DNA of 64,000 nucleotides from Myxococcales bacterium (lineage in GTDB: Bacteria > Myxococcota_A > Polyangia > Polyangiales > DASUME01): positions 3,584,001-3,648,000 of the forward strand of contig JASGJH010000001.1 in the NCBI GenBank assembly GCA_047601445.1, written 5' to 3'. Under the pieces are notes generated by a model. The model did no database searches and had not been told where the DNA came from. It saw only the letters and a program-made list of their open reading frames with translations. This document shows, piece by piece, positions 1 through 64,000 of this stretch (the first letter of the stretch is position 1; the number at the start of each line of letters is the position of its first letter). Made by a program: the position numbers and the translations under genes.

Positions 1-1418
1 CCGGCTCCGCGCCCGTCGTTTTTGTGGGGCGGCAGCGGGGGACGCCTGACAGGCGGCGGCAGCTCACCGCGGTTTTCGCTCGATTTTGGCAGGGGCGCAG
101 CGGCGTCCGTGACCGGGAGAACGTTGGGGCTCCCCTCGCTGGCGCCCGCACGAGTGGGCGCTGGCTCACGGGGTTCGACCGCGGCGGGCGCAGCCTCGAG
201 CTTGGCCCCGCTCTCGTCGGTGAGGGGGACGCTGCGAGTGACGCGCCAGAGCCAAGTGGCCGCGGCGAGCAGCACGAAGGCGGCGAAGGTGAGCGGGATG
301 GCCCTGGAGATGGGGGCGCGCGACGCGCGCGGGGGCACCAGGCTGATTTGCTTGGGGGTGCTCTCCGCGTAGCTGCCTGCGAGTGGGCGTCGGTCCGAGT
401 CCGAGCTCTGCTGGAGCATCGGACCATCGGACCAGGGACTGGCCGGGGTGGAGAGCCCAGCTTCGAGCTCGGAGGGCGCCTGTTGCTCGGTGGACGCGGA
501 GTAACGCAGGGCCCGCGCCTCGAGCATATGCTTGCGAACTTCCACTTGCTGAAGCCCCGCGAGCGCCACGCCGAGATGCCTGATCTGTTCCGCGGGCGAC
601 ACGTAGCGCTGGGCGCGATCGTGGCTGCACGAGCGCTGAAACCAGGCGTCGAACTCGGGGCTCGCCACGAAGCCGAGCTCGCTGGGCTTCTGCACGGGCT
701 CGAACACCACGCGGTGCAACAGCCGCAGCGTGTGGTCAGGCGCGAAGTAAGGCACCCCGAACAAGAGCCGGAAGGCGATCATGCCGAGCGCCCAGGTATC
801 GGTGCGCGCATCGAGCAGGCTGGCCTGACCCTGCGCTTGCTCGGGAGACATATAGATGGGCGTGCCGAGCACCGTGCCCTGCTCCGTGCTGCCAGCGCTC
901 CCCTGGGGGACCTGCCCGGTGTTCTTGGCGATGCCGAAATCGAGCAGCTTCACCCAGGGGCGACCGTCCTCCCGTTGCGTGAGGAACATGTTGTCGGGCT
1001 TGAGATCGCGATGAATGATGCCGGCGGCGTGGGCGCGCTCGAGCGCTCGGGCCACCTGGGTGAGGAGCTCCACCACGCGCTCGGGTGGCACCGGCTCGCG
1101 AGCCTCGTACTCGAGGGTGTGCCCCTGCATCAGCTCCATGACCAGGAAGGGCGTGCCGCCCATCTCCTCGGCCGTGCCGGCGTCCGTGATCCGGACCACA
1201 TGTTCGCTGTCGATGGCCGCGGCCAGGCGGGCCTCGCGCCGAAAGCGGGCCACCACCTCCGGGCTAGCCCCCTCGAAGCCTGCCAGGAGCTTCAGAGCGA
1301 CGCGCGCGCCGGTGTGCAGGTGCTCCGCTTCATAGACCGCTCCACCCCCCCCTTTACCGAGCAGGCGAATCGGGCGATAGCGCTCGCCAATCACATTCGG
1401 AAGCGGTGGAAGGGACAC
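1..1418 (-). CDS. Ser/Thr protein kinase (Hanks type) with C-terminal TM segment; 3' end runs off the window
   Basis: Manual minus-strand translation: RYRPIRLLGKGGGGAVYEAEH, VALKLL, IIHRDLKPDNMFL, VKLLDFGIAK, then TM helix AIPLTFAAFVLLAAATWLW. Absent from the ORF track because there is no stop in the window; the + ORF 24..1499 is its antisense shadow. Confidence 0.93.
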   Translation of the reverse strand, partial: MSLPPLPNVIGERYRPIRLLGKGGGGAVYEAEHLHTGARVALKLLAGFEGASPEVVARFRREARLAAAIDSEHVVRITDAGTAEEMGGTPFLVMELMQGHTLEYEAREPVPPERVVELLTQVARALERAHAAGIIHRDLKPDNMFLTQREDGRPWVKLLDFGIAKNTGQVPQGSAGSTEQGTVLGTPIYMSPEQAQGQASLLDARTDTWALGMIAFRLLFGVPYFAPDHTLRLLHRVVFEPVQKPSELGFVASPEFDAWFQRSCSHDRAQRYVSPAEQIRHLGVALAGLQQVEVRKHMLEARALRYSASTEQQAPSELEAGLSTPASPWSDGPMLQQSSDSDRRPLAGSYAESTPKQISLVPPRASRAPISRAIPLTFAAFVLLAAATWLWRVTRSVPLTDESGAKLEAAPAAVEPREPAPTRAGASEGSPNVLPVTDAAAPLPKSSENRGELPPPVRRPPLPPHKNDGRGA

Positions 1419-1527
1419 GCGTCAGGTCGGGGCACTATAGCGAAGAGCAACCGGGCCTGCGGCAGATTCGGTGACTTTTTGCCCCAGCAGAGCCGGTGAT
1501 TGGCTTGCGAGATATCGGAGTTACCGC

Positions 1528-2571
1528 ATGCTCGCGCCGCGGATGCTCAGGGTATTGCTCGCGTTCTGTCTCGGTCTTTGGGCCACGCTCGTGCCGTGTC
1601 TCGCGCTGGCCCAGGGTCAGCCTGCGGATCGCGCCCTGGCCAATGACCTATTTCAGCGGGGTCGCAAGGCTCTGCTAGAGCAACGCTACGCCGAGGCTTG
1701 CCCGCTGCTAGAGGAGAGCCAGCGCCTGGATCCAGCCGGCGGCACTCTGCTCAACCTGGCCCTGTGTCATGAAAACCTCGGCCAGACCGCCACCGCGTGG
1801 ACCGAATATCACGACGCGCTGGCCATCGCGCGGCACGAGCGGCGCAGCGATCGCGCAGAGTTCGCGCTAGCCCACATCGCGAGCCTGGAAGCGCGGCTCT
1901 CGCGCCTGGTGATCGAAGCGGAGCTGCCCCTCGCCGAAGGCCTCGTCATCGAGCGCGACGGCACCGTGCTGAATGCCTCGGTGTGGGGCGAGCCGATGCC
2001 CGTGGACCCCGGCGTGCATAGCGTGCGTGCGCGCGCCCCGGGCTATGTGACGTTCGAGCAGTCGGTGACCATGGCCGATGCTGGGGACACCCAGACCGTG
2101 CGCGTCCCGGTCCTCGCGTTGGTGCCGCCACCCGAGCCGCCGCCTGCGCCGCCCGTGGTGGCGCTTCCCGAACCGCCCGCCGAGATCCCCGAAGAGCCGA
2201 GCGTGCAACTCCCGCCGGAACCCAAGCCAGCCCCCGCACCGCCGCCGCCCGCATGGAAGCGACGTTTGGCCTGGTCGATGTTCGCGGTGTCGTTGGCGTC
2301 TGCCATCACGGCCACCGTCACGGGCGTGCGCGCCATCCGTCTGCGCAACGAAGCCGAGAGCCGCTGCAAAGACGGCTTTTGCACCAACAGTGCCTTCGCG
2401 CTCGATGACAAGTCGACGAAACATGCCCATGCCTCCACGGCGCTCAGCGCGGTGAGCGTGGCGACCGCGGGTGCGGGCCTCGTGTTGTGGTTCGTCCGCG
2501 GACAAGCGCCGCAAGAGCCCGCGCAGGGTCATGTCACCGGGCTTGGATTGAGCATCACGCGCGCCTTCTGA
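1528..2571 (+). CDS. Secreted TPR + PEGA-like protein with Pro-rich linker and C-terminal hydrophobic segments (myxobacterial family)
   Basis: Signal peptide, TPR-like ANDLFQRGRKALLEQRYAEACPLLEESQRLDP/TLLNLALCHE, PEGA-like PMPVDPGVHSVRARAPG; GGAG upstream of ATG 1528. Confidence 0.8.
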   Translation: MLAPRMLRVLLAFCLGLWATLVPCLALAQGQPADRALANDLFQRGRKALLEQRYAEACPLLEESQRLDPAGGTLLNLALCHENLGQTATAWTEYHDALAIARHERRSDRAEFALAHIASLEARLSRLVIEAELPLAEGLVIERDGTVLNASVWGEPMPVDPGVHSVRARAPGYVTFEQSVTMADAGDTQTVRVPVLALVPPPEPPPAPPVVALPEPPAEIPEEPSVQLPPEPKPAPAPPPPAWKRRLAWSMFAVSLASAITATVTGVRAIRLRNEAESRCKDGFCTNSAFALDDKSTKHAHASTALSAVSVATAGAGLVLWFVRGQAPQEPAQGHVTGLGLSITRAF

Positions 2572-2854
2572 GCGGCTCCGGCACGCTCGTGCAACAACGC
2601 CACAGCTGTGCTGCGAAACGATCGCGCTGCTAGAGCTGCGCGCATCGAGAGTCCTTGCTCGGCGTATGTAACGCTCCAAGAATGTCCCTTGTGGAGCGGA
2701 GCACGTAACTCTGCGCATCCCAGGATAGACACACGCTGCGACGCGGAGTCTCCGCCGAGCTTGGTTCGCCAATAGTGAGCTCGTGGGCTGACTGCCCACT
2801 GCGACCGCCTCGACTCTTCAGCGAGTCACGAGCGCGAGCAAAACAAACGAAAGT

Positions 2855-4013
2855 GTGGCAACGGTGCGCTATCTCCTGCCGATTCTTGGTCTATTGCTGG
2901 TCATCGGCGGCTTGGCTGGGGTCAAGTTCTCGCAGTTTTCCAGTCTCATGAGCGCCGGTGAAAAGTTCGCGAAGATGGGTCCGCCACCCGAGACGGTGAG
3001 TACGGACGTATCACGCAAGCTGGTCTGGGAAGGCTCGCTCTCGGCTGTCGGCAGCATCGCGGCAGTGCGCGGCGTGGCCATCAGCAACGAGTCGCCTGGC
3101 GTGGTGAAGAAGATCCTGTTCGAGTCCGGGAACATGGCCAAAGCGGGACAGGTCTTGGTCGAGCTCGACACCAGCGTGGAGCAAGCCCAGCTGGCCACCA
3201 CGCAGGCTCGCCGTCAGCTCGCCGAGCAGACCCTGGCGCGCACGCAGGCGCTCTCCGCTGGCAAGGCCGTACCCAAATCGCAGATCGACAACGACGAGGC
3301 TCAGCTCAAATCCGTGACGGCAGAGGTGGCCGGGCTCGAGGCACAGAATCGCGCGCAAAGTCATCCGCGCACCCTTTGCCGGCAAGCTCGGGATTCGCGC
3401 GGTGAACCTCGGCCAGTATCTGAGCCCCGGCACGGTCCTGACCACGCTCGAAGCGCTCGACTCGGTGTTCGTAGACTTCACGTTGCCGCAGCAGGCCCTG
3501 GCTAGCGTGCAGAGCGGGCAGCCCGTGCGCATCAGCCTGGATGCCCAAGCGGACATCAGCGTCGACGGAACCATCACGGCAGTCGACCCGTCGCTCAACT
3601 CCGCCACGCGTGCCCTACGCGTGCGGGCCAGCGTGCCGAACAAGGAGCAGAAGTTTCGCCCGGGCATGTTCGCCAATGTGTCGGTGGTGTTGCCGGAGCG
3701 CTCCAGCATCGTCGCCGTGCCGATGACGGCTGTGGTGCACGCACCCTATGGTGACTCGGTGTTCCTGGTCGAGCCGCTCAAGTCGCCCACCGCAGAGCTA
3801 CCGGCGGGCACGCCCCCCATGGAGCAGGTGCGCCAGCAGTTCGTGCGCCTGGGCGAGGAGCGCGGCGACTTCGTGGAGGTCGTCGAGGGCTTGAAAGAGG
3901 GCGTCACGGTGGTCTCGGCAGGCGCATTCAAGCTGCGCAACGGCGCCAAGATCGTGGTCAACAACAAGGTCAAAGCAGAGGCCCAGGTCAACCCCCGGCC
4001 CGCCAACCGCTGA
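2855..4013 (+). CDS. RND efflux periplasmic adaptor (MFP); +1 frameshift at ~3347, likely a sequencing error
   Basis: ORFs 2855..3505 and 3402..4013 join when one A is removed from GAATC (3346-3350), restoring IARKVIRAPFAGKLGI; also FRPGMFA. Confidence 0.92.
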
Positions 4014-4019
4014 GGCGCC

Positions 4020-7000
4020 ATGAAATTCACCGATATCTTTATCCGGCGCCCGGTCCTCGCGATCGTGGTCAACCTGGTGATCATCATCGCGGGCTTGCAA
4101 GCCGTGCGCAGCCTCTCGGTGCGGCAGTACCCCAAGCTCGAGAGCGCGACCGTCACCGTCATCACGCCCTACGTGGGCGCCAGTGCGGATCTGGTGCGCG
4201 GCTTCATCACCACGCCGCTCGAGCGATCCATCGCAGCGGCGGACGGCATCGACTACATCGAATCCCAGAGCGCCCAGGGCCTCTCCACCATCAACGTCCG
4301 CCTCAAGCTCAACTACCCGGCCAGCAACGCGCTGGCGGACATCAGCGCGCGCGTGAACCAGGTGCGCGCCGACCTGCCTCCAGAGGCGGAGATTCCGTCC
4401 ATCAGAGATCGAGCCGTCGGACGCGCAGATCGCGGCCATGTACCTCAGCTTCGGCTCGGACATTCTCGAGGAGAACCAGGTCACCGACTACCTGATCCGC
4501 ATCGTTCAGCCGCGCCTGTCCGCCATCGACGGCGTGCAGCGCGCCGATATCCTGGGCGGACGCACCTTCGCCATCCGCGCGTGGCTCAAGCCCGAGTTGA
4601 TGGCGGCCCACAACGTGAGCCCGTCCCAGGTGCGCGCGGCCCTGGCAGCCAACAACTACCTCTCGGCCGTGGGCCAGACCAAGGGCCAGCTGGTGCAGGT
4701 GAACCTCACCGCCAACACCAACCTCGAGACGGTGGACGAGTTCAAGAACCTAGTCGTGCGCGAGGAAGGCGGCAGCCTGGTGCGGCTGCGGGACGTGGCC
4801 GACGTGGTGTTGGGAGCCGACACCTACGAGCAGGACGTGCGCATGTCCGGCAAGAAAGCCGTGTTCATGGGCGTGTGGGTGCTACCGAACGCCAACTCAC
4901 TCGACGTCATCAACGCCGTACGGCGCGAGATGGAGATCGTGAAGGAGGAGCTGCCCAGCGGGCTCAGCGCGGGCGTCGCCTTCGACTCTACCAAGTACAT
5001 CGACAGCGCCATGGACGAGGTGGTGAAGACGCTGACCGAGACCGTGCTGATCGTGATCGTGGTGATCTTCCTGTTCCTGGGCTCGCTGCGCACGGTGATC
5101 GTGCCCCTGGTGGCCATCCCGGTCTCGCTCATCGGCGCCGTGTTCTTGATGCAGGCGCTGGGCTTCACGGTGAACCTGCTGACGCTGCTGGCCATCGTAC
5201 TGTCGGTGGGTCTGGTAGTGGACGACGCCATCGTGGTGGTCGAGAACGTGGAGCGGCACATGCGCGAGGGGCGATCGCGTCTGGACGCGGCGCTGCTCGG
5301 GGCACGCGAACTGGTGGGCCCCATCATCGCCATGACCATCACCTTGGCCGCGGTGTACGCCCCGATCGGCTTCCAGAGCGGTCTCACGGGAGCCCTGTTC
5401 CGTGAGTTCGCCTTCACGCTGGCGGGCGCCGTGTTCATCTCGGGCCTGGTGGCCCTCACGCTGTCGCCGATGATGTCCTCCAAGCTGGTTCCGCCACACG
5501 ACCAGCAGGGCTGGCTCAACCGGCGCATCGATCGCGTGTTCGATGCGGTACGCAACGCCTACGATCGCGCGCTAGCGGCCACGCTGCGTGTGCGTCCCGT
5601 GGTGTACGCCATCTGGATCGCGCTCACGCTCGTGGTCTTCCCGATGTACCTGTTCTCGCCGGCGGAGCTGGCGCCCAACGAAGACCAGGGCGTGGTGTTC
5701 AGCGCGCTCGATTTGCCCGCCAACGCCACGCTCGAGCAGCTCATGCCCTACACCGAGCAGATCTACAAGATCTACGCGAGCGTCCCCGAGTTCGACCACA
5801 GCTTCCAGCTCACCTTTCCGACCCAGGGCTTCGGCGGCATGCTCGCCAAGCCCTGGAGCGAGCGCAAGCGCACCATCTTCGACATCCAGGGAGAGCTGGC
5901 GGGCAAGCTAAGCGATGTACCGGGTGTGCGTGCGCCGGCTTTCCTGCCTTCGGCATTGCCCAGCGCGGGCCTGTTTCCCGTGGAATTCGTGATCGCCTCC
6001 ACGGCCAGCCACGAGGAGATGCTGCCCTTCGCCAACAAGCTGGTGGAGAGCGCGGCCCAGAGCGGCAACTTCGCATTCCCACCCATCCTCGACGTGAAAA
6101 TCGATCAGGCCAAGGCCGACATCGTGCTCGATCGCGACAAGATCGCCTCGATGGGGCTCTCCATGTCGGCCATCGGCTCCGACCTGGCCGCGATGATCGG
6201 CGGCAACTTCGTCAACCGCTTCAACATCGAGGGCCGCAGCTACAAGGTCATCGCCCAGGTCGACCGCAAGAGTCGCCTGACCAGCGAGCAGCTGCGCGAC
6301 ATCCATGTCAGCGGCGCCCGCGGTGAGTTGATGCCGTTGGCAGCGGTGGCCACGGTGAAGCGCGGCGTGGAGCCGCGCACGCTCAACCGCTTCCAGCAGC
6401 TCAACGCCATCAAGATCTCGGGCGTGGCGGCGCAGTCCCTGGAGACCAGCCTGACGTCCCTGGAGGACCAGGCGAAGGCCATCTTGCCACCTGGCTATCG
6501 CATGGACTACACAGGCGAGTCACGCCAGCTGCGCGAGGAAGGCGGCAAGTTCCTACCCGCCATGGGGCTCGCCTTGCTGCTCATCTTCCTGGTGCTGGCG
6601 GCCCAGTTCAACTCCTTCCGCGACCCGTTCGTGATCCTGGCCGGCTCGGTGCCGCTCGCGATGTTCGGCGCGCTGATCTTCTCCTTCCTCAAGTTCACGG
6701 GTCCGCCGGGATTGACGTTCCCGCTCACCGAGGGCTGGACCACCACCATGAACATCTACTCGCAGGTCGGGTTGGTGACGCTGGTGGGCCTGGTTTCCAA
6801 GAACGGCATTCTGATCGTGGAGTTCGCCAACGCCGAGCAAGAACGGGGCGCCTCCAAGCTCGACGCGGTGCGCGAGGCCGCACGCACCCGCCTGCGCCCG
6901 ATCTTGATGACCACCATCGCCACGGTAGTGGGTCATTTCCCGCTCACGTTGGTGACCGGACCCGGCGCGGCGGCGCGCAACTCCATCGGCGTGGTGCTGG

Positions 7001-7149
7001 TGGGGGGGATGGCCATCGGGACGCTGTTCACGCTGTTCGTGGTGCCCTCGGTGTACGTGCTGATTGCGAAGGACCACACGAAGGATCGTGCCAAGCTTGG
7101 CGAGGGAGCCCCGCAAGCGCTCCCCACGCCGTTGCAGCAGCCAACCTGA
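4020..7149 (+). CDS. RND efflux permease (AcrB/MexW-like); +1 frameshift at ~4394-4405
   Basis: N-terminus MKFTDIFIRRPVLA, GLVVDDAIVVVEN, GLVSKNGILIVEFA, RLRPILMTT; two ORFs joined by removing one base next to GATC. Confidence 0.95.
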
Positions 7150-7167
7150 GCGCACGAGGATTTCGTC

Positions 7168-8037
7168 ATGATCACGTTTCTGGGTACGGGCTTACTCGGA
7201 GCCAACTTCGTTCGTGCCGCGCTGCGGCGCGGCGAGAGCGTCACGGTCTACAACCGCACGCGCGCCAAGGCCGAGGCGCTGGCCCAGCTGGGCGCCCGCG
7301 TGGCCGACAGTCCGCGCGAGGCCGTGACCTCCGCCGAGCGAGTGCACATCGTGTTGTCGGATGATGCTGCGGTGGACGAGGTACTGGAGGCGGCGCTGCC
7401 GGCGTTGAGCCCGCAGGCCGTGATCATCGACCACACCACCACCTCGGTCACGGGCACACGAGCGCGCCGGGAGCGCCTCACACAGCGCGGCGTGGCCTTT
7501 CAGCACGCGCCAGTGTTCATGGGACCGCAGAACGCCCTGGACGCCACGGGGGTGATGTTGATCTCGGGCGCGTCCGAGCGTGTGGAAGCGCTGCGACCGG
7601 TGCTGGAGAAGATGACGGGCAAGCTCTCCTACCTGGGACCCGACCCGGAACGCGCAGCGGCCTTCAAGCTGATGGGCAACCTGTTCCTGATGTTCATCAC
7701 GGCGGGCCTGTCGGACGTGTTGACGCTGGGCAAGGCGCTCGGCATTCCGCCGCAAGAGGCCGCCACCCTCTTCGACGTGTTCAACCCCGCGGTCACGCTG
7801 GCTCCGCGCCTCACGCGCATCCTCGGCGCCGAGTTCCACAAGCCCTCGTGGGAGCTCGCCATGGCGCGCAAGGATGCCCGCCTGATGCTGGAGGAAGGTG
7901 TGCAGGGCAACAGCCCGCTGGCGATGTTACCGGCGATTGCCGAGGTCATGGATCGCTTCATCGTGCGCGGACACGGCAAGGACGACTGGACCGTGATCGC
8001 CAAGGACGCGCTCCCGGGCAAGACGACCGGACCATGA
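7168..8037 (+). CDS. NAD(P)-dependent oxidoreductase, 3-hydroxyisobutyrate dehydrogenase family
   Basis: Rossmann GTGLLG, YNRT, DHTT, APVFMG, FKLMGN, ARKDARL. Confidence 0.88.
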   Translation: MITFLGTGLLGANFVRAALRRGESVTVYNRTRAKAEALAQLGARVADSPREAVTSAERVHIVLSDDAAVDEVLEAALPALSPQAVIIDHTTTSVTGTRARRERLTQRGVAFQHAPVFMGPQNALDATGVMLISGASERVEALRPVLEKMTGKLSYLGPDPERAAAFKLMGNLFLMFITAGLSDVLTLGKALGIPPQEAATLFDVFNPAVTLAPRLTRILGAEFHKPSWELAMARKDARLMLEEGVQGNSPLAMLPAIAEVMDRFIVRGHGKDDWTVIAKDALPGKTTGP

Positions 8038-8050
8038 TATAGCTGGGCTG

Positions 8051-11000
8051 GTGTCCGAGCAGCTTGCACTGACCGAGCTGGCCAACCAGCTCCTTCGTCA
8101 CGCCGAGCCGAGCTTGCTCGACGCGCGGCTCGACGTGCTCGGCGAGCGCCTCGAGGACCAGGAGGTCGCCTCGCTGCTGCGGGCGAGCTTCGAGGCAGGC
8201 GAGGCGGATTCGCTGCGCGACCTGCTGGCCGAGGAGCGCTTCGCGGCCTGGATCGATCGCACGCTGACGAGCAGCGAAGAGCAAAGGCTCGAACAGGAGC
8301 TGACGCGTCTCCTGGGTGGCGCGGGCACGGCCGGTGTGGATGATCCCGAGCGCCTGGTGCGCATCCCCTCCGTACCCGATGGCTACGCGGAGCTGCAGGC
8401 CTGGGCCGAAGAGTACGATGTGGTCGAAGCTTTGCGCCGGCCCGCACGGGAGTTGTGGCCGGCTCAGCGCACCCAGGACGAGCACCTGACGCTGATGGAA
8501 GCCGCCCTCGGGGAGTACGAGCCACACACTCCCGCGAAGGCCTCCGACCTGAACCCGCAAGCGGACCTGAGGAGCCTCGCGCGCGCCCACCTGCGCAGGC
8601 TGGCGCTCTCGCGCGGCGCGCTCGGGGCGCGCACGAGTCTGTGGAGGCGGCGCGAAGCCGGCCACCCTGCCCTGCGCGTCCTGTGTGAGCGACTGCGCGC
8701 GCTGGTCATCAAGACCTCGCTGAGCGAGCTCCATCTACAGCGCTTCGTCCCGGCCCATCCGGTGCAGCTGGAACTACCCACGGGCGTGGCGCACGCACGC
8801 CTCACTGCGGCTGATGCACGCGAGGCGCACGAGCACGGCTCGGGACTTGCGGCACACCCGAAGGTGGCCGTGAACCTATTCCTCTCCGGCTATGAGCAGC
8901 GCGCCATCGAGGGCGAGTGCACGCACTGTGCGGGGAGCCGCTGCATTCATGTGGTGAGCGTGGCTGCGCGCCTGCTCGACGCCTGCCTCGACGTCGAAGA
9001 CCGCTTGCACGGCCGTCTGTGTGAGTGGGTCGAGGTGCCGTCCTGGAAGCGGGTCCTGCACGAGCTAACCGAACCGGAACGCGTCCGCGAGGCGCGCGGC
9101 GAGCACATCGTCTTTCAGCTGCGCAGCACGCCGCGTGGGGTACTCGTGGGCAGCTTCTTGATGAAGGCACCGTCCGACGGGCGCGCCTCGGCGGGCAAGC
9201 TGTGCACGCCCCAGCAGCTCTTGCGACACGGCGCCTGCAGTGATCTCGACCGACCGGTGCTGGAAGCCATGGTGCCTCACGCGCGCGCCATGAACCCAAG
9301 CTTCGTGCCGGCCGACATGGCGCTGCTGCGCGTGCTGTGTGAGCATCCCGCGATCCAGCGCGAGGGTCAGGCCGCCACCGTGCGGGTGGTCGAGGGCATT
9401 CTGAGCGTGGAACTGCTCGAACAAGCAGGCGGGCTGTTGCCGCGCGTAAGCCTCCATGGCGAGCCCATCGCGCCCGGCGCCGAGCACGCAGCAAGCTACG
9501 TGGTGTGTGAGCCGGCCGAACAAAACCAGCTGATTTTTGCGCCCCTCACTCAACCTCTGCGCAAGTTGCTGCGGGCGCTCTCGCATTTCCGCGGTGTGTT
9601 CCCCGAAGAGAGCTTTCCCGTGCTGGCCCCCTGGCTGAGCTCCCTGCGCGGCGCGGCCGAGGTGCAGGCACCGAAGAGCCTGGCCGGCCACGAGCGCCCC
9701 ACGCCGCGGCGTTTGCTGCTGCGCTTCACGCCGGGGGCCGACGAGGGCCTCGTGCTCGCGCTCAGCTTTCGGCCGCTCCCACTTGGCGCCGTCTATCCGC
9801 CCGGACGTGGACCCGCGTTGGTGCACGGGCTGGAGGACGGCAAGCCGATCCATGCGCGGCGCGATCTCGCCTGGGAAGCCCAGGAGGCCAACCGCGTGCT
9901 CCAGGCACTCGAGCTGAGCCAGCAGATCCGCGTGGACGCCTTCAGCTACGCCATCGAGACCACCCAGGATGCCCTGGGCGTGCTGGCGCGCGCCGCGCGA
10001 CTGGGCGAAGCCGTGAGTATCGAGTGGGCCGAGCGCGCGCGCCCGTGGAGTTTCGCCGGGACGGCGCACAAGGCCGACCTGAAGGTGGAGATCTTCAAGA
10101 AGGGCCAATGGTTCTCCTTGCAGGGAGGGCTCCGCCACGGCGACACGCTGATCGCGGTGAGCACCCTGCTCGAGGCAGCGCGGCGCGGCGAGCGCTTCGT
10201 GGAGGTGGAGGGACACAGCTTCCTCGAGCTCGAGCAAGCCCTATTCGAGCGCCTGGAAAACGCCCAGCTGTGTTTGATGGAGCTCTCGCCGAAGGACCTC
10301 AAGCTCGCTCCAGCGGCGTTGCCCTATTGGTTGCAAGAACTCGGGGACCAAAGCCGCGGCGGCGACGCCGCGAGCAACGCCTGGCTCGAGCGGATGGCTT
10401 CCGCACGGGACCGTCACGACACGACGCACGCCGCGAGCAGCTCCAGCGCAACCGCCCTGCCCGAGCTCGGCATCACTTTGCGTCCCTATCAGGAGCGCGG
10501 CGTGCGCTGGATGCTGAGCCAGGCAGAGTGGGCACACGGCGTGTGTTTGGCCGACGAGATGGGCCTCGGAAAGACACTTCAGGCCGGCAGCGTGCTCGCG
10601 GCGCGTGCCGACCTCGGCCCCGCTTTGGTGGTCGCCCCGACCTCCTTGCTCGACAACTGGCGCGTCGAGCTCACACGCTGCTCCAGCCGGCTCAAACCCC
10701 TCGTGTATCGCGGCAGCGAGCGCGGTGGTTTGCTGGCTGCGCTCGGCCCGGGTGACGTGGTGCTGGTGAGCTACGAGACCTTGCTGCGCGACGTGCGCGC
10801 CTTCGACTCGTTGCACTTCGCGACCCAGATCATCGACGAAGCGCAGGTGATCAAGAATGCCCGCACGCAGCGCGCACAGGCGGTTGCCGAGGTTCAGGCC
10901 GACTTCCGCATCGCGCTGTCGGGCACGCCCATCGAAAACCGGCTGGGCGACCTGTGGAGCCTGCTCGATCTCTTGGCGCCGGGGCTGCTCGGTCCGTGGC

Positions 11001-11845
11001 AACGTTTTCGCGCGCGCTTCGCGACCCCTATCGAGCGCTATGAGGACCCGGCACGCGCCGCGCAGCTCAAGGCGCTCGTCGCCCCCTTCTTCCTGCGGCG
11101 CACCAAGCGCGAGGTCGAGACCGAGCTGCCCCTCCGCACGGAGGTGGTGTGCAGCGTGGAGCTCTCTCCACCCGAGCGCGAGCTCTATGAAGCCGCGGTC
11201 CACGAGGCGCGCCGCGCGCTCGGCCACCGGAGCCGCCACGACGCTCGACGCACGGTGCAGATCCTCGCCGAGCTCACCCGCCTGCGACAACTCGCATGTC
11301 ATCCGCGCCTCGTGCTCGACGTGCCCGACACCAGCTCGGCCAAGCTCGAGCGTCTGCTCGCAGTGCTCGACGACATCCTCCCCCGGGGCCACCGCGCACT
11401 CCTGTTCAGTCAGTTCACGCGCCACCTGGGCCTCGTGCGCGAGGCGCTCGAGCGCCGCGGTGTGCCCTATCTCTACCTCGACGGCTCCACGCCGGGCGCC
11501 GCGCGCAGCGCGCTCGTGGAGCGCTTCCAGGCCGGCGAGACATCCCTCTTCTTGATCTCCCTCAAGGCGGGCGGCACGGGCCTCAACCTCACCGAGGCCG
11601 ACTACGTCATCCACCTCGATCCATGGTGGAACCCCGCGGCGGAAGACCAGGCCAGCGATCGCGCCCATCGCCTCGGACAACAGCGTCCGGTGACCGTGGT
11701 GAAGCTAGTCACGCAAGACACGATCGAGGAAAAGGTCCTCGCGCTCCACGCCCACAAGCGCAAGCTCGCGGAGGCGGTGCTCCTGGGCGAGGGCCCGGTC
11801 GAACAGCTCGATCAAGACACGCTGGAAGCCCTGTTGCTCGAGTGA
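8051..11845 (+). CDS. SNF2-family helicase/ATPase with SWIM-like Zn finger
   Basis: LADEMGLGKT, IIDEAQ, LSGTPIEN, LKAGGTGLNL, DPWWNPA, QASDRAHRLGQ; upstream CTHC-x4-CIH. Confidence 0.93.
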   Translation: MSEQLALTELANQLLRHAEPSLLDARLDVLGERLEDQEVASLLRASFEAGEADSLRDLLAEERFAAWIDRTLTSSEEQRLEQELTRLLGGAGTAGVDDPERLVRIPSVPDGYAELQAWAEEYDVVEALRRPARELWPAQRTQDEHLTLMEAALGEYEPHTPAKASDLNPQADLRSLARAHLRRLALSRGALGARTSLWRRREAGHPALRVLCERLRALVIKTSLSELHLQRFVPAHPVQLELPTGVAHARLTAADAREAHEHGSGLAAHPKVAVNLFLSGYEQRAIEGECTHCAGSRCIHVVSVAARLLDACLDVEDRLHGRLCEWVEVPSWKRVLHELTEPERVREARGEHIVFQLRSTPRGVLVGSFLMKAPSDGRASAGKLCTPQQLLRHGACSDLDRPVLEAMVPHARAMNPSFVPADMALLRVLCEHPAIQREGQAATVRVVEGILSVELLEQAGGLLPRVSLHGEPIAPGAEHAASYVVCEPAEQNQLIFAPLTQPLRKLLRALSHFRGVFPEESFPVLAPWLSSLRGAAEVQAPKSLAGHERPTPRRLLLRFTPGADEGLVLALSFRPLPLGAVYPPGRGPALVHGLEDGKPIHARRDLAWEAQEANRVLQALELSQQIRVDAFSYAIETTQDALGVLARAARLGEAVSIEWAERARPWSFAGTAHKADLKVEIFKKGQWFSLQGGLRHGDTLIAVSTLLEAARRGERFVEVEGHSFLELEQALFERLENAQLCLMELSPKDLKLAPAALPYWLQELGDQSRGGDAASNAWLERMASARDRHDTTHAASSSSATALPELGITLRPYQERGVRWMLSQAEWAHGVCLADEMGLGKTLQAGSVLAARADLGPALVVAPTSLLDNWRVELTRCSSRLKPLVYRGSERGGLLAALGPGDVVLVSYETLLRDVRAFDSLHFATQIIDEAQVIKNARTQRAQAVAEVQADFRIALSGTPIENRLGDLWSLLDLLAPGLLGPWQRFRARFATPIERYEDPARAAQLKALVAPFFLRRTKREVETELPLRTEVVCSVELSPPERELYEAAVHEARRALGHRSRHDARRTVQILAELTRLRQLACHPRLVLDVPDTSSAKLERLLAVLDDILPRGHRALLFSQFTRHLGLVREALERRGVPYLYLDGSTPGAARSALVERFQAGETSLFLISLKAGGTGLNLTEADYVIHLDPWWNPAAEDQASDRAHRLGQQRPVTVVKLVTQDTIEEKVLALHAHKRKLAEAVLLGEGPVEQLDQDTLEALLLE

Positions 11846-11878
11846 ACTGCACGCGGCCGCTCGAAGCACTGCGCTCGC

Positions 11879-12244
11879 TCAGTCATCCGAGTCGCTCGGC
11901 ACTCCGGGCAACGCCTGGTAGGAACTACCCTGGATGATACCGCCGCGCTCCACTTCGAGTGAGTCGTAGGTGGCATGGCCCTCGACGTGACCCGAGCTCA
12001 ACACCCGCAGGTGCCCCCGGGCCCGCACGATGCCATCCACGCGCCCGCGTACCGAGAGCTCGTTCGCGATCACTTCACCGAGCACGCGACCCTGCGGGCC
12101 GATCGCAATCGTCCCTTCAGTCACCACGTTGCCCACCACGGCGCCTTCGATAACCGCCTCGCCTCGCACCCGCAGCTCGCCCTCGAGGGCACAGCCCTCC
12201 GCCAGAATCGTGGTTCCGCGCGCGCGCGCAGCCTTCTCAGCCAT
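11879..12244 (-). CDS. Bactofilin (polymer-forming cytoskeletal protein)
   Basis: TILAEGCALEGELRVRGEAVIEGAVVGNV...GRVDGIVRA...VEGHATYDSLEVERGGIIQG beta-helix pattern; GGAGG upstream of ATG. Confidence 0.9.
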   Translation of the reverse strand: MAEKAARARGTTILAEGCALEGELRVRGEAVIEGAVVGNVVTEGTIAIGPQGRVLGEVIANELSVRGRVDGIVRARGHLRVLSSGHVEGHATYDSLEVERGGIIQGSSYQALPGVPSDSDD

Positions 12245-12419
12245 GATCCCTCCGAGCCATGCCTTCGATGGTAAGCCAGCTCGAGCGTCAAATGGGAGCG
12301 CGGGAAACAAACGGCGTCCAAAGCGGTCGCAGCCGCGAGTCCAGGTGCAGACCATGGGTGTGCTTCTCCCACACCCCCGCAAGCAACCTTTCTCCCAGTT
12401 CCACGTAAGACTGGAATGC

Positions 12420-13177
12420 TCACGACTTCAGCCGGTACCCCGTCTTGAAGATCCACACGATGCCGGCCAAGCACAGCAGCATGAATCCGAAGGTCATCCC
12501 CAGGCTCAACGCAATGTCGACGTCGGAGATCCCGTAGAAGCTCCAGCGAAACCCGTTGATCAAATAGACCACCGGGTTGAACAGGGTGACCTTCTGCCAG
12601 AACGGCGGCAGCATCTTGATGGAGTAGAAGCTGCCACCCAAGAACGTCATCGGCGTGATGATCATGATGGGGATGATCTGTAGCTTCTCGAAGCCTGTGG
12701 CCCACAACCCCAGGATGAAGCCGAACAAGCAGAAGGTGACCGAGGTGAGCACCAGGAAGGTCACCATCCACACGGGGTGCAAGATCTGAAACGGCACGAA
12801 CAGGCGCGCGGTGGCCAGGATGATGCTACCGATAATCATCGACTTGGTGGCCGCGGCCCCCACGTAGCCAATCACGATTTCCGCGGGCGACACGGGCGCC
12901 GACAGGAGCTCGAAGATGGTACCCGCCCAGCGCGGCATGTAGATGCCGAAGGAGGCGTTGGAGATGCTCTCGTTGAGCACGGAGAGCATCATCAAGCCTG
13001 GCACGATGAACGCTGCGTAGTGCACGCCGTCGATCTCGCTCATGCGCGAGCCGATGGCAGAGCCGAACACCACGAAGTACAGCGACGTGGAGATCACCGG
13101 GGAGAGGATGCTCTGCACGAGCGTGCGCCAGGTGCGGTTGAGCTCGAAGCGATAGATGGCGCGGATGGCGTGCGTGT

Positions 13178-13181
<4 letters not shown>
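12420..13181 (-). CDS. ABC-2 transporter permease (YadH-like)
   Basis: [44 protein letters not shown]. Confidence 0.92.
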
Positions 13182-14104
<923 letters not shown>

Positions 14105-14227
14105 GTTGCGGCTAGTTTAGGCGAAGCCGTGTCTCGCGCGACCCCAACCAGATGAGCCCGAAAGGGCACGCGCCTCATTTTGGCAAGCACACTTGAAGTG
14201 CGGATCCTGCATGGCAAAGTTTCTTCG

Positions 14228-15104
14228 GTGCTGCCAACCACGTCGACAGACAATGCGGCTCGCATTCTGCTCGCGGAGGACGACCCGAGCACGAGTGAGC
14301 TATTGCAGACGTTCTTGGAGAGCAACGGCTACGAAGTCGCCACCGCGGATACAGGTCGCCGTGCGCTCGACGAACTGGAGCATCGCCCCTTCGATCTGGT
14401 GCTGAGCGATTCTCGCCATGCCCGGGGGAGACGGCTTCGATCTGGTCACCAAGGTGCGCCAGATGGGCCTGGTGGATCTACCCGTGATCCTCATGTCGGC
14501 GAACTATGAAAGCGCGTTACGGGTCCAGGGGCTCAATTTGGGCGCCGACGATTTCGTGCTCAAACCGCTCGACCTGGATGAGCTGCTGGCCCGCGTCCAG
14601 TCTCATCTGCGGCGCAGCGACCGCCAAACCCAACTCGTTCGCGATACGGTGCTGGATCCGCTCACCCAGGTGCTCAACCGCCGTGGTATCGCGGAGCAGT
14701 TCGAGGCCCAGCGCATGACAGACCCTGGCCGCAGTGTGGCAGCCCTGGTGATCGACCTGGACGGCTTCAAGGGTATCAACGACCGGCACGGGCACGCCAC
14801 GGGCGACGCCGCTCTGTGCGCCGTCAGCAGAGCCCTCGAGAACACCGTTCGCGCGACCGACTTCGTGGGGCGCCTGGGCGGCGACGAGTTCGTGGTGTTG
14901 ATGCTCGACACGGACCGAGAGAGCGCCGAGCACCTGGCCCAACGCGTGCGTCAACTCTCTCCCGTGGCCTTCCGTTCCACCGCGGACGGAGAGCTGCAGG
15001 TGCGCTTCTCGGTGGGCCTCGCCACCGGCGTGGGTGACGACCTCGAGGGGCTCCTCGAGAGCGCCGACGCCCAGATGTACGCCCGCAAGCGCAAGACCAA
15101 CTGA
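14228..15104 (+). CDS. Response regulator-diguanylate cyclase (REC-GGDEF); +1 frameshift at ~14410; start uncertain
   Basis: ILLAEDD...DLVLSD|LAMPGGDG restored by removing a T from GATTC (14408-14412); DLDGFKGIND, RLGGDEF, RxxD I-site (RATD). Confidence 0.9.
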
Positions 15105-15119
15105 CGGTTCTCACACCGT

Positions 15120-16928
15120 CTAGTTGAGGCGTCGGCGACGACGATCTCCGCGCCGCAAGGAGCGCAATGCCGAGAGCAGCTGGTCGGGCTCCACGGGCTT
15201 GGTCACGTGGCGCTGGAAACCGGCCATGATGGAAGCCTCGCGGTCTTTGCTGCGCGCGTGGGCGGTGAGCGCGATGGCTGGCGTGCTACCCCCGGCGGCG
15301 GGCGAGAGGGCGCGCACGCGGCGGATCAGAGAGTTGCCGTCGACACCGCTCATGCCGATGTCGGACACCAGCACGTCGGGGTGTAGCTCGCGCAGACATT
15401 CGAGCGCTTCGCTCGCGTTGCGGGCCTCGGTGACGTGGCCGTGGGCACGCTCCAGCAAGGCCTTCACGTATTCGCGCGTGTCGTTGTCATCGTCGACCAA
15501 CAGGATATGCATCCCGTCGAGGACCGGCCCCAGCGTGGCCTGTCGCGGCAGCGCGCTCTCTTGCGCATCGGCGACCTGACTGGCCTCGGCAAGCTCGAGT
15601 ACCGGCAGGCGCACCACGAACAGCGCTCCCTTGCCGAGCCCCGGACTCGACGCCGTGACGACGCCACCGTGGGCGAGCACCAGATGCTGGACGATCGAGA
15701 GTCCGAGCCCGAGGCCTCCCATCTTGCGCGTGGTGCCGCCTTCCGCCTGACGGAAGCGCTCGAACACTTGGGGCAAAAACTCGGGCGCCATGCCGATGCC
15801 GGTGTCGCTGACGCGGATGTGAATCTGCTGACCTTGACGCGCGGCGGAAACGGCGACCTGCCCGGATGGTGGCGTGAATTTCACGGCATTGGAGAGCAGG
15901 TTCCACACCACTTGCTGCAAGCGCTTGGGATCCCCGGAGACCATACACGCGATCGGCCGCCCGGGATCGCGCGCGGGCACGCTCACTTCGAGCCCCAAGC
16001 CCTTGGCGTCCGCCAACGGACGCACGCTCTCGACGGCGGCCAGCACCACCTGCGCCATGTCGGTGGGCTCGGGCTCCAGGGTGAGCTTGCCGGACACGAT
16101 GCGTCCCACGTCGAGCAGGTCTTCGATCAAGCGCGCCTGCACCTGGGCGTTGCGCGCGATGGTGTCGATGGCGCGCTCGCGCTTCTCGGGGGTCAGCATG
16201 TTGTTCCGCAATAGGTGCAACCAGCCGAGGATGGCCGTGAGCGGCGTGCGTAGCTCGTGACTGACCGCGGCCAAGAATTCGTCCTTCTGCCGGTTGGCCT
16301 CCTCGGCCTCGGCGCGCGCCGCGCGCTCGAGATGCAGCGACTCGGCGCGCTCGATCTCGGCGCGCTCGAGCCCCTGCGCCAGTTGCATGACATCCAGTTC
16401 GCGCTGCTTGCGATCGGTGATGTCGAACAGGGCGCCCCCGAGGCGGACGGGCTCGCCGTGCTCATCGAACACGACCTGACCGCGCGCCTCGATCCAGCGC
16501 ACGGGTTGGTCGGGCCGCTCGCGCGTGCGGTGCTCCAGCATGTAGCGACCGTCGCCGTGCGGGTCGAGCGCGTGGGCTACCGCCCTGCGCGCGTTCTCCA
16601 GGTCGTCCACATGCACCACGCTCAGCGCCTCGTCGAGGCTGGGGAAGAAGTCCTGCTCGGTTCCCAGCAGCTGGCAGGCGCGCTCGTCGAACAACAGCCC
16701 CCCGTCATAGGCAGGTCCGCCTTCGAAGGTGCCCGCGCCGGAGGCATCGATCATGTCCTGCAAGCGTCCCTCGCTGCGCGAGAGCTTCTCCTCCACCGGG
16801 AGGCTCGAGCCGCGCAACTGGCCCGTGGCGGTGTACTCGACGCTGGCGGCTTCGCAGTGCGGCGCGTGGTCGAGGCGTTCGCACGGATAGGGCCAGGCAC
16901 GGGGGCCTTTGCTGCGGGGCGAGCCCAT
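15120..16928 (-). CDS. PAS-domain hybrid sensor histidine kinase (PAS-HisKA-HATPase-REC); start uncertain
   Basis: VSHELRTPL, NLLSNAVKFT, DTGIG, GLGLGL, C-terminal REC LLVDDD/SDIGM/KPV. Confidence 0.92.
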   Translation of the reverse strand: MGSPRSKGPRAWPYPCERLDHAPHCEAASVEYTATGQLRGSSLPVEEKLSRSEGRLQDMIDASGAGTFEGGPAYDGGLLFDERACQLLGTEQDFFPSLDEALSVVHVDDLENARRAVAHALDPHGDGRYMLEHRTRERPDQPVRWIEARGQVVFDEHGEPVRLGGALFDITDRKQRELDVMQLAQGLERAEIERAESLHLERAARAEAEEANRQKDEFLAAVSHELRTPLTAILGWLHLLRNNMLTPEKRERAIDTIARNAQVQARLIEDLLDVGRIVSGKLTLEPEPTDMAQVVLAAVESVRPLADAKGLGLEVSVPARDPGRPIACMVSGDPKRLQQVVWNLLSNAVKFTPPSGQVAVSAARQGQQIHIRVSDTGIGMAPEFLPQVFERFRQAEGGTTRKMGGLGLGLSIVQHLVLAHGGVVTASSPGLGKGALFVVRLPVLELAEASQVADAQESALPRQATLGPVLDGMHILLVDDDNDTREYVKALLERAHGHVTEARNASEALECLRELHPDVLVSDIGMSGVDGNSLIRRVRALSPAAGGSTPAIALTAHARSKDREASIMAGFQRHVTKPVEPDQLLSALRSLRRGDRRRRRLN

Positions 16929-17035
16929 GGCACACGAGGTACACACAGGCCGCGTCCACGCCAGCGCACGCTTCCGCACGCGCTTGCTAGGCCGAGCGGG
17001 CCGTCCTATTCCCGGGGTCGAGAGGTAAGTTCGTC

Positions 17036-17818
17036 ATGACCGGTCGCGTGCGTGTGGAGAGAGAGGGGCAGCTCGGTTTCGTGGTGTTCGAGAACGTGGC
17101 GCGGCACAACGCGCTCACGCTGGCCATGTGGCGGCAGATCCCCGAGGCCGTGGCCGAGCTCGACGCGGATCCCGAGGTCCGTGTGATCCTCCTGCGCGGC
17201 GCCGGCGACGCAGCCTTCATCTCGGGGGCCGACATCTCCGAGTTCGAAGAGGCGCGCAACCCGGACAATCGCGAGCGCTACGAGCAGGAGAACGCCGCCG
17301 CCTACGCCGCCATCCACGACGCGCAAAAGCCCACCATCGCCATGATCCACGGCTTCTGCATCGGCGGGGGCCTCGCCATCGCGCTCAACACGGACCTGCG
17401 CTACGCGGCCGACGACGCCCGGCTCGGCATCCCAGCGGCGCGGCTCGGACTCGGCTACAGCCCCGCAGGCATCCGTCGACTCAGCCAGGTCGTGGGCTTT
17501 TCGCGCGCACAGGAGATCGTCTTCACCGCCAAGCGTTTCGAGGCGCGCGAAGCACTGCAGATGGGCCTGGTCAACGCGGTGTTCGAGAAAGCCGAGCTCG
17601 AACGACAGGTCACGAGTATCGCACGCACCATCGCACAGAACGCCCCGCTCACGCTGCGCGCCGTGAAGCGCAGCGTGCGCGAGCTGGAGAAGCCCGAGCG
17701 TGACTACGACGGCGCTGCGGCCGACGCAGCCGTGAAGGCGTGCTTCGAGAGCGAAGACTATCGCGAAGGCGTGCGCGCTTTTCTCGACAAGCGACCGCCC
17801 CAATTCCAGGGGCGTTGA
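17036..17818 (+). CDS. Enoyl-CoA hydratase/isomerase
   Basis: FISGADISEF, GFCIGGG, EDYREGVRAFLDKRPPQFQGR. Confidence 0.93.
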   Translation: MTGRVRVEREGQLGFVVFENVARHNALTLAMWRQIPEAVAELDADPEVRVILLRGAGDAAFISGADISEFEEARNPDNRERYEQENAAAYAAIHDAQKPTIAMIHGFCIGGGLAIALNTDLRYAADDARLGIPAARLGLGYSPAGIRRLSQVVGFSRAQEIVFTAKRFEAREALQMGLVNAVFEKAELERQVTSIARTIAQNAPLTLRAVKRSVRELEKPERDYDGAAADAAVKACFESEDYREGVRAFLDKRPPQFQGR

Positions 17819-17966
17819 GCCGGCGTCTCCAGCCACGGAGCGCAAGCGTCGAAGCGCCGCAAGCGCGCGCACAGCCCGCTGATCGAGCGGCTGCGAGCCG
17901 CCCCACAGGCCGCGCATTCAGCGCGCCAAACGCCCCGCGAGCCCCTGTATTCTGCGGGCAGTGTCG

Positions 17967-19409
17967 ATGCGTGGACTCGGAGTGCGGTGCGGCCTCGCGC
18001 TGGGCCTCTGGCTCGTGGGCGGGGGTTGCGGAACCATCGGTGTGGACCTCAAGGACCTTCCCTTCGAGGCAGACGAGGACGACGAACACGGCCGGCTGCT
18101 CGATGGGGCCGCCCGTGATGCTGCCACACTGGATGGAGATGGAGAGACGCTCGCCGACGGCGGCGGCGTGCTCAAGGAGTCGGACGCAAGCCACGAGCTC
18201 GGCTGTGACGACCTCGACCCGTCCACTTGCGACGACCTTCCAGAGGCGGGCAGCATGGACGCTACGGCGGCTGGCGCTTCCGACGGCGCGGTGACCTCGC
18301 CGGAGCCAGACGGCGGAAGCACCGGCGACGACGACGCAGGAGGAGCCGGTCCCGATGCGGCAGGACCCACGCTCTGCGAGCTGCTGGAGCTTCCTGCTGC
18401 GCCGCTCGTACACTTGCCTCTCGACGAGACGAATGGCCTGGTGGCGTTCGACGCACGCGGGGCCCACAACGGCAGCTTGCTCAACAGCACAGGTAGCTGG
18501 ACGGCGGGCCAGGTCGCGGGTGCGCTCGCATTCGATGGCAATGACGACTACGTGAGCGTCGGCAACGTGGGAGCCGCCAAGAGCATCGCGCTCTGGCTGC
18601 GCGCGGACTCCTATGGCGTAACCAGCGATCAAACGGGCTATCGCTTCCCGACTGCCACCGGCAGCCCCAAGAATCAGTGGACCAACCCCACCCTGGCCTA
18701 TGCAGACGACGGCCAGTCGAGCCAGGTGACCGGGCTGTTGACCGGTGCAGCGCAGGATTGGAGCTCCTTCGATCTCACCGTGCCGTCTGCGATCACCGGC
18801 ATCGAGGTCAAGCTCGACATGCAGAGCGCGGCCCTGAACTTGCTCGCCAACACCCAGGTCACGCTGTCGGGCGACGCCGGCGGAACCTACAGCAGCGCCT
18901 GCACCTCGGGCCAGATCCTGAGCCTGGGTGGAACCCTCTACAACTGCGGCAACGCCACCGATCTGTGGGGACGCAGCTGGAGCGCCAACGAGGTCAGCAA
19001 CGCGAAGTTCCGTGCGCGCGTCAGCTATAGCGTGGTGCTCGGGACCCTGTTCCTCGACTACCTGGCCGTGAACGTGCACTACGTCCCCTTCACCGCCGGC
19101 CGCGGTGTGCTCAACCTGAACGCGAGCACGCACGTGACCTTCTCCGCCCAGGCGCTCGACGTCAGCAGCTTCCCGGTCGGCACCCAGGTCTACGTCGACG
19201 GCGTACTCGGCAATCAGGTCGGCCCCGGCTTCCACCACGTGGTGATCAGCAGCCCCAGCGCGATCCCCATGAGCGGCGTGGAATTCGGGCGCGCCCTGAG
19301 CAGCAGCCCGTATTTCCAGGGCCGCCTCGACGAGGTGCGCATCTACGCCGAAAGCCTCACGCCGGGCCAAATCGACGCGCTCGTTCACCACCTCGAGTGC
19401 GCGCCCTGA
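17967..19409 (+). CDS. Lipoprotein with split LamG/concanavalin-like domain
   Basis: Lipobox-like VGGGC, acidic linker, HLPLDE...GALAFDGNDDYV and VYVDG...YFQGRLDEVRIY. Confidence 0.8.
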   Translation: MRGLGVRCGLALGLWLVGGGCGTIGVDLKDLPFEADEDDEHGRLLDGAARDAATLDGDGETLADGGGVLKESDASHELGCDDLDPSTCDDLPEAGSMDATAAGASDGAVTSPEPDGGSTGDDDAGGAGPDAAGPTLCELLELPAAPLVHLPLDETNGLVAFDARGAHNGSLLNSTGSWTAGQVAGALAFDGNDDYVSVGNVGAAKSIALWLRADSYGVTSDQTGYRFPTATGSPKNQWTNPTLAYADDGQSSQVTGLLTGAAQDWSSFDLTVPSAITGIEVKLDMQSAALNLLANTQVTLSGDAGGTYSSACTSGQILSLGGTLYNCGNATDLWGRSWSANEVSNAKFRARVSYSVVLGTLFLDYLAVNVHYVPFTAGRGVLNLNASTHVTFSAQALDVSSFPVGTQVYVDGVLGNQVGPGFHHVVISSPSAIPMSGVEFGRALSSSPYFQGRLDEVRIYAESLTPGQIDALVHHLECAP

Positions 19410-19415
19410 GGCGAC

Positions 19416-20357
19416 TCACGGTCGGGGCGTGGCGGATGCGGCGAGACGGATTGCCGCCACCACTTGTTCGGGCTGTTCGAACTGGAGGTAGTGACCGCTG
19501 TTCGCCACCAAGCTCAGCCGCGAGCCCGCCACCTGCCGCTGCAGGCGCTGGGCGCCCTCCCGGCGAAATGGATTTTCCTTCTGGGCCACGATGACCAGGG
19601 GCTGCTCGATCTTCCCGTAATGCGAGCTCATCTCGGGGAGCCACTCGGTCGCGCCCGTTGTCTCCACGGCGAGCGCGTGGGCAACCTTCGGGGACGACCA
19701 GATGCGCACACGGAGATCCACGAACTCCTGCGACGGCGGGTGCCCAACGAACTGGCGCTCGATGCCCTTGCGAAACATACGAGGTCCGAGGCTCCCCACC
19801 AAAGCGCGCGCGAGTCCCAGTCCCAGCCAAGGCGCGCTCAAAGCACGCATAACCATCGTGGGGGGACGCGACGGATGGTAAAGCGCCGCGTCCACCACCA
19901 CGTAGGCGTCCACGCTCGGATGTTTGCGCAAGGCGCTGGCCAAGGCAGTGCCTCCGCCGAACGAGTGGCCCACCACGATGACGTGCTGGAGGCCGAGCTG
20001 CTCGATCAGGCGGTGCGCGATCTGCGCATTGTAGTCGTAGGAGTATTCTCCCCCATCGCCGCTGAACCCGTGGCCCGGCCGATCGTAAGCGGTCACGCGA
20101 AAGTTGCGGGCGAGCGCGTCCATCAGAGGCCTGAACTCCTCCAGCGAGCCCGGGCAGCCGTGAATCAAGAGCACGTCGCGTCCCTGCCCCTCCGAGAGGA
20201 CCCGGATCGGCAGATCGCCGAGCATCACGTGGTGGCCCGAGAAACCTGCCGGGATCTCGGTGTTGGGTCGATAGCTCGCTCCGGCCACCAACAGCCCCAG
20301 CAGCAGGGCACCGACGGCCAGAACCACGCGCAACGCGGCGATCTTCGGGCGCGACAT
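19416..20357 (-). CDS. Alpha/beta-fold hydrolase, membrane-anchored
   Basis: LIHG, DRPGHGFS, GHSFGG nucleophile elbow, SGHY. Confidence 0.9.
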   Translation of the reverse strand: MSRPKIAALRVVLAVGALLLGLLVAGASYRPNTEIPAGFSGHHVMLGDLPIRVLSEGQGRDVLLIHGCPGSLEEFRPLMDALARNFRVTAYDRPGHGFSGDGGEYSYDYNAQIAHRLIEQLGLQHVIVVGHSFGGGTALASALRKHPSVDAYVVVDAALYHPSRPPTMVMRALSAPWLGLGLARALVGSLGPRMFRKGIERQFVGHPPSQEFVDLRVRIWSSPKVAHALAVETTGATEWLPEMSSHYGKIEQPLVIVAQKENPFRREGAQRLQRQVAGSRLSLVANSGHYLQFEQPEQVVAAIRLAASATPRP

Positions 20358-20464
20358 GACACAACGCTACGCCGTCGGCCCACGCTGTCCAGGCCGTTCG
20401 GCTCCACGCGGATGAAAGCTTGGTCTTGCCAGCCCCAGGGCGTTCCTCTATCAAATGCAGCTCG

Positions 20465-21073
20465 ATGGAAAGCACGGAAAACGAAGTGACGGCCGTCACA
20501 GAAAGCACCGAGAGCCAGCTCGAGCTAGGCGTTGCGCCGCAGGAGCTGGAAACTGCCCAGACACAACTCGATCCACGCGCGGAGCGCCGCCGCATCGAGG
20601 AGCAGCTGAATGCCCTCAAGCGCAGGGAGGCCGAGCTGCGGCGCGCCCTGGCGATCGCGGACCATCCCGAGCTCGCGGAGGCGGTGCGGGTACTGGAGGG
20701 CGCCTGCTACGCGGTGACACGCGTGGAGGCCAAGATGGCCCAGGGCCTCTCCAAGAGCGAAGAGAAGCGCCGCGAGACGGTGGAGAAGAAGCTCGCGCAG
20801 GCCGAGGAGAAGCGCCTCGAGCTCGATGCACAGATCGCCGAGTTCAAGGCCGAGCTTCACGCGCTGGGCGAAGAGCGCACGCAGACCTTCGAAGCGGAGC
20901 GGCGCGAAAGCCTGGTCGCGCTGATCGCGAGCCTCACGGCCCACTCGGGCGCCTTCGAGAGCGCGGGACTCGAACCCGGAGCACTCATCCCGGACATTGC
21001 TCGCTTGATGCCCGAGGTGCGCTCGCTGGCCGAGTCGCTCGTGCAGGCCCGCGACGCAGCCCGCAGCAACTAG
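20465..21073 (+). CDS. Hypothetical coiled-coil protein
   Basis: E/R/K/L-rich heptad pattern; codon usage typical of the host. Confidence 0.7.
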   Translation: MESTENEVTAVTESTESQLELGVAPQELETAQTQLDPRAERRRIEEQLNALKRREAELRRALAIADHPELAEAVRVLEGACYAVTRVEAKMAQGLSKSEEKRRETVEKKLAQAEEKRLELDAQIAEFKAELHALGEERTQTFEAERRESLVALIASLTAHSGAFESAGLEPGALIPDIARLMPEVRSLAESLVQARDAARSN

Positions 21074-21241
21074 CCGTAGCTGGTCACGGCGCGCTACTGC
21101 GGTGGCCGCGCCAGCCGTTCGGCCGCCGATCCCTCGGGCAGAGGTCCCGTCCAGAGGGGCAACAAACGCTCGAAGAATCGGACATGCTCGTTGTCCGATC
21201 CTACGCACGTGCGGCGCCCGATTCTGCCTCCCCTCCCCGGC

Positions 21242-21961
21242 TCAGCCGGGCGCCGGCAGCGCGAGTCGAACGCGGCCTCCGAAGCGCCGCGCGAGCGCCT
21301 CCGCGAGACGTTCTTGCGCATCCCTCGCGATCACTTCGCCGTGCGCCATCACCAACACGCGCGTGGGCAGGGCCACGATGCGCTCCACGCTCTGCCGCGC
21401 GAGCTCGCGATCCTTCACCAGCGAGCCCCAGGCGCGGCTCGCCGCGAGGCGCCCGTGGCAGCCCATGGCGAACAACACGATGTGCGCCATGAGGCCCCGT
21501 GGTCGCTCGATATTGAAGACGAGGTCGGTGACCACCAGTGTGCTGCTCTGGCGATGGAAGAATACGAACTCATCCATGCGCGGCGCGCCCTCCAAGCGGA
21601 TCACGTCCACCGCGGCCGCGAGCTCGGGCAGCTCGCGGTCGAGCGTGTGATCGATGCGCAGGTCGGTGCGCTTGGATGCGAGGCCAGGCGGCGCCACCAC
21701 GCGCGCACGCGGATAACGCGACATGGCGTCCGCCAAATACAAATGATGCATCAGGTTCGGAGCGATCAACAGCTCCACCTCCCCCAGCGCGGCGATGGCA
21801 CGCGCCATTCCATCGTCGATCGGAATGGGCGACACCAGGGCGAGCTTGCCGGCGGAGAGCGGCAGCACCGTCATGCGGGCCGGAAAGTGGAAGCCACCTG
21901 GCAGCTTCTGCGCGAAGTCGAACACCACGGGTTCTGGTGAGGGTTCTCGAATTTCGGACAT
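21242..21961 (-). CDS. DUF4336-family protein
   Basis: RMTVL, LVSPI, IAPNLMHHLY, DEFVFFH, TLVVTDLVFN, MAHG. Confidence 0.85.
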   Translation of the reverse strand: MSEIREPSPEPVVFDFAQKLPGGFHFPARMTVLPLSAGKLALVSPIPIDDGMARAIAALGEVELLIAPNLMHHLYLADAMSRYPRARVVAPPGLASKRTDLRIDHTLDRELPELAAAVDVIRLEGAPRMDEFVFFHRQSSTLVVTDLVFNIERPRGLMAHIVLFAMGCHGRLAASRAWGSLVKDRELARQSVERIVALPTRVLVMAHGEVIARDAQERLAEALARRFGGRVRLALPAPG

Positions 21962-21987
21962 GGCTAAGCTCCCTGCAATCGCATATA

Positions 21988-22026
21988 GTCAACCACGCTT
22001 GACCATTATCGTCAAGCCGACTTGAC
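21988..22026. promoter_or_regulatory. Two tandem palindromic operators GTCAA-N6-TTGAC, probable MarR sites
   Basis: Perfect palindromes at 21988-22003 and 22011-22026 in the 67-bp divergent intergenic region. Confidence 0.75.
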
Positions 22027-22028
22027 CA

Positions 22029-22562
22029 ATGCCGAAGAAGTCCCGCAAGTCCTCAGAAAGACCTGCCGCCGCCAAACGAACGGGTGTCGTCGATGCCGAC
22101 GCCAGCTATCGCGCCAAGCTCGAGAGTGAGAAACGCCAGAGCTCCATCCAGGTACTCTTCAAGGTGGCGCGCCTGCTAGATGAAGAAGCGCTACGGCGCG
22201 TCGCCCGCCGCACGGGCCAACCCCAGCTGCGCCGCTCCCACACCAGCCTGCTGCCCCACATCGACCTCGAAGGAACGCGCATCACGGATCTGGCCGATCG
22301 CCTCGGCATCACCAAGCAAGCGGTGTCTCAGCTGGTCGACGATCTCGAGGCGCTCGACGTGCTCGCGCGTGTGCCCGACCCGGAGGACGCTCGCGCCAAG
22401 CGCGTGGTCTTTACCGCCAAAGGGCGCACCGGCCTACTGGAAGGCTTGGCCGTGCTGCGGGCGCTCGAAGGCGAGCTCGAAGCACGCGTGGGTAAAGCCG
22501 CCATGGCCGCGCTCCGGAACACCCTTCTTGCGATTCATGATGATCTTTGTCGCGACGCATGA
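22029..22562 (+). CDS. MarR-family transcriptional regulator
   Basis: ITDLADRLGITKQAVSQLVDDLE, PDPEDARAKRVVFTAKG. Confidence 0.92.
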   Translation: MPKKSRKSSERPAAAKRTGVVDADASYRAKLESEKRQSSIQVLFKVARLLDEEALRRVARRTGQPQLRRSHTSLLPHIDLEGTRITDLADRLGITKQAVSQLVDDLEALDVLARVPDPEDARAKRVVFTAKGRTGLLEGLAVLRALEGELEARVGKAAMAALRNTLLAIHDDLCRDA

Positions 22563-22593
22563 GGACGAGCGGCGAGCCGCCGACAGCAAGCCT

Positions 22594-22795
22594 CCAGCGG
22601 CCAGCAGCTAGCAGCCATCGGCCAGCAGCTAGCAGCCATCCGCAAATCCGCGAGCGGGCATCCGCGATTGGCCAGCCCGCAGGCGGCGAACGGCCGGCAG
22701 GCGTCCCGCAGCCCGCAGACAGCTGTTGGCTGACTGCCGACCGCGGACTTGCCGTTCGCCGATAGCGGATGGCCGATCGCCGATGGCCAATGGCC
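22594..22795. repeat. Inverted arrays of degenerate heptamers between convergent genes
   Basis: Left array CCAGCGG/CCAGCAG/CTAGCAG/CCATCGG, including a perfect 21-bp tandem duplication at 22599-22640; right array GCCGATA/GCGGATG/GCCGATC/GCCGATG/GCCAATG at 22751-22795. Confidence 0.75.
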
Positions 22796-22812
22796 GCCGC
22801 TCGCCGCTGTCT

Positions 22813-25140
22813 CTACTTTTCCTGCTTCTTACCGGTATCACCGGCCAGCGACTTGGCAGCGGACTTCTCCCCGCCAGTCATGTCGGAGAGCAGATTGAGC
22901 GCCTCTTCCACGTAGGGATCGTGGGCGAGCGTCTCCTTCCACTTGTCCACGCGACCGGCGCCTCCCTTGCGGGCGGGCGGCGGCGTGACGGGCTCGTCGG
23001 GACGGTAGTTCACGATCTTCACCAGGAAGCGCTCGGGCCCGTCTTCGAGCTTGGGGTCGAGCTTGTCGAGCGCCTCTTCGTCACGCTTGCGCTGGGCCTG
23101 CCAGGCCTCGCGCTTGAGCGGCACCAGCGTCTCCTTGCGACGCTCGAGCAGATAGGCGCCGCGCTCGCGCACCTTGGCGAACGCGGGCTGCGCGTCCTGG
23201 CGCTGCTTGCTCTTGGCGTCGAGGGACTTGGTGTCCCAGTCGTGCGGCCACGGCGTGGCGGGCAGCGGCGGCACCTGGCTCCACGGGATCGCGTTCTCCA
23301 GGTAGCGCTCGCCCGACTCCACGTGCGAGGCCGGGTCCGGCAGCGCCACGTCCGGCTGCACGCCGCGCCACTGCGTCGATTCGCCGTCCACCAGGAAGAA
23401 CTGCTGGATGGTGAGCTTGGCGACCCCGAGCGGATCGCCGCTGCCGCGTCGATCTTCCATGCGGTCCAGGTCCACCATCGCCTGCACGGTGCCCTTGCCG
23501 TGTGTCTCGGTGCCCACGATCAGCGCGCGCCCGTAGTCCTGCAGCGCACCCGCCAAGATCTCGGAGGCCGAGGCGCTGAAGCGATCGACCAGCACCACCA
23601 CGTTGCCCTTGTAGGCCTCGCCTGCCTCGCTATCGCCCAGCACCTGCAACTTGCCTTCGGCGCCCTTGGCGGCCACCACCGGCCCGCGGTCGATCAAGAG
23701 GCCGGTGATGTCGTTGGCGTGGTTCAAGAGACCGCCGCCATTGCCCCGCAGATCGATCACCACGCCGGACACGTTCTGCGCCGCGAAGCGCTCGAGCAGA
23801 GCTCGCACATCGCTGGTAGCGTCGCGCTCCGGCGTACCACCCTTGGTGGTGCGCGTGTTGCCGTAGAAGCTCGGCAGGTAGATGTAGCCGAACTGCGTGC
23901 GCTTCGGCCCGAGCTCCAGGATCGCGCCGCGTGCGTAGGCGTCTTCCACCACCACCAAGTCACGCTTGATGGAGATGATCTCGATGCGCTCGTCGGGCTT
24001 CTTCACGGTGAGCGTCACCACGGTGCCCTTGGGGCCGCGGATCATCCGCACCACCTCGTTGATGCGCATGTCGGCCACGTCGACCGGCTCGCCCTTGGCT
24101 TGCTTGACCGCCAGGATCAGGTCGCCCGCCTCGAGGTGCCCCTCACGCCAGGCTGCGCCGCCCGGCACCACCTCGCGCACCGAGATGTAGTGCGCGTCCT
24201 CCGTGAGCACGGCGCCGATGCCCTCGAGGGAACCGCTGATCTGGATGTCGAAGTTCTCCTGCTGCTCGGGAGCCAGATACAGCGTGTGCGGGTCGTACAC
24301 GCCCGCGATGGCGTTCACGAAGGTCTCGGCCGCCTCCAGCGGCTCCACCTTGGAGAGCCGCAAGAAGCGCCCCTCGTAGTCCTTGGCCAGGTCCTCGCGG
24401 GCCTTCGTCTCGCGCCCCTCGAAGGTGGGCGGCGGTGGCTCGAGCGTGACCTTGGGCGTCTCCTCGTCGGCCGCCGCCTTGTCCTTGCCGTCCTTGGCTT
24501 CCTTGCTGGCCTTGTCGCCCTCGGCTTTGAGCTTCTCGGCAGCCTTGGCCGTCTCTTCCATGCGCTCGATGCGCTCCAGGACCTGCTGCTTGAGGCTCTT
24601 GCGCCAGCGATCGCGCCGCTCCTCCTCGTTGGCCGGGAAGGACAGCTTCTTGGGATCGGTCTCGAGGCTCTCGTCGACGCTGAAGTCGAAGGGCGTCTTG
24701 AGGATCTCGGCCACCATGCTGGCCACGTGCTTCTGGTCTTCGGCCATCACCGCCGCGCCCGTGTGAGCCAGCGCCAGGTCACCTGCGTGCATCTGGTCGT
24801 CGATGCGGGTCGCGTCGCGCTCGAGCACCTCGACCTCTCCCTTGAGCAGGAAGAGCTTGCCCGGGTCGAGAGCATCCAGGTACTTGGCGAAGGCCTTGCG
24901 AGAGATCTCGTCGTCGAGCACGTGGGGTCGCACGTGCTCCCGCTCGAGCAGTTCGCTCACCGAGGCCGCGATGCGTTTCTCGCGTGGATTTGCGGGCTGC
25001 GCCTTGGGCAGCCTGAGCTCCTCGCGGATGGCTTGTTCGGCGATGGGCGCAGAGGCCGGCGCAGAAGTCCCCTTGGGGGTCGGCGCCCGGCCGCAAGCGA
25101 CGCTGAAGATGAGTGCGAGCAGGAATGCGTGACGCAGCAT
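22813..25140 (-). CDS. prc: Carboxy-terminal processing (tail-specific) protease, S41A, lipoprotein
   Basis: Lipobox SVAC, DPHTLY, LEGIGA PDZ, IDLRGNGGG, SASASEI, HGKGTVQ, STQWRGV. Confidence 0.9.
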   Translation of the reverse strand: MLRHAFLLALIFSVACGRAPTPKGTSAPASAPIAEQAIREELRLPKAQPANPREKRIAASVSELLEREHVRPHVLDDEISRKAFAKYLDALDPGKLFLLKGEVEVLERDATRIDDQMHAGDLALAHTGAAVMAEDQKHVASMVAEILKTPFDFSVDESLETDPKKLSFPANEEERRDRWRKSLKQQVLERIERMEETAKAAEKLKAEGDKASKEAKDGKDKAAADEETPKVTLEPPPPTFEGRETKAREDLAKDYEGRFLRLSKVEPLEAAETFVNAIAGVYDPHTLYLAPEQQENFDIQISGSLEGIGAVLTEDAHYISVREVVPGGAAWREGHLEAGDLILAVKQAKGEPVDVADMRINEVVRMIRGPKGTVVTLTVKKPDERIEIISIKRDLVVVEDAYARGAILELGPKRTQFGYIYLPSFYGNTRTTKGGTPERDATSDVRALLERFAAQNVSGVVIDLRGNGGGLLNHANDITGLLIDRGPVVAAKGAEGKLQVLGDSEAGEAYKGNVVVLVDRFSASASEILAGALQDYGRALIVGTETHGKGTVQAMVDLDRMEDRRGSGDPLGVAKLTIQQFFLVDGESTQWRGVQPDVALPDPASHVESGERYLENAIPWSQVPPLPATPWPHDWDTKSLDAKSKQRQDAQPAFAKVRERGAYLLERRKETLVPLKREAWQAQRKRDEEALDKLDPKLEDGPERFLVKIVNYRPDEPVTPPPARKGGAGRVDKWKETLAHDPYVEEALNLLSDMTGGEKSAAKSLAGDTGKKQEK

Positions 25141-25325
25141 GAGCTAGCCAGGATAGCGCGCCCCGGGAAAGTACGGAACCCCACCCAAAGCGCCTCACGC
25201 ATTGACGCGTACAGACCATGGGACAGCCATGAGTGCGCTGAAATGACACCCCGGTGGCCCGCCCGGTCAAACACGTGACCCCGGGCGCCACTGCGCGGGC
25301 GCCCGGCTTTCCGTACAAGTGCGGG

Positions 25326-26483
25326 ATGATTTTTCCCGGTTCCCCCCGCAGAAGCCCTATCCAAATCCTGCTTTTGGGCCTCCTGCTAGGCCTGTGTCTC
25401 ACGGGTTGCCAGCGCATGGGCATGGCCAACATCAAGCCGGCCAAGCTCGAGGAAAAGTACGGCGGCCCAACGTCGCAGTACATGACGGTCGACGGCACCC
25501 GCATCCACTATCGCATCGACGGCAACCCCGACGGCCCGGGGGTCCTGCTCCTGCACGGTGTCTTGGCTTCGACCCATACCTGGGACGGCTGGGTCGAGAA
25601 CATCGGGGGCAAGTACCACATCATCCGGTTGGACCTGCCGGGCTTCGGTCTGAGCGAGCCCCTCAAGAACAAGAATTATACGCCCGAGTACGCCATCGAG
25701 TTCTTCGAGATGGCCCGCAAGCAGCTCCAGGTCGAGCACCCCGAGCTCGCAGCGAAGACCGAGAAGTTCCACCTGGTGGGCAACTCCCTGGGCGGCTTCA
25801 TCTCCTGGTTCTACGCGACCAAGTACCCGGAACGGATCAACAAGCTGATCCTGATCGATCCCATCGCGTACCAGCAGCCCCTGCCGCGCATCATCAAGTT
25901 CGCCTCGGGCGGCTTCGGCGGCTTGATGGCCCAGATCTCGTCACCGCGCTTCATCGTGAAGCGCAACGTGCGTAAGGTGTACGGCCACCCCGAGACGCCG
26001 AGCGACGAGACCATCCTGCGCTACCACGAGCTCCTGCTCTACAAGGGCCACAAGACGGCGATGGTCGAGTACTTCAAGACGCTGCGGAAGTACAACGAAG
26101 AGGACTCGATGGCGAAGTTCGTGCCGCAGATCAAGGTGCCCACCTTGTTGATGTTCGGCGGCAAGGATCGCTGGGTTCCGCCGGAGCTGATCGACAAGTG
26201 GAAGCGCGACGTGGACGGCCTGCAGGTCAAGGTCTACGCCGAGGGCGGCCACATCCCGATGGAGGAGTTCCCGCTCGAGACGTCCCGTGACGCCGACGAG
26301 TTCATGGGCGGCGGCGCGAGCGAAGCCGTGGCGAGCTCGGGCGACGAAGAGCCCGCACCGGCCCAGGAAGAAGCGGCTCCCGAAGCCGAAGAGCCTGCCG
26401 CCAAGCCCGCACCCAAGGCGAGCAAGAAGAAGCCCGCCAAGACCGCGCAGGGCAACATGGCCGACTGGGGCGACACTCAGTAG
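25326..26483 (+). CDS. Alpha/beta hydrolase lipoprotein with acidic/Lys-Pro-rich tail
   Basis: Lipobox LTGC, LLHG, DLPGFGLS, GNSLGG, GGHIPMEE. Confidence 0.88.
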   Translation: MIFPGSPRRSPIQILLLGLLLGLCLTGCQRMGMANIKPAKLEEKYGGPTSQYMTVDGTRIHYRIDGNPDGPGVLLLHGVLASTHTWDGWVENIGGKYHIIRLDLPGFGLSEPLKNKNYTPEYAIEFFEMARKQLQVEHPELAAKTEKFHLVGNSLGGFISWFYATKYPERINKLILIDPIAYQQPLPRIIKFASGGFGGLMAQISSPRFIVKRNVRKVYGHPETPSDETILRYHELLLYKGHKTAMVEYFKTLRKYNEEDSMAKFVPQIKVPTLLMFGGKDRWVPPELIDKWKRDVDGLQVKVYAEGGHIPMEEFPLETSRDADEFMGGGASEAVASSGDEEPAPAQEEAAPEAEEPAAKPAPKASKKKPAKTAQGNMADWGDTQ

Positions 26484-26532
26484 TAAACACCGCGGCTCAC
26501 GTTCTGCGCCCCCTTCTGGGGCGCCACGTGAA

Positions 26533-26931
26533 TCACGCCTCGAGCTGCTTGTCGCTCGTAGGAGCCGGCGGCGGCAAGCTGCCCAGCTTCCGCGCGACCG
26601 CCGTGGCCACCCGGATGCCCAGGCTTTCGACCACGGCGCTCGGCGAGCGCACGAAGTTGTCGTGGGCAGCCAACACCTCGGGCGACGGCGGCTCGGCGCC
26701 GGGGATCAAGGAAGGTCGCCTGGGCTCTTCGTCCGTGTCTAGCGGCCGCGAGCTGGCCGGACCCGGCGCGGGCTCTTGGCTGGCTCCGGCGGCGAGGCTC
26801 GGCGCAGAGGCCGGCTCGGCTTTCGCGGAAGGGCTCGGAGCCGGGCTGGCTGCCACGGGCTCTGGGGCCTGAACAACCGCAGCCGACTTCGGCTCCTCAC
26901 GACGCCGACCCTTCGAGGACTTTTTTCCCAC
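26533..26931 (-). CDS. Hypothetical low-complexity Pro/Ala/Ser protein
   Basis: GGGAGG 8 nt upstream of GTG; fills the gap downstream of the histidine kinase. Confidence 0.5.
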   Translation of the reverse strand: MGKKSSKGRRREEPKSAAVVQAPEPVAASPAPSPSAKAEPASAPSLAAGASQEPAPGPASSRPLDTDEEPRRPSLIPGAEPPSPEVLAAHDNFVRSPSAVVESLGIRVATAVARKLGSLPPPAPTSDKQLEA

Positions 26932-27063
26932 GTCCCATGCCTCCCGCTAGACGGCCGGCAGAATACGCCTGCTTTCCGGCGCGTGAACCGAAACCATACC
27001 TCAGCCTGCAACTGTGCACGGAGGCTGAAACGAACTGTGGCGATCGCCACAGTTCGACCGGCC

Positions 27064-28476
27064 TCATGGCTGGACCTTGCCTGACCACATGGGCAGCCCA
27101 ATCCGCAGATGGGCCCCCGTGGCCGCGGGCAGGAACTCGGCGCTGCCACCGTGGGCCTGGGCCACGGCCGCGATCAGCGCCAGGCCCATGCCGTGTCCCG
27201 GGGTGCCCGCGAGGCGCGCGCTCGGGGCGCGGAAGAACGGGGCGAAAACCAGCTTGCGGTCGACCTCGCCCAGCCCGCTCCCCCCGTCTTGCACGTCGAT
27301 CACGGCCTCGCCTTCTCGGCGGCGGATGCCCACATGCACACGGCCCGCGGAGAACTTGATCGCATTCTCCAGCGCGTTGCCCAGCATCGCCCGCAGGAGC
27401 GTGGTGTCTCCGCGCACGATCACATCGTCTTCCTGGGCAACCTCCAGGCGCGCGCGGGCTTCCGCGCTGAACCCCTCCCGCACCAGAGCCAGCACATCGC
27501 TCAAGTCCACCAGCTCGGCCTCGCTCAGCCGCAGTCCATCCGCGGTCCGCGCCAGCGCCAGCAGGCGCTCCACCAGGCCACTCAACTCCCCCACCTGTCC
27601 GCGCACGCGCGCGAGGCCCTTCGCATCGCTCGTCGCTTCGGTGTGCTCCGCCAGGAGCTCGAGCTCGCCCGCGATGGTGGTCAGGGGTGTCCTCAGCTCG
27701 TGGGCGGCCTCCGCTGCGAAGGCGCGCGCCTGCTCTAGGGCACCGGCCAAGCGCTCCACTAGCTGCGCGATGGCCTGGCGCAGTTCGTCGACCTCGCCCG
27801 GTGAGGGCTTCTCCAAACGCAGCCCGTGCGCCGCGTCCGCGCTGCTCACGCGGTCCACGTGCACGGCGCGCACGCGGTCGCGCAGCTCGTGGAGTGGTGC
27901 GAGCACCCACTGGGCAACTCTGCGGCTCAGCAGCCAACCGAGCAGCGCGCCCACCACCGCGCCGAACAGCACCGCGCGGCCGAATAGTCCGAGCTGCTCG
28001 AGCTCGCGCTCCTCGCTGGCGGCCAGCGTCAAGAGCCCCTGATCGAAGGACACCGAGCATGCGCGTAGCGGCTGCGCTGCGAGCAAGCTGCGCACGCACT
28101 CGCCGGCGGGAGGTCGCGCGAGCAGCCCATCGCCCGCCAAGACGCGCCCCTGCTGAGACAGCACCGCGCGCGCACCGAGCAGCTTCACGTCGCCGAGCTC
28201 GTGGGTCAGTACGGCCTGCAGGGTGCGGCCCGCGGGACCGTAGTCGCGCGCTTGCTCCTCGGGGTCGTCTTCCTCGAACTCCTCACGCATCTCGGAGGCC
28301 AATTCGCGGGCGGCGTCGAGCAAGTGCTCGTTCTGGTGGGCCTGGAGCAAGCCGCGCGCCGTGATGCCCGAGGCCAGCGCGGCCACGGCGCCTCCGAGCG
28401 AGGCCGCCAACGCGCTCGCCAGCGCCACGCGGGCGGTGAGCGAGAAGCCGCGCTTCGCCGGTGGGCTAGCGGCCAT
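27064..28476 (-). CDS. Membrane sensor histidine kinase (HAMP-HisKA-HATPase)
   Basis: Two TM helices, AAHELRTPL, NALENAIKF, DGGSG, GHGMGL. Confidence 0.92.
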   Translation of the reverse strand: MAASPPAKRGFSLTARVALASALAASLGGAVAALASGITARGLLQAHQNEHLLDAARELASEMREEFEEDDPEEQARDYGPAGRTLQAVLTHELGDVKLLGARAVLSQQGRVLAGDGLLARPPAGECVRSLLAAQPLRACSVSFDQGLLTLAASEERELEQLGLFGRAVLFGAVVGALLGWLLSRRVAQWVLAPLHELRDRVRAVHVDRVSSADAAHGLRLEKPSPGEVDELRQAIAQLVERLAGALEQARAFAAEAAHELRTPLTTIAGELELLAEHTEATSDAKGLARVRGQVGELSGLVERLLALARTADGLRLSEAELVDLSDVLALVREGFSAEARARLEVAQEDDVIVRGDTTLLRAMLGNALENAIKFSAGRVHVGIRRREGEAVIDVQDGGSGLGEVDRKLVFAPFFRAPSARLAGTPGHGMGLALIAAVAQAHGGSAEFLPAATGAHLRIGLPMWSGKVQP

Positions 28477-29128
28477 GCTCGAGCGCATATCCTTCGCCGC
28501 GCACCGTACGCACCACGTCGGGGCCGAGCTTGCGCCGGATGCGGGCCATCAATACGTCGAGGCTCTGGTTGGCGTTGTCGGAGATCTCGCCCCACAGGCA
28601 GTCGAGGATCTCGGAGCGCGACACCAAGCGGCCCGCGCGCATCGCGAGCAGCTCCACGATGGCCCACTCACGCGCCGTGAGCGGAATCTCGCTGCCCGCG
28701 CGCAGCGCCTTGCGCGCGCCCAGGTCGAGCGAGAGGTCTTCGAAGTTCAGGCAGGGTTTCCGCTCGATGGGCCCACGCCGCCCGAGTGCACGCACCCGCG
28801 CGCGCAGCTCGGCCACCGCGAAGGGCTTCGGCAAGAAGTCGTCCGCCCCTGCGTCGAGCCCTGCGACACGCTGCGGAACCTCGCCGTGGGCCGTGAGCAA
28901 CAGGATGGGAAAGCGTTGACCTGCCTCGCGCAGCGAGCGACACAGCTCGATGCCCGTCCCGTCCGGCAGCGCCACGTCGAGGATCATCACGTCGGGCGAG
29001 CGCTCGCGAATGCCGGCGCGCGCCGCTTCGACGCTGGTCGCCGAGCGCACCACGTGGCCCTCGCGGGCCAGAGCACGGCTCACCAAATCGAGCACTTCCG
29101 GATGATCGTCGACCACCAACAGTTGCAT
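28466..29128 (-). CDS. OmpR-family response regulator
   Basis: LLVVDD, ILDVALP, KPF, LTAREW, RIRRKLG, TVRGEGY. Confidence 0.93.
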   Translation of the reverse strand: MQLLVVDDHPEVLDLVSRALAREGHVVRSATSVEAARAGIRERSPDVMILDVALPDGTGIELCRSLREAGQRFPILLLTAHGEVPQRVAGLDAGADDFLPKPFAVAELRARVRALGRRGPIERKPCLNFEDLSLDLGARKALRAGSEIPLTAREWAIVELLAMRAGRLVSRSEILDCLWGEISDNANQSLDVLMARIRRKLGPDVVRTVRGEGYALEHGR

Positions 29129-29296
29129 GGTTCGAAGTCGATTCAGCGCGTTCGCGCGGGCCCTGCGAATCCGCCATCCAGGCGCGGTTAAGCTGCGCGC
29201 AGCGCCGTGTTTTTCGGCGCAAGCGGGCTTCCCTGCCGAGCTGGCGACGGTTTCGGCGTGAGGCGCGGTGCTTATGTCTAGCTGCGGGGGGTCTCC

Positions 29297-30121
29297 ATGG
29301 TGGCGCGGCAACGAACGACGAATGCGAGTTTCGAAGGCGCTTTCGGGCACTGGTTCGTGCTGGTCGCACTGCTCGCCATGCTGGCGGTGAACCTGCTCGC
29401 GAGCTGGTTACCGCTCAACGGTCAAACCACCGCCGAGCTCGCGGCCCGCTTCAGCGAACGCTTCCGCCCGGCGGACTACACCTTCGCGATCTGGCTGCCC
29501 ATCTACGCGGGCCTGCTGGCCTACGCCGTCTTCCAGGCACTGCCCAGTCAGCGCGACAACCCACGCCTCGCCGCCATTCGCAGCCCGTTCATGCTCAGCT
29601 GCGGCGCCAACATGGCCTGGATCTTCTGCTGGCACTACCAGCTGATCGGCGCGTCGATGCTCGCGATGCTTGCCCTGCTCGTGGCGCTGATCTCGATCAA
29701 TCAGCGGCTGCACTGGGGCAATGGCGAACAGCCCCTGGCCGAGCTGTGGTGCGTGGAGGCGCCGTTTCGCATGTATCTGGCGTGGATCTCGGTGGCCAGC
29801 CTGGCGAACCTGAGCGCCTGGGTGGAAGCGCAGGCGTTGTTGCCGGTAGGCATGAGCGGGAGTTCCTTCGCGGTGGGTCTGGTGCTGTTCGCCACGCTGA
29901 TCTCGGCCCTGGTGGGCTGGCTGCGCCACGACGCGTTGTACCTGGCCGTGGTGGCGTGGGCGTTTATCGGCATCGTGGTGCGCAATGGCGCGAGCTCCGC
30001 GGTCTCGGGCGTGGCCATGGGGGGCGTCTTGATCATGGGTGCGTTGATCTTGAGCGCGCTGGCATGGAACCGCCGTCACGGCGCCGAGCCCCCCTTCCAC
30101 AGCGCGGGCACCGCGATTTAA
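29297..30121 (+). CDS. TspO/MBR-like tryptophan-rich membrane protein
   Basis: LPLNGQTT, PADYTFAIWLPIY, NMAWIFCWHY, YLAWISVA; multiple TM helices. Confidence 0.8.
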   Translation: MVARQRTTNASFEGAFGHWFVLVALLAMLAVNLLASWLPLNGQTTAELAARFSERFRPADYTFAIWLPIYAGLLAYAVFQALPSQRDNPRLAAIRSPFMLSCGANMAWIFCWHYQLIGASMLAMLALLVALISINQRLHWGNGEQPLAELWCVEAPFRMYLAWISVASLANLSAWVEAQALLPVGMSGSSFAVGLVLFATLISALVGWLRHDALYLAVVAWAFIGIVVRNGASSAVSGVAMGGVLIMGALILSALAWNRRHGAEPPFHSAGTAI

Positions 30122-30126
30122 TCATC

Positions 30127-30277
30127 GGGGAGGTCACGCGACCTCCCCGCCCGGCGCGGCAAAGCCGCGACGGGACCCACCCCTCCGCGACGTTCGCGGC
30201 GCACACGCGGCGTGCTCGTATTCCTCTGAGGTCACGCGACCTCCCCGACCGGCGCGGCAAAGCCGCGACGGGACTCC
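30127..30277 (+). repeat. REP-like structured repeat, two units with 98-nt period
   Basis: GAGGTCACGCGACCTCCCCG(C/A)CCGGCGCGGCAAAGCCGCGACGGGAC at ~30130 and ~30228; two hairpins per unit. Confidence 0.85.
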
Positions 30278-30285
30278 ATGGCTGA

Positions 30286-30915
30286 CTAGAGCAACTCGGA
30301 CGGCACCAGGAGCTTCGCCATCCAACTCCGGAAGCGCGCGGCGCCCTGGCGCTCGTCCATGCCCGCGATCTTGCGCATGGTGGGGCCGGCCACGCTCTCG
30401 CCGATGGCACTCAGGGTCACGAGCAAGAGGCGGAAGACCGTATCCTCGTAGGCCACCGTGGCGCCTGGAGCGGCCGCGAGCCTCTTCTGGTGCACGACCT
30501 CCGCCAGCACCTTGAGCTGGGAACGACTGCTGTCAGGGGCGTGCCCCGAGAGCAAGAGCCAGCTCAGCACACGCCCGTGGCCCTTACCGACCAGCACCGC
30601 GAAGGTTTGTTCGACGGCGGACAATAGCGCCGCGTCGCCCGCGGGCTGGGCCGCGGAGATGGAGCGGATCAAGTCCTCCTCCAGGCTCACAAACGCCCGC
30701 GCCACCACGGCCTGGATCAGGCCCTCGCGGTTTCCGAAGTGGTGCAGCACGGCGGGGTGGGAGATCCCCACGTCGGCAGCGATCTGCTGCAGGCGCAGGC
30801 CGTCGGGACCGTGCTCGAGCAGGTGTCGCTCGGCCACGTCGAGGATCTCCGCGCGTGTCTCGTCGGCGTTGCGGCGCACACGTTTTACGGGGGTTTTGGG
30901 CTTGCGGCTTGACAC
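30286..30915 (-). CDS. TetR/AcrR-family regulator
   Basis: TRAEILDVAERHLLEHG, IAADVGISHPAVLHHFGNREGL. Confidence 0.92.
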   Translation of the reverse strand: MSSRKPKTPVKRVRRNADETRAEILDVAERHLLEHGPDGLRLQQIAADVGISHPAVLHHFGNREGLIQAVVARAFVSLEEDLIRSISAAQPAGDAALLSAVEQTFAVLVGKGHGRVLSWLLLSGHAPDSSRSQLKVLAEVVHQKRLAAAPGATVAYEDTVFRLLLVTLSAIGESVAGPTMRKIAGMDERQGAARFRSWMAKLLVPSELL

Positions 30916-30935
30916 GAGGAGGGGCTCGGCAGATA

Positions 30936-30951
30936 CTTACAAAGTTGTTAG
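30936..30951. promoter_or_regulatory. Candidate TetR operator CTTACA-N4-TGTTAG
   Basis: AT-rich palindrome with one mismatch between divergent tetR and the coq4-like gene. Confidence 0.5.
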
Positions 30952-30997
30952 CACGGGCATCGCGAGATGCCGCGCGAGGACGTCAGGAGGATTCGTG

Positions 30998-31738
30998 ATG
31001 CGCGAACTGCACCCTGGACAACTGCGTATCGGCGAGGCGCTGCGGGCCCTGAAGGCCCTGGTGGAGAATCCGGAGGACACCGCCCAAGTCTTTCGCATCA
31101 TCGAGGCCTTGTCCGGGAGAAATGCCCTCCACAACGCCGAGCGCATGGCCCGCTCCCCGAGCGGCAAACGCCTACTGCGCGACACCCCGGACCTCTTGCC
31201 GCAGCTGCTCGACCGCGCGCGCCTCGAGGCCTTGCCCGAGCACAGCCTGGGGCGCGCCTACCTGCGCTTCTTGGCGGCCGAGGGCATCACGGTGGAGGGG
31301 CTGTATCAGGCCAGCATCGACGGGCGTGGACTCGAAGCCCACCAGCTCCCCCCGGACGTCGAGTACTTCCGCAATCGCATGCGCGACACGCACGACCTCT
31401 GGCATGTGGTCACCGGCTATCAGGGCGACATCGTGGGCGAAGCCGCCCTGCTCGCGTTCTCGTTCGCGCAGGTGCACAACCTGGGCGTGGGCTTGATCGC
31501 CAGCGTGGCCTTCGTGCGCGGCCCCCAAGGCGAGATGCGCCGTGAGATCCTGCACGGCTTCGCGCGAGGCGTGCGGGCCCGCTGGTTGCCGGCGGTGGAG
31601 TGGGAGGAGCTGCTTGCCTTGCCGCTCGCAGAGGTGCGCGCGCGCTTGAGGGTCGGCCCGCCCAGGCCCTACCAGCCCGTGCGAGCGCGGGACTGGGCCG
31701 TGGCCCCGCGGCCAGAACGCCCGCGCCAAGCTGCCTGA
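30998..31738 (+). CDS. Coq4-family protein
   Basis: LEALPEHSLGRAY, RMRDTHDLWHVVTGY-x5-GE (HDxxH-x11-E metal motif); AGGAGG RBS. Confidence 0.85.
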   Translation: MRELHPGQLRIGEALRALKALVENPEDTAQVFRIIEALSGRNALHNAERMARSPSGKRLLRDTPDLLPQLLDRARLEALPEHSLGRAYLRFLAAEGITVEGLYQASIDGRGLEAHQLPPDVEYFRNRMRDTHDLWHVVTGYQGDIVGEAALLAFSFAQVHNLGVGLIASVAFVRGPQGEMRREILHGFARGVRARWLPAVEWEELLALPLAEVRARLRVGPPRPYQPVRARDWAVAPRPERPRQAA

Positions 31739-31950
31739 GTCCGGAGGACGGAAGTGCCTTCCCTTCCGGGTCCTACGCCCGCTCGTTGGGCTTTGACCGG
31801 TGAGCCCAACCGGTTGGCCCCCGCGCCCCCCACTCCGAATTCCGCCAAGGACTAGCGTCACTCGGACATTGAGCTGCGAGGGAGGGCCCACGCCCTTCTG
31901 GCCGTCCCATGGGGTCGCGCCTCTTCGCTTGCTCGACAGGAGTCCGAGAC

Positions 31951-33832
31951 ATGCCCTTCGTTCGCCGTTCTGTCCTTGGCCTCGCTTTCGCAGCGCTCAC
32001 GGCGTGCGGTTCGCCGCCGGCCACGACTACGGGCGGGGGCAACGGCTCCCTTGACGGTCCGGGCGATGGCGACGGGGACGACGCTCCGGGCGACGGGGAT
32101 GGCGACGGCAACGGAAAGCCCCAGGCCCCGGTCTCCCTCAAGTCCTGCGGCAGCGACAACCCGGCGGGCCTCAGCGACAAGGACGTGAAGACACTGCTGG
32201 CCGGCGGGGAGCCCGGCGACATGCGCTTCGTCTATCCCTACGACGGCACCGTGTTCCCGCGCGGCTTGGCTGCTCCCATCTTGATGTGGGACGGCGCGGG
32301 CGACGGCGCGAACGCGGTGTACGTGCACATGAAGTCGAGCGCCTTCGAGTTCGAGGGTTGCCTCAAGCCCAGCGCCAAGGGGCAGATCGCGCTCCCGCAA
32401 AACGTGTGGGAACAGGCAGCCGCGGGCACGGGCGGCAAGAGCGACCCCTTCCAGCTCGAGCTCTCGGTGCTGAGCGGAGGCAAAGCCAAGGGCCCCATCA
32501 AGCGCGCGATCGTCATCGCCCCCGGCAGCCTCAAGGGGTCCGTCTTCTACAACAGCTACAGCTCCTCCATCGCGCGCAAGGCGGGAGCCACGGGTGGCGC
32601 CGTACTGCGCATCCCGCCGGGTGGCAGCGCCGAGATGTTCGTGGGCAAAAACGGCTGTGCCGGCTGCCATGGGGCGTCGGCGGACGGCAAGCGTCTGGTC
32701 ACGAGCGAGGGCGTCTACAAGCTCACCCCCGACATCGGCGTGAACCCTCCGCGCGAGCGCCAGACCACCACCGAGTTCGCGGGCCTCACCCCCGATGGCT
32801 CCGTGTACGCCTATCAGGGCAAGGTGTTCGAGACCGACTCGGGCTCTCAGCTCATGAACACGGGCTTGCCGACCTCGGCCATGGAAATCGCCTGGTCTCC
32901 CGATGGACGCTGGGTCTCCTTCATCGACGGTCCTGTGGATCCGCGCGGCGGCCCGGTGGCCGCCATCCCCCTGCCCTGCGTGCTCCCCAACGTCCCGCCG
33001 GGCTGCGGCACGGCTATGGCACCGGGACCGAGCAGCGGCGGCAACAACGGCCTGCTCACCATCATGAGTTGGGACAAGACCGCCCGCACCATGGGCGACA
33101 AGCGACGCATCACCAACCTGAGCGACCAGGCGCAGTGGCCGCTGTTTTTGCCCGACAACAAGGGCCTCATCTACACGGATACCGCCACCAACGACCTGTT
33201 GATCCTCGATGTGGCATCCGGCACCTCCACCGTGTTGGCCAAGGCCATGGGCTTCAAGAGCGTGCAAGACGTGAAGGACAACAAGACCTTCCTCCCCTAC
33301 GCCGCTGACGGCGAAGCGCGCCAGGCCTACTTTCCCACCGTCGCGCCCGTGGCTGCAGGCGGCTATTTCTGGGTCTACTTCGACACGCCTCGCCGCTACG
33401 GCAACATGAACACGAGCAAGATTCGACTCCGGCCTCACGGACCCGAGCGGCATCGTGAACGCGATCTTGCCCAGCCTGAACATCCCGGGGGCCGGCAGCT
33501 TCACCGCCTCCAAGCAGCTGTGGGTCACAGCCATCGAGATCTCCCCCGACGGCACCTACAAGGGCGACCCGAGCGCGCCGCCCTTCTATCTCCCGGGCCA
33601 GGAGATGGGCGCCAACAATCACCGCGCCTTCTCGGCTCTCGACCCCTGCCTCGACGAGGGCGAGACCTGCGACAGTGGCATCAAGTGTTGCTCGGGTTTC
33701 TGCAGCGAAGATCAGTGTGTGCCCCCGCCCAGCCGCTGCGCCGAGACCGAAGAAGCCTGCTCGTCCAATTCAGACTGCTGCGACTCGGCCGACCAGTGCA
33801 TCGGCGGCTTCTGCAGCATCGTGCTGCTCTGA
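31951..33832 (+). CDS. Lipoprotein with TolB/WD40-like propeller and Cys-rich C-terminus; +1 frameshift at ~33422
   Basis: Lipobox LTAC, GDGDGD linker, YPYDGTVFPRGL, WSPDGRW, RRYGN; tail CDSGIKCCSGFC...CSSNSDCCD joined by removing a T from GATTC (33420-33424). Confidence 0.8.
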
Positions 33833-33961
33833 GCAGAGGACTCGGCGCCCCCCAAGGACGCGCTGAGCGCCTCACCGGCGCACCCGTTTTTTGCTCGCCG
33901 CTCGGCCCCCCAGGCACAATTGGAGGGCCCCTAGAATGGGCGAGTAAAGCAGGGATGTCGC

Positions 33962-34240
33962 GTGCTCGGTCTGACGATCCGGATTCTCGTCCTGTGCAGC
34001 GTGGTGTTTGCCGTGGTCTACGGCATCACCCGGGCGCTGCGCGCGAAGATCCAGGAGAGCCAGGTCGCGCGCATCCAGGCTGAAATCCGCGACCTTGGGT
34101 ATGCGGTGAAGGCCGGCAGCGTAGATGCGGAGACGTACGCCGCGCGCGCCGAGCAGATCCGGCGTGCCTGCGAGGACCTCGGCGTGGAGGTCCCGGACTT
34201 GCCCCTGCGATTGCCCGAGGGCGACGAAAGAGACGGTTGA
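33962..34240 (+). CDS. Small single-TM membrane protein, first gene of the SPFH operon
   Basis: N-terminal TM helix followed by a short helical domain; abuts the SPFH gene. Confidence 0.7.
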   Translation: MLGLTIRILVLCSVVFAVVYGITRALRAKIQESQVARIQAEIRDLGYAVKAGSVDAETYAARAEQIRRACEDLGVEVPDLPLRLPEGDERDG

Positions 34241-35302
34241 ATGCGTATCCCGTGGCTTCCCGACAACGTCGTGAAGTGGCTCTGGCCTGCCTTGGCCGTG
34301 CTGCTCACCGTGTTCCTGCTGGCCTCCTCGGTGGTGGACATCGAGCCTGGCGAGGTCGCCGTGCGAGTCAACAACCTGACGGGGGACCAAACACCCATCG
34401 TCACGCCGGGCTGGACCACGCGCATCCCGTTCGTGCACTCGCTGCACGTGCTCGACGGAGCTCCCCAGAGCTTCTCCATGCGGGGCAACAAGGACGAGAG
34501 TGACTTGGTGGTCGCCCAGCTCACGGTGCGCGCCAGCGACGGCTCGAACTTCCACTTCGCCGACACCACGCTGAACTTCCAGCTCAAGGGAGAGGAGGCC
34601 GTGCGCGCCATCCGCGATAGCGGCCTGGGCGACGGCTTCAAGAACTGGCTGCGCCCCTACGTGCGCTCCATCTTGCGCGACGAGTTCGGGCGTGAGTCCA
34701 CCATCGCGGTCTCGAACCCCACCGCCTACGCTCAGGCCACCGATCGCGCGCGCGAGCGTTTGAACAAGGTGCTCGGCCCCCACGGCATCGTGGTCACGCA
34801 GCTGGTCACGCCACGGCCCCAATTCAACGATTCCTACGAGCACGCCATCGAAGAGCGCAACCGTCTGGGCAACGAGCTGCAGGTGATCACCTCGAACCTC
34901 GACCGCTCCGCCACCGAGCGCGACCGCCGCATCGCCGAGGTCGATCAGGCGCAGAACCGCGTGATCCAGGAGCGCCGTGCCTCGCTCGAGACCGACCTGG
35001 CGCGCGCCGTGGCCGAGCTCGCCGAGACCAAGCGCACCGCGGACACCTATCGCATCGGCAAGATCGCCGAGGGCCAGGCCGCCTTGAGCGCCGCGACTCA
35101 GACCGCCACGCAGCTGCAAGCGGAGCTCGACGCCAAGTACGCCTCGAAGCGCGCCGAGATCGAGGCTTTTCGCATCCAGCCCGTGGAGCGCGTGATGGAA
35201 CGCCTGGGTGAACGCCTCTCGGACGTGACCATCAACATTCAACCCTACGCCGACGACGCCACGCCGGCGCGCGTTCGCTACGAAGACGTGAGGGCACCAT
35301 GA
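34241..35302 (+). CDS. SPFH/Band 7 domain protein
   Basis: TM helix, VDIEPGEVAVRVN, VRASDG, VRSILRDEFG, long coiled coil. Confidence 0.85.
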   Translation: MRIPWLPDNVVKWLWPALAVLLTVFLLASSVVDIEPGEVAVRVNNLTGDQTPIVTPGWTTRIPFVHSLHVLDGAPQSFSMRGNKDESDLVVAQLTVRASDGSNFHFADTTLNFQLKGEEAVRAIRDSGLGDGFKNWLRPYVRSILRDEFGRESTIAVSNPTAYAQATDRARERLNKVLGPHGIVVTQLVTPRPQFNDSYEHAIEERNRLGNELQVITSNLDRSATERDRRIAEVDQAQNRVIQERRASLETDLARAVAELAETKRTADTYRIGKIAEGQAALSAATQTATQLQAELDAKYASKRAEIEAFRIQPVERVMERLGERLSDVTINIQPYADDATPARVRYEDVRAP

Positions 35303-36564
35303 TCGGCAGTATCCGTCGACCCAAGAAGAACCAATCGGAAGACGAGCCGAGCGAGAAGGCCCCCGATTCCAAGCTGCTGACGCTCTCCCGCATCTACGTG
35401 CTGGGCTTCTTCGGCTTCGTGCTGCTGCGAGCCTGTGGACTCACCACGGTGGAGGCGGGCACGGTGGGCGTTCGTTACAACAACGCGCTCGGCCTGCACC
35501 AGCACGACCTCGAGCCGGGCTATCACATGGAGCTCACCGGATTGCAGCGCGTGTACCGCCTGCCCACGAGCTATCTGATCGTCAACTACGAAGGCTCCGA
35601 CAGCTTCAGCGTCCGCACCAAGGACAACAACACCATCCTGCTCGACGTGTCGATCCCATACCGTATCAAGCCGGGTCAGGCCTGGAAGGTGATGGACGCG
35701 GGCAACCATCTCGACACGGGTGACGGCAAGTATCGCTTCCAGCGCTTCGCCGAGCAGACCGCTACCGGCGTACTGCGCGAACACTTGGCCGAGCTGCAAA
35801 GCGAGGACTTTTACAACACCACGCGCCGTCTGGAGGTCACCACGGAAGCGCTCAAGGTGCTCAACAGGCAGCTCGATGCCTACCACCTCGAGGCTCTCAC
35901 GATCCTGGTGCGCGCGACCTATTTCCGCGAGGAGTACGAGAATCAGCTGGCGCGCATCCAGCTCAACGAGCAGCAGAAGCTGCTCGATGGCGCCAAGCGG
36001 GCGGTGGCCGAGCGTCAGCAGGATCTCGACAACTTCGAGCAGCAATCGAACGCCATGGTGTCCGCCAAGGAGCAGGACTGGGCCGAGCGCATCGCCGAGC
36101 TCGACCGCGCCTATCAGGTCGGCTCCATCGAGACGGGCAACGACCGAACGCCCGGGGCCGCGCGCAAACTGCTCGGCACGCTCTCCGAGGAGAAGCAGGC
36201 CGAGCTGGTGACCAAGGCGGGTCAGGTGTTCGGCATCGAAGAGACCCGCGTCACGGATGCCCACCTGTTGGGCATCAAGAACGTGGAGGCGGAGAAGACG
36301 GAGTACGAGCAGCGTGTGAACGCCGAGGCCGACGCCGTAGCGGCGCGCCTCAACGCCGAGGGTGAGGCCAAAGTGGCCGTAATCAAGGGAGCCTACGAGA
36401 CGCGCGTCAACCAGCTGCTCTCGAGTCCGGCGGGTCGCGCCTATGTGGCCTACAACGTCGCCAACCAAGTGAACTTCGCAGATACGCTCACCTTCCAGAG
36501 CAGCGATGGAGTGCCCTCGGTGCTGGATTTGGGGTTGTTGGCGAGGAAGCTGATGGGCCGCTAG
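35299..36564 (+). CDS. SPFH/Band 7 domain protein
   Basis: TM helix, TVEAGTVGVRYN, VRTKDNN, VLREHLAEL, coiled coil; ATGA overlap. Confidence 0.85.
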   Translation: MIGSIRRPKKNQSEDEPSEKAPDSKLLTLSRIYVLGFFGFVLLRACGLTTVEAGTVGVRYNNALGLHQHDLEPGYHMELTGLQRVYRLPTSYLIVNYEGSDSFSVRTKDNNTILLDVSIPYRIKPGQAWKVMDAGNHLDTGDGKYRFQRFAEQTATGVLREHLAELQSEDFYNTTRRLEVTTEALKVLNRQLDAYHLEALTILVRATYFREEYENQLARIQLNEQQKLLDGAKRAVAERQQDLDNFEQQSNAMVSAKEQDWAERIAELDRAYQVGSIETGNDRTPGAARKLLGTLSEEKQAELVTKAGQVFGIEETRVTDAHLLGIKNVEAEKTEYEQRVNAEADAVAARLNAEGEAKVAVIKGAYETRVNQLLSSPAGRAYVAYNVANQVNFADTLTFQSSDGVPSVLDLGLLARKLMGR

Positions 36565-36708
36565 GGAGAGGCTGACGGCTTAGGCTGGGTAACCGTCCAT
36601 CGCCGTCGCTCTCGACCGCGGATTGATCGATGGTCACACGGGGCACGGGCTCGTTTACAAACCGCAAGACGCGTGCCCAAACGGCGCCGGCCTGACATCC
36701 TTGGGCTC

Positions 36709-37368
36709 GTGTTACCCCTCGCTCCGAGCCACGTCATCTTCGATCTCGACGGCACTTTGCTCGATACCGAGCCCCTCTACACCCAGGCAGCCCAGGCTGT
36801 GGTCGGTCGCTTCGGCAAGACCTACGACTGGAGCATCAAGCGCCACACCATCGGCGGCGATCCCCACTCCGGCGCGCGCTTCGTGGTGGACACACTGAAG
36901 CTGCCGATCTCTCCGCAGCAATACCTCGAGGAGCGCGAGGGCATGATGCGCGAGCTGTGCAAGACGGCGCGCCCGAAGCCAGGTGCCCAGGGATTGGTGG
37001 AGAACCTCAGCCGACGCGGCATCCCCCTTGCCATCGGCACCAGCAGCGGCCGAGAGTTGTGCGAGATCAAGCTGGCTCCCCACGCCTTCATGGGGCACTT
37101 CCGCAGCGTGGTGTGCAGCGACGACCCGGGTATCCGCGGTGGCAAGCCCGCTCCCGACATCTTCCTGAAGGCCGCCGCCGAGCTCGGCGCGGAGCCCGCC
37201 CGCTGCTTGGTGTTCGAGGACACCTTGATGGGGGTGCGCGCGGCGGTCGCGGCGGGCATGCAAGTGATCGTCGTGCCCGACGCCAACCTGAGCGATGTGG
37301 ACTTCAGCGCGGCCACCCACGTGCTCACGAGCCTGGAAGGGCTCGAGCTCGCGGCCTTGGGGCTGTAA
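36709..37368 (+). CDS. HAD-superfamily phosphatase (HDHD1/BPGM-like); start uncertain
   Basis: IFDLDGTLLDTE, GTSS, GKPAPDIF, LVFED. Confidence 0.9.
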   Translation: MLPLAPSHVIFDLDGTLLDTEPLYTQAAQAVVGRFGKTYDWSIKRHTIGGDPHSGARFVVDTLKLPISPQQYLEEREGMMRELCKTARPKPGAQGLVENLSRRGIPLAIGTSSGRELCEIKLAPHAFMGHFRSVVCSDDPGIRGGKPAPDIFLKAAAELGAEPARCLVFEDTLMGVRAAVAAGMQVIVVPDANLSDVDFSAATHVLTSLEGLELAALGL

Positions 37369-37515
37369 GCACGGGCAGTGAGCGCATCGAAGCGCTCACG
37401 AAAACCCGCTCTCTGTTACAGCCAGACTTCCGAACCGTTGCGTGATGCTGCCCGCGAGCTTTAGGCCTTGCGCGACCGTGCGACGTTGGGAACGGTTGCC
37501 ATGCGGAGGACGGCG

Positions 37516-39258
37516 ATGGCGAGCGAGAACCCGAAACCTAGCTTCATGCGGGCCCTGTGCATGGGGGACATCGAACAAGAGCTAATCTTTCCGTATCCCG
37601 AGCTGAGCGCGGAAAAGAAGGAGATCCTGCGCGACGTGCTCGGCTCGGTGGACGCCTTGCTCGGCAACCACGCGGGGGACTTCCGCAAGTGGGACCAGCA
37701 GGGCGAGTTCCCCATGAGCTTCATCGAGGAGCTGAAGCAGTTCGGCATGTTCGGCCTGGTCATCCCGGAGGAGTTCGGCGGCCTGGGCTTCCAGAGCGCC
37801 TCCTATTCGCGCACGCTGCAGCAGGTGGCGCGCTACGACGCCTCCGTGGCCGTGACTATCGGAGCCCACAGCTCCATCGGCATGCGCGGCCTACTCTTGT
37901 CGGGGACCGACGAGCAAAAAGCACGCTACTACCCCGACCTCGCGAGCGGCCGACGCATCGCAGCGTTCTGCCTCACCGAGCCGGGCTCGGGCTCGGACGC
38001 CAGCTCCATTCGCACCACGGCGGAGCTCGACGGGGACCACTGGGTGATCAACGGCGAGAAGCTCTGGATCACCAACGGCGGCATCGCCAGCTTCTTCACC
38101 GTGTTCGCCAAGACGCCTTCGGCGGGCAAAGGCAAGATGACCGCCTTCCTGGTGACGCCGGAGATGGGCGGCGTCACGCCCGGTCCCCATGAAGACAAGA
38201 TGGGCATCCGCGCCAGTAGCACCACCACGGTCACCTTCGACAACACGCGCGTGCCCGCGGACCACGTGCTCGGCGAGGTGGGCGCCGGCTTCAAGGTCGC
38301 GATGGCCATCTTGAACAACGGGCGCACCGGCCTGGGCGGAGGCTCCGTGGGCGCCATGAAGCACGTGATTTCCCTGGCGGCCCAGCACGCCCGGGATCGC
38401 AAGCAGTTCGGCAAGCCCATCTACGAGTTCGGTCTGATCAAGCAGAAACTCGGTCGCATGATGGTGGACTGCTACGCGGCCGAATCGGTGGTCAACCTGG
38501 TCGCTCACATGATCGACAGCAAGAGCCAGGACTACGCCGTGGAGGCCGCCATCTCCAAGATCTTCGCCAGCGAGGCCCTGTTCCGCGTCTCGGACGAGGC
38601 GCTGCAGATCGCGGCGGGCGTCGGCTACATGCGGGAGCTGCCCTACGAGCGTGTGGCGCGTGACGCGCGCATCATGCGCATCTTCGAGGGCACCAACGAG
38701 ATCCTGCGGCTGTTCGTGGCACTCACCGCGATGAGCGACGTCGGCGATCAGCTCAAGGACCTCGCCAGCGGTGTGAAGGGTGTCTTCGCGGATCCCATCA
38801 AGGGTTTCGGTGTATGGACCGACTACGCCAGGCGGCAGGCAGCACTGCGCACCGGCATCTCGGCCAGCAGCAAGCTGCAGGGCCTGCCCGAGTCGCTGCG
38901 CGACGTGAGCACCACCTTCGAGGACGCCACGCGCCAGCTGGCCCAGGGCGCCGACCGCATCCTGCGCAAGCACGGCCGCCACATCATCGGCAAGCAGCTC
39001 GCCACGCGACGGCTCTCGGACATCATGGTGGACCTGTTCGTGATGGCTGCGATGCTCAGTCGCGTGGGCACGAGCGTTGGACGCCAGGGGGCCCAGGCCA
39101 GCGAGAAGGAAATCGCCATCCTGCGCTCCTACGTGGGTCAGGCCAAGACGCGCATCGATCGCAACTTCGCCCGCATCGACGACAACGAAGACGAGCTGAT
39201 CAAGGCGCTGGGCGATCACGCCGTCGAGCACGAGGGTTATCCCTGGGACGTGCTGTGA
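37516..39258 (+). CDS. Acyl-CoA dehydrogenase (VLCAD/ACAD9-like, extended C-terminus)
   Basis: FCLTEPGSGSDA, NGEKLWITNG, KMGIRAS, RKQFG, RIFEGTNEI. Confidence 0.93.
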   Translation: MASENPKPSFMRALCMGDIEQELIFPYPELSAEKKEILRDVLGSVDALLGNHAGDFRKWDQQGEFPMSFIEELKQFGMFGLVIPEEFGGLGFQSASYSRTLQQVARYDASVAVTIGAHSSIGMRGLLLSGTDEQKARYYPDLASGRRIAAFCLTEPGSGSDASSIRTTAELDGDHWVINGEKLWITNGGIASFFTVFAKTPSAGKGKMTAFLVTPEMGGVTPGPHEDKMGIRASSTTTVTFDNTRVPADHVLGEVGAGFKVAMAILNNGRTGLGGGSVGAMKHVISLAAQHARDRKQFGKPIYEFGLIKQKLGRMMVDCYAAESVVNLVAHMIDSKSQDYAVEAAISKIFASEALFRVSDEALQIAAGVGYMRELPYERVARDARIMRIFEGTNEILRLFVALTAMSDVGDQLKDLASGVKGVFADPIKGFGVWTDYARRQAALRTGISASSKLQGLPESLRDVSTTFEDATRQLAQGADRILRKHGRHIIGKQLATRRLSDIMVDLFVMAAMLSRVGTSVGRQGAQASEKEIAILRSYVGQAKTRIDRNFARIDDNEDELIKALGDHAVEHEGYPWDVL

Positions 39259-39442
39259 TCGGCTCAGGTTGAATGGAGCCCATGGCTCGCACGGGTCGCC
39301 CAGTCTCGGCGCACGTCTCAGGGAGAGCGCCACCGTTCGCACGCAATGGACGTCCGCGGAAACGTGTGATGTCGGGCGGAGGCGGATGTCGTAGAAAAAA
39401 CGCCATTGCTCGAGGCGCCTCCTTCATCACTCTTGGGGGCAT

Positions 39443-39985
39443 ATGCCCTCGCTGACCCGCGTTTTTTTCAGCGCCGCTCTGGCCCTCGGCATCCACGCTT
39501 TCGCGCCACTCGCGCAGGCGGAAATGACCCCGGGCGAGCAGTTCCTCGGAGAGTATCGCGACATCTCGACGAGCCAGTCGCGGCAACGTATCGGCGACGC
39601 CATCAGCCGCGCCACTGCCCCCATGGGCATGCTGGTTCGCTCGGTGGCCAAGAAGCGGCTCGAAGAGGTGAACCCCGCCTACCCCAGCATCCGCATCACG
39701 CGTCGCGGCGATCTGCTGTCGGCGACCTTCGCGGGCCAGTCGTACGCAGCGAGCACGGACGGCACGCCACGCCGCAACGTCGCAGCGGACGGCTGCGCGG
39801 TGTACGTGTCCTATTCAGTGGAAGGCAATACGCTGCACGCACGCTACAAGGTGTCGGATGGGGAGAAGCGCTTCGACCTCACCCACGTCCCCGGCACTCC
39901 TCGGCTGGGCGTGCAAGTCACCGTGACGAGCAAGCGGCTGCCCAAGCCTGTGCTCTACGAGCTCGCCTACGTGAAAATGCCCTGA
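39443..39985 (+). CDS. Secreted hypothetical protein
   Basis: Signal peptide ending AQA; beta-rich C-terminal half. Confidence 0.7.
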   Translation: MPSLTRVFFSAALALGIHAFAPLAQAEMTPGEQFLGEYRDISTSQSRQRIGDAISRATAPMGMLVRSVAKKRLEEVNPAYPSIRITRRGDLLSATFAGQSYAASTDGTPRRNVAADGCAVYVSYSVEGNTLHARYKVSDGEKRFDLTHVPGTPRLGVQVTVTSKRLPKPVLYELAYVKMP

Positions 39986-40223
39986 GCCCCGCGCACCTGA
40001 GCTTGGAGAGCGGGGGCTCGGAGATTCGAGCGACACGGGATGTTGGAGCGAGAAAGGCGGTCCGCGCGGCCGTCACGCCGCAGCAAGCGCGGCGCACCAG
40101 GCTGATTGTTTACGATCCCTAACCACTGTGTCGGGCGCCGCGAGCCTTCCCCGGTGCTGTCATCAACGGTAGGTGTGTGCACGTCGAGGTTGACACCACA
40201 ACGCATCTCTCGAGGAAAGCACC

Positions 40224-40979
40224 ATGACTACCCATTCTCTCAAGAACAAGGTTGCGCTGATCGGCGGCGGCGCGAAGAACCTGGGCGGCCTACTCTCACG
40301 GACCTTCGCCTCCGAGGGCGCCAAGGTGATCGTGCACTACAACAGTGCGGCCACCAAGGCCGCCGCCGACGAGACGCTCGCCGCCATCGCGCGCGCCGGT
40401 GGTGAAGCCTTCGCCGTGCAGGCCGACCTCACGCGGGCCGCGAACGTCGCTCGCTTGTTCGACGAGGGAAAACAGCGCTTCGGACGAATCGACGTGGCCG
40501 TGAACACGGCCGGCAAGGTCCTGCGAAAGCCGATCATCGAGACGACCGAGGCCGAGTACGACGAGATGCTCGCGGTCAATGCCAAGGCCGCCTTCTTCTT
40601 CATCAAGGAGGCTGGCCGCACGCTCAACGAAGGCGGCAAGATCGTGACGATCGTCACCTCGTTGCTCGCGGCGTTCACCGATGGATACGCGACCTATGCT
40701 GGCGGCAAGTCCCCCGTCGAGCACTTCACGCGCGCCGCGGCCAAGGAGTTTGCAGGCCGGCGCATCTCCGTGACGGCCGTCGGACCGGGGCCCATGGACA
40801 CTCCCTTCTTCTATGGGCAGGAGACCCCGGAGCGCGTGGCCTTCCACAAGTCCCAGGCGATGACGGGACAACTCACGAAGATCGAGGACATCGTACCCAT
40901 CCTGAAGCACCTGGTGACCGACGGTTGGTGGATAACCGGCCAGACGATCTTCGCCAATGGGGGATACACCACGCGCTAG
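40224..40979 (+). CDS. Short-chain dehydrogenase/reductase
   Basis: GGGAKNLG, NTAG, YAGGK (YxxxK), GPGPMDT, ITGQTIFANGG. Confidence 0.93.
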   Translation: MTTHSLKNKVALIGGGAKNLGGLLSRTFASEGAKVIVHYNSAATKAAADETLAAIARAGGEAFAVQADLTRAANVARLFDEGKQRFGRIDVAVNTAGKVLRKPIIETTEAEYDEMLAVNAKAAFFFIKEAGRTLNEGGKIVTIVTSLLAAFTDGYATYAGGKSPVEHFTRAAAKEFAGRRISVTAVGPGPMDTPFFYGQETPERVAFHKSQAMTGQLTKIEDIVPILKHLVTDGWWITGQTIFANGGYTTR

Positions 40980-41042
40980 CTTTGCGCGGATGCCCGCCTT
41001 TATCGTATCGTGAGCCCGTTTCGACCCCCGAAGCGAGGCCCC

Positions 41043-42467
41043 GTGGACATCACTCCGCACATCGACCGCCCCCCCGCATCTGCCGCGAACGCTGGCGTCA
41101 CCACGGATCCCGCCGCGCTTCGCCGTATCATCTTCGCCGCCTCGCTCGGCACGTTGTTCGAGTGGTACGACTTCTATCTCTACGGCAGTCTGGCGACCTT
41201 CTTCGGGAGTCTGTTCTTCCCCGAGGGCAACGAGACGGCGCAGCTATTGGCGAGCCTGGCGACTTTCGGAGCCGGCTTCGGCGTACGTCCGCTCGGGGCG
41301 CTCGTGTTCGGACACATCGGCGATCGCGTGGGCCGCAAATACACCTTCATGGTGACCATGGCGCTGATGGGCTTCAGCACCGCGGCGATCGGACTCTTGC
41401 CCACCTACGCCACGCTCGGCTTGGGGGCCACCACCCTGCTCGTACTGCTGCGCTTGCTGCAGGGCCTTGCGCTCGGAGGTGAATACGGCGGTGCCGCCAC
41501 CTACGTCGCGGAGCACGTGCCGGATCACCAGCGCGGCTACTACACGAGCTTCATCCAAACCACGGCGACGCTGGGATTCTTGGTGAGCCTGGGCGTCATC
41601 GGCTGCTCCCGTGGCGTGCTCGGTGAGGAGCAGTTCCGCGCCTTCGGCTGGCGCATCCCGTTCCTGCTCTCCTTCGTGCTGCTCGCGGTCTCACTCTACA
41701 TCCGCGTGCGCATGCAGGAGTCACCGCTGTTCGCCAAGCTGCGCACCGAGAAGCGCGTGGTGGTGAATCCGCTCAAGGAGAGCTTCACCAACCCGCTCAA
41801 CCTCAAGTACGTACTGATCGCGCTGTTCGGTGTCACCGCGGGCCAGGGCGTGGTGTGGTACACGGGCCAGTTCTATGCGCTGACCTTCCTGCAGAGCGCG
41901 CTCAAGGTGGGTTGGCAGAGCGCCTATCTCATGATGGGCGTGGCATTGGGCCTGGCCACCCCGCTCTACGTGTTCTTCGGTTGGCTGTCCGACCGCGTGG
42001 GGCGCAAGAAGATCATGCTGCTCGGCATGGCGCTGGCTGCCCTGACCTACGTGCCCTTGTTCGTGGCCCTCCGCCAAGTGGCCACCCCGAGCAGCGCAGG
42101 AGCCTCTCTCTCCAACGCAAGCCTCGCGCTAGGAACGCTGATTCTGCTCGCCATGATGATCTACGGCTGCATGGTGTACGGCCCCATCGCGGCGTTCTTG
42201 GTGGAGCTCTTCCCCACGCAGATCCGCTACACCTCCATGTCCTTGCCTTACCACCTGGGCAACGGCTGGTTCGGCGGCTTTCTCCCGCTGATCGCCACCG
42301 CGGTGACCGCGTCCGATTGGGCCAAGCAGACCTTCGGAGAACACGCCATCTATACAGGCCTCGGCTATCCTATCGCCGTATGCGTGCTCAGCCTGGTGAT
42401 CGGAGGGCTGCTCGTGAGGGAGACCAAGGATCATCAGATCGATGCGGATGTGCATCTGGGCGGGTAG
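41043..42467 (+). CDS. MFS transporter, metabolite:H+ symporter family
   Basis: GTLFEWYDF, GDRVGRK, RLLQGLALGGE, WRIPFL. Confidence 0.93.
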   Translation: MDITPHIDRPPASAANAGVTTDPAALRRIIFAASLGTLFEWYDFYLYGSLATFFGSLFFPEGNETAQLLASLATFGAGFGVRPLGALVFGHIGDRVGRKYTFMVTMALMGFSTAAIGLLPTYATLGLGATTLLVLLRLLQGLALGGEYGGAATYVAEHVPDHQRGYYTSFIQTTATLGFLVSLGVIGCSRGVLGEEQFRAFGWRIPFLLSFVLLAVSLYIRVRMQESPLFAKLRTEKRVVVNPLKESFTNPLNLKYVLIALFGVTAGQGVVWYTGQFYALTFLQSALKVGWQSAYLMMGVALGLATPLYVFFGWLSDRVGRKKIMLLGMALAALTYVPLFVALRQVATPSSAGASLSNASLALGTLILLAMMIYGCMVYGPIAAFLVELFPTQIRYTSMSLPYHLGNGWFGGFLPLIATAVTASDWAKQTFGEHAIYTGLGYPIAVCVLSLVIGGLLVRETKDHQIDADVHLGG

Positions 42468-42719
42468 TCCCCGCACGGCCGGTTGGCCCTGAGCGCGGAA
42501 CCTCCGTGCACGCGCGACAACGCGATCGCCTACCCCGGCCAAAAAGGGGGGAACGCTGCCTGGGCAAGCCGAAGGCGCTGCCGCGCGTGCATCAAACGTC
42601 GACCGGCGGACAGACCGCTACTGGGGGATTTGAGCTGCTCCTGCTCGCCAGTGCCGACGTTGTGTGGTGCTCTTTCTTACGCAAATCCGCCCCGTTTTCT
42701 GCCCCCGACAGGCGCCGCC

Positions 42720-42834
42720 GGGCGCGTGCCCCCTTCGTGCGGGGGCCGTACACCGTGAGCGAAGCGGACCTCGCGGTGGAGTGGGTCCCGTCGCGGCTTC
42801 GCCGCGACGGGCGGGGAGGGCGCGTGCCCTCCCC
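42720..42834 (-). repeat. Third copy of the REP-like structured repeat (reverse orientation) plus a partial unit
   Basis: Reverse complement of 42764-42834 aligns with 30127-30197; GGGCACGCGCCC recurs 98 nt away. Confidence 0.8.
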
Positions 42835-42902
42835 GTTCGAAAAGGCGCGATCTCATTGCACGTTCGGCCTTGCGCTTGGCCGAGACGGTGCACACTTGGG
42901 GG

Positions 42903-44522
42903 ATGGATGAAAGCCGAGATGCTGGGACTCGCGGGCGAGCAGGACAGAACCGCTTGAATCGAAGAATGTTCGTGCAGAACACGGCCTGCGCCGCCGGTGC
43001 TGCGTTCCTCGCGCAATGCTGGGGCGAGCCCGCAGCGGCGGATGCTCCGCCCCTCCCCCTCGGACCCGCCGAGCCCTTCGACTTCGCGGAACTCGTGAAG
43101 AAGGCGGCGGTCCGAGCCAGTGCCCCCTACGTGCCCGCGCCCAAGCCAGCGCCCGAGATCATGGCGCAGATGATCTACGACCAGCACGAGGCCATCCACT
43201 ACCGCCCTGATCGCGCGCTGTTCGCCGATTCGCCCTACCCGGTGTTTTTCCGCCACCTCGGCAAGCTTTTCCCGAGCACCGTGAAGATGTACGCCCTCGA
43301 TGGCGGCCAGGCGCGCGAGGTGCTCTACGACCCGTCGCTCTTCACCATGCCCAAGGACTCGGTCGCGAAGAAGCTGCCCAAGGACGCCGGCTTCGCTGGC
43401 CTCTCATTCCAGACGGCAGGCAAGTTCGACCCGGTGGACAAGGGCTGGCTGTGCTTCCTTGGAGCATCGTATTTCCGCGGCGTCGGAGAGAACACCGAGA
43501 TGGGCATCTCGGCGCGCGCGGTGGCCGTAAACACGGCGCCTCCCGGCAAGGAAGAGTTCCCCGGCTACGTGGCGTTCTACATCGCTGGCGCCAAGGGCGA
43601 AGGCGACCCCGTGGTGGTGCACGCGCTGCTCGACTCACCGAGCATCTCGGGAGCCTATCGCTTCACCTGTCACCGCAAGAACGGCGTCACCATGGAGGTG
43701 GAGTGCCGCCTCTTCTTGCGCGAGGACATCGACAAGCTCGGCATCGCTCCGCTGACCTCGATGTTCTGGTACGCCGAGTACGGTCGCGGCAATCACATCG
43801 ACTGGCGCCCCGAAGTTCACGACTCCGACGGTCTCCTGCTGTGGACCGGCTCGGGCAAGCGCATCTTTCGCGCGCTCGAGAACTACAAGGAGTTCACCAT
43901 CTCCACGTTCCCTGACAAGAACCCCAAGGGCTTCGGGTTGACCCAGCGCGACCGCGACCAGAACCACTTCCTCGATCCGGTGTACTACGAGCGCCGGCCG
44001 AGCCTGTGGATCGAGCCCATCGGCAACTGGGGCAGCGGCCACGTGGAGCTGGTGGAGATCCCCACCGTCGACGAGTACCACGACAACCTGGTGAGCTACT
44101 GGGTGCCCGCGGCGCCGAGCAAGAAGGGCGCGAAGTTCGAGTTCAACTACCGCATGCACTGGCGCAACGACGAGCCCTACCCGCCGTCCGATCTGGCGCG
44201 CGTGCGAGAGACCTATATCGGTCGTGGCGGCGAGCCAGCCACCCCCGATCCCGTGGGCATCACCAAGTTCGTGGTGGAGTTCCAGGGCAAGCCGCTCGAC
44301 GCTGTGGCCGATCCGAAGCAAGTCGTGGCCAAGCTCAAGACCTCGCTCGGGGAAATCGTTTCTCAGAAGATGCAGCGCGTGCCCAACACCACGCGCTACC
44401 AGATCCACTTCGACGTCAAACCCGGCAAGCCCGGTGTGGCCGAGCTCGAAGCGACGCTGTTCGTGGGCCAAAAGCCGGTCACCGAGACCTGGCGCTATCG
44501 TTTCGTCACAGGGAAAACATGA
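42903..44522 (+). CDS. opgD: Glucan biosynthesis protein OpgD/OpgG family, Tat-exported
   Basis: Tat motif LNRRMFV; FLGASYFR, GISAR, EEFP, APLTSMF, RPEVHDSDG, YERRPSLWIEP. Confidence 0.85.
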   Translation: MDESRDAGTRGRAGQNRLNRRMFVQNTACAAGAAFLAQCWGEPAAADAPPLPLGPAEPFDFAELVKKAAVRASAPYVPAPKPAPEIMAQMIYDQHEAIHYRPDRALFADSPYPVFFRHLGKLFPSTVKMYALDGGQAREVLYDPSLFTMPKDSVAKKLPKDAGFAGLSFQTAGKFDPVDKGWLCFLGASYFRGVGENTEMGISARAVAVNTAPPGKEEFPGYVAFYIAGAKGEGDPVVVHALLDSPSISGAYRFTCHRKNGVTMEVECRLFLREDIDKLGIAPLTSMFWYAEYGRGNHIDWRPEVHDSDGLLLWTGSGKRIFRALENYKEFTISTFPDKNPKGFGLTQRDRDQNHFLDPVYYERRPSLWIEPIGNWGSGHVELVEIPTVDEYHDNLVSYWVPAAPSKKGAKFEFNYRMHWRNDEPYPPSDLARVRETYIGRGGEPATPDPVGITKFVVEFQGKPLDAVADPKQVVAKLKTSLGEIVSQKMQRVPNTTRYQIHFDVKPGKPGVAELEATLFVGQKPVTETWRYRFVTGKT

Positions 44523-46141
44523 GAAGTAGTCATTCGAAGCCCCGCGCTCTGCCGGCGCTGCTCGCCTGCGGCGCATTGCTCGCCGGTTGCAACGGCGCGC
44601 CCCCGAGCCGCCCCAAGTCCCAGGTCGATCATCCCGTGCAGACCAAGCCCGATGCCGGAGCGCAAGCGGTGGTCACCCGCGACAGCTTCACGCCGCCCGA
44701 GCAATTCGCACTGATGGTGGACCGCGCGCGCGAAGAGAGCCGCCACGTGGGCAAGCCCCTCAAGCGCATGGAGCTCCCGCCTTCCCTGCAGAACCTGGAC
44801 TACGAGAAGTACATCACCATCCGCTATCGGCCGGAGAAGAGCCTGTGGCGTAACGAGCCGGGTCACTTCGAGGTGCAGTTCTTCCACGTGGGTTTGCACT
44901 ACTACGAGCCGCTCAAGATGGAGGTGCTCGAGCACGACAAGCTCTCGCTGATCCCGTTCAACCCCGAGTTGTTCTCCTACGACGGCGTGACCCCGCCGCC
45001 CGCCGACGCCGAGCTCGGCTTCGCCGGCTTCCGCATCCACGCGAACCTCAATCGCGCCGACTATCGCGACGAGTTCATCGTATTCCAGGGCGCGAGCTAC
45101 TACCGCACTGTGGCCAAGGGACAGATTTACGGCTTGTCCGGCCGCGGCCTGGCCATCGACACGGGCGAGCCCGGCCCCGAAGAGTTCCCGCGCTTCACGG
45201 AGTTCGTGCTGGTTCGCCCGCAGGCCAACGACACGTTCATGTGGGTGCTGGCGTTCCTGGAGAGCCCGCGCGTCACCGGGGCCTATGCCTTCCGCATCCA
45301 GCCTGGCGATGAGACGCAAATCGAGGTCACCGCGCGCGTTTTCCCACGCAGTCCCATCAAGGTGCTCGGTGTGGCGCCCCTCACCAGCATGTTCCTGTAC
45401 GGAGAAGAGTCGCCGCCCAATCGCTTCGGCGGAGATCATCCGAACCTCAAGCGTCCCGAGGCACACGACTCCGACAGCTTGGTCAGCTGGAGCGGCCAGG
45501 GCGAATGGTTGGTGCGCCCTCTGCGCAACCCGCCGAAGACCCAGGTCTCCACGTTTCGCCTGGATTCTCCGCGCGGCTTCGGCTTGATCCAGCGCGACCG
45601 CAGACCCGAGAGCTACAACGACCCGGAGTACGCCTACGAGCGCCGTCCGAGCGCCTGGATCGAGCCCCTCGACAACTGGGGCCCGGGTTCACTGCGCTTG
45701 CTCGAGATCGGCACTCAGCTCGAGAGCGACGACAACATCGGCGCCATGTGGGTGCCTGACGCGATCGCACCCGAGGCCGATGGCCTGAACCTGCACTACC
45801 GCGTGCACATCGGCATGGGCCTACCCACGGGGCTCGGGCCGGCTTCCCAGGCGCTCGACACGCGCTTCAAAGATCTCGGCGGCGGGCGCACGCGCTTCGA
45901 GGTGGAGTTCGCGGGGGCGGCCCTCACGGATGCCAATCCCCAGCACCCACTCGAGGCCATCGTGAGCGCCCATGGCGGCAAGATCACCTCCCAGCGCGTC
46001 GACCAGGACGCCAGCAACGGGCGCGCGAAACTCACCTTCGAGGTGAAGCGCGACGGCGCGGGCGCCGTGGATTTGCGCGCGTTCTTGCGCTCGGGTCCCG
46101 ACGCGTCGAGCGAGACGTGGGTCTATCTGCTGAGCGACTGA
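44519..46141 (+). CDS. opgG: Second OpgG/OpgD-family protein, predicted lipoprotein
   Basis: Lipobox LAGC; FQGASYYR, YGLSGRGLAIDT, APLTSMFLYGE, RPEAHDSD; ATGA overlap. The family is secure; G versus D is uncertain. Confidence 0.8.
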   Translation: MRSSHSKPRALPALLACGALLAGCNGAPPSRPKSQVDHPVQTKPDAGAQAVVTRDSFTPPEQFALMVDRAREESRHVGKPLKRMELPPSLQNLDYEKYITIRYRPEKSLWRNEPGHFEVQFFHVGLHYYEPLKMEVLEHDKLSLIPFNPELFSYDGVTPPPADAELGFAGFRIHANLNRADYRDEFIVFQGASYYRTVAKGQIYGLSGRGLAIDTGEPGPEEFPRFTEFVLVRPQANDTFMWVLAFLESPRVTGAYAFRIQPGDETQIEVTARVFPRSPIKVLGVAPLTSMFLYGEESPPNRFGGDHPNLKRPEAHDSDSLVSWSGQGEWLVRPLRNPPKTQVSTFRLDSPRGFGLIQRDRRPESYNDPEYAYERRPSAWIEPLDNWGPGSLRLLEIGTQLESDDNIGAMWVPDAIAPEADGLNLHYRVHIGMGLPTGLGPASQALDTRFKDLGGGRTRFEVEFAGAALTDANPQHPLEAIVSAHGGKITSQRVDQDASNGRAKLTFEVKRDGAGAVDLRAFLRSGPDASSETWVYLLSD

Positions 46142-46168
46142 CAACGTTCGCCGCTCAGCCCCGTGCCA

Positions 46169-46229
46169 GCCTTGCACCAGCAAGGCGCGCCCGTGCCCGT
46201 GCCCGACGGCGTGCTCAGGCACGGGCACG
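46169..46229. terminator. Two hairpins between convergent genes
   Basis: GCCTTGC-acca-GCAAGGC, and a 12-bp inverted repeat CGTGCCCGTGCC/GGCACGGGCACG; no U-tract. Confidence 0.45.
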
Positions 46230-46260
46230 AGAGCAGGCGACGGAACAAGCCAGCCGCTTG

Positions 46261-47379
46261 CTAGGCGTACTCGTTCACCCACCGATCGATCTCGATGCGC
46301 GCCATCACGAGGTTGGTCTCGTCGGGGTCGAAGAGCAGCAAGGCAAAGCAACGCGGCCGCTTGGGCAAGGGCTTGATCAGCTCGCAGCACGACTGCGTGG
46401 AGACGACTAGCTCCATGAGCTCGGCATCTGCCTGGGAAGCTGCGAGCGTGACGTACTCCTGGCGCAACACGCTGGCAGCGCTCTCTGCCCACTGGCTCAT
46501 GTCGATGGGCGGCTTGGATTCGCAGGCGAGGGTTAGTCCGGTCTCCGCGTCCACCAGGGCCAGCCCCAGGGAGCCGGGGAACAAGGTCATGGTCTTGGGC
46601 AAGCGCGCCAGGAAGCTCGGCAGACGTGGCACCGGCGGCAGCTCCGACTTGAGCGGCACCAACGACTCCTGCAGGCGCTTGAACGACATCTCCTCGCCAT
46701 CGAACTCCACCGGCACGTTGCGTCCTGCCTCGTCGCGATACTGCAGCGCCGACATCAACACATGACTGATCGGTCTGTGGATGGTGCGCTCGGGTGCGAA
46801 GCAGCCATGCTCCACATACACGTCGCCGGTCAGCCAGCCGATGATGACGTAGGCCGCGGTGTCGGCGGTCAAGCCGTCGAAGCGAGCTTCGAGGAGCTCC
46901 CCGCGCATCACGAACATGGTTCCGGTGCGACCTGCACTCTCGATCCGTAGGCTGCAGGTCTTGCGCTCGATCTCGAGCAGCTGCAGGAACGCGGGAATGT
47001 TCATGTTGTGCAACGAGCCGTAACAGGTCTCCGCCAAGCCGCTGGTGAGCTGCACCAGCATATCGGTGGCATCGAACGGCTCGACCATACATGCGATCAC
47101 GCCGAGGCGCGCGGCGCGCTGCCTGAGCTCGGGAGTGTCCTCCGGCAGCAGCACGAAGCGCCCCAACCGCGGCTGCTCCTTCTGGAGCCACTCGAGCAGC
47201 CTCCAGGCTTCGGCCAGCTGGACGTCCACGAAGGCCGCCTCGAAGGGCTTGCTCTTGAGCTCCTCCATGGCCCGCCCGTGGCTGTTCACGAGGACCGTCT
47301 CGAAGTCCATGTGAAAGGCAGAAAGGACCTGCGTAAGGACGCCTCCCTTGCCTGGCTCGATCGTTAGAATTCGGATCAC
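46261..47379 (-). CDS. Atypical receiver + DUF4388 + roadblock-like domain protein
   Basis: REC fold (FVDVQ; EPF instead of KPF), GSLHNMNIPAFLQLLEIERKTCSLRI...GELLEA, C-terminal GSLGLALVDAETGLTL...MELVVSTQSCCELIKPL...NLVMAR. Confidence 0.8.
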   Translation of the reverse strand: MIRILTIEPGKGGVLTQVLSAFHMDFETVLVNSHGRAMEELKSKPFEAAFVDVQLAEAWRLLEWLQKEQPRLGRFVLLPEDTPELRQRAARLGVIACMVEPFDATDMLVQLTSGLAETCYGSLHNMNIPAFLQLLEIERKTCSLRIESAGRTGTMFVMRGELLEARFDGLTADTAAYVIIGWLTGDVYVEHGCFAPERTIHRPISHVLMSALQYRDEAGRNVPVEFDGEEMSFKRLQESLVPLKSELPPVPRLPSFLARLPKTMTLFPGSLGLALVDAETGLTLACESKPPIDMSQWAESAASVLRQEYVTLAASQADAELMELVVSTQSCCELIKPLPKRPRCFALLLFDPDETNLVMARIEIDRWVNEYA

Positions 47380-48239
47380 GACCGCACCTGCGCGTTGGTT
47401 GAGGAGTCATGCGTGCGCGCGCGCTTGGCGAGCTGGCTCAGCAAGAGCGTGGAGGCCGGACGACTCGAACAGACAGCTGCGTAACTGACGCGACTGTCGC
47501 GCCAGGTCACGATGGCAGTGTTGCTGCACCAGGTGGCCGAAGCCACCGACGTGCCCGGCTCGAAGAACGTGGTGACGTCGAACAACCGGGTCGACCAACT
47601 GCCGATCTCCAGGGCCTCGGCCACGCGCAACTCACAGGCAGGGTCCACCGCCAGGACCATCGGAATGCCGAGCTGCTCGTGCCGCGAGAAGGCAAAGCCC
47701 GTGGCACCCGCGACCAACGTCTGCTGTAGCCGCTCGTGCGCGGAGGCGGCAACCTCGGGCTGTTGGCTTGCTGCCACGGAAGCCAGAAGCTCCACCGCCT
47801 GGAACACGAAGCGGGCGTCATAGCCGGTCTTGGTATGCGGCAAGAACCCCGTGGGGCGACGTCGAGCCCGCGCGATGCGCCCTACCGCTTCGCCGGTATG
47901 GGCCGAAAGCGCTCGACGCAGTTGCCCCTCCGACAGCAGACCACTCGAGACCAGCGCCTCCCCGATGGGTTTGCCGCCCTCCTTGCACTGGCGGAACAAG
48001 TCTTCCATCGCGGTGCGCGGCAGCGGAGGGTTCTTTTGCTGGCACAGGATGTCCGTGAGTCGCTTGTGCATGTTGGCAGCGACGGCCCAGCAGATGCGCC
48101 GGTTCTGCAGCAGGATCACGCCGTCGTCGCCGAACGACAGCACGCCAGTGGCGGTCGCCGGCATGCTCTCGATGTGCTCGAGCAGCTCCACGGCGGCAGG
48201 GAGCGTTGCGATCTCGGCTTGAGCAAGCTCGACGGACAT
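47376..48239 (-). CDS. Hypothetical protein: DUF4388-like N-terminus, MshEN-like motif, possible roadblock-like C-terminus
   Basis: TGVLSFGDDGVILLQNRRICWA, KPIGEALVSSGLLSEGQLRRAL; translationally coupled within the operon. Confidence 0.65.
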   Translation of the reverse strand: MSVELAQAEIATLPAAVELLEHIESMPATATGVLSFGDDGVILLQNRRICWAVAANMHKRLTDILCQQKNPPLPRTAMEDLFRQCKEGGKPIGEALVSSGLLSEGQLRRALSAHTGEAVGRIARARRRPTGFLPHTKTGYDARFVFQAVELLASVAASQQPEVAASAHERLQQTLVAGATGFAFSRHEQLGIPMVLAVDPACELRVAEALEIGSWSTRLFDVTTFFEPGTSVASATWCSNTAIVTWRDSRVSYAAVCSSRPASTLLLSQLAKRARTHDSSTNAQVRS

Positions 48240-48243
48240 CAGC

Positions 48244-48648
48244 TCAAGCCCTCCCGCTTGGATCACGCGCCGATCCGCGTGCCCCTGCCAGCTCGAGCAT
48301 GCGTCGGCGCACGCCCGAGAGCACCAGCCCGACATTGGGAACGCCCGAGGCGATGGCCACCAAAGCGACGTCTTGCTCGTTGGGCAATCGCTCCATCACG
48401 CGCACGGAGCCAGCCGACACCAGCACGATCTCCCGAAACTCCTTGCCCCCTTCGCTCCCGAAGCGCGCGAACAAAGCTGCCCAATCGGCACTCTGCGCCA
48501 CGCCGAACAACTCCGGGGACGCATTGGCCGTGTCGGAGAGGGTCGATACAGGGCTGCCATCGTCCGCCAGCACGCGCAGCACGATACCCGTGCGCAGGCA
48601 CACCAGCGCGAAAGCGATCTCTTCCACCTGCTGCTCGCTCGTATTCAT
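48244..48648 (-). CDS. Divergent roadblock/LC7 (MglB-like) protein
   Basis: AFALVCLRTGIVL...FREIVLVSAGSVRVMERL...VALVAIA...NVGLVLSGVRR pattern. Confidence 0.65.
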   Translation of the reverse strand: MNTSEQQVEEIAFALVCLRTGIVLRVLADDGSPVSTLSDTANASPELFGVAQSADWAALFARFGSEGGKEFREIVLVSAGSVRVMERLPNEQDVALVAIASGVPNVGLVLSGVRRRMLELAGARGSARDPSGRA

Positions 48649-49319
48649 GAGCTCGGCCCCCCGCGCGGCGGCTTGCTGCGCGGGGCGTGCAAGGTCGCCC
48701 AGTCGCGCTGCTCGCGCTCTTCGATGCGTTGCAACAGCTCCAGCATCAGCGTGTGGAAGGGCCGATGGATGGTGCGCGGCACGTCGCGCGTTGGAATGCG
48801 GGAAAGACGTGCATGCCCCGCCGCCAGCACTTCGGCCAAGGCTCCCTCCCCTTGCATGTCGCCCAGTTGGGCGTGAATCAGCTCACCAGCCTCGAGGTAG
48901 AGCTCGGCGTCGCCCACCACGAAGCCCACGCTCTGGGCCTCCGTGTGAGCGCGCCGCAGGACATCCACGAGCAGCATCGGCTCCGAACCGAGCGAGCCCA
49001 ATGTCTCGCGCAAGGTGGTGAGGAGCTGCGCGCTGGTGAAGGGCTTGCGCAGCAGGAGGCCCCGGCCGAACAAGCGATGGCGCCCCTCGTGCTCCATGAA
49101 CGAGGTCGTCAAGATGAGCGGGAGCTTGGCAAAGGCCGTGAGGTCCGCCGGATCGAGCGAGTCCGAGTCGAGCACGGCCACGTCGAACCCGTGCGCTTCG
49201 ACCTCCGCTCTCGCGACCTCGATGCACTGGGAGCCCACCACGTCCACACCGTAGTGGCGCAGCGTCCGGCTCACCGCGGCGATCAAGCGGGTGTCGAGAT
49301 CGAGCATCAAGAGCCTCAT
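48645..49319 (-). CDS. Response regulator (REC) + DUF4388 domain
   Basis: DVAVLDS, LILTTS, LRKPF; then LYLEAGELIHAQLGDMQGEGAL, RTIHRPFHTLMLE; ATGA overlaps at both ends. Confidence 0.8.
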   Translation of the reverse strand: MRLLMLDLDTRLIAAVSRTLRHYGVDVVGSQCIEVARAEVEAHGFDVAVLDSDSLDPADLTAFAKLPLILTTSFMEHEGRHRLFGRGLLLRKPFTSAQLLTTLRETLGSLGSEPMLLVDVLRRAHTEAQSVGFVVGDAELYLEAGELIHAQLGDMQGEGALAEVLAAGHARLSRIPTRDVPRTIHRPFHTLMLELLQRIEEREQRDWATLHAPRSKPPRGGPSS

Positions 49320-50335
49320 CGGGGACCGTCCGAGCGCGGCAAGAACACGGCGAAGGCACTCCCGCGCGGGTCCGCCTCCAGTAGCAGGCGTCCGCCCTGA
49401 TTTTCGGCAGCTGCACGAGCCTCGGCCAGCGCGATCTGACTCGAAAGCAACTCGCGGGGAGCCGTGGCCTCGAGCAGCCCGTCCCAGGCGCGCGACGAGA
49501 GGGCCGGCCCGTCGTCGCACACGCGGAGGTACAGGTGTGACCCGGGATGACTCGAAGAGAGGCTCGAACTGATGGTGACCTGACATGGCACCGCCGCGCG
49601 CTCCGCCGAGTGGAGCAGCAGGTTGACGAAGATCTGCTCGATCACGATGGGATTGCCGCGCACCCAGGCCGACTCGGGGTGCAGTTCGATGCGCACCCGA
49701 TGTAGACCGTCGCGGTAGAGCGAGTTGAGCAGACTTTGCGCCCGGTTCACCACCTCGAACAACGACACCGGCACCGAGATTGGCGGTCCCAGACGCGCAT
49801 AGTCGAGCAGACCATCCAACGTGAGCTGCAACCGGCGACTCGCATCGCAGATGTCCTTCACCGTCTCGCGCAGGCTCTCGTACACCATGCTGCGGCCGCT
49901 CGAGTCGAGGAAGTCTGCGCTATAGACGATGCTGGCGACCGAGCTGCGGAGCTCGTGGGCCACGCTGGCCACGAGTCGGTGGGTAGACTCGAGGCGCGGT
50001 TGGTGCGCCGGCAGAGCGGACACGGGATGGCCTGCAATCTCCCGCAGCAAGAGCATGTATCCGCCGCCCTCGACCGCGTAGCGCGTGCACCCGAGGTGAC
50101 TCTGCGCCTCCCGCTCCGGGCTCCACGCGACGTAGTCTCCGGTAGCCGTCTGCTCGAGCAAACGCCAGAGCTCTCCCGGCAGCTGCAGGGGCTCGTGATC
50201 ACCGAGCACGCGCGCGAGGAGCGCCAGCGCGGGCGGCGTCGCAGACTGTAGGGAGCCGTCGCCCGAGCAGAAGGCCACCGGTGCCGGCATGCCCTCCGAG
50301 AGCAGCAGACACCGTGCGCACTCTGAACGCGTCAT
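49316..50335 (-). CDS. PAS-like histidine kinase with degenerate ATP-binding domain; start uncertain
   Basis: H-box VAHELRSSV; N-box EQIFVNLLLHS; DDGP; no G2 box. ATG 50335 chosen because the sigma-54 promoter overlaps the longer ORF start. Confidence 0.8.
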   Translation of the reverse strand: MTRSECARCLLLSEGMPAPVAFCSGDGSLQSATPPALALLARVLGDHEPLQLPGELWRLLEQTATGDYVAWSPEREAQSHLGCTRYAVEGGGYMLLLREIAGHPVSALPAHQPRLESTHRLVASVAHELRSSVASIVYSADFLDSSGRSMVYESLRETVKDICDASRRLQLTLDGLLDYARLGPPISVPVSLFEVVNRAQSLLNSLYRDGLHRVRIELHPESAWVRGNPIVIEQIFVNLLLHSAERAAVPCQVTISSSLSSSHPGSHLYLRVCDDGPALSSRAWDGLLEATAPRELLSSQIALAEARAAAENQGGRLLLEADPRGSAFAVFLPRSDGPR

Positions 50336-50364
50336 CGCCTGGGTCGAGTCCACCGAACGCCAAC

Positions 50365-50382
50365 TTGCAAGCGACAAGCCAC
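50365..50382 (-). promoter_or_regulatory. Sigma-54 (-24/-12) promoter of the leftward operon
   Basis: Minus strand TGGCTTGTCGCTTGCA, exact GG-N10-GC spacing. Confidence 0.7.
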
Positions 50383-50498
50383 GCTCGCGTCGTGTTGTCT
50401 CGCGCGCTCCTCACGCACCGTTCTGCGCGTCTGCGCCGGCGAACGCGTGAGCTCTTCCTTCTAGCGCGCCACCGCAGGCCCGCCGTGGAGCCCGCCGC

Positions 50499-50550
50499 AG
50501 TCGGAATCCGCCATGGCGGGCCCTGCCGTCCGGCGTGTCGCATTCCGCCA
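50499..50550. promoter_or_regulatory. Candidate enhancer (UAS) pair for a sigma-54 activator
   Basis: AGTCGGAATCCGCCA (50499-50513) and TGTCGCATTCCGCCA (50536-50550), fitting TGNCG-N5-CGNCA. Confidence 0.55.
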
Positions 50551-50622
50551 TGTACGAAAGTCTAATCTCGTGTGTTTAGCGCGATATTCACGGGTTTTTG
50601 CAAGATCGCCACGCTGCACATT

Positions 50623-50640
50623 TTGGCCTCACGCTTGCAT
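50623..50640 (+). promoter_or_regulatory. Sigma-54 (-24/-12) promoter of the roadblock-roadblock-GTPase operon
   Basis: TTGGCCTCACGCTTGCAT, exact GG-N10-GC spacing, ~95 nt upstream of GTG 50735. Confidence 0.75.
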
Positions 50641-50734
50641 TGACTGGCGTTCGCAAAGGCTAGACGGCGTATCCGCATCGGTTGCGGTGACGAGCGAGCT
50701 GGCATCCAACGAGTCGGATCGATACGGAGGCACT

Positions 50735-51097
50735 GTGGCAAACATCAAGGAATCCCTCACTAGGATCATGCAGCTCGACGGTGCTGTAGGTTGCTGCATC
50801 GTGGACAGCAACAGCGGCATGATGCTCGGCGCGGACGGCGGCGGGAGCATGAACCTCGAGGTCGCGGCAGCTGGCAACACCGAGGTGGTGCGCGCCAAGC
50901 GTAAGACGATGCGCTCCTTGAACCTCAAGGACAACATCGAGGACATCCTCATCACGCTCCACAATCAGTATCACCTGATCCGCCCGCTCACGTCGAACGA
51001 CGCGCTCTTCATCTACCTCGTGCTCGACAAGCAGAAGGGCAACCTCGCCATGTCGCGCCACCAGTTGGGAGCCATCGAACGCGACCTGTCCGTCTGA
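50735..51097 (+). CDS. Roadblock/LC7-domain protein
   Basis: IMQLDGAVGCCIVDSNSGMMLG, AAAGNTEVVRAK, IEDILITL, YHLIRP, FIYLVLD, NLAMSR; GGAGG RBS. Confidence 0.88.
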   Translation: MANIKESLTRIMQLDGAVGCCIVDSNSGMMLGADGGGSMNLEVAAAGNTEVVRAKRKTMRSLNLKDNIEDILITLHNQYHLIRPLTSNDALFIYLVLDKQKGNLAMSRHQLGAIERDLSV

Positions 51098-51128
51098 ACC
51101 AATCTTCGACCTCGAAAGGATCAAACTC

Positions 51129-51497
51129 ATGCCCAGCGAAAAGCAGCTCTCCGAAGTTCTCGAACGGATTCAAGGCGACGCCAACGGCTTCATCGCAGCC
51201 TCCCTGGTGGATCTGGACTCGGGTATGACCCTGGCGGTCAAGTCCCTGCGTTCGGACTTCGACCTCACGGCGGCCAGCGCCTACAACAGCGAGCTCGTGA
51301 AGCAGAAGCTCAAGATCATGCGCACCCTGGGGCTCACGGGCGGCATCGAGGACATGCTCATCTCGCTCACCGATCAGATCCACTTGGTGAAGCTGGTGGG
51401 TCCGAACACCTTCCTCTACCTCGCCGTGGACAAGAAGCAGAGCAACATCGCCATCGTACGCACGGCGGTGAACAAGCACGTTTCTGCTCTCGGCTGA
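51129..51497 (+). CDS. Roadblock/LC7-domain protein (paralogue)
   Basis: GFIAASLVDLDSGMTL, ASAYNSELVKQK, IEDMLISL, FLYLAVD, NIAIVR. Confidence 0.88.
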   Translation: MPSEKQLSEVLERIQGDANGFIAASLVDLDSGMTLAVKSLRSDFDLTAASAYNSELVKQKLKIMRTLGLTGGIEDMLISLTDQIHLVKLVGPNTFLYLAVDKKQSNIAIVRTAVNKHVSALG

Positions 51498-51595
51498 AGC
51501 GCGCCGCGCAGCGTGACCCGCCGCTCTCGGCCGCTTTTCCGGGGGGGAAGAGTATGCCGAGGGCGGCGCAGGCTTTTAACCGCCCAGGAACGGAT

Positions 51596-53096
51596 ATGCC
51601 CACGATCGACCCTGCCAAAGGTGTGCTCGTCATTCGCGTCGTCTACGACGGCCCCGCGCTGTCCGGAAAGACCACGAGCTTGCGGGCACTGGCCAAGGGC
51701 GTGTCGCGTGACGTGGAGTGTCCAGGTGAGAAGGACGGGCGCACCCTGTACTTCGATTGGGTCGACTACGTGGGCGGCATCTTCGAGGGTCGACAAATCC
51801 GCTGCCAGATCGTGAGTGTCCCCGGTCAAAAGCAGCTAGCCAAGCGCCGCAAGTTCTTGCTAGAGAGCGCCGATGCGGTGGTATGCGTGCTCGATACGCG
51901 CGCTGGGGAGATCGAGTTCGGCCTCAATTGGCTCTCGGATCTGACCACCAGCTGCCGCAAGAAGAGTCCTCCGGTGGGGATCGTGCTCCAGGCCAACAAG
52001 CGCGACGCCATCGACGCCGTGCCGCGCGAGGAGCTGAGGACGCGCATCAACAAGGTGGCGCCCATCGCCATCGTGGAATCCGTGGCCCGCGCTTCGGACG
52101 GCATCCGCGAGGCCTTCGTGCTGGCAGTGCGCCTCGCGCTCGATCGCGTCCGCGCGCTCTCGGCCGAAGGGCGCCTGGAGAGCAGTACGTCCTACGATGA
52201 GCGTGCCCAGGATCTGCTGACCAAGCTGGAGCAGGCCGAGTCGGTGGCCGACGTCGCGCTGCCCGAGCAGGCCGCCTACGGAGAGCCCATCCCGCCCCTC
52301 ACCGAGGTCACGCCCCTCGCAGTACGCGGCCCGGGCAGCGCGGAGGACGAGCCGCTCGAGGTCGGCGAGGAACGCGTGTTCGTCCCGGATCCGATGATGC
52401 CAGGTGGGATGATTTGGCCGCCCGTCGACGGGCGCACGTTGCTCTACGAAGTGGCGGGGCTAGGCATTCGCCCGGCGCGCACGCCGCGCGGGGAATGGTG
52501 GGGTTCAGGCTCGGGCTGGCGCTTTCACTCCCAGGCCAACGCGATTCTATCGAGATCACAACCGGGCGCGCGCCGAGCTCATCGACCGCGCGCGACTACA
52601 CGCCGCCAATGCCGCCCACATCTCTCCGGGACGCGCCGTGATCCTGGCCGACGCTGGCTCCGGCAGGCTCCGGCTGTGGCAGCTGGTCCGCGTGGAGCCC
52701 GTGTTACGCGAGCGGTTGGCCGGAGCGATGGCGGCCCCCGATGCCCGAAGCGTGGCGCTCGGCTTCCTCGATGTGGCCCTGCAACTACTCACGGCGCGCG
52801 AGTGGTTCAGCAAGGGGGCCATCCAGCTGCCCTGTACGCTCTGGACGGTCGGCTCCGACCGTCCCAATCGGCCCACCTTCGTCGGGCTGATGCCGGACGG
52901 CCACTCGCCCACCTTGCCCGAGGTCGGCCCCGCGGCGCTGCTGCGACGGGAGCTCACGCCGCACCTGCGGGAGCTGCGGCGCTCGCGCGTGGACTACGCC
53001 GAGGTCTTCGCCGAAGTGGCGGCGCAAGCTTCCATCACGCGCGCCCAGGAGGACCCGGCGCGGCTCCTTGGAGCGGTCGTGCTCGAGTTCGACTAG
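51596..53096 (+). CDS. MglA-like small GTPase with ~300-aa C-terminal extension; +1 frameshift at ~52545
   Basis: VVYDGPALSGKTT, GRTLYFDW, SVPGQ, ADAVVCVLD, ANKRD; joins ORF 52638..53096 when a T is removed from GATTC (52543-52547). Confidence 0.85.
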
Positions 53097-53105
53097 AGCC
53101 GTCGC

Positions 53106-54527
53106 TCAGCGCAGTCCGTAGCGGCGCAGTCGATCGCGCAGGGTGGTGCGCGGCAGCCCGAGTACGCGCGCCGCAGCGCTCAAGTTGTGCCCGGAGGACT
53201 CCCAGGTTTCCTGAATGGTGCGGCGTTCGAGATCACGCAGCGGCTCGAGTCGGACGCCACTCTGAGTCGGTGAGCTGAACTGAGCCACCTGCACCTGGGC
53301 CGTCTTGCTCTCCGCGATGGGCTCTCGACTCTCCGCGAGCGCGGTATGACTCGGACGTTCCTGGCGATCCTTCAGCGCAGCCATCAGCTCTGCCACGCCC
53401 ACTCGCCCACCGGCCGACAACACGGCCGCCTGCTGCACCACCGCGCGCAGCTCGCGCACGTTGCCAGGCCACGCATAGGCGTGGAGCGCTTCGATGGCGC
53501 GCGGCGAAAAGTCGACCTCCACCCCATAGCGCTCCGCGAAGTCTCCCAGGAAGTGACGCGCCAGCATGTCGATGTCTTCGGAGCGGTCGCGCAGGGGCGG
53601 CGTGGTGATGGTGAAGCCGGCCAGGCGATAGTAGAGATCACTGCGTAGGCTGGAGGCCGTCCCGATCAAGTTGCGGTGCGTCGCACTGATCACGCGCGCC
53701 CGAAACGGGATGTCGCGCGAGCTGCCCACGCGCCGAAAACTGCGGGTCTCCAGGGCGCGCAGCAACTTGGGCTGCAGTGAACTCGGTAGCTCGCCGATCT
53801 CGTCGAGGAACAAGGTGCCAGAACCGGCGCTCTCGAAGAGGCCCGGGCGGCTGCCGCGCGCGCCGGTGAAGGAGCCTGCTTCGTGGCCGAACAACTCGCT
53901 CTCGAACAGGGACTCGGGGATAGCCGCGCAGTTCACGGGCACGAAGGGGCCGTCGGTCTCGCTCGTGCTGTGCACCGCCTGCGCCACCAACTCCTTGCCG
54001 GTGCCCGTCTCACCCAGGATGAGCACGGGTAGATCGCGATAGCGAGCCACGGTCCGCACCTGCTCGCGCACGGCCCGGATGGCTGGCGCCTCGCCCTTGA
54101 TGAGGTTCGAGAGCGCGGACCCGGAGGCGCGTGGCAGCTCGATCGCAGCAGGTCGCTTCCCCTCGACGACCGCGCGCAGGCGCTGGTCGAGGGTGGCCGC
54201 GCTGATCGGCTTCTCGAGCACGTCCTGAGCGCCGGCGCGCACCGCCTTGACCGCCGACGCCACGTCGAGATGAGCGGACATCAAGACCAGTGCCGACGGA
54301 ACGTTGCGCGCACTCAAGCGCTCGATCAACGACAGGCCGTCCATACCTGGCATCTGCAGGTCGACCACGATGGCTTCGCTGGGCTCGGCTTGGATGGCCT
54401 GCAACGCTTCGTCGCCGCTCCCCGCGACACGCACCGTCCAACCGCGCATCGACAACTCGCGAGCGAGCGAACGCGCGTGGAGAAGGTCGTCGTCTACAAG
54501 CAGTACGGCAGAAGACCGAGCGTGCAT
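53106..54527 (-). CDS. Sigma-54-dependent response regulator (NtrC family; REC-AAA+-Fis HTH)
   Basis: [62 protein letters not shown]. Confidence 0.95.
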
Positions 54528-54834
54528 TGAAGTGTCCTTGGGGGGGCCCACAACACAACTGCACTCCTCGCACGCGAAGTCCGCTCGCCCGCGGTTCGCT
54601 GCGAAACTAGCCCCGAAAAACTCTAGCCCAAACGCGCCATGCGCTTCAACTTGTAAGTACGCCCAGCCTCGGCGCACAACAAGTCGTGGGTACGCGGCGC
54701 ACCGCACTCACTTCGCACTCGGTCGAAGTACGCCCTCGGACGCGCGAGCAAAAAGTCCGGCGAGTGCATCACCGCAAGTGCGTGGATAGTTCCGAATGGG
54801 AACGCTACGCGTCACGACGCGCGCTCCCACGCGT

Positions 54835-55152
54835 TCACGACGCGCGGTTGAACTTGTGTTGCTTGACGGACTCGACGGGACCTTCGAGCGCCTGCAGCGC
54901 GGCCGTGTCGATGCAGCTGCCCGTGAACTCGAACTCCAGATCGTGGATGGTGTTGCCACGTTGGAGTGTGAGCGTCATGCGGTTCTTGGAGAGATTGCGC
55001 GCAGCAACGTAGGAATCCATGTCGCTCATCAGGACGCCGTTAACGATCAACAAGCGATCGCCCACGCGCACACCGGCCTTCTCGGCCGGGGACCCTGGAA
55101 AGAGAACGAGGACAGGAATTCCTTCGACTTGCGTTGCGGACACGGCTACCAC
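54835..55152 (-). CDS. Stand-alone PDZ-domain protein
   Basis: GSPAEKAGVRVGDRLLIVNG, TLTLQRG. Confidence 0.75.
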   Translation of the reverse strand: MVAVSATQVEGIPVLVLFPGSPAEKAGVRVGDRLLIVNGVLMSDMDSYVAARNLSKNRMTLTLQRGNTIHDLEFEFTGSCIDTAALQALEGPVESVKQHKFNRAS

Positions 55153-55295
55153 CCCTCGAGGCGGTAACGACGCCTCATGTAGGTGTATATAGCACCGCGT
55201 CTCCTGTTTCTTCCCCGCGTGAGCGCTGTTGTGTGCGACGCAGCACCAGGATCGCGGACCAAAATTCTAAGCGCGCGAAAGTACGAGCGTCGCGT

Positions 55296-56774
55296 TCAAC
55301 AACGCGGACGTTCCAGTAGATCCACCCAGAGATCACGCTGGAGTTGGCTCAGCAACGCTCGCGCTTCGACAACGCTCGGCAATCCAAGCTCGCGCTCCAT
55401 TCGTGTCTCGGGCTGCGCCGCCGCTACGTTGCTTGCGAGCTGGGCGATCGCTTCGCGCAAGGCTGCGTCGATGCGAGCGCGAGCCGGCTCCGCGAGCTGC
55501 GGCATGAGCCAGGCGTGTACCGCGAACGACAGCGAGGCGTGACCCAGCTCATCGTCCGCGATGGATCCCATGCTGCGCTGGACGCGCGAGTCGGCCGCGC
55601 GGACCGCCTGAAATGCACCGACCATGGCGCCGAAGGTCTCGCGCACGCAGCCCTCGACGGCGTTCTCGAGCGCGATGCTCTCGAGCGAGCGCACCGGCAG
55701 CGTGGCGAGCGCGGGCTCCGCTAGCTCGCTTGCTCCGAACGCTCGCGCCAGGGCACCGACCTGCCGTGTGTGCCGCGCCTCCTCCACGCTGGCCCGTCGT
55801 GCCGCTTCGACCAACGCCAATGGTGCGCCGTGATGCGCGAGCTCCTCCGCCAGGCGCTCGAAGGCCAGCACGCTGGCGGCCTCGAGGTACGCGCTCTGCG
55901 CCAGGAACGCCGCGCACTCGTCTCCCTTCGAAGCCGGCGTGGTGGGCGCCAAGCCTGCGGGCATACGCCCCACGCAAGCCTCACTGCGCGAGCGTTCTTC
56001 GGATGAGATCTCGCTGACCTCTCCGGTAAAGCTGACGAGCAACCAGTAGCCGGTCGTGATCATGGGCGAGCAGGTGGAGGTGAGCCTGGTGGCGTAGACC
56101 TCGTAGCCGCGCTCGTTGCGCCTCGCCTGGGTGGATTCGGCCTCGCACGAGACGTTGTAGTGCTCGGCTTGCACCAACAGCAGGGCCTCATCCACCGTGT
56201 CGATGGGCGCCAAAAACTCTCGCAGTTCCTTGGCCGTGGCCCAGCGCCGCACGTCGCCGGCCCGCGTGGTCACCACGGAGATCTCACGACAGATCTGCAG
56301 ACACTGCGGGTTGGTGAAATTCACCGGATGGCGTTCGACTTGCTTCAAACAAGTGGAGCCCGCTGGGGCAGAACTGCACGGGGTGCCGCGCTGGCTCAAG
56401 ACTTCGAACTGCGTTTGCGTCCAGTTCTCCGGGCCGCCCTGGTCGGGGATCCCGCTCGCGCTGCGCAGTGCGAGGTAGTCGACCGGCACGATGGGCTGCA
56501 AATTGGTCGCGTTAACGGGGAAATTGCTGTTTGTGTCGCACTGCACGCGCTCGGGCACCGCGATCGGCGGGGGCGCCACGCTCGGCTGCAGCGGCGGTCG
56601 CTCGGTGGGCTTGGAAGGCATGGCCTTCGGCACCATGCCGGGCGGACTGCACGCACTCATGGGCAACGCAGCGAGCAGCGCGCTCTGAAGCGCCCGGGTC
56701 CGCACCGCACGCAGCATCAGCTCCACCGGATCCTGCGCTCCATCACGCGGCACGACGTGGCCATCCTTCGCCAT
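55296..56774 (-). CDS. Putative lipoprotein with Cys-rich N-domain and C-terminal ferritin-like (di-iron) domain
   Basis: LLAALPMSAC, GRMPAGL, LEAASVLAF, EEARH, ENAVEGCVRE, DDELGH. Confidence 0.8.
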   Translation of the reverse strand: MAKDGHVVPRDGAQDPVELMLRAVRTRALQSALLAALPMSACSPPGMVPKAMPSKPTERPPLQPSVAPPPIAVPERVQCDTNSNFPVNATNLQPIVPVDYLALRSASGIPDQGGPENWTQTQFEVLSQRGTPCSSAPAGSTCLKQVERHPVNFTNPQCLQICREISVVTTRAGDVRRWATAKELREFLAPIDTVDEALLLVQAEHYNVSCEAESTQARRNERGYEVYATRLTSTCSPMITTGYWLLVSFTGEVSEISSEERSRSEACVGRMPAGLAPTTPASKGDECAAFLAQSAYLEAASVLAFERLAEELAHHGAPLALVEAARRASVEEARHTRQVGALARAFGASELAEPALATLPVRSLESIALENAVEGCVRETFGAMVGAFQAVRAADSRVQRSMGSIADDELGHASLSFAVHAWLMPQLAEPARARIDAALREAIAQLASNVAAAQPETRMERELGLPSVVEARALLSQLQRDLWVDLLERPRC

Positions 56775-56829
56775 TGGTTTCCCCCGACTTCACTTTACTG
56801 CCTGCGGTTGCGAAAGGCATGCTGGTGAG

Positions 56830-57894
56830 ATGCCACGCAAACCCACCAAGGCCTCAGGCAAGCCGCGCGCGAGCAAGGGCGAAACGCGCGAGCAGAGCCA
56901 GGACGCCCCCAAGACCAAGCCGCGCAAGCGCAAGAAGACGGTCGAGGCCAAGAGCGTCGGGCTCACGGCCGAACAGTGCGTGGTGGAGACCTCGACGCGC
57001 GAGCTCGAGCCGCTCGCAGCGCGGATCGAACAGGTCGGCGGCCACGTGTTGTGCCGCTATCGGGAGCCCCTCTCGGGTGGGTACGTGCTGTTCGCTGTCT
57101 TGCCCATCGACCAGATCGCGCCCACGCCCTTTCAGCGTGAGCTCTCGAAGACCCACGCCCAACGATTGAGCGAAGTGATCCCCAAGGTGGGCCGCTTCCT
57201 CGATCCCGTGGTGGCGGTCGCAGGTACGGTAGGCGACGCCAGCTTCATGACCCCGAACGGGATGCATCGCCTATCTGCCATGACCAGCCTCGGCGCCAAG
57301 GCCATCACCGCGCTGGTGGTACCCGAACAGGAAATCGCCTATCGCATCCTCGCGCTCAACACGGAGAAGGCCCACAACCTGCGGGACAAGGCGCTCGAAG
57401 TGGTGCGCATGGCCCATGCGCTCTCGGAGGCGGAGGCCACCTCCGAGCACCACGAGACCGAGTTCACGCTCGAGTTCGAGCAGCCTGCACTGCTGACACT
57501 CGGTCTCTGCTACGAGGAGAACGGGCGCTTCTCGGGCGGGGCCTACATGCCTGTGGTGAGTCGCTGCGAGGAGTTCCTGGATCAGCCGCTCTCCGAGACG
57601 CTGCCCATGCGCAAGGAGCGCGCGGAGAAGCTGCTCGAACTCGATCAGGCCGTGAACGAGGCGGTCAAGAAGCTGAAGGACGCTGGCTTTACGTCGGGCT
57701 ACTTGAAACCCGTGGTGGTGGCGCGCATCAACCCGCTGCGGTTCGTGAAGGCCAAGCCGGGCGAGCCCGTGCGAGGAGATTTCGACAAGACCGTGGGCCG
57801 GATGCTCGAGGGAGCGCGCAAGTTCGACGCGTCGAAGGTCAAGGCCTCGGACATCGCGCTGGCAGCCAGCATGGGGAGCGGCGAGGAGAACTGA
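56830..57894 (+). CDS. ParB/Srx N-terminal domain protein (orphan)
   Basis: LPIDQIAPTPFQR, FLDPVV, TPNGMHRL, LALNTEK. Confidence 0.75.
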   Translation: MPRKPTKASGKPRASKGETREQSQDAPKTKPRKRKKTVEAKSVGLTAEQCVVETSTRELEPLAARIEQVGGHVLCRYREPLSGGYVLFAVLPIDQIAPTPFQRELSKTHAQRLSEVIPKVGRFLDPVVAVAGTVGDASFMTPNGMHRLSAMTSLGAKAITALVVPEQEIAYRILALNTEKAHNLRDKALEVVRMAHALSEAEATSEHHETEFTLEFEQPALLTLGLCYEENGRFSGGAYMPVVSRCEEFLDQPLSETLPMRKERAEKLLELDQAVNEAVKKLKDAGFTSGYLKPVVVARINPLRFVKAKPGEPVRGDFDKTVGRMLEGARKFDASKVKASDIALAASMGSGEEN

Positions 57895-57988
57895 GCCCAG
57901 CGCTCCCTACTCATTGATTGGTAGTCGTAGTCGTAGCCGCTCCGCAACTTCGGTTGGCACCCGCCGATAACCTTGGCGGAGGATCGAA

Positions 57989-58324
57989 ATGCTCTACCAC
58001 GAAAAACTAGACGTCTATCAGGCCGCGATTCAGCTGACAGCTCTTTTCGTTCAGATAGGGGAGGCCCTCCCAAAGGGCTACGCGGCACTTGCAGAGCAGC
58101 TCAGACGCGCAGCGATGTCTATCCCACTCAGCATTGCGGAAGGCGTGGGCAAGCCAACTCCAGCAGAGACGGCACGATTCCATGGAATCGCGCGCGGCTT
58201 CGCCATGGAATGCGGCGCCATCCTCGACGTCATGCACATCGAGCAAGGTTCCGTCGACTCGACCAAGTCTGCCAAAGCACGCGTCGTGAGAATCGTGGAA
58301 ATGCTGAGCAGGATGTGCCGCTGA
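57989..58324 (+). CDS. Four-helix-bundle protein (23S rRNA intervening-sequence protein family)
   Basis: HEKLDVYQAA, LAEQLRRAAMSIPLSIAEG, ARGFAMEC; GGAGG RBS. Confidence 0.88.
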   Translation: MLYHEKLDVYQAAIQLTALFVQIGEALPKGYAALAEQLRRAAMSIPLSIAEGVGKPTPAETARFHGIARGFAMECGAILDVMHIEQGSVDSTKSAKARVVRIVEMLSRMCR

Positions 58325-58364
58325 GCCCGAGCACGAGCACGACCACAAATGTGAGCGGGTAGCC

Positions 58365-59336
58365 CTAGCGCTCGGGCCCGAAGCTCAAGTCGAGCGAGCG
58401 CGCGTGCAAGCGGCCCTCCCGCACGTGAAAGTGCAGCATGCGCTCGGCGCCAGGCTCGGCCTCGACCTCGGGACCTTCCAGCACGAGCTCGGTGCTCCCC
58501 GTGAGCTGCAGCACGCTGCCGTCCTCGAAATCCAGGAACAGCAGGCCCGCGTAGGGGTGCAGCAAGAGGTTGCCGAAGGTATTGAAGAAGTAGTTTCCGC
58601 TGTAGTCGGGGATCTTCAGCCAGTGGCCAGTTTGATCTTCTGCGACGTGCACGAAGCCACGCGGGCCGCCGCGGTGGGAGACATCCACGCCGCGGGCAGG
58701 ATCGCGGCTACCGGGCTCGTCGAACGACGCGCTGGCGATGAAGAACGTGTCCGCACGCCGCACGAGCTCCAAAGCCTGCGCGGAGAGCCGCGCGCCTTCG
58801 TGGCTCGTGGGGCCTGCATCGCTGCGGGCACGGAATTCGGCACGCCGACGGTGGATGTACTTGGGGCAGTTGCCGAAGCTCTGCTCGACCTCCAACCGAA
58901 AACCGATGCCGATCTCATGCGCGAGAACGTGTCCGTTGACGCGATTGCGACGTCGCGTCTCGAATTGGATGCCCAGCATGCCCAGCTTGGCGCCAAGCTC
59001 GAGCTGATCCGCCAGTGGGTCGCCCGCGCGCGGCTCCGCGCGGATGTCGAGCGTGGTGGCATCGGGCGTGTGCACGAAGCCGGGCTCGCCCACCAGCAGC
59101 GAAGCCCACGGACGCAACGCAGCATCGAGGCTGCCCACCACCATGAAGGGCTGTTCCTCGAAGAACTCGCGGTGCTGGTCAGGCATGCCCTCGCGCACCA
59201 CGCGCCGCCCCACCTCTCCGAGTCGTTCTGCCAGGCCGTAGCGGGCCTGCAGCGCGCGTTCCCCCGCGTGGAACGCCGGCTCGGCGTGGGACCAACCCGC
59301 GCGCGGATCAGGCTTGTCGTTCGAGGCGTTCGACAT
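58365..59336 (-). CDS. Pyridoxamine 5'-phosphate oxidase-family FMN-binding protein
   Basis: FHAGE, RRRNRVNG, FGNCPKYI, ADTFFIAS, DVSHRGG, PDYSGN. Confidence 0.88.
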   Translation of the reverse strand: MSNASNDKPDPRAGWSHAEPAFHAGERALQARYGLAERLGEVGRRVVREGMPDQHREFFEEQPFMVVGSLDAALRPWASLLVGEPGFVHTPDATTLDIRAEPRAGDPLADQLELGAKLGMLGIQFETRRRNRVNGHVLAHEIGIGFRLEVEQSFGNCPKYIHRRRAEFRARSDAGPTSHEGARLSAQALELVRRADTFFIASASFDEPGSRDPARGVDVSHRGGPRGFVHVAEDQTGHWLKIPDYSGNYFFNTFGNLLLHPYAGLLFLDFEDGSVLQLTGSTELVLEGPEVEAEPGAERMLHFHVREGRLHARSLDLSFGPER

Positions 59337-59961
59337 GGTGGGTCCGAGTGCCCGGCATGGGCACGAAACCGGGCAGCGCTTCGACGCGCGCGAGCCAATC
59401 GCGGAGCCGCGGGTGATCGGCCAGGGAGACCCCTCCTTCGGGCGCCCGCTTGAGGTAGCTGTACATGGCGACGTCCGCGAGGGTCGCGCGCTCGGAGGCC
59501 AAGAAGGGCTTGTGAGCAAGCTCGGCCTCCACCACCGTGAGCAGCTGCTGCGCGAGGGCGCGCGCGGGAACCTCGTCGAGGGTGCTGCGAAACAGGGCCG
59601 CACGACGCAGCGCGCCCGGACCATAGGCGAGCTGCCCGGCAGCGATGGAGAACCAGTGCTGCACTCGGGCCGCGCCCAGCGCGTCGCGGGGCAGCCACGG
59701 GCCCTCGGGATCGTAGCGAGTCACCAGGTAGACCAGGATGGCGTTGCTGTCCGAGAGCGTCAGTTCGCCGTCTTCGATGACGGGCACCTGGCCCCAGGGG
59801 TTTTTGGCCAAGAATGCGGGCTCGCGTTGCGCCCCTTTGGCCAGGTCCACATCGATGGACTCGAACGGCAAGCCCAGCAGAGAGAGCATCAGTTCCACGC
59901 GGTGTGCGTGGCCCGAGAGCGGGTGACGGTAGAGTCGGATCGGTCGAGCAGGCGTTGTCAC
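59308..59961 (-). CDS. Glutathione S-transferase
   Basis: SGHAHRV, NPWGQVPVIED, SDSNAILVYL, TLADVAMY. Confidence 0.92.
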   Translation of the reverse strand: MTTPARPIRLYRHPLSGHAHRVELMLSLLGLPFESIDVDLAKGAQREPAFLAKNPWGQVPVIEDGELTLSDSNAILVYLVTRYDPEGPWLPRDALGAARVQHWFSIAAGQLAYGPGALRRAALFRSTLDEVPARALAQQLLTVVEAELAHKPFLASERATLADVAMYSYLKRAPEGGVSLADHPRLRDWLARVEALPGFVPMPGTRTHHVERLERQA

Positions 59962-60036
59962 GGGCAGTCCTTTCGCATCCGAGGACAGCTTGACCGAGGC
60001 CCATCGGGCGCGGAATGGCCAGCGGACGGAACTCAC

Positions 60037-60055
60037 TATTTCAATCTGTGCAATA
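60037..60055. promoter_or_regulatory. Candidate LysR box (T-N11-A dyad)
   Basis: TATTTCAATCTGTGCAATA, an AT-rich dyad between divergent gst and lysR. Confidence 0.55.
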
Positions 60056-60064
60056 ATCGTGATC

Positions 60065-60979
60065 ATGGATCGCCTCGAAAACATGCGGGTGTTCGCCGTG
60101 GTGGCCGAAACCCGCAGCTTCGCCCGGACCGCCAAGAGGCTCGCCCTGTCCGCCCCCGCCGTGACGCGCGCGGTGCACGCGCTCGAGCAGCACGTGGGCA
60201 CGCAGCTCCTGCACCGGACCACGCGGGCCGTACGACTCACGGATGTGGGCGCGCGCTTCCTCGCGGACGTGCGGCGTATCCTGAGCGAGCTGGACGAGGC
60301 GGAGGCCACTGCGCGCGGATCCTCCACCGCTGCGGTGGGAGAGCTAGCCGTCACGGCGCCGTTGATGTTCGGGCGCCTACACGTGGCCCCGGTGCTGCTC
60401 TCGTTCCTGCGTAAGGAACCGCAACTCACCTCGCGCACGCTGTTCGCCGACCAACTGGTGGACCTATTCGAGGAGCGCATCGACGTGGCGGTACGCATCG
60501 GAAGCCTGGAGGACTCCTCGCTCAAAGCCGTCAAGCTCGGCAGCCTGCGCCGGGTGCTGTGTGCCGCACCGAGCTACCTCGAGCAGCACGGTGTGCCGCG
60601 CAGCCCGGATGATCTCGCCTCCCATCGGCTGATCGCCTTCGTGGGCGTGACGTCGCACCGGCACTGGGCCTTCCGGCAAGGCGAGCGGCTCAAGAGCGTG
60701 GCGCCCAATCCGCGCATGGTCGTGAACGCGGCGGACATGGCCATCGCCGCAGCGTGCGCGGGGCACGGACTCACGCGGGTGCTCTCGTATCAGGTAGAGC
60801 AGGAAGTGCGCGCCGGGGCACTCCGCATCGTGATGCCCGAGTTCGAGCCGCTGCCGACGCCGGTACACCTGGTGCGCGCCGAGAACCCCAAGCCCCCTGC
60901 GCGCGTGCGTCTGTTCATGGACTTCGCCGTGCCGCGCTTGCGCTCGGCGCTGAGCGGCATTCAGGCGGCCTTCGCGTAG
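60065..60979 (+). CDS. LysR-family regulator (CrgA-like)
   Basis: MDRLENMRVF, SFARTAKRL, LLHRTTR, IDVAVRIG. Confidence 0.94.
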   Translation: MDRLENMRVFAVVAETRSFARTAKRLALSAPAVTRAVHALEQHVGTQLLHRTTRAVRLTDVGARFLADVRRILSELDEAEATARGSSTAAVGELAVTAPLMFGRLHVAPVLLSFLRKEPQLTSRTLFADQLVDLFEERIDVAVRIGSLEDSSLKAVKLGSLRRVLCAAPSYLEQHGVPRSPDDLASHRLIAFVGVTSHRHWAFRQGERLKSVAPNPRMVVNAADMAIAAACAGHGLTRVLSYQVEQEVRAGALRIVMPEFEPLPTPVHLVRAENPKPPARVRLFMDFAVPRLRSALSGIQAAFA

Positions 60980-60991
60980 GTCCGCGCGCGT

Positions 60992-62635
60992 TCAGAGCGC
61001 GAGGCCCACGCGGAAGGAGAACTCGTTGAGCGAGTTGGCCTTGGGTGCACTGCCGGCCTTGGCGCCGGGGGCCGCTGCCTGGTTGTCGGCGCCGGCCATG
61101 TTCGTGGTGGGCGTGCCAGGAAACTGATACAGCGAGTACTCGGCCGTGAGGCGCACGTGCTTGGTGGCCCAGTAGTTCAAGCCGACCTGGTACACATTGA
61201 CGAAGATGTTGCTGGTCTGGGCGTCGAGCGAGCCGTGACTCACGCCGCTGCGGCTGTCGGAGTCGTAGTGCATACGGAAGAGCTCACCGCGCGCCACGAG
61301 CTGCAACGCATGCTTGGCCTGGGCCCCGAGGCCGTCGGGCAACTTGGTGATGCCGTAGACGCCGGCCGGGTTGCCGTTGATGCGCGGCGTCCCGAGTAGC
61401 CACATCGAGAGCTGCAGATAGCCGCCGACGCCCTTGAAGGTGCCCGAACGCAAGGTGTCGTCCTTGGCGCTGGCCAACACCTCGCGCCGGCCCTCGTTGG
61501 CGTACACCACCTCGCCGCGCACATCGAAGCGCTCGAAGGGGATGTAGAACTCGCCCGCCAGAGCATACGCACGCGCGGAGGGTACGATCCAAGTCTCCTG
61601 GTCGCCCTTGCCGTAGGTGCTCGACCAGAAGGTGTAGCCGCCGGGCGTGCTCAGGCCGGGCGCCGCGTAGCGCACGAACTTGGGGTCACGGCTCCCGTAA
61701 CGCGCACCGCCACCGATGTGCAGCTTGGCCAGCGCATCCTTGCGCGAGGTGAATGGACGCAGCACCACGCGGCCCATGCCGTCGAAGCGATTGTCGATGT
61801 TGGGGCGGTTCATGCCGTCGCCGCCGAAGATGCCGAGCTGATACTCGATCGACTTGCTCTCCGTATTGCCCCACCACATCAAGCCTTCGGCCTTGTTGTA
61901 GGGCGTGGCCACGGTGCGCACGATGAGCGCGCGTTCCATCATGTCGAGCCAGCGCGAGCTGGTCACGTTCTCCATGGTGAAGGGCGCGTTGTACTGGCCG
62001 AGATAGATGCGTTGAGTCGGAGCGGGCAGGTAGCCCACGAAGCCGTCGTAGACGTTGGCCGTGCTGAGCGGCGCCTGATTGCCGTCGACCTGCGTGGGCG
62101 CGAAGTTGCCGCCGAGATAGTAGAACCACTTCTTGCGAATCAAACCGCCGAACTCGATGATGAAGCGGCGGAAGAACAGGTTGGTCTTGAGGCCGGTGCC
62201 ATTGGCGCGCTGATAGGACGCGACGCCAGGCCCCTGGAAGGTGTACGTGTCGAGGTGCATGCGCGCGCCGGGCACGAACACCAAGTTGTCGTCGATCGAG
62301 CGCAGGTAGAAGACGCCGTCCGAGTAGTCGAGGCGCGCGTAGGGCTGGTCAGCGCTCGGGGCTGCGGGCACGGGTGGCAAGACCACCGGGCCGGGCGCAG
62401 GGGCCGTCACGTCCGTGGGCTGCGGCACGCTGAGGGTCTCGGCCACGGGGGCCGGGGCGACCAGAGGGGCCACCGGGGCAGCCGACTCGGGGCCGGCGCT
62501 CGGGGCGCTCGGTTCAGCCGTCCCAGCCTCGGGGGGAGTCTGGGCCGCCGCGGGGGCGGTCAGCACGAGGCCAGATACCAAGAAAAGGGAGAGTGAAATC
62601 GCGGCCGTGGAACGACCAGAGAACCCAAAAGTCAC
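60992..62635 (-). CDS. OprO/OprP-like phosphate-selective porin
   Basis: Signal peptide and Pro-rich linker; FFRRF, LGQYNAPFTME-x3-SS, MERA, GLNYWAT. Confidence 0.8.
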   Translation of the reverse strand: MTFGFSGRSTAAISLSLFLVSGLVLTAPAAAQTPPEAGTAEPSAPSAGPESAAPVAPLVAPAPVAETLSVPQPTDVTAPAPGPVVLPPVPAAPSADQPYARLDYSDGVFYLRSIDDNLVFVPGARMHLDTYTFQGPGVASYQRANGTGLKTNLFFRRFIIEFGGLIRKKWFYYLGGNFAPTQVDGNQAPLSTANVYDGFVGYLPAPTQRIYLGQYNAPFTMENVTSSRWLDMMERALIVRTVATPYNKAEGLMWWGNTESKSIEYQLGIFGGDGMNRPNIDNRFDGMGRVVLRPFTSRKDALAKLHIGGGARYGSRDPKFVRYAAPGLSTPGGYTFWSSTYGKGDQETWIVPSARAYALAGEFYIPFERFDVRGEVVYANEGRREVLASAKDDTLRSGTFKGVGGYLQLSMWLLGTPRINGNPAGVYGITKLPDGLGAQAKHALQLVARGELFRMHYDSDSRSGVSHGSLDAQTSNIFVNVYQVGLNYWATKHVRLTAEYSLYQFPGTPTTNMAGADNQAAAPGAKAGSAPKANSLNEFSFRVGLAL

Positions 62636-62709
62636 GCGGCAGGCTCCTCAAGTGCGCGCACGCAAATCATGGAGATTGCGTGTCAAACGCCACTTACGGC
62701 CCGTCATTT

Positions 62710-62758
62710 TCGACACTCAGGTGACAGCGCTCGACCGTTAGTGTGACATCCGTGTGAC
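62710..62758 (-). promoter_or_regulatory. Pho-box-like array (11-bp period GTCAC repeats) upstream of the porin
   Basis: Minus strand GTCACAcggatGTCACA plus CTGTCACctgagtGTCGA; half-sites at 62758, 62747, 62725 and 62714. Confidence 0.6.
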
Positions 62759-62800
62759 GAATCGTTCGGCCGTTACGCGCCCGAAACTGACCGGTCGGAG

Positions 62801-63826
62801 TCAGGTGCGCTGGGATCGCTGGAGTTCCGCCCACAATTCGGGGCCACCGAAGCGCCGCTTTCCACCTTGCTCGGCCTGCTTGATGAGGGCGACGAGGCGG
62901 GCGTTCACGGGGACGGGCTGCCCGAGTTGCTCCCCGAGCTGCACTACCTCCCCATTGATGAAGTCGATCTCGGTGGGACGGCCGCGCTCGAGGTCGTCCC
63001 ACATGGACGAGCGCGCCAAGGGGTCGATGGCGAGGGTGTTGCGCCCGGCCACCTCGAACAAGAAGTCAGGCACGCCCAGTAGACGCGCCATCCAGCGGGG
63101 AGGCAGCGGCGTCAGGCGCGCGGGCTGGATGTCGGTGCGGCTCAAGAGCGCGAGTGCCTCCGCCTGCGCCAACCCCAGGCAACGCCGGAAGGCGCGCTGC
63201 GCGAGCTCCTCTTTCAAGGGCAAGTCCGAGAGCGCATTGATGGGGTTGTTCAAGTTGAGCAGCAGCTTCGCCCATTGCACACGCTCCAGATCGTCGTGCA
63301 AGTCCAGGCTCAGGCCGGCCCGCGTGAACGTGTCGACGAAGGGCGCGAGCCCGAAGACGCGCTCGGCCGAGAGTCCTCCCTCCGAGCCCTGGTGAAACGC
63401 GCCCTGTCCGCGCTGCACCACGTTGAACTGCACCATACCCGCGAGCACGCGACAGCGCGGCAGCAGACGCGAGAGCACACGCGCGTTGTGCAGACCGTTC
63501 TGCAGACTCAGCACCAGGGTGCCCGGACGCAGCGCGCTGGCGAGCTGCTCGGCGGCCTGCTGGGTCGCCGCGGACTTGACGCAGACCAGCACGAGCGAAG
63601 CCGCCCGCGCGCGATCCACGTCGCTTCCGGCCATGACCTTGTCCGCGGGCACGTGCAGTTCCGCGCCTCGGTAGTCACTCACGTGGAGTCCGTGGGTCCG
63701 CAGTTGCGCGACCATGGCCGGGCGCCCCACCAAGTGAACACGCGCGCCCGAGGCGAGCAGACGCCCGCCCACGTAGCAACCCACCGAACCGGCTCCGTAA
63801 ACACAGATGAGAGGCGCGTCCACCAC
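62801..63826 (-). CDS. panE: 2-dehydropantoate 2-reductase (ApbA/PanE family)
   Basis: GAGSVG, LVCVKS, SLQNG, WAKLLLN, RSSMWDD, RPTEIDFING. Confidence 0.88.
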   Translation of the reverse strand: MVDAPLICVYGAGSVGCYVGGRLLASGARVHLVGRPAMVAQLRTHGLHVSDYRGAELHVPADKVMAGSDVDRARAASLVLVCVKSAATQQAAEQLASALRPGTLVLSLQNGLHNARVLSRLLPRCRVLAGMVQFNVVQRGQGAFHQGSEGGLSAERVFGLAPFVDTFTRAGLSLDLHDDLERVQWAKLLLNLNNPINALSDLPLKEELAQRAFRRCLGLAQAEALALLSRTDIQPARLTPLPPRWMARLLGVPDFLFEVAGRNTLAIDPLARSSMWDDLERGRPTEIDFINGEVVQLGEQLGQPVPVNARLVALIKQAEQGGKRRFGGPELWAELQRSQRT

Positions 63827-64000
63827 CGAGGCAGTCTAGCAGGGAGGCCGATGTTCTTGGCGCACACAGACGATCACGCCCGTCTCCGACGGCGAAAACC
63901 CATGTCGACCCCCTGCGCGTCGCGGAGAACCCGCGTATCCTTGGGCCACATGTCTTCCGCGTTCGACCCCTCGCCCAGCTTGTTCTCTCGGCTCCCGTTC

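Follow-up and report, generated by a model that had tools for sequence, protein, structure and literature searches.

A conserved myxobacterial gene cluster encoding roadblock proteins and an MglA-type GTPase with a fused, predicted kinase-like domain, under predicted sigma-54 control

The window, the 64,000-nucleotide stretch analysed here, contains a cluster of ten genes (A to J, positions 46261..55152) arranged as two divergent operons and a convergent activator gene. Gene order and strands in the open reading frame layout are those given in a preliminary description of this DNA. The cluster is real, and the same order is kept across many uncultured myxobacteria. A neighbourhood search proposed in that description revealed conserved synteny, with all eight core genes (I, A, B, C, E, F, G and H) present in 18 of 36 related loci. 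The leftward genes, described earlier as mostly joined by overlaps, do overlap at three of four junctions (ATGA, ATGA and GTGA), and C and B are separated by a 4-nt gap. The solo PDZ protein J (54835..55152, minus strand; Pfam PDZ_6, E = 5e-10) occurs in 19 of the 36 loci, and its place within the locus varies; both this gene and the sigma-54 activator named at first reading have Pfam matches. Nine loci from Acidobacteriota and Gammaproteobacteria carry only the (F)-G-H core, without E, B or I, and for this reason the sigma-54 and two-component layer is regarded as an add-on.

How would the two operons be transcribed? The sigma-54 consensus consists of GG-N10-GC at -24/-12, with enhancer sites upstream. 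A near-leaderless -24/-12 site for the leftward operon is predicted at 50366..50381 (minus strand), 13 nt before the start codon, and a consensus scan places the site for the rightward operon at 50624..50639 (plus strand). These two sites score 9 and 10 of 12 and are individually not significant. Across loci, predicted sites reach a score of 9 or more of 12 on both strands in all 25 intergenic regions, versus 4.9% in shuffles, and in 24 of 25 loci the start codon lies 13-17 nt past the -12 element, so the proposed sigma-54 control gains support from predicted promoters conserved in both directions. A palindrome matrix locates two candidate enhancer sites between the operons (50499..50513 and 50536..50550, neither assigned to a strand). 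Such palindromes number 55 versus 1 in control regions, the matrix having been trained on the regions scored, and nowhere else in the 9.5-Mb genome, which also contains rpoN, does a cluster of such palindromes coincide with a sigma-54 site. The adjacent gene I (53106..54527, minus strand) encodes, by Pfam and alignment, an NtrC-type sigma-54 activator with receiver, AAA+ and Fis-type HTH domains and a GSFTGA loop; among 13 aligned sequences the loop reads GAFTGA in five, GSFTGA in three and GAFT[SN]A (GAFTSA or GAFTNA) in five. The conserved palindrome is likely bound by this activator.

The leftward operon begins with the histidine kinase E (345 aa; 49316..50353, minus strand), identified by Pfam and alignments, with a start codon that promoter spacing places probably at GTG 50353. 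Its HisKA match (34.9 bits) is above the Pfam cut-off and its HATPase_c match (20.3 bits) is under the cut-off of 26.4. The preliminary description called this kinase degenerate, and in the window the His box and DDGP are kept while the N-box Asn, F box and G2 (GxG) box are absent; judged by alignment, however, the degeneracy is limited to the genus of the window, as 22 of 23 relatives retain the GxG box. By eye the N-terminal domain of E is PAS-like, without a Pfam match.

Three further leftward proteins carry DUF4388, the PATAN domain, as first read (Pfam E = 4e-12 in A, weak in B and D). Protein A (372 aa; 46261..47379, minus strand) combines receiver, PATAN/DUF4388 and roadblock domains. 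Its receiver (Response_reg, 16 bits) is indeed atypical in the window, with the Asp kept and the acidic pair and Lys lost, though it is canonical in most relatives (78.6 bits in the relative at locus L023). Protein D (224 aa; 48645..49319, minus strand), an accessory receiver and PATAN-like protein recognised also by alignment, is present in 3 of 36 loci and additionally in L024. Protein B (287 aa; 47376..48239, minus strand) consists of a PATAN-like domain, a degenerate MshEN-like insert and a C-terminal roadblock domain. Could this insert admit c-di-GMP as an input, as was suggested? It is homologous to the MshE N-terminal domain (5htl, E = 3e-7) and lacks the paired RLGxx...Q motifs of MshEN receptors, which contain Gly11 and Gly40. 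Thr occupies the Gly11 position (RLT) in 70 of 76 sequences, Pro the Arg38 position in 72 and His replaces Gln in 68, and the NCBIfam c-di-GMP motif reaches 25.4 bits, below its cut-off of 38. The MshE work reports that Gly11 changes abolish c-di-GMP binding (PMC5013675). Because the required Gly11 is Thr and Arg38 is Pro in B, the suggestion is unsupported, and c-di-GMP input is unlikely.

Roadblock-like domains are spread over both operons. The rightward operon opens with F (120 aa; 50735..51097, plus strand), a highly conserved roadblock-family protein (Pfam LAMTOR5, E = 2e-4; dN 0.10 against a same-genus relative), followed by its paralog G (122 aa; 51129..51497, plus strand), which is ~39% identical to F over 107 residues. 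A combined F/G profile finds MglC (7ct3) with E = 0.003, and a G-only profile finds it with E = 0.095. The divergent stand-alone protein C (134 aa; 48244..48648, minus strand) has no Pfam match and aligns to the F/G profile in hhalign (94.7%, E = 6e-8), and the C-terminus of A matches the F profile (E = 4e-8). Folding, which the preliminary description proposed as a check, predicts a roadblock fold for the C-terminus of B (Z 10.6, rmsd 3.0, 104 aligned; pLDDT of the B model 91.7), and the fold matches of B include Ragulator and Rag chains. Pfam Robl_LC7 gave no match for A, B, C, F or G. The expectation of up to five roadblock-like domains is thus supported, for B by predicted fold and for A, C, F and G by profiles; of the fusions to receivers also expected, there is one, in A only.

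The remaining rightward gene, H, starts with a GTPase whose best PDB match is MglA (3t12, E = 8e-39), in agreement with the first reading, which missed the fused C-terminal domain and a frameshift. The 5' part (51596..52546, plus strand) encodes, according to PDB match, motifs and tree, a group-1 MglA-type GTPase domain (~residues 1-190), a linker and the start of a kinase-like domain. In 26 of 26 aligned sequences the G, K and T of the P-loop GxxxxGK[T/S], the Arg finger R49 and G2 T50 (aligned with MglA RTLFFD) and PGQ are invariant, and NKRD nearly so; the window reads SVPGQ and NKRD, of which V, P, G, Q, N and D are invariant, where the group-1 patterns are TVPGQ (G3) and [NT]KxD (G4). In group 1 of the MglA GTPases an Arg finger by definition adjoins the Thr of G2, and the sequence motifs of H fit this group (PMC4316618). 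As a fusion of ~500 aa, H lies outside the single-domain form of at most 240 aa that also describes group 1. The GTPase and C-terminal domain share one reading frame in 34 of 36 loci, and the other two loci end before the GTPase domain. H forms its own long-branch clade in the GTPase tree, and the GTPase and kinase-domain trees display the same two-clade split.

In the window H is split by an extra base near 52547, which is either an error of the assembly or a lesion of recent origin. The frameshift (52545..52547, plus strand; one extra base compared with four intact relatives) is observed in the DNA alignment, in a frame switch of codon-position GC and in tblastn. Reading through it yields a C-terminal domain of ~240 residues ending at 53096, and the 3' part (52548..53096, plus strand) is 64% identical to an intact same-genus relative, from whose fold and a motif alignment the rest of a kinase-like domain, a predicted pseudokinase, is assigned.

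The domain model of that relative has a pLDDT of 96.6. In Foldseek all 48 of the 48 matches listed for it are kinase-fold entries (best E = 0.009), as are 42 of the 50 listed by an independent wide structure search, three of which (EssB, a type VIIb core unit and PAN3) we take to be kinase-fold. The best Z is 7.4 (an unnamed chain) and that of the best named kinase 7.0 (rmsd ~5 A); none is individually significant, every Z being below 8, a range the search tool calls ambiguous. The nearest named Atlas clusters are RIO1/ABC1/Pkinase, and Pfam and PDB sequence searches of the domain matched no kinase family. Weak but consistent, these matches lead to the prediction of a protein-kinase fold for the domain, which is unclassified.

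Kinase catalysis is diagnosed here by Lys, DxxxxN and the metal-binding Asp. A sister clade homologous to the domain of the window clade (hhalign 99.9%) retains, in the order seen in kinases, the Gly-rich loop, Lys, DxxxxN and Asp. In the window clade the catalytic columns are occupied by His, Pro, Thr and Gly, and the Gly-rich loop is missing. Among 150 representatives, all four residues are present in 21 and none of Lys/Asp/Asp in 120, and the window sequence clusters with the motif-non-intact rows. Since Lys, DxxxxN and Asp are lost there, the window-clade domain is likely a pseudokinase. The Atlas features of the sister clade rank DUF6206 first (0.97), then the WaaY, Kdo and YrbL kinase-like families (0.89-0.90), and some sister-clade loci also encode metallophosphoesterases and dual-specificity phosphatases.

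The reading we prefer, at a probability of about 55%, is that the locus encodes an MglA-type GTPase with its own predicted pseudokinase, likely switched by roadblock dimers and likely expressed through an activator-driven sigma-54 loop. As a whole, the module is likely to behave as a GTPase switch that activates itself. In this mechanism E would phosphorylate the receiver of A and probably that of I, the latter step giving positive feedback, and phosphorylated I would bind the conserved inter-operon palindromes and fire both sigma-54 promoters. By analogy to MglA/MglB, F and G would form a standing regulator dimer of H, and its exchangeable partners or scaffolds would be C together with the C-terminal roadblock domains of A and B, such that phosphorylation of A would alter the nucleotide state or location of H. 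GTP-loaded H would then signal through its predicted kinase-fold domain, a non-catalytic binding platform in the window clade and probably an active kinase in the sister clade. With H split, and with the motifs for phosphotransfer from E to A eroded, this particular copy may be rewired or partly disabled. A bolder version, which we offer tentatively and consider improbable as a whole, is a GTPase-gated kinase or pseudokinase in which an MglA switch, a new kinase-like family (the MglA-kinase-like fusions make up >800 sequence clusters), a scaffold of up to five roadblocks and a sigma-54 feedback latch are combined. If true, prokaryotes would have a counterpart of Roco kinases and of the control that Rag-Ragulator exerts over a kinase. 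Co-encoded phosphatases would oppose the active branch, and the pseudokinase branch, to which this locus belongs, would signal purely by conformation.

An alternative hypothesis, somewhat less likely still, is an accessory polarity or motility module in which H, as a pole-placed MglA paralog, acts through the PATAN and MshEN-like domains present in A, B and D to adjust the motor of a type IV pilus or of type II secretion, the kinase-like domain being no more than a tag for localisation. The group-1 motifs of H and the resemblance of the B insert to the N-termini of PilB, PilF and MshE would fit, and one study reports that Synechocystis PATAN regulators bind pilus motor parts, its authors mentioning MglA/MglB neighbours (10.1101/2021.06.11.447907). 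However, in the flanks, annotated in part, no pilus or secretion gene was recognised beside the locus, canonical mglBA sits elsewhere in the genome, and the patchy distribution (4 of 301 genomes of the phylum, 3 of 10 of the family) is unlike that of a core motility gene. Less probable again is a decaying relic in this genome, with a real frameshift, a dead E, an unphosphorylatable A and only F, G and the activator still of consequence. The extra base, the lost N-box and GxG box of E and the atypical receiver of A are as such a history would have them; moreover, the leftward genes have dN of 0.35-0.51 versus 0.08-0.12 in F, G and the GTPase domain (same-genus relative), and the background break rate of the assembly is only ~2%, as ~3 of 136 compared genes are broken. 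Against decay, purifying selection and codon bias hold on both sides of the frameshift (dN 0.27 and dS 2.09 downstream, same-genus relative) and the promoters and palindromes are intact. The same-genus relative pairs an E eroded in the same way with an intact H, which argues that the erosion of E is old and tolerated. That the C-terminal domain is instead a novel alpha/beta effector, its kinase matches reflecting a common two-lobed arrangement, is the reading we doubt most: Z values below 8 and the lack of a sequence-level match to kinase families suit it, but the kinase-ordered motifs, Atlas neighbours and phosphatase genes of the sister clade do not.

Returning to the preferred GTPase switch, its nearest known counterpart is MglA/MglB/MglC of Myxococcus xanthus and Thermus thermophilus, with the same Arg finger and PGQ, roadblock genes directly upstream and a resemblance of the F/G profile to MglC. 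The locus differs in the ~500-aa fusion, five roadblock domains, dedicated histidine kinase, activator and sigma-54 promoters. A canonical module has an MglA orthologue with MglB next to it, a roadblock dimer working as GAP, and polar localisation. The canonical mglBA pair of this genome lies at C1:1048659-1049758, and H is ~32% identical and on a separate tree branch; the locus is not canonical mglBA, as was stated at the outset, and neither is it a conservon. Conservons (AGPS, CvnA-D) likewise place a histidine kinase, a roadblock and a small GTPase in one locus (PMC4316618; PMC13343842), but have group-2 GTPases (GTPGQ, no Arg finger), genes in the order cvnA-B-C-D, a CvnC protein and no response regulator (PMC4316618). 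Here the Arg finger is invariant, PGQ is present, three genes bear receivers and the layout is divergent; no locus protein matched a CvnC-type Pfam family. Group-3 MglA of beta/gamma-Proteobacteria also has one or two roadblock genes beside the GTPase, but their GTPGQ and G2-Thr signature is absent from H, which also branches far from them in the tree. In L072 and L075 an F-G-H trio lies downstream of an apparent group-3 operon.

A and D, as receiver-DUF4388 proteins, resemble PatA-type regulators, whereas B joins PATAN, degenerate insert and roadblock without a receiver, and all three are co-encoded with the GTPase fusion. The locus was initially called undescribed, which is only partly right: no paper on the MglA-kinase-like fusion was found in a literature search, but group-1 MglA near PATAN genes, MglA with two MglB genes (1:2 MglA:MglB) and receiver-roadblock fusions are published, in a survey that left out proteins >240 aa (PMC4316618). 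DUF6206 (PF19709) is the closest named Atlas family to the motif-intact domain (0.97, ~200/256 features), is itself uncharacterised, and yielded neither a Pfam HMM match to the kinase-like domain nor a paper in the literature search.

To our knowledge, the MglA-family GTPases of bacteria consist of one switch domain only, and their effectors are separate. In H the effector is likely fused and comes from a kinase-like family outside Pfam, in motif-intact and motif-dead forms, a pair that makes GTP gating of a bacterial kinase directly testable. The five different roadblock domains offer a system for how pairing sets GAP, GEF and scaffold roles, and the activator, palindrome and two promoters form a compact regulatory unit. 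Roco proteins (Roc-COR-kinase, e.g. LRRK2) hold GTPase and kinase in one chain, and Ragulator roadblocks hold the Rag GTPase (mTORC1). H gave a Pfam Roc match of only E = 0.07 and no COR family, its GTPase is MglA-type, and, as distinct from Roco, its kinase-like domain is unclassified and without catalytic residues in the window clade. We claim no common descent with either system; the likeness is one of logic.

The locus is a real module, conserved across related loci, and its anatomy and conservation, promoters and palindromes included, are apparent on comparison. All ten genes lie at the positions assigned in the preliminary description. The leftward set comprises, in order, a histidine kinase (E, 49316..50353), a receiver-PATAN protein (D, 48645..49319; PATAN is DUF4388), a roadblock-like protein (C, 48244..48648), a protein carrying an MshEN-like insert (B, 47376..48239) and a receiver-PATAN-roadblock protein (A, 46261..47379). 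The rightward set comprises F (50735..51097), G (51129..51497) and the GTPase fusion H, on which the NtrC-type activator I (53106..54527 (-)) and the solo PDZ gene J (54835..55152 (-)) converge. The overlaps described for the leftward genes hold at three of four junctions, each of four bases, but C and B are separated by a 4-nt gap. Pfam and NCBIfam matches are to HisKA, the sigma-54 activator, PDZ and DUF4388, the last being strong in A and weak in B and D. A tandem pair of MdoG-family periplasmic glucan genes (42870-46141 (+)) stops 120 bp from gene A, and two long ORFs to the right of the PDZ gene (55296-56774 (-), 492 aa; 56830-57894 (+), 354 aa) have no Pfam match. PADLOC returned no match for any of nine proteins, and an anti-phage role is therefore without support.

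Synteny is conserved in other genomes, such that I, A, B, C, E, F, G and H all occur in 18 of 36 related loci. Six of the 36 lie on short contigs (one also without E), three lack C or both B and C, and nine (seven Acidobacteriota, two Gammaproteobacteria) hold only an (F)-G-H core, placed after a PATAN gene or a group-3-like operon. In the gammaproteobacterial loci L072:5182-9720 and L075:850-5411 the F-G-H trio is joined onto an apparent group-3 MglA operon, giving runs with two different GTPases and three roadblocks. All 36 loci are from MAGs, with no cultured carrier among them and no isolate name for 20 clusters. The window's genome is a 9.5-Mb single contig whose closest relative among the loci belongs to Polyangiales. 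The system is patchy, being present in 4/301 genomes of the phylum and 3/10 of the family; B-like genes were matched, often weakly, in 37/201 genomes of the order.

How is the module transcribed? Control through sigma-54 had been proposed from the window, and candidate sites conserved on both strands in 25/25 loci uphold this as a prediction from sequence. Sigma-54 site scoring places -24/-12 sites at 50624-50639 (+) and 50366-50381 (-), which are not significant in the window alone (41 matches versus 29.7 expected). Across the window and 24 of the loci L041-L066 having DNA upstream of F (n = 25), scores of at least 9 of 12 are reached in 25/25 loci on each strand versus 4.9% in shuffles, and scores of at least 10 in 22/25 and 19/25 on the two strands versus 0.5% in shuffles and 0/25 control regions. 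The leftward -12 element lies 13-17 nt ahead of the start codon in 24/25 loci (50353-50381 (-) in the window, and 23 relatives), a spacing that predicts a near-leaderless histidine kinase mRNA and puts the probable start of E at 50353. A 15-bp palindrome occurs in 55 copies in the 25 intergenic gaps, on which its matrix was trained, versus once in control regions, and nowhere else in the genome does a cluster like the window's pair come with a sigma-54 site. This co-occurrence suggests that activator I likely binds the palindromes. The genome encodes rpoN. Upstream of activator I no conserved sigma-54 site was found (best score at most 9 in 21 loci), and the single Acidobacteriota locus scored for promoters reached 8 and 6. 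The GAFTGA loop is altered in 5/13 activators; those of L042, L045, L047, L052 and L053 carry GAFTSA or GAFTNA together with an altered Walker A region, although their loci have well-conserved sigma-54 sites.

Of the two-component genes, E retains the His box, whereas its N-box Asn, F box and G2 box are lost in this genome and a same-genus relative. The G2 box is kept in 22/23 relatives, and HATPase_c scores 73.6 bits in a relative's E versus 20.3 in the window's. The kinase is degenerate here, as first described; this loss belongs to the lineage and is no defining feature of the system. The receiver of A is atypical in the window and canonical in most relatives, and D is present in only 3/36 loci.

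The suggestion of up to five roadblock-like domains gains support from profiles for four (A, C, F, G) and from fold for one (B): the F/G profile matches MglC (E-value 0.003), C aligns with the F/G profile at 94.7% (hhalign), the tail of A matches F (E-value 4e-8), and the model of B has an N-terminal PATAN-like part and a C-terminal roadblock (Z 10.6, rmsd 3.0, 104 aligned). Comparison of B with F/G by hhalign was negative (0.3%), whereas the fold search of B was positive. Pfam and NCBIfam gave no Robl_LC7 match in the locus proteins, F weakly matches LAMTOR5 in Pfam, and a PDB search with the C profile returned no roadblock. Orphan paralogs of F lie at C1:7304119-7304481 (86% identical), divergent from a sigma-54 AAA+ activator gene without an obvious receiver, and at C1:8340276-8340638 (75%). 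The insert of B is homologous to MshEN and carries Thr for Gly11 in 70/76 sequences, Pro for Arg38 in 72/76 and His for Gln61 in 68/76. Because these motif residues are replaced and changes of Gly11 abolish binding, according to PMC5013675, the c-di-GMP input raised earlier is unlikely.

Group-1 MglA near PATAN genes, in some cases with two MglB, and receiver-roadblock fusions are already described (PMC4316618). An accessory polarity or pilus module would accord with the group-1 motifs of H and with work that identifies DUF4388 as PATAN and ties this domain to pilus motors (10.1101/2021.06.11.447907). Canonical mglBA is present elsewhere in the window's genome, and we regard this alternative as unlikely. 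Three more MglA-like genes accompany mglBA in that genome (C1:1048659-1053944, 474897-475571 and 2014781-2015539), one with a long C-terminal extension.

The preliminary description missed that the GTPase gene runs on beyond its G domain. H continues in a second frame: in relatives, 51596-52546 and 52548-53096 correspond to adjoining stretches of a single ~500-aa protein, both in frame. An alignment of the DNA with that of four relatives reveals one extra base near 52545-52547, where codon-position GC changes frame. Both domains share a single reading frame in 34/36 related loci, the other two being truncated ahead of the GTPase domain. A programmed frameshift was ruled out because H of relatives is in frame, and the frameshift may be either an assembly error or a recent lesion. 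Among sequencing runs, none of RNA was listed as containing this organism, and two DNA runs, with 5-6% of words, do not cover the frameshift with its DNA. Comparison of 136 genes with the same-genus relative gave five in two frames, of which inspection supports ~3 as true breaks. For the stretch of H beyond the shift, dN is 0.27 and dS 2.09 against that relative, which argues for purifying selection until recently. That the locus is a decayed relic in this genome, with the split H and degenerate E on one side and this selection on the other, is less probable still.

Among solved structures, MglA is the first match of the H GTPase profile (E-value 8e-39). The P-loop, G2 Arg-Thr and PGQ, group-1 MglA signatures in PMC4316618, are invariant in 26/26 H GTPase rows. 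In a tree of 49 rows, a long branch (support 93/94, not starred) separates 43 fused GTPase domains from four paralogs that lack the fusion and from two group-3-like proteins; of the 43, 26 form the window's clade and 17 a sister clade. Complex prediction with F, G, the GTPase domain and GTP gave a score of 0.02 and a mark of 0.32, which say nothing for or against a complex.

The C-terminal domain of H is predicted to adopt a kinase fold. Its model was built on the intact same-genus relative, not on the frameshifted window copy (pLDDT 96.6). Foldseek listed kinase folds in 48/48 rows (best E-value 0.009), and an independent wide fold search gave 42/50, three of which we take to be kinase-fold. 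The top row of that search is an unnamed chain (Z 7.4), named kinases reach Z 6.6 at most in it (rmsd 4.8, 187 aligned) and a second comparison with a kinase gave Z 7.0 (rmsd 5.2, 181 aligned), all in the range that the tool rates ambiguous. Kinases are marked by a Gly-rich loop, Lys, DxxxxN and Asp. The sister-clade domain, homologous to the window type (hhalign 99.9%), has these motifs in kinase order, a sequence argument for a probable kinase relation that is stronger than the fold scores. The domain profile collects 820 clusters at 50% identity. Among the best 150 of these, 105 representatives have at least 440 aa, 103 of them with a P-loop at the start; all four residues are kept in 21/150, which group together, and 120/150 have none of Lys, Asp and Asp. 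The window domain groups with the latter in a quick tree, and its type has lost the catalytic residues. Pfam has no model for the window-type or motif-intact domain, Pfam and PDB sequence searches returned no kinase family, and WD40 matches proved spurious. Atlas features, as leads only, place the window type near RIO1/ABC1/Pkinase clusters (0.88-0.89) and the motif-intact type near DUF6206 (0.97), then WaaY/Kdo/YrbL. A non-kinase C-terminal domain, which the absent family matches and ambiguous Z scores would allow and the sister-clade motifs speak against, is the least probable reading.

Phosphatase genes occur in 6/56 loci scanned (L027-L030, L032, L039) and in 0/36 window-type loci within about 9 kb; their association with the sister clade is loose, since degenerate copies exist in that clade too. 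In the sister-type locus L029:6358-15967, a type also seen in L027, L030 and L032, all genes point the same way: a kinase, a receiver-PATAN protein, two other roadblocks, B and a GTPase whose kinase domain looks intact. After these come a metallophosphoesterase, a protein that fuses an ABC-ATPase-like part to a dual-specificity phosphatase, and a Hanks kinase-cNMP protein. In P0219, P0221, P0258, P0262, P0340 and G038:C529 the kinase-like domain is duplicated in tandem, wholly or in part.

The most likely mechanism, to which we assign a probability of about 0.55, joins activator I, phosphorylation by E, roadblock pairing and a kinase-fold output from H; its interactions and output are what we infer for the module. 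Activator I would turn on both operons, and E would phosphorylate A and perhaps I. Roadblock pairing, with F/G as core and C, A and B as partners, would set the state of H, which may then signal via its kinase-fold domain, non-catalytically in the window's clade.

How does such a module compare with known systems? Judged by the conservon definition in PMC13343842, the window locus is not a conservon, and H is not a Roco protein. The literature searched, with most subscription papers outside its reach, yielded no paper on the GTPase-kinase-like fusion or DUF6206, and the MglA survey left out GTPases longer than 240 aa (PMC4316618). The locus likely works like the MglA/MglB switch and is not the polarity module; what surprises is its fused kinase-like domain, which exists in live-looking and dead forms.
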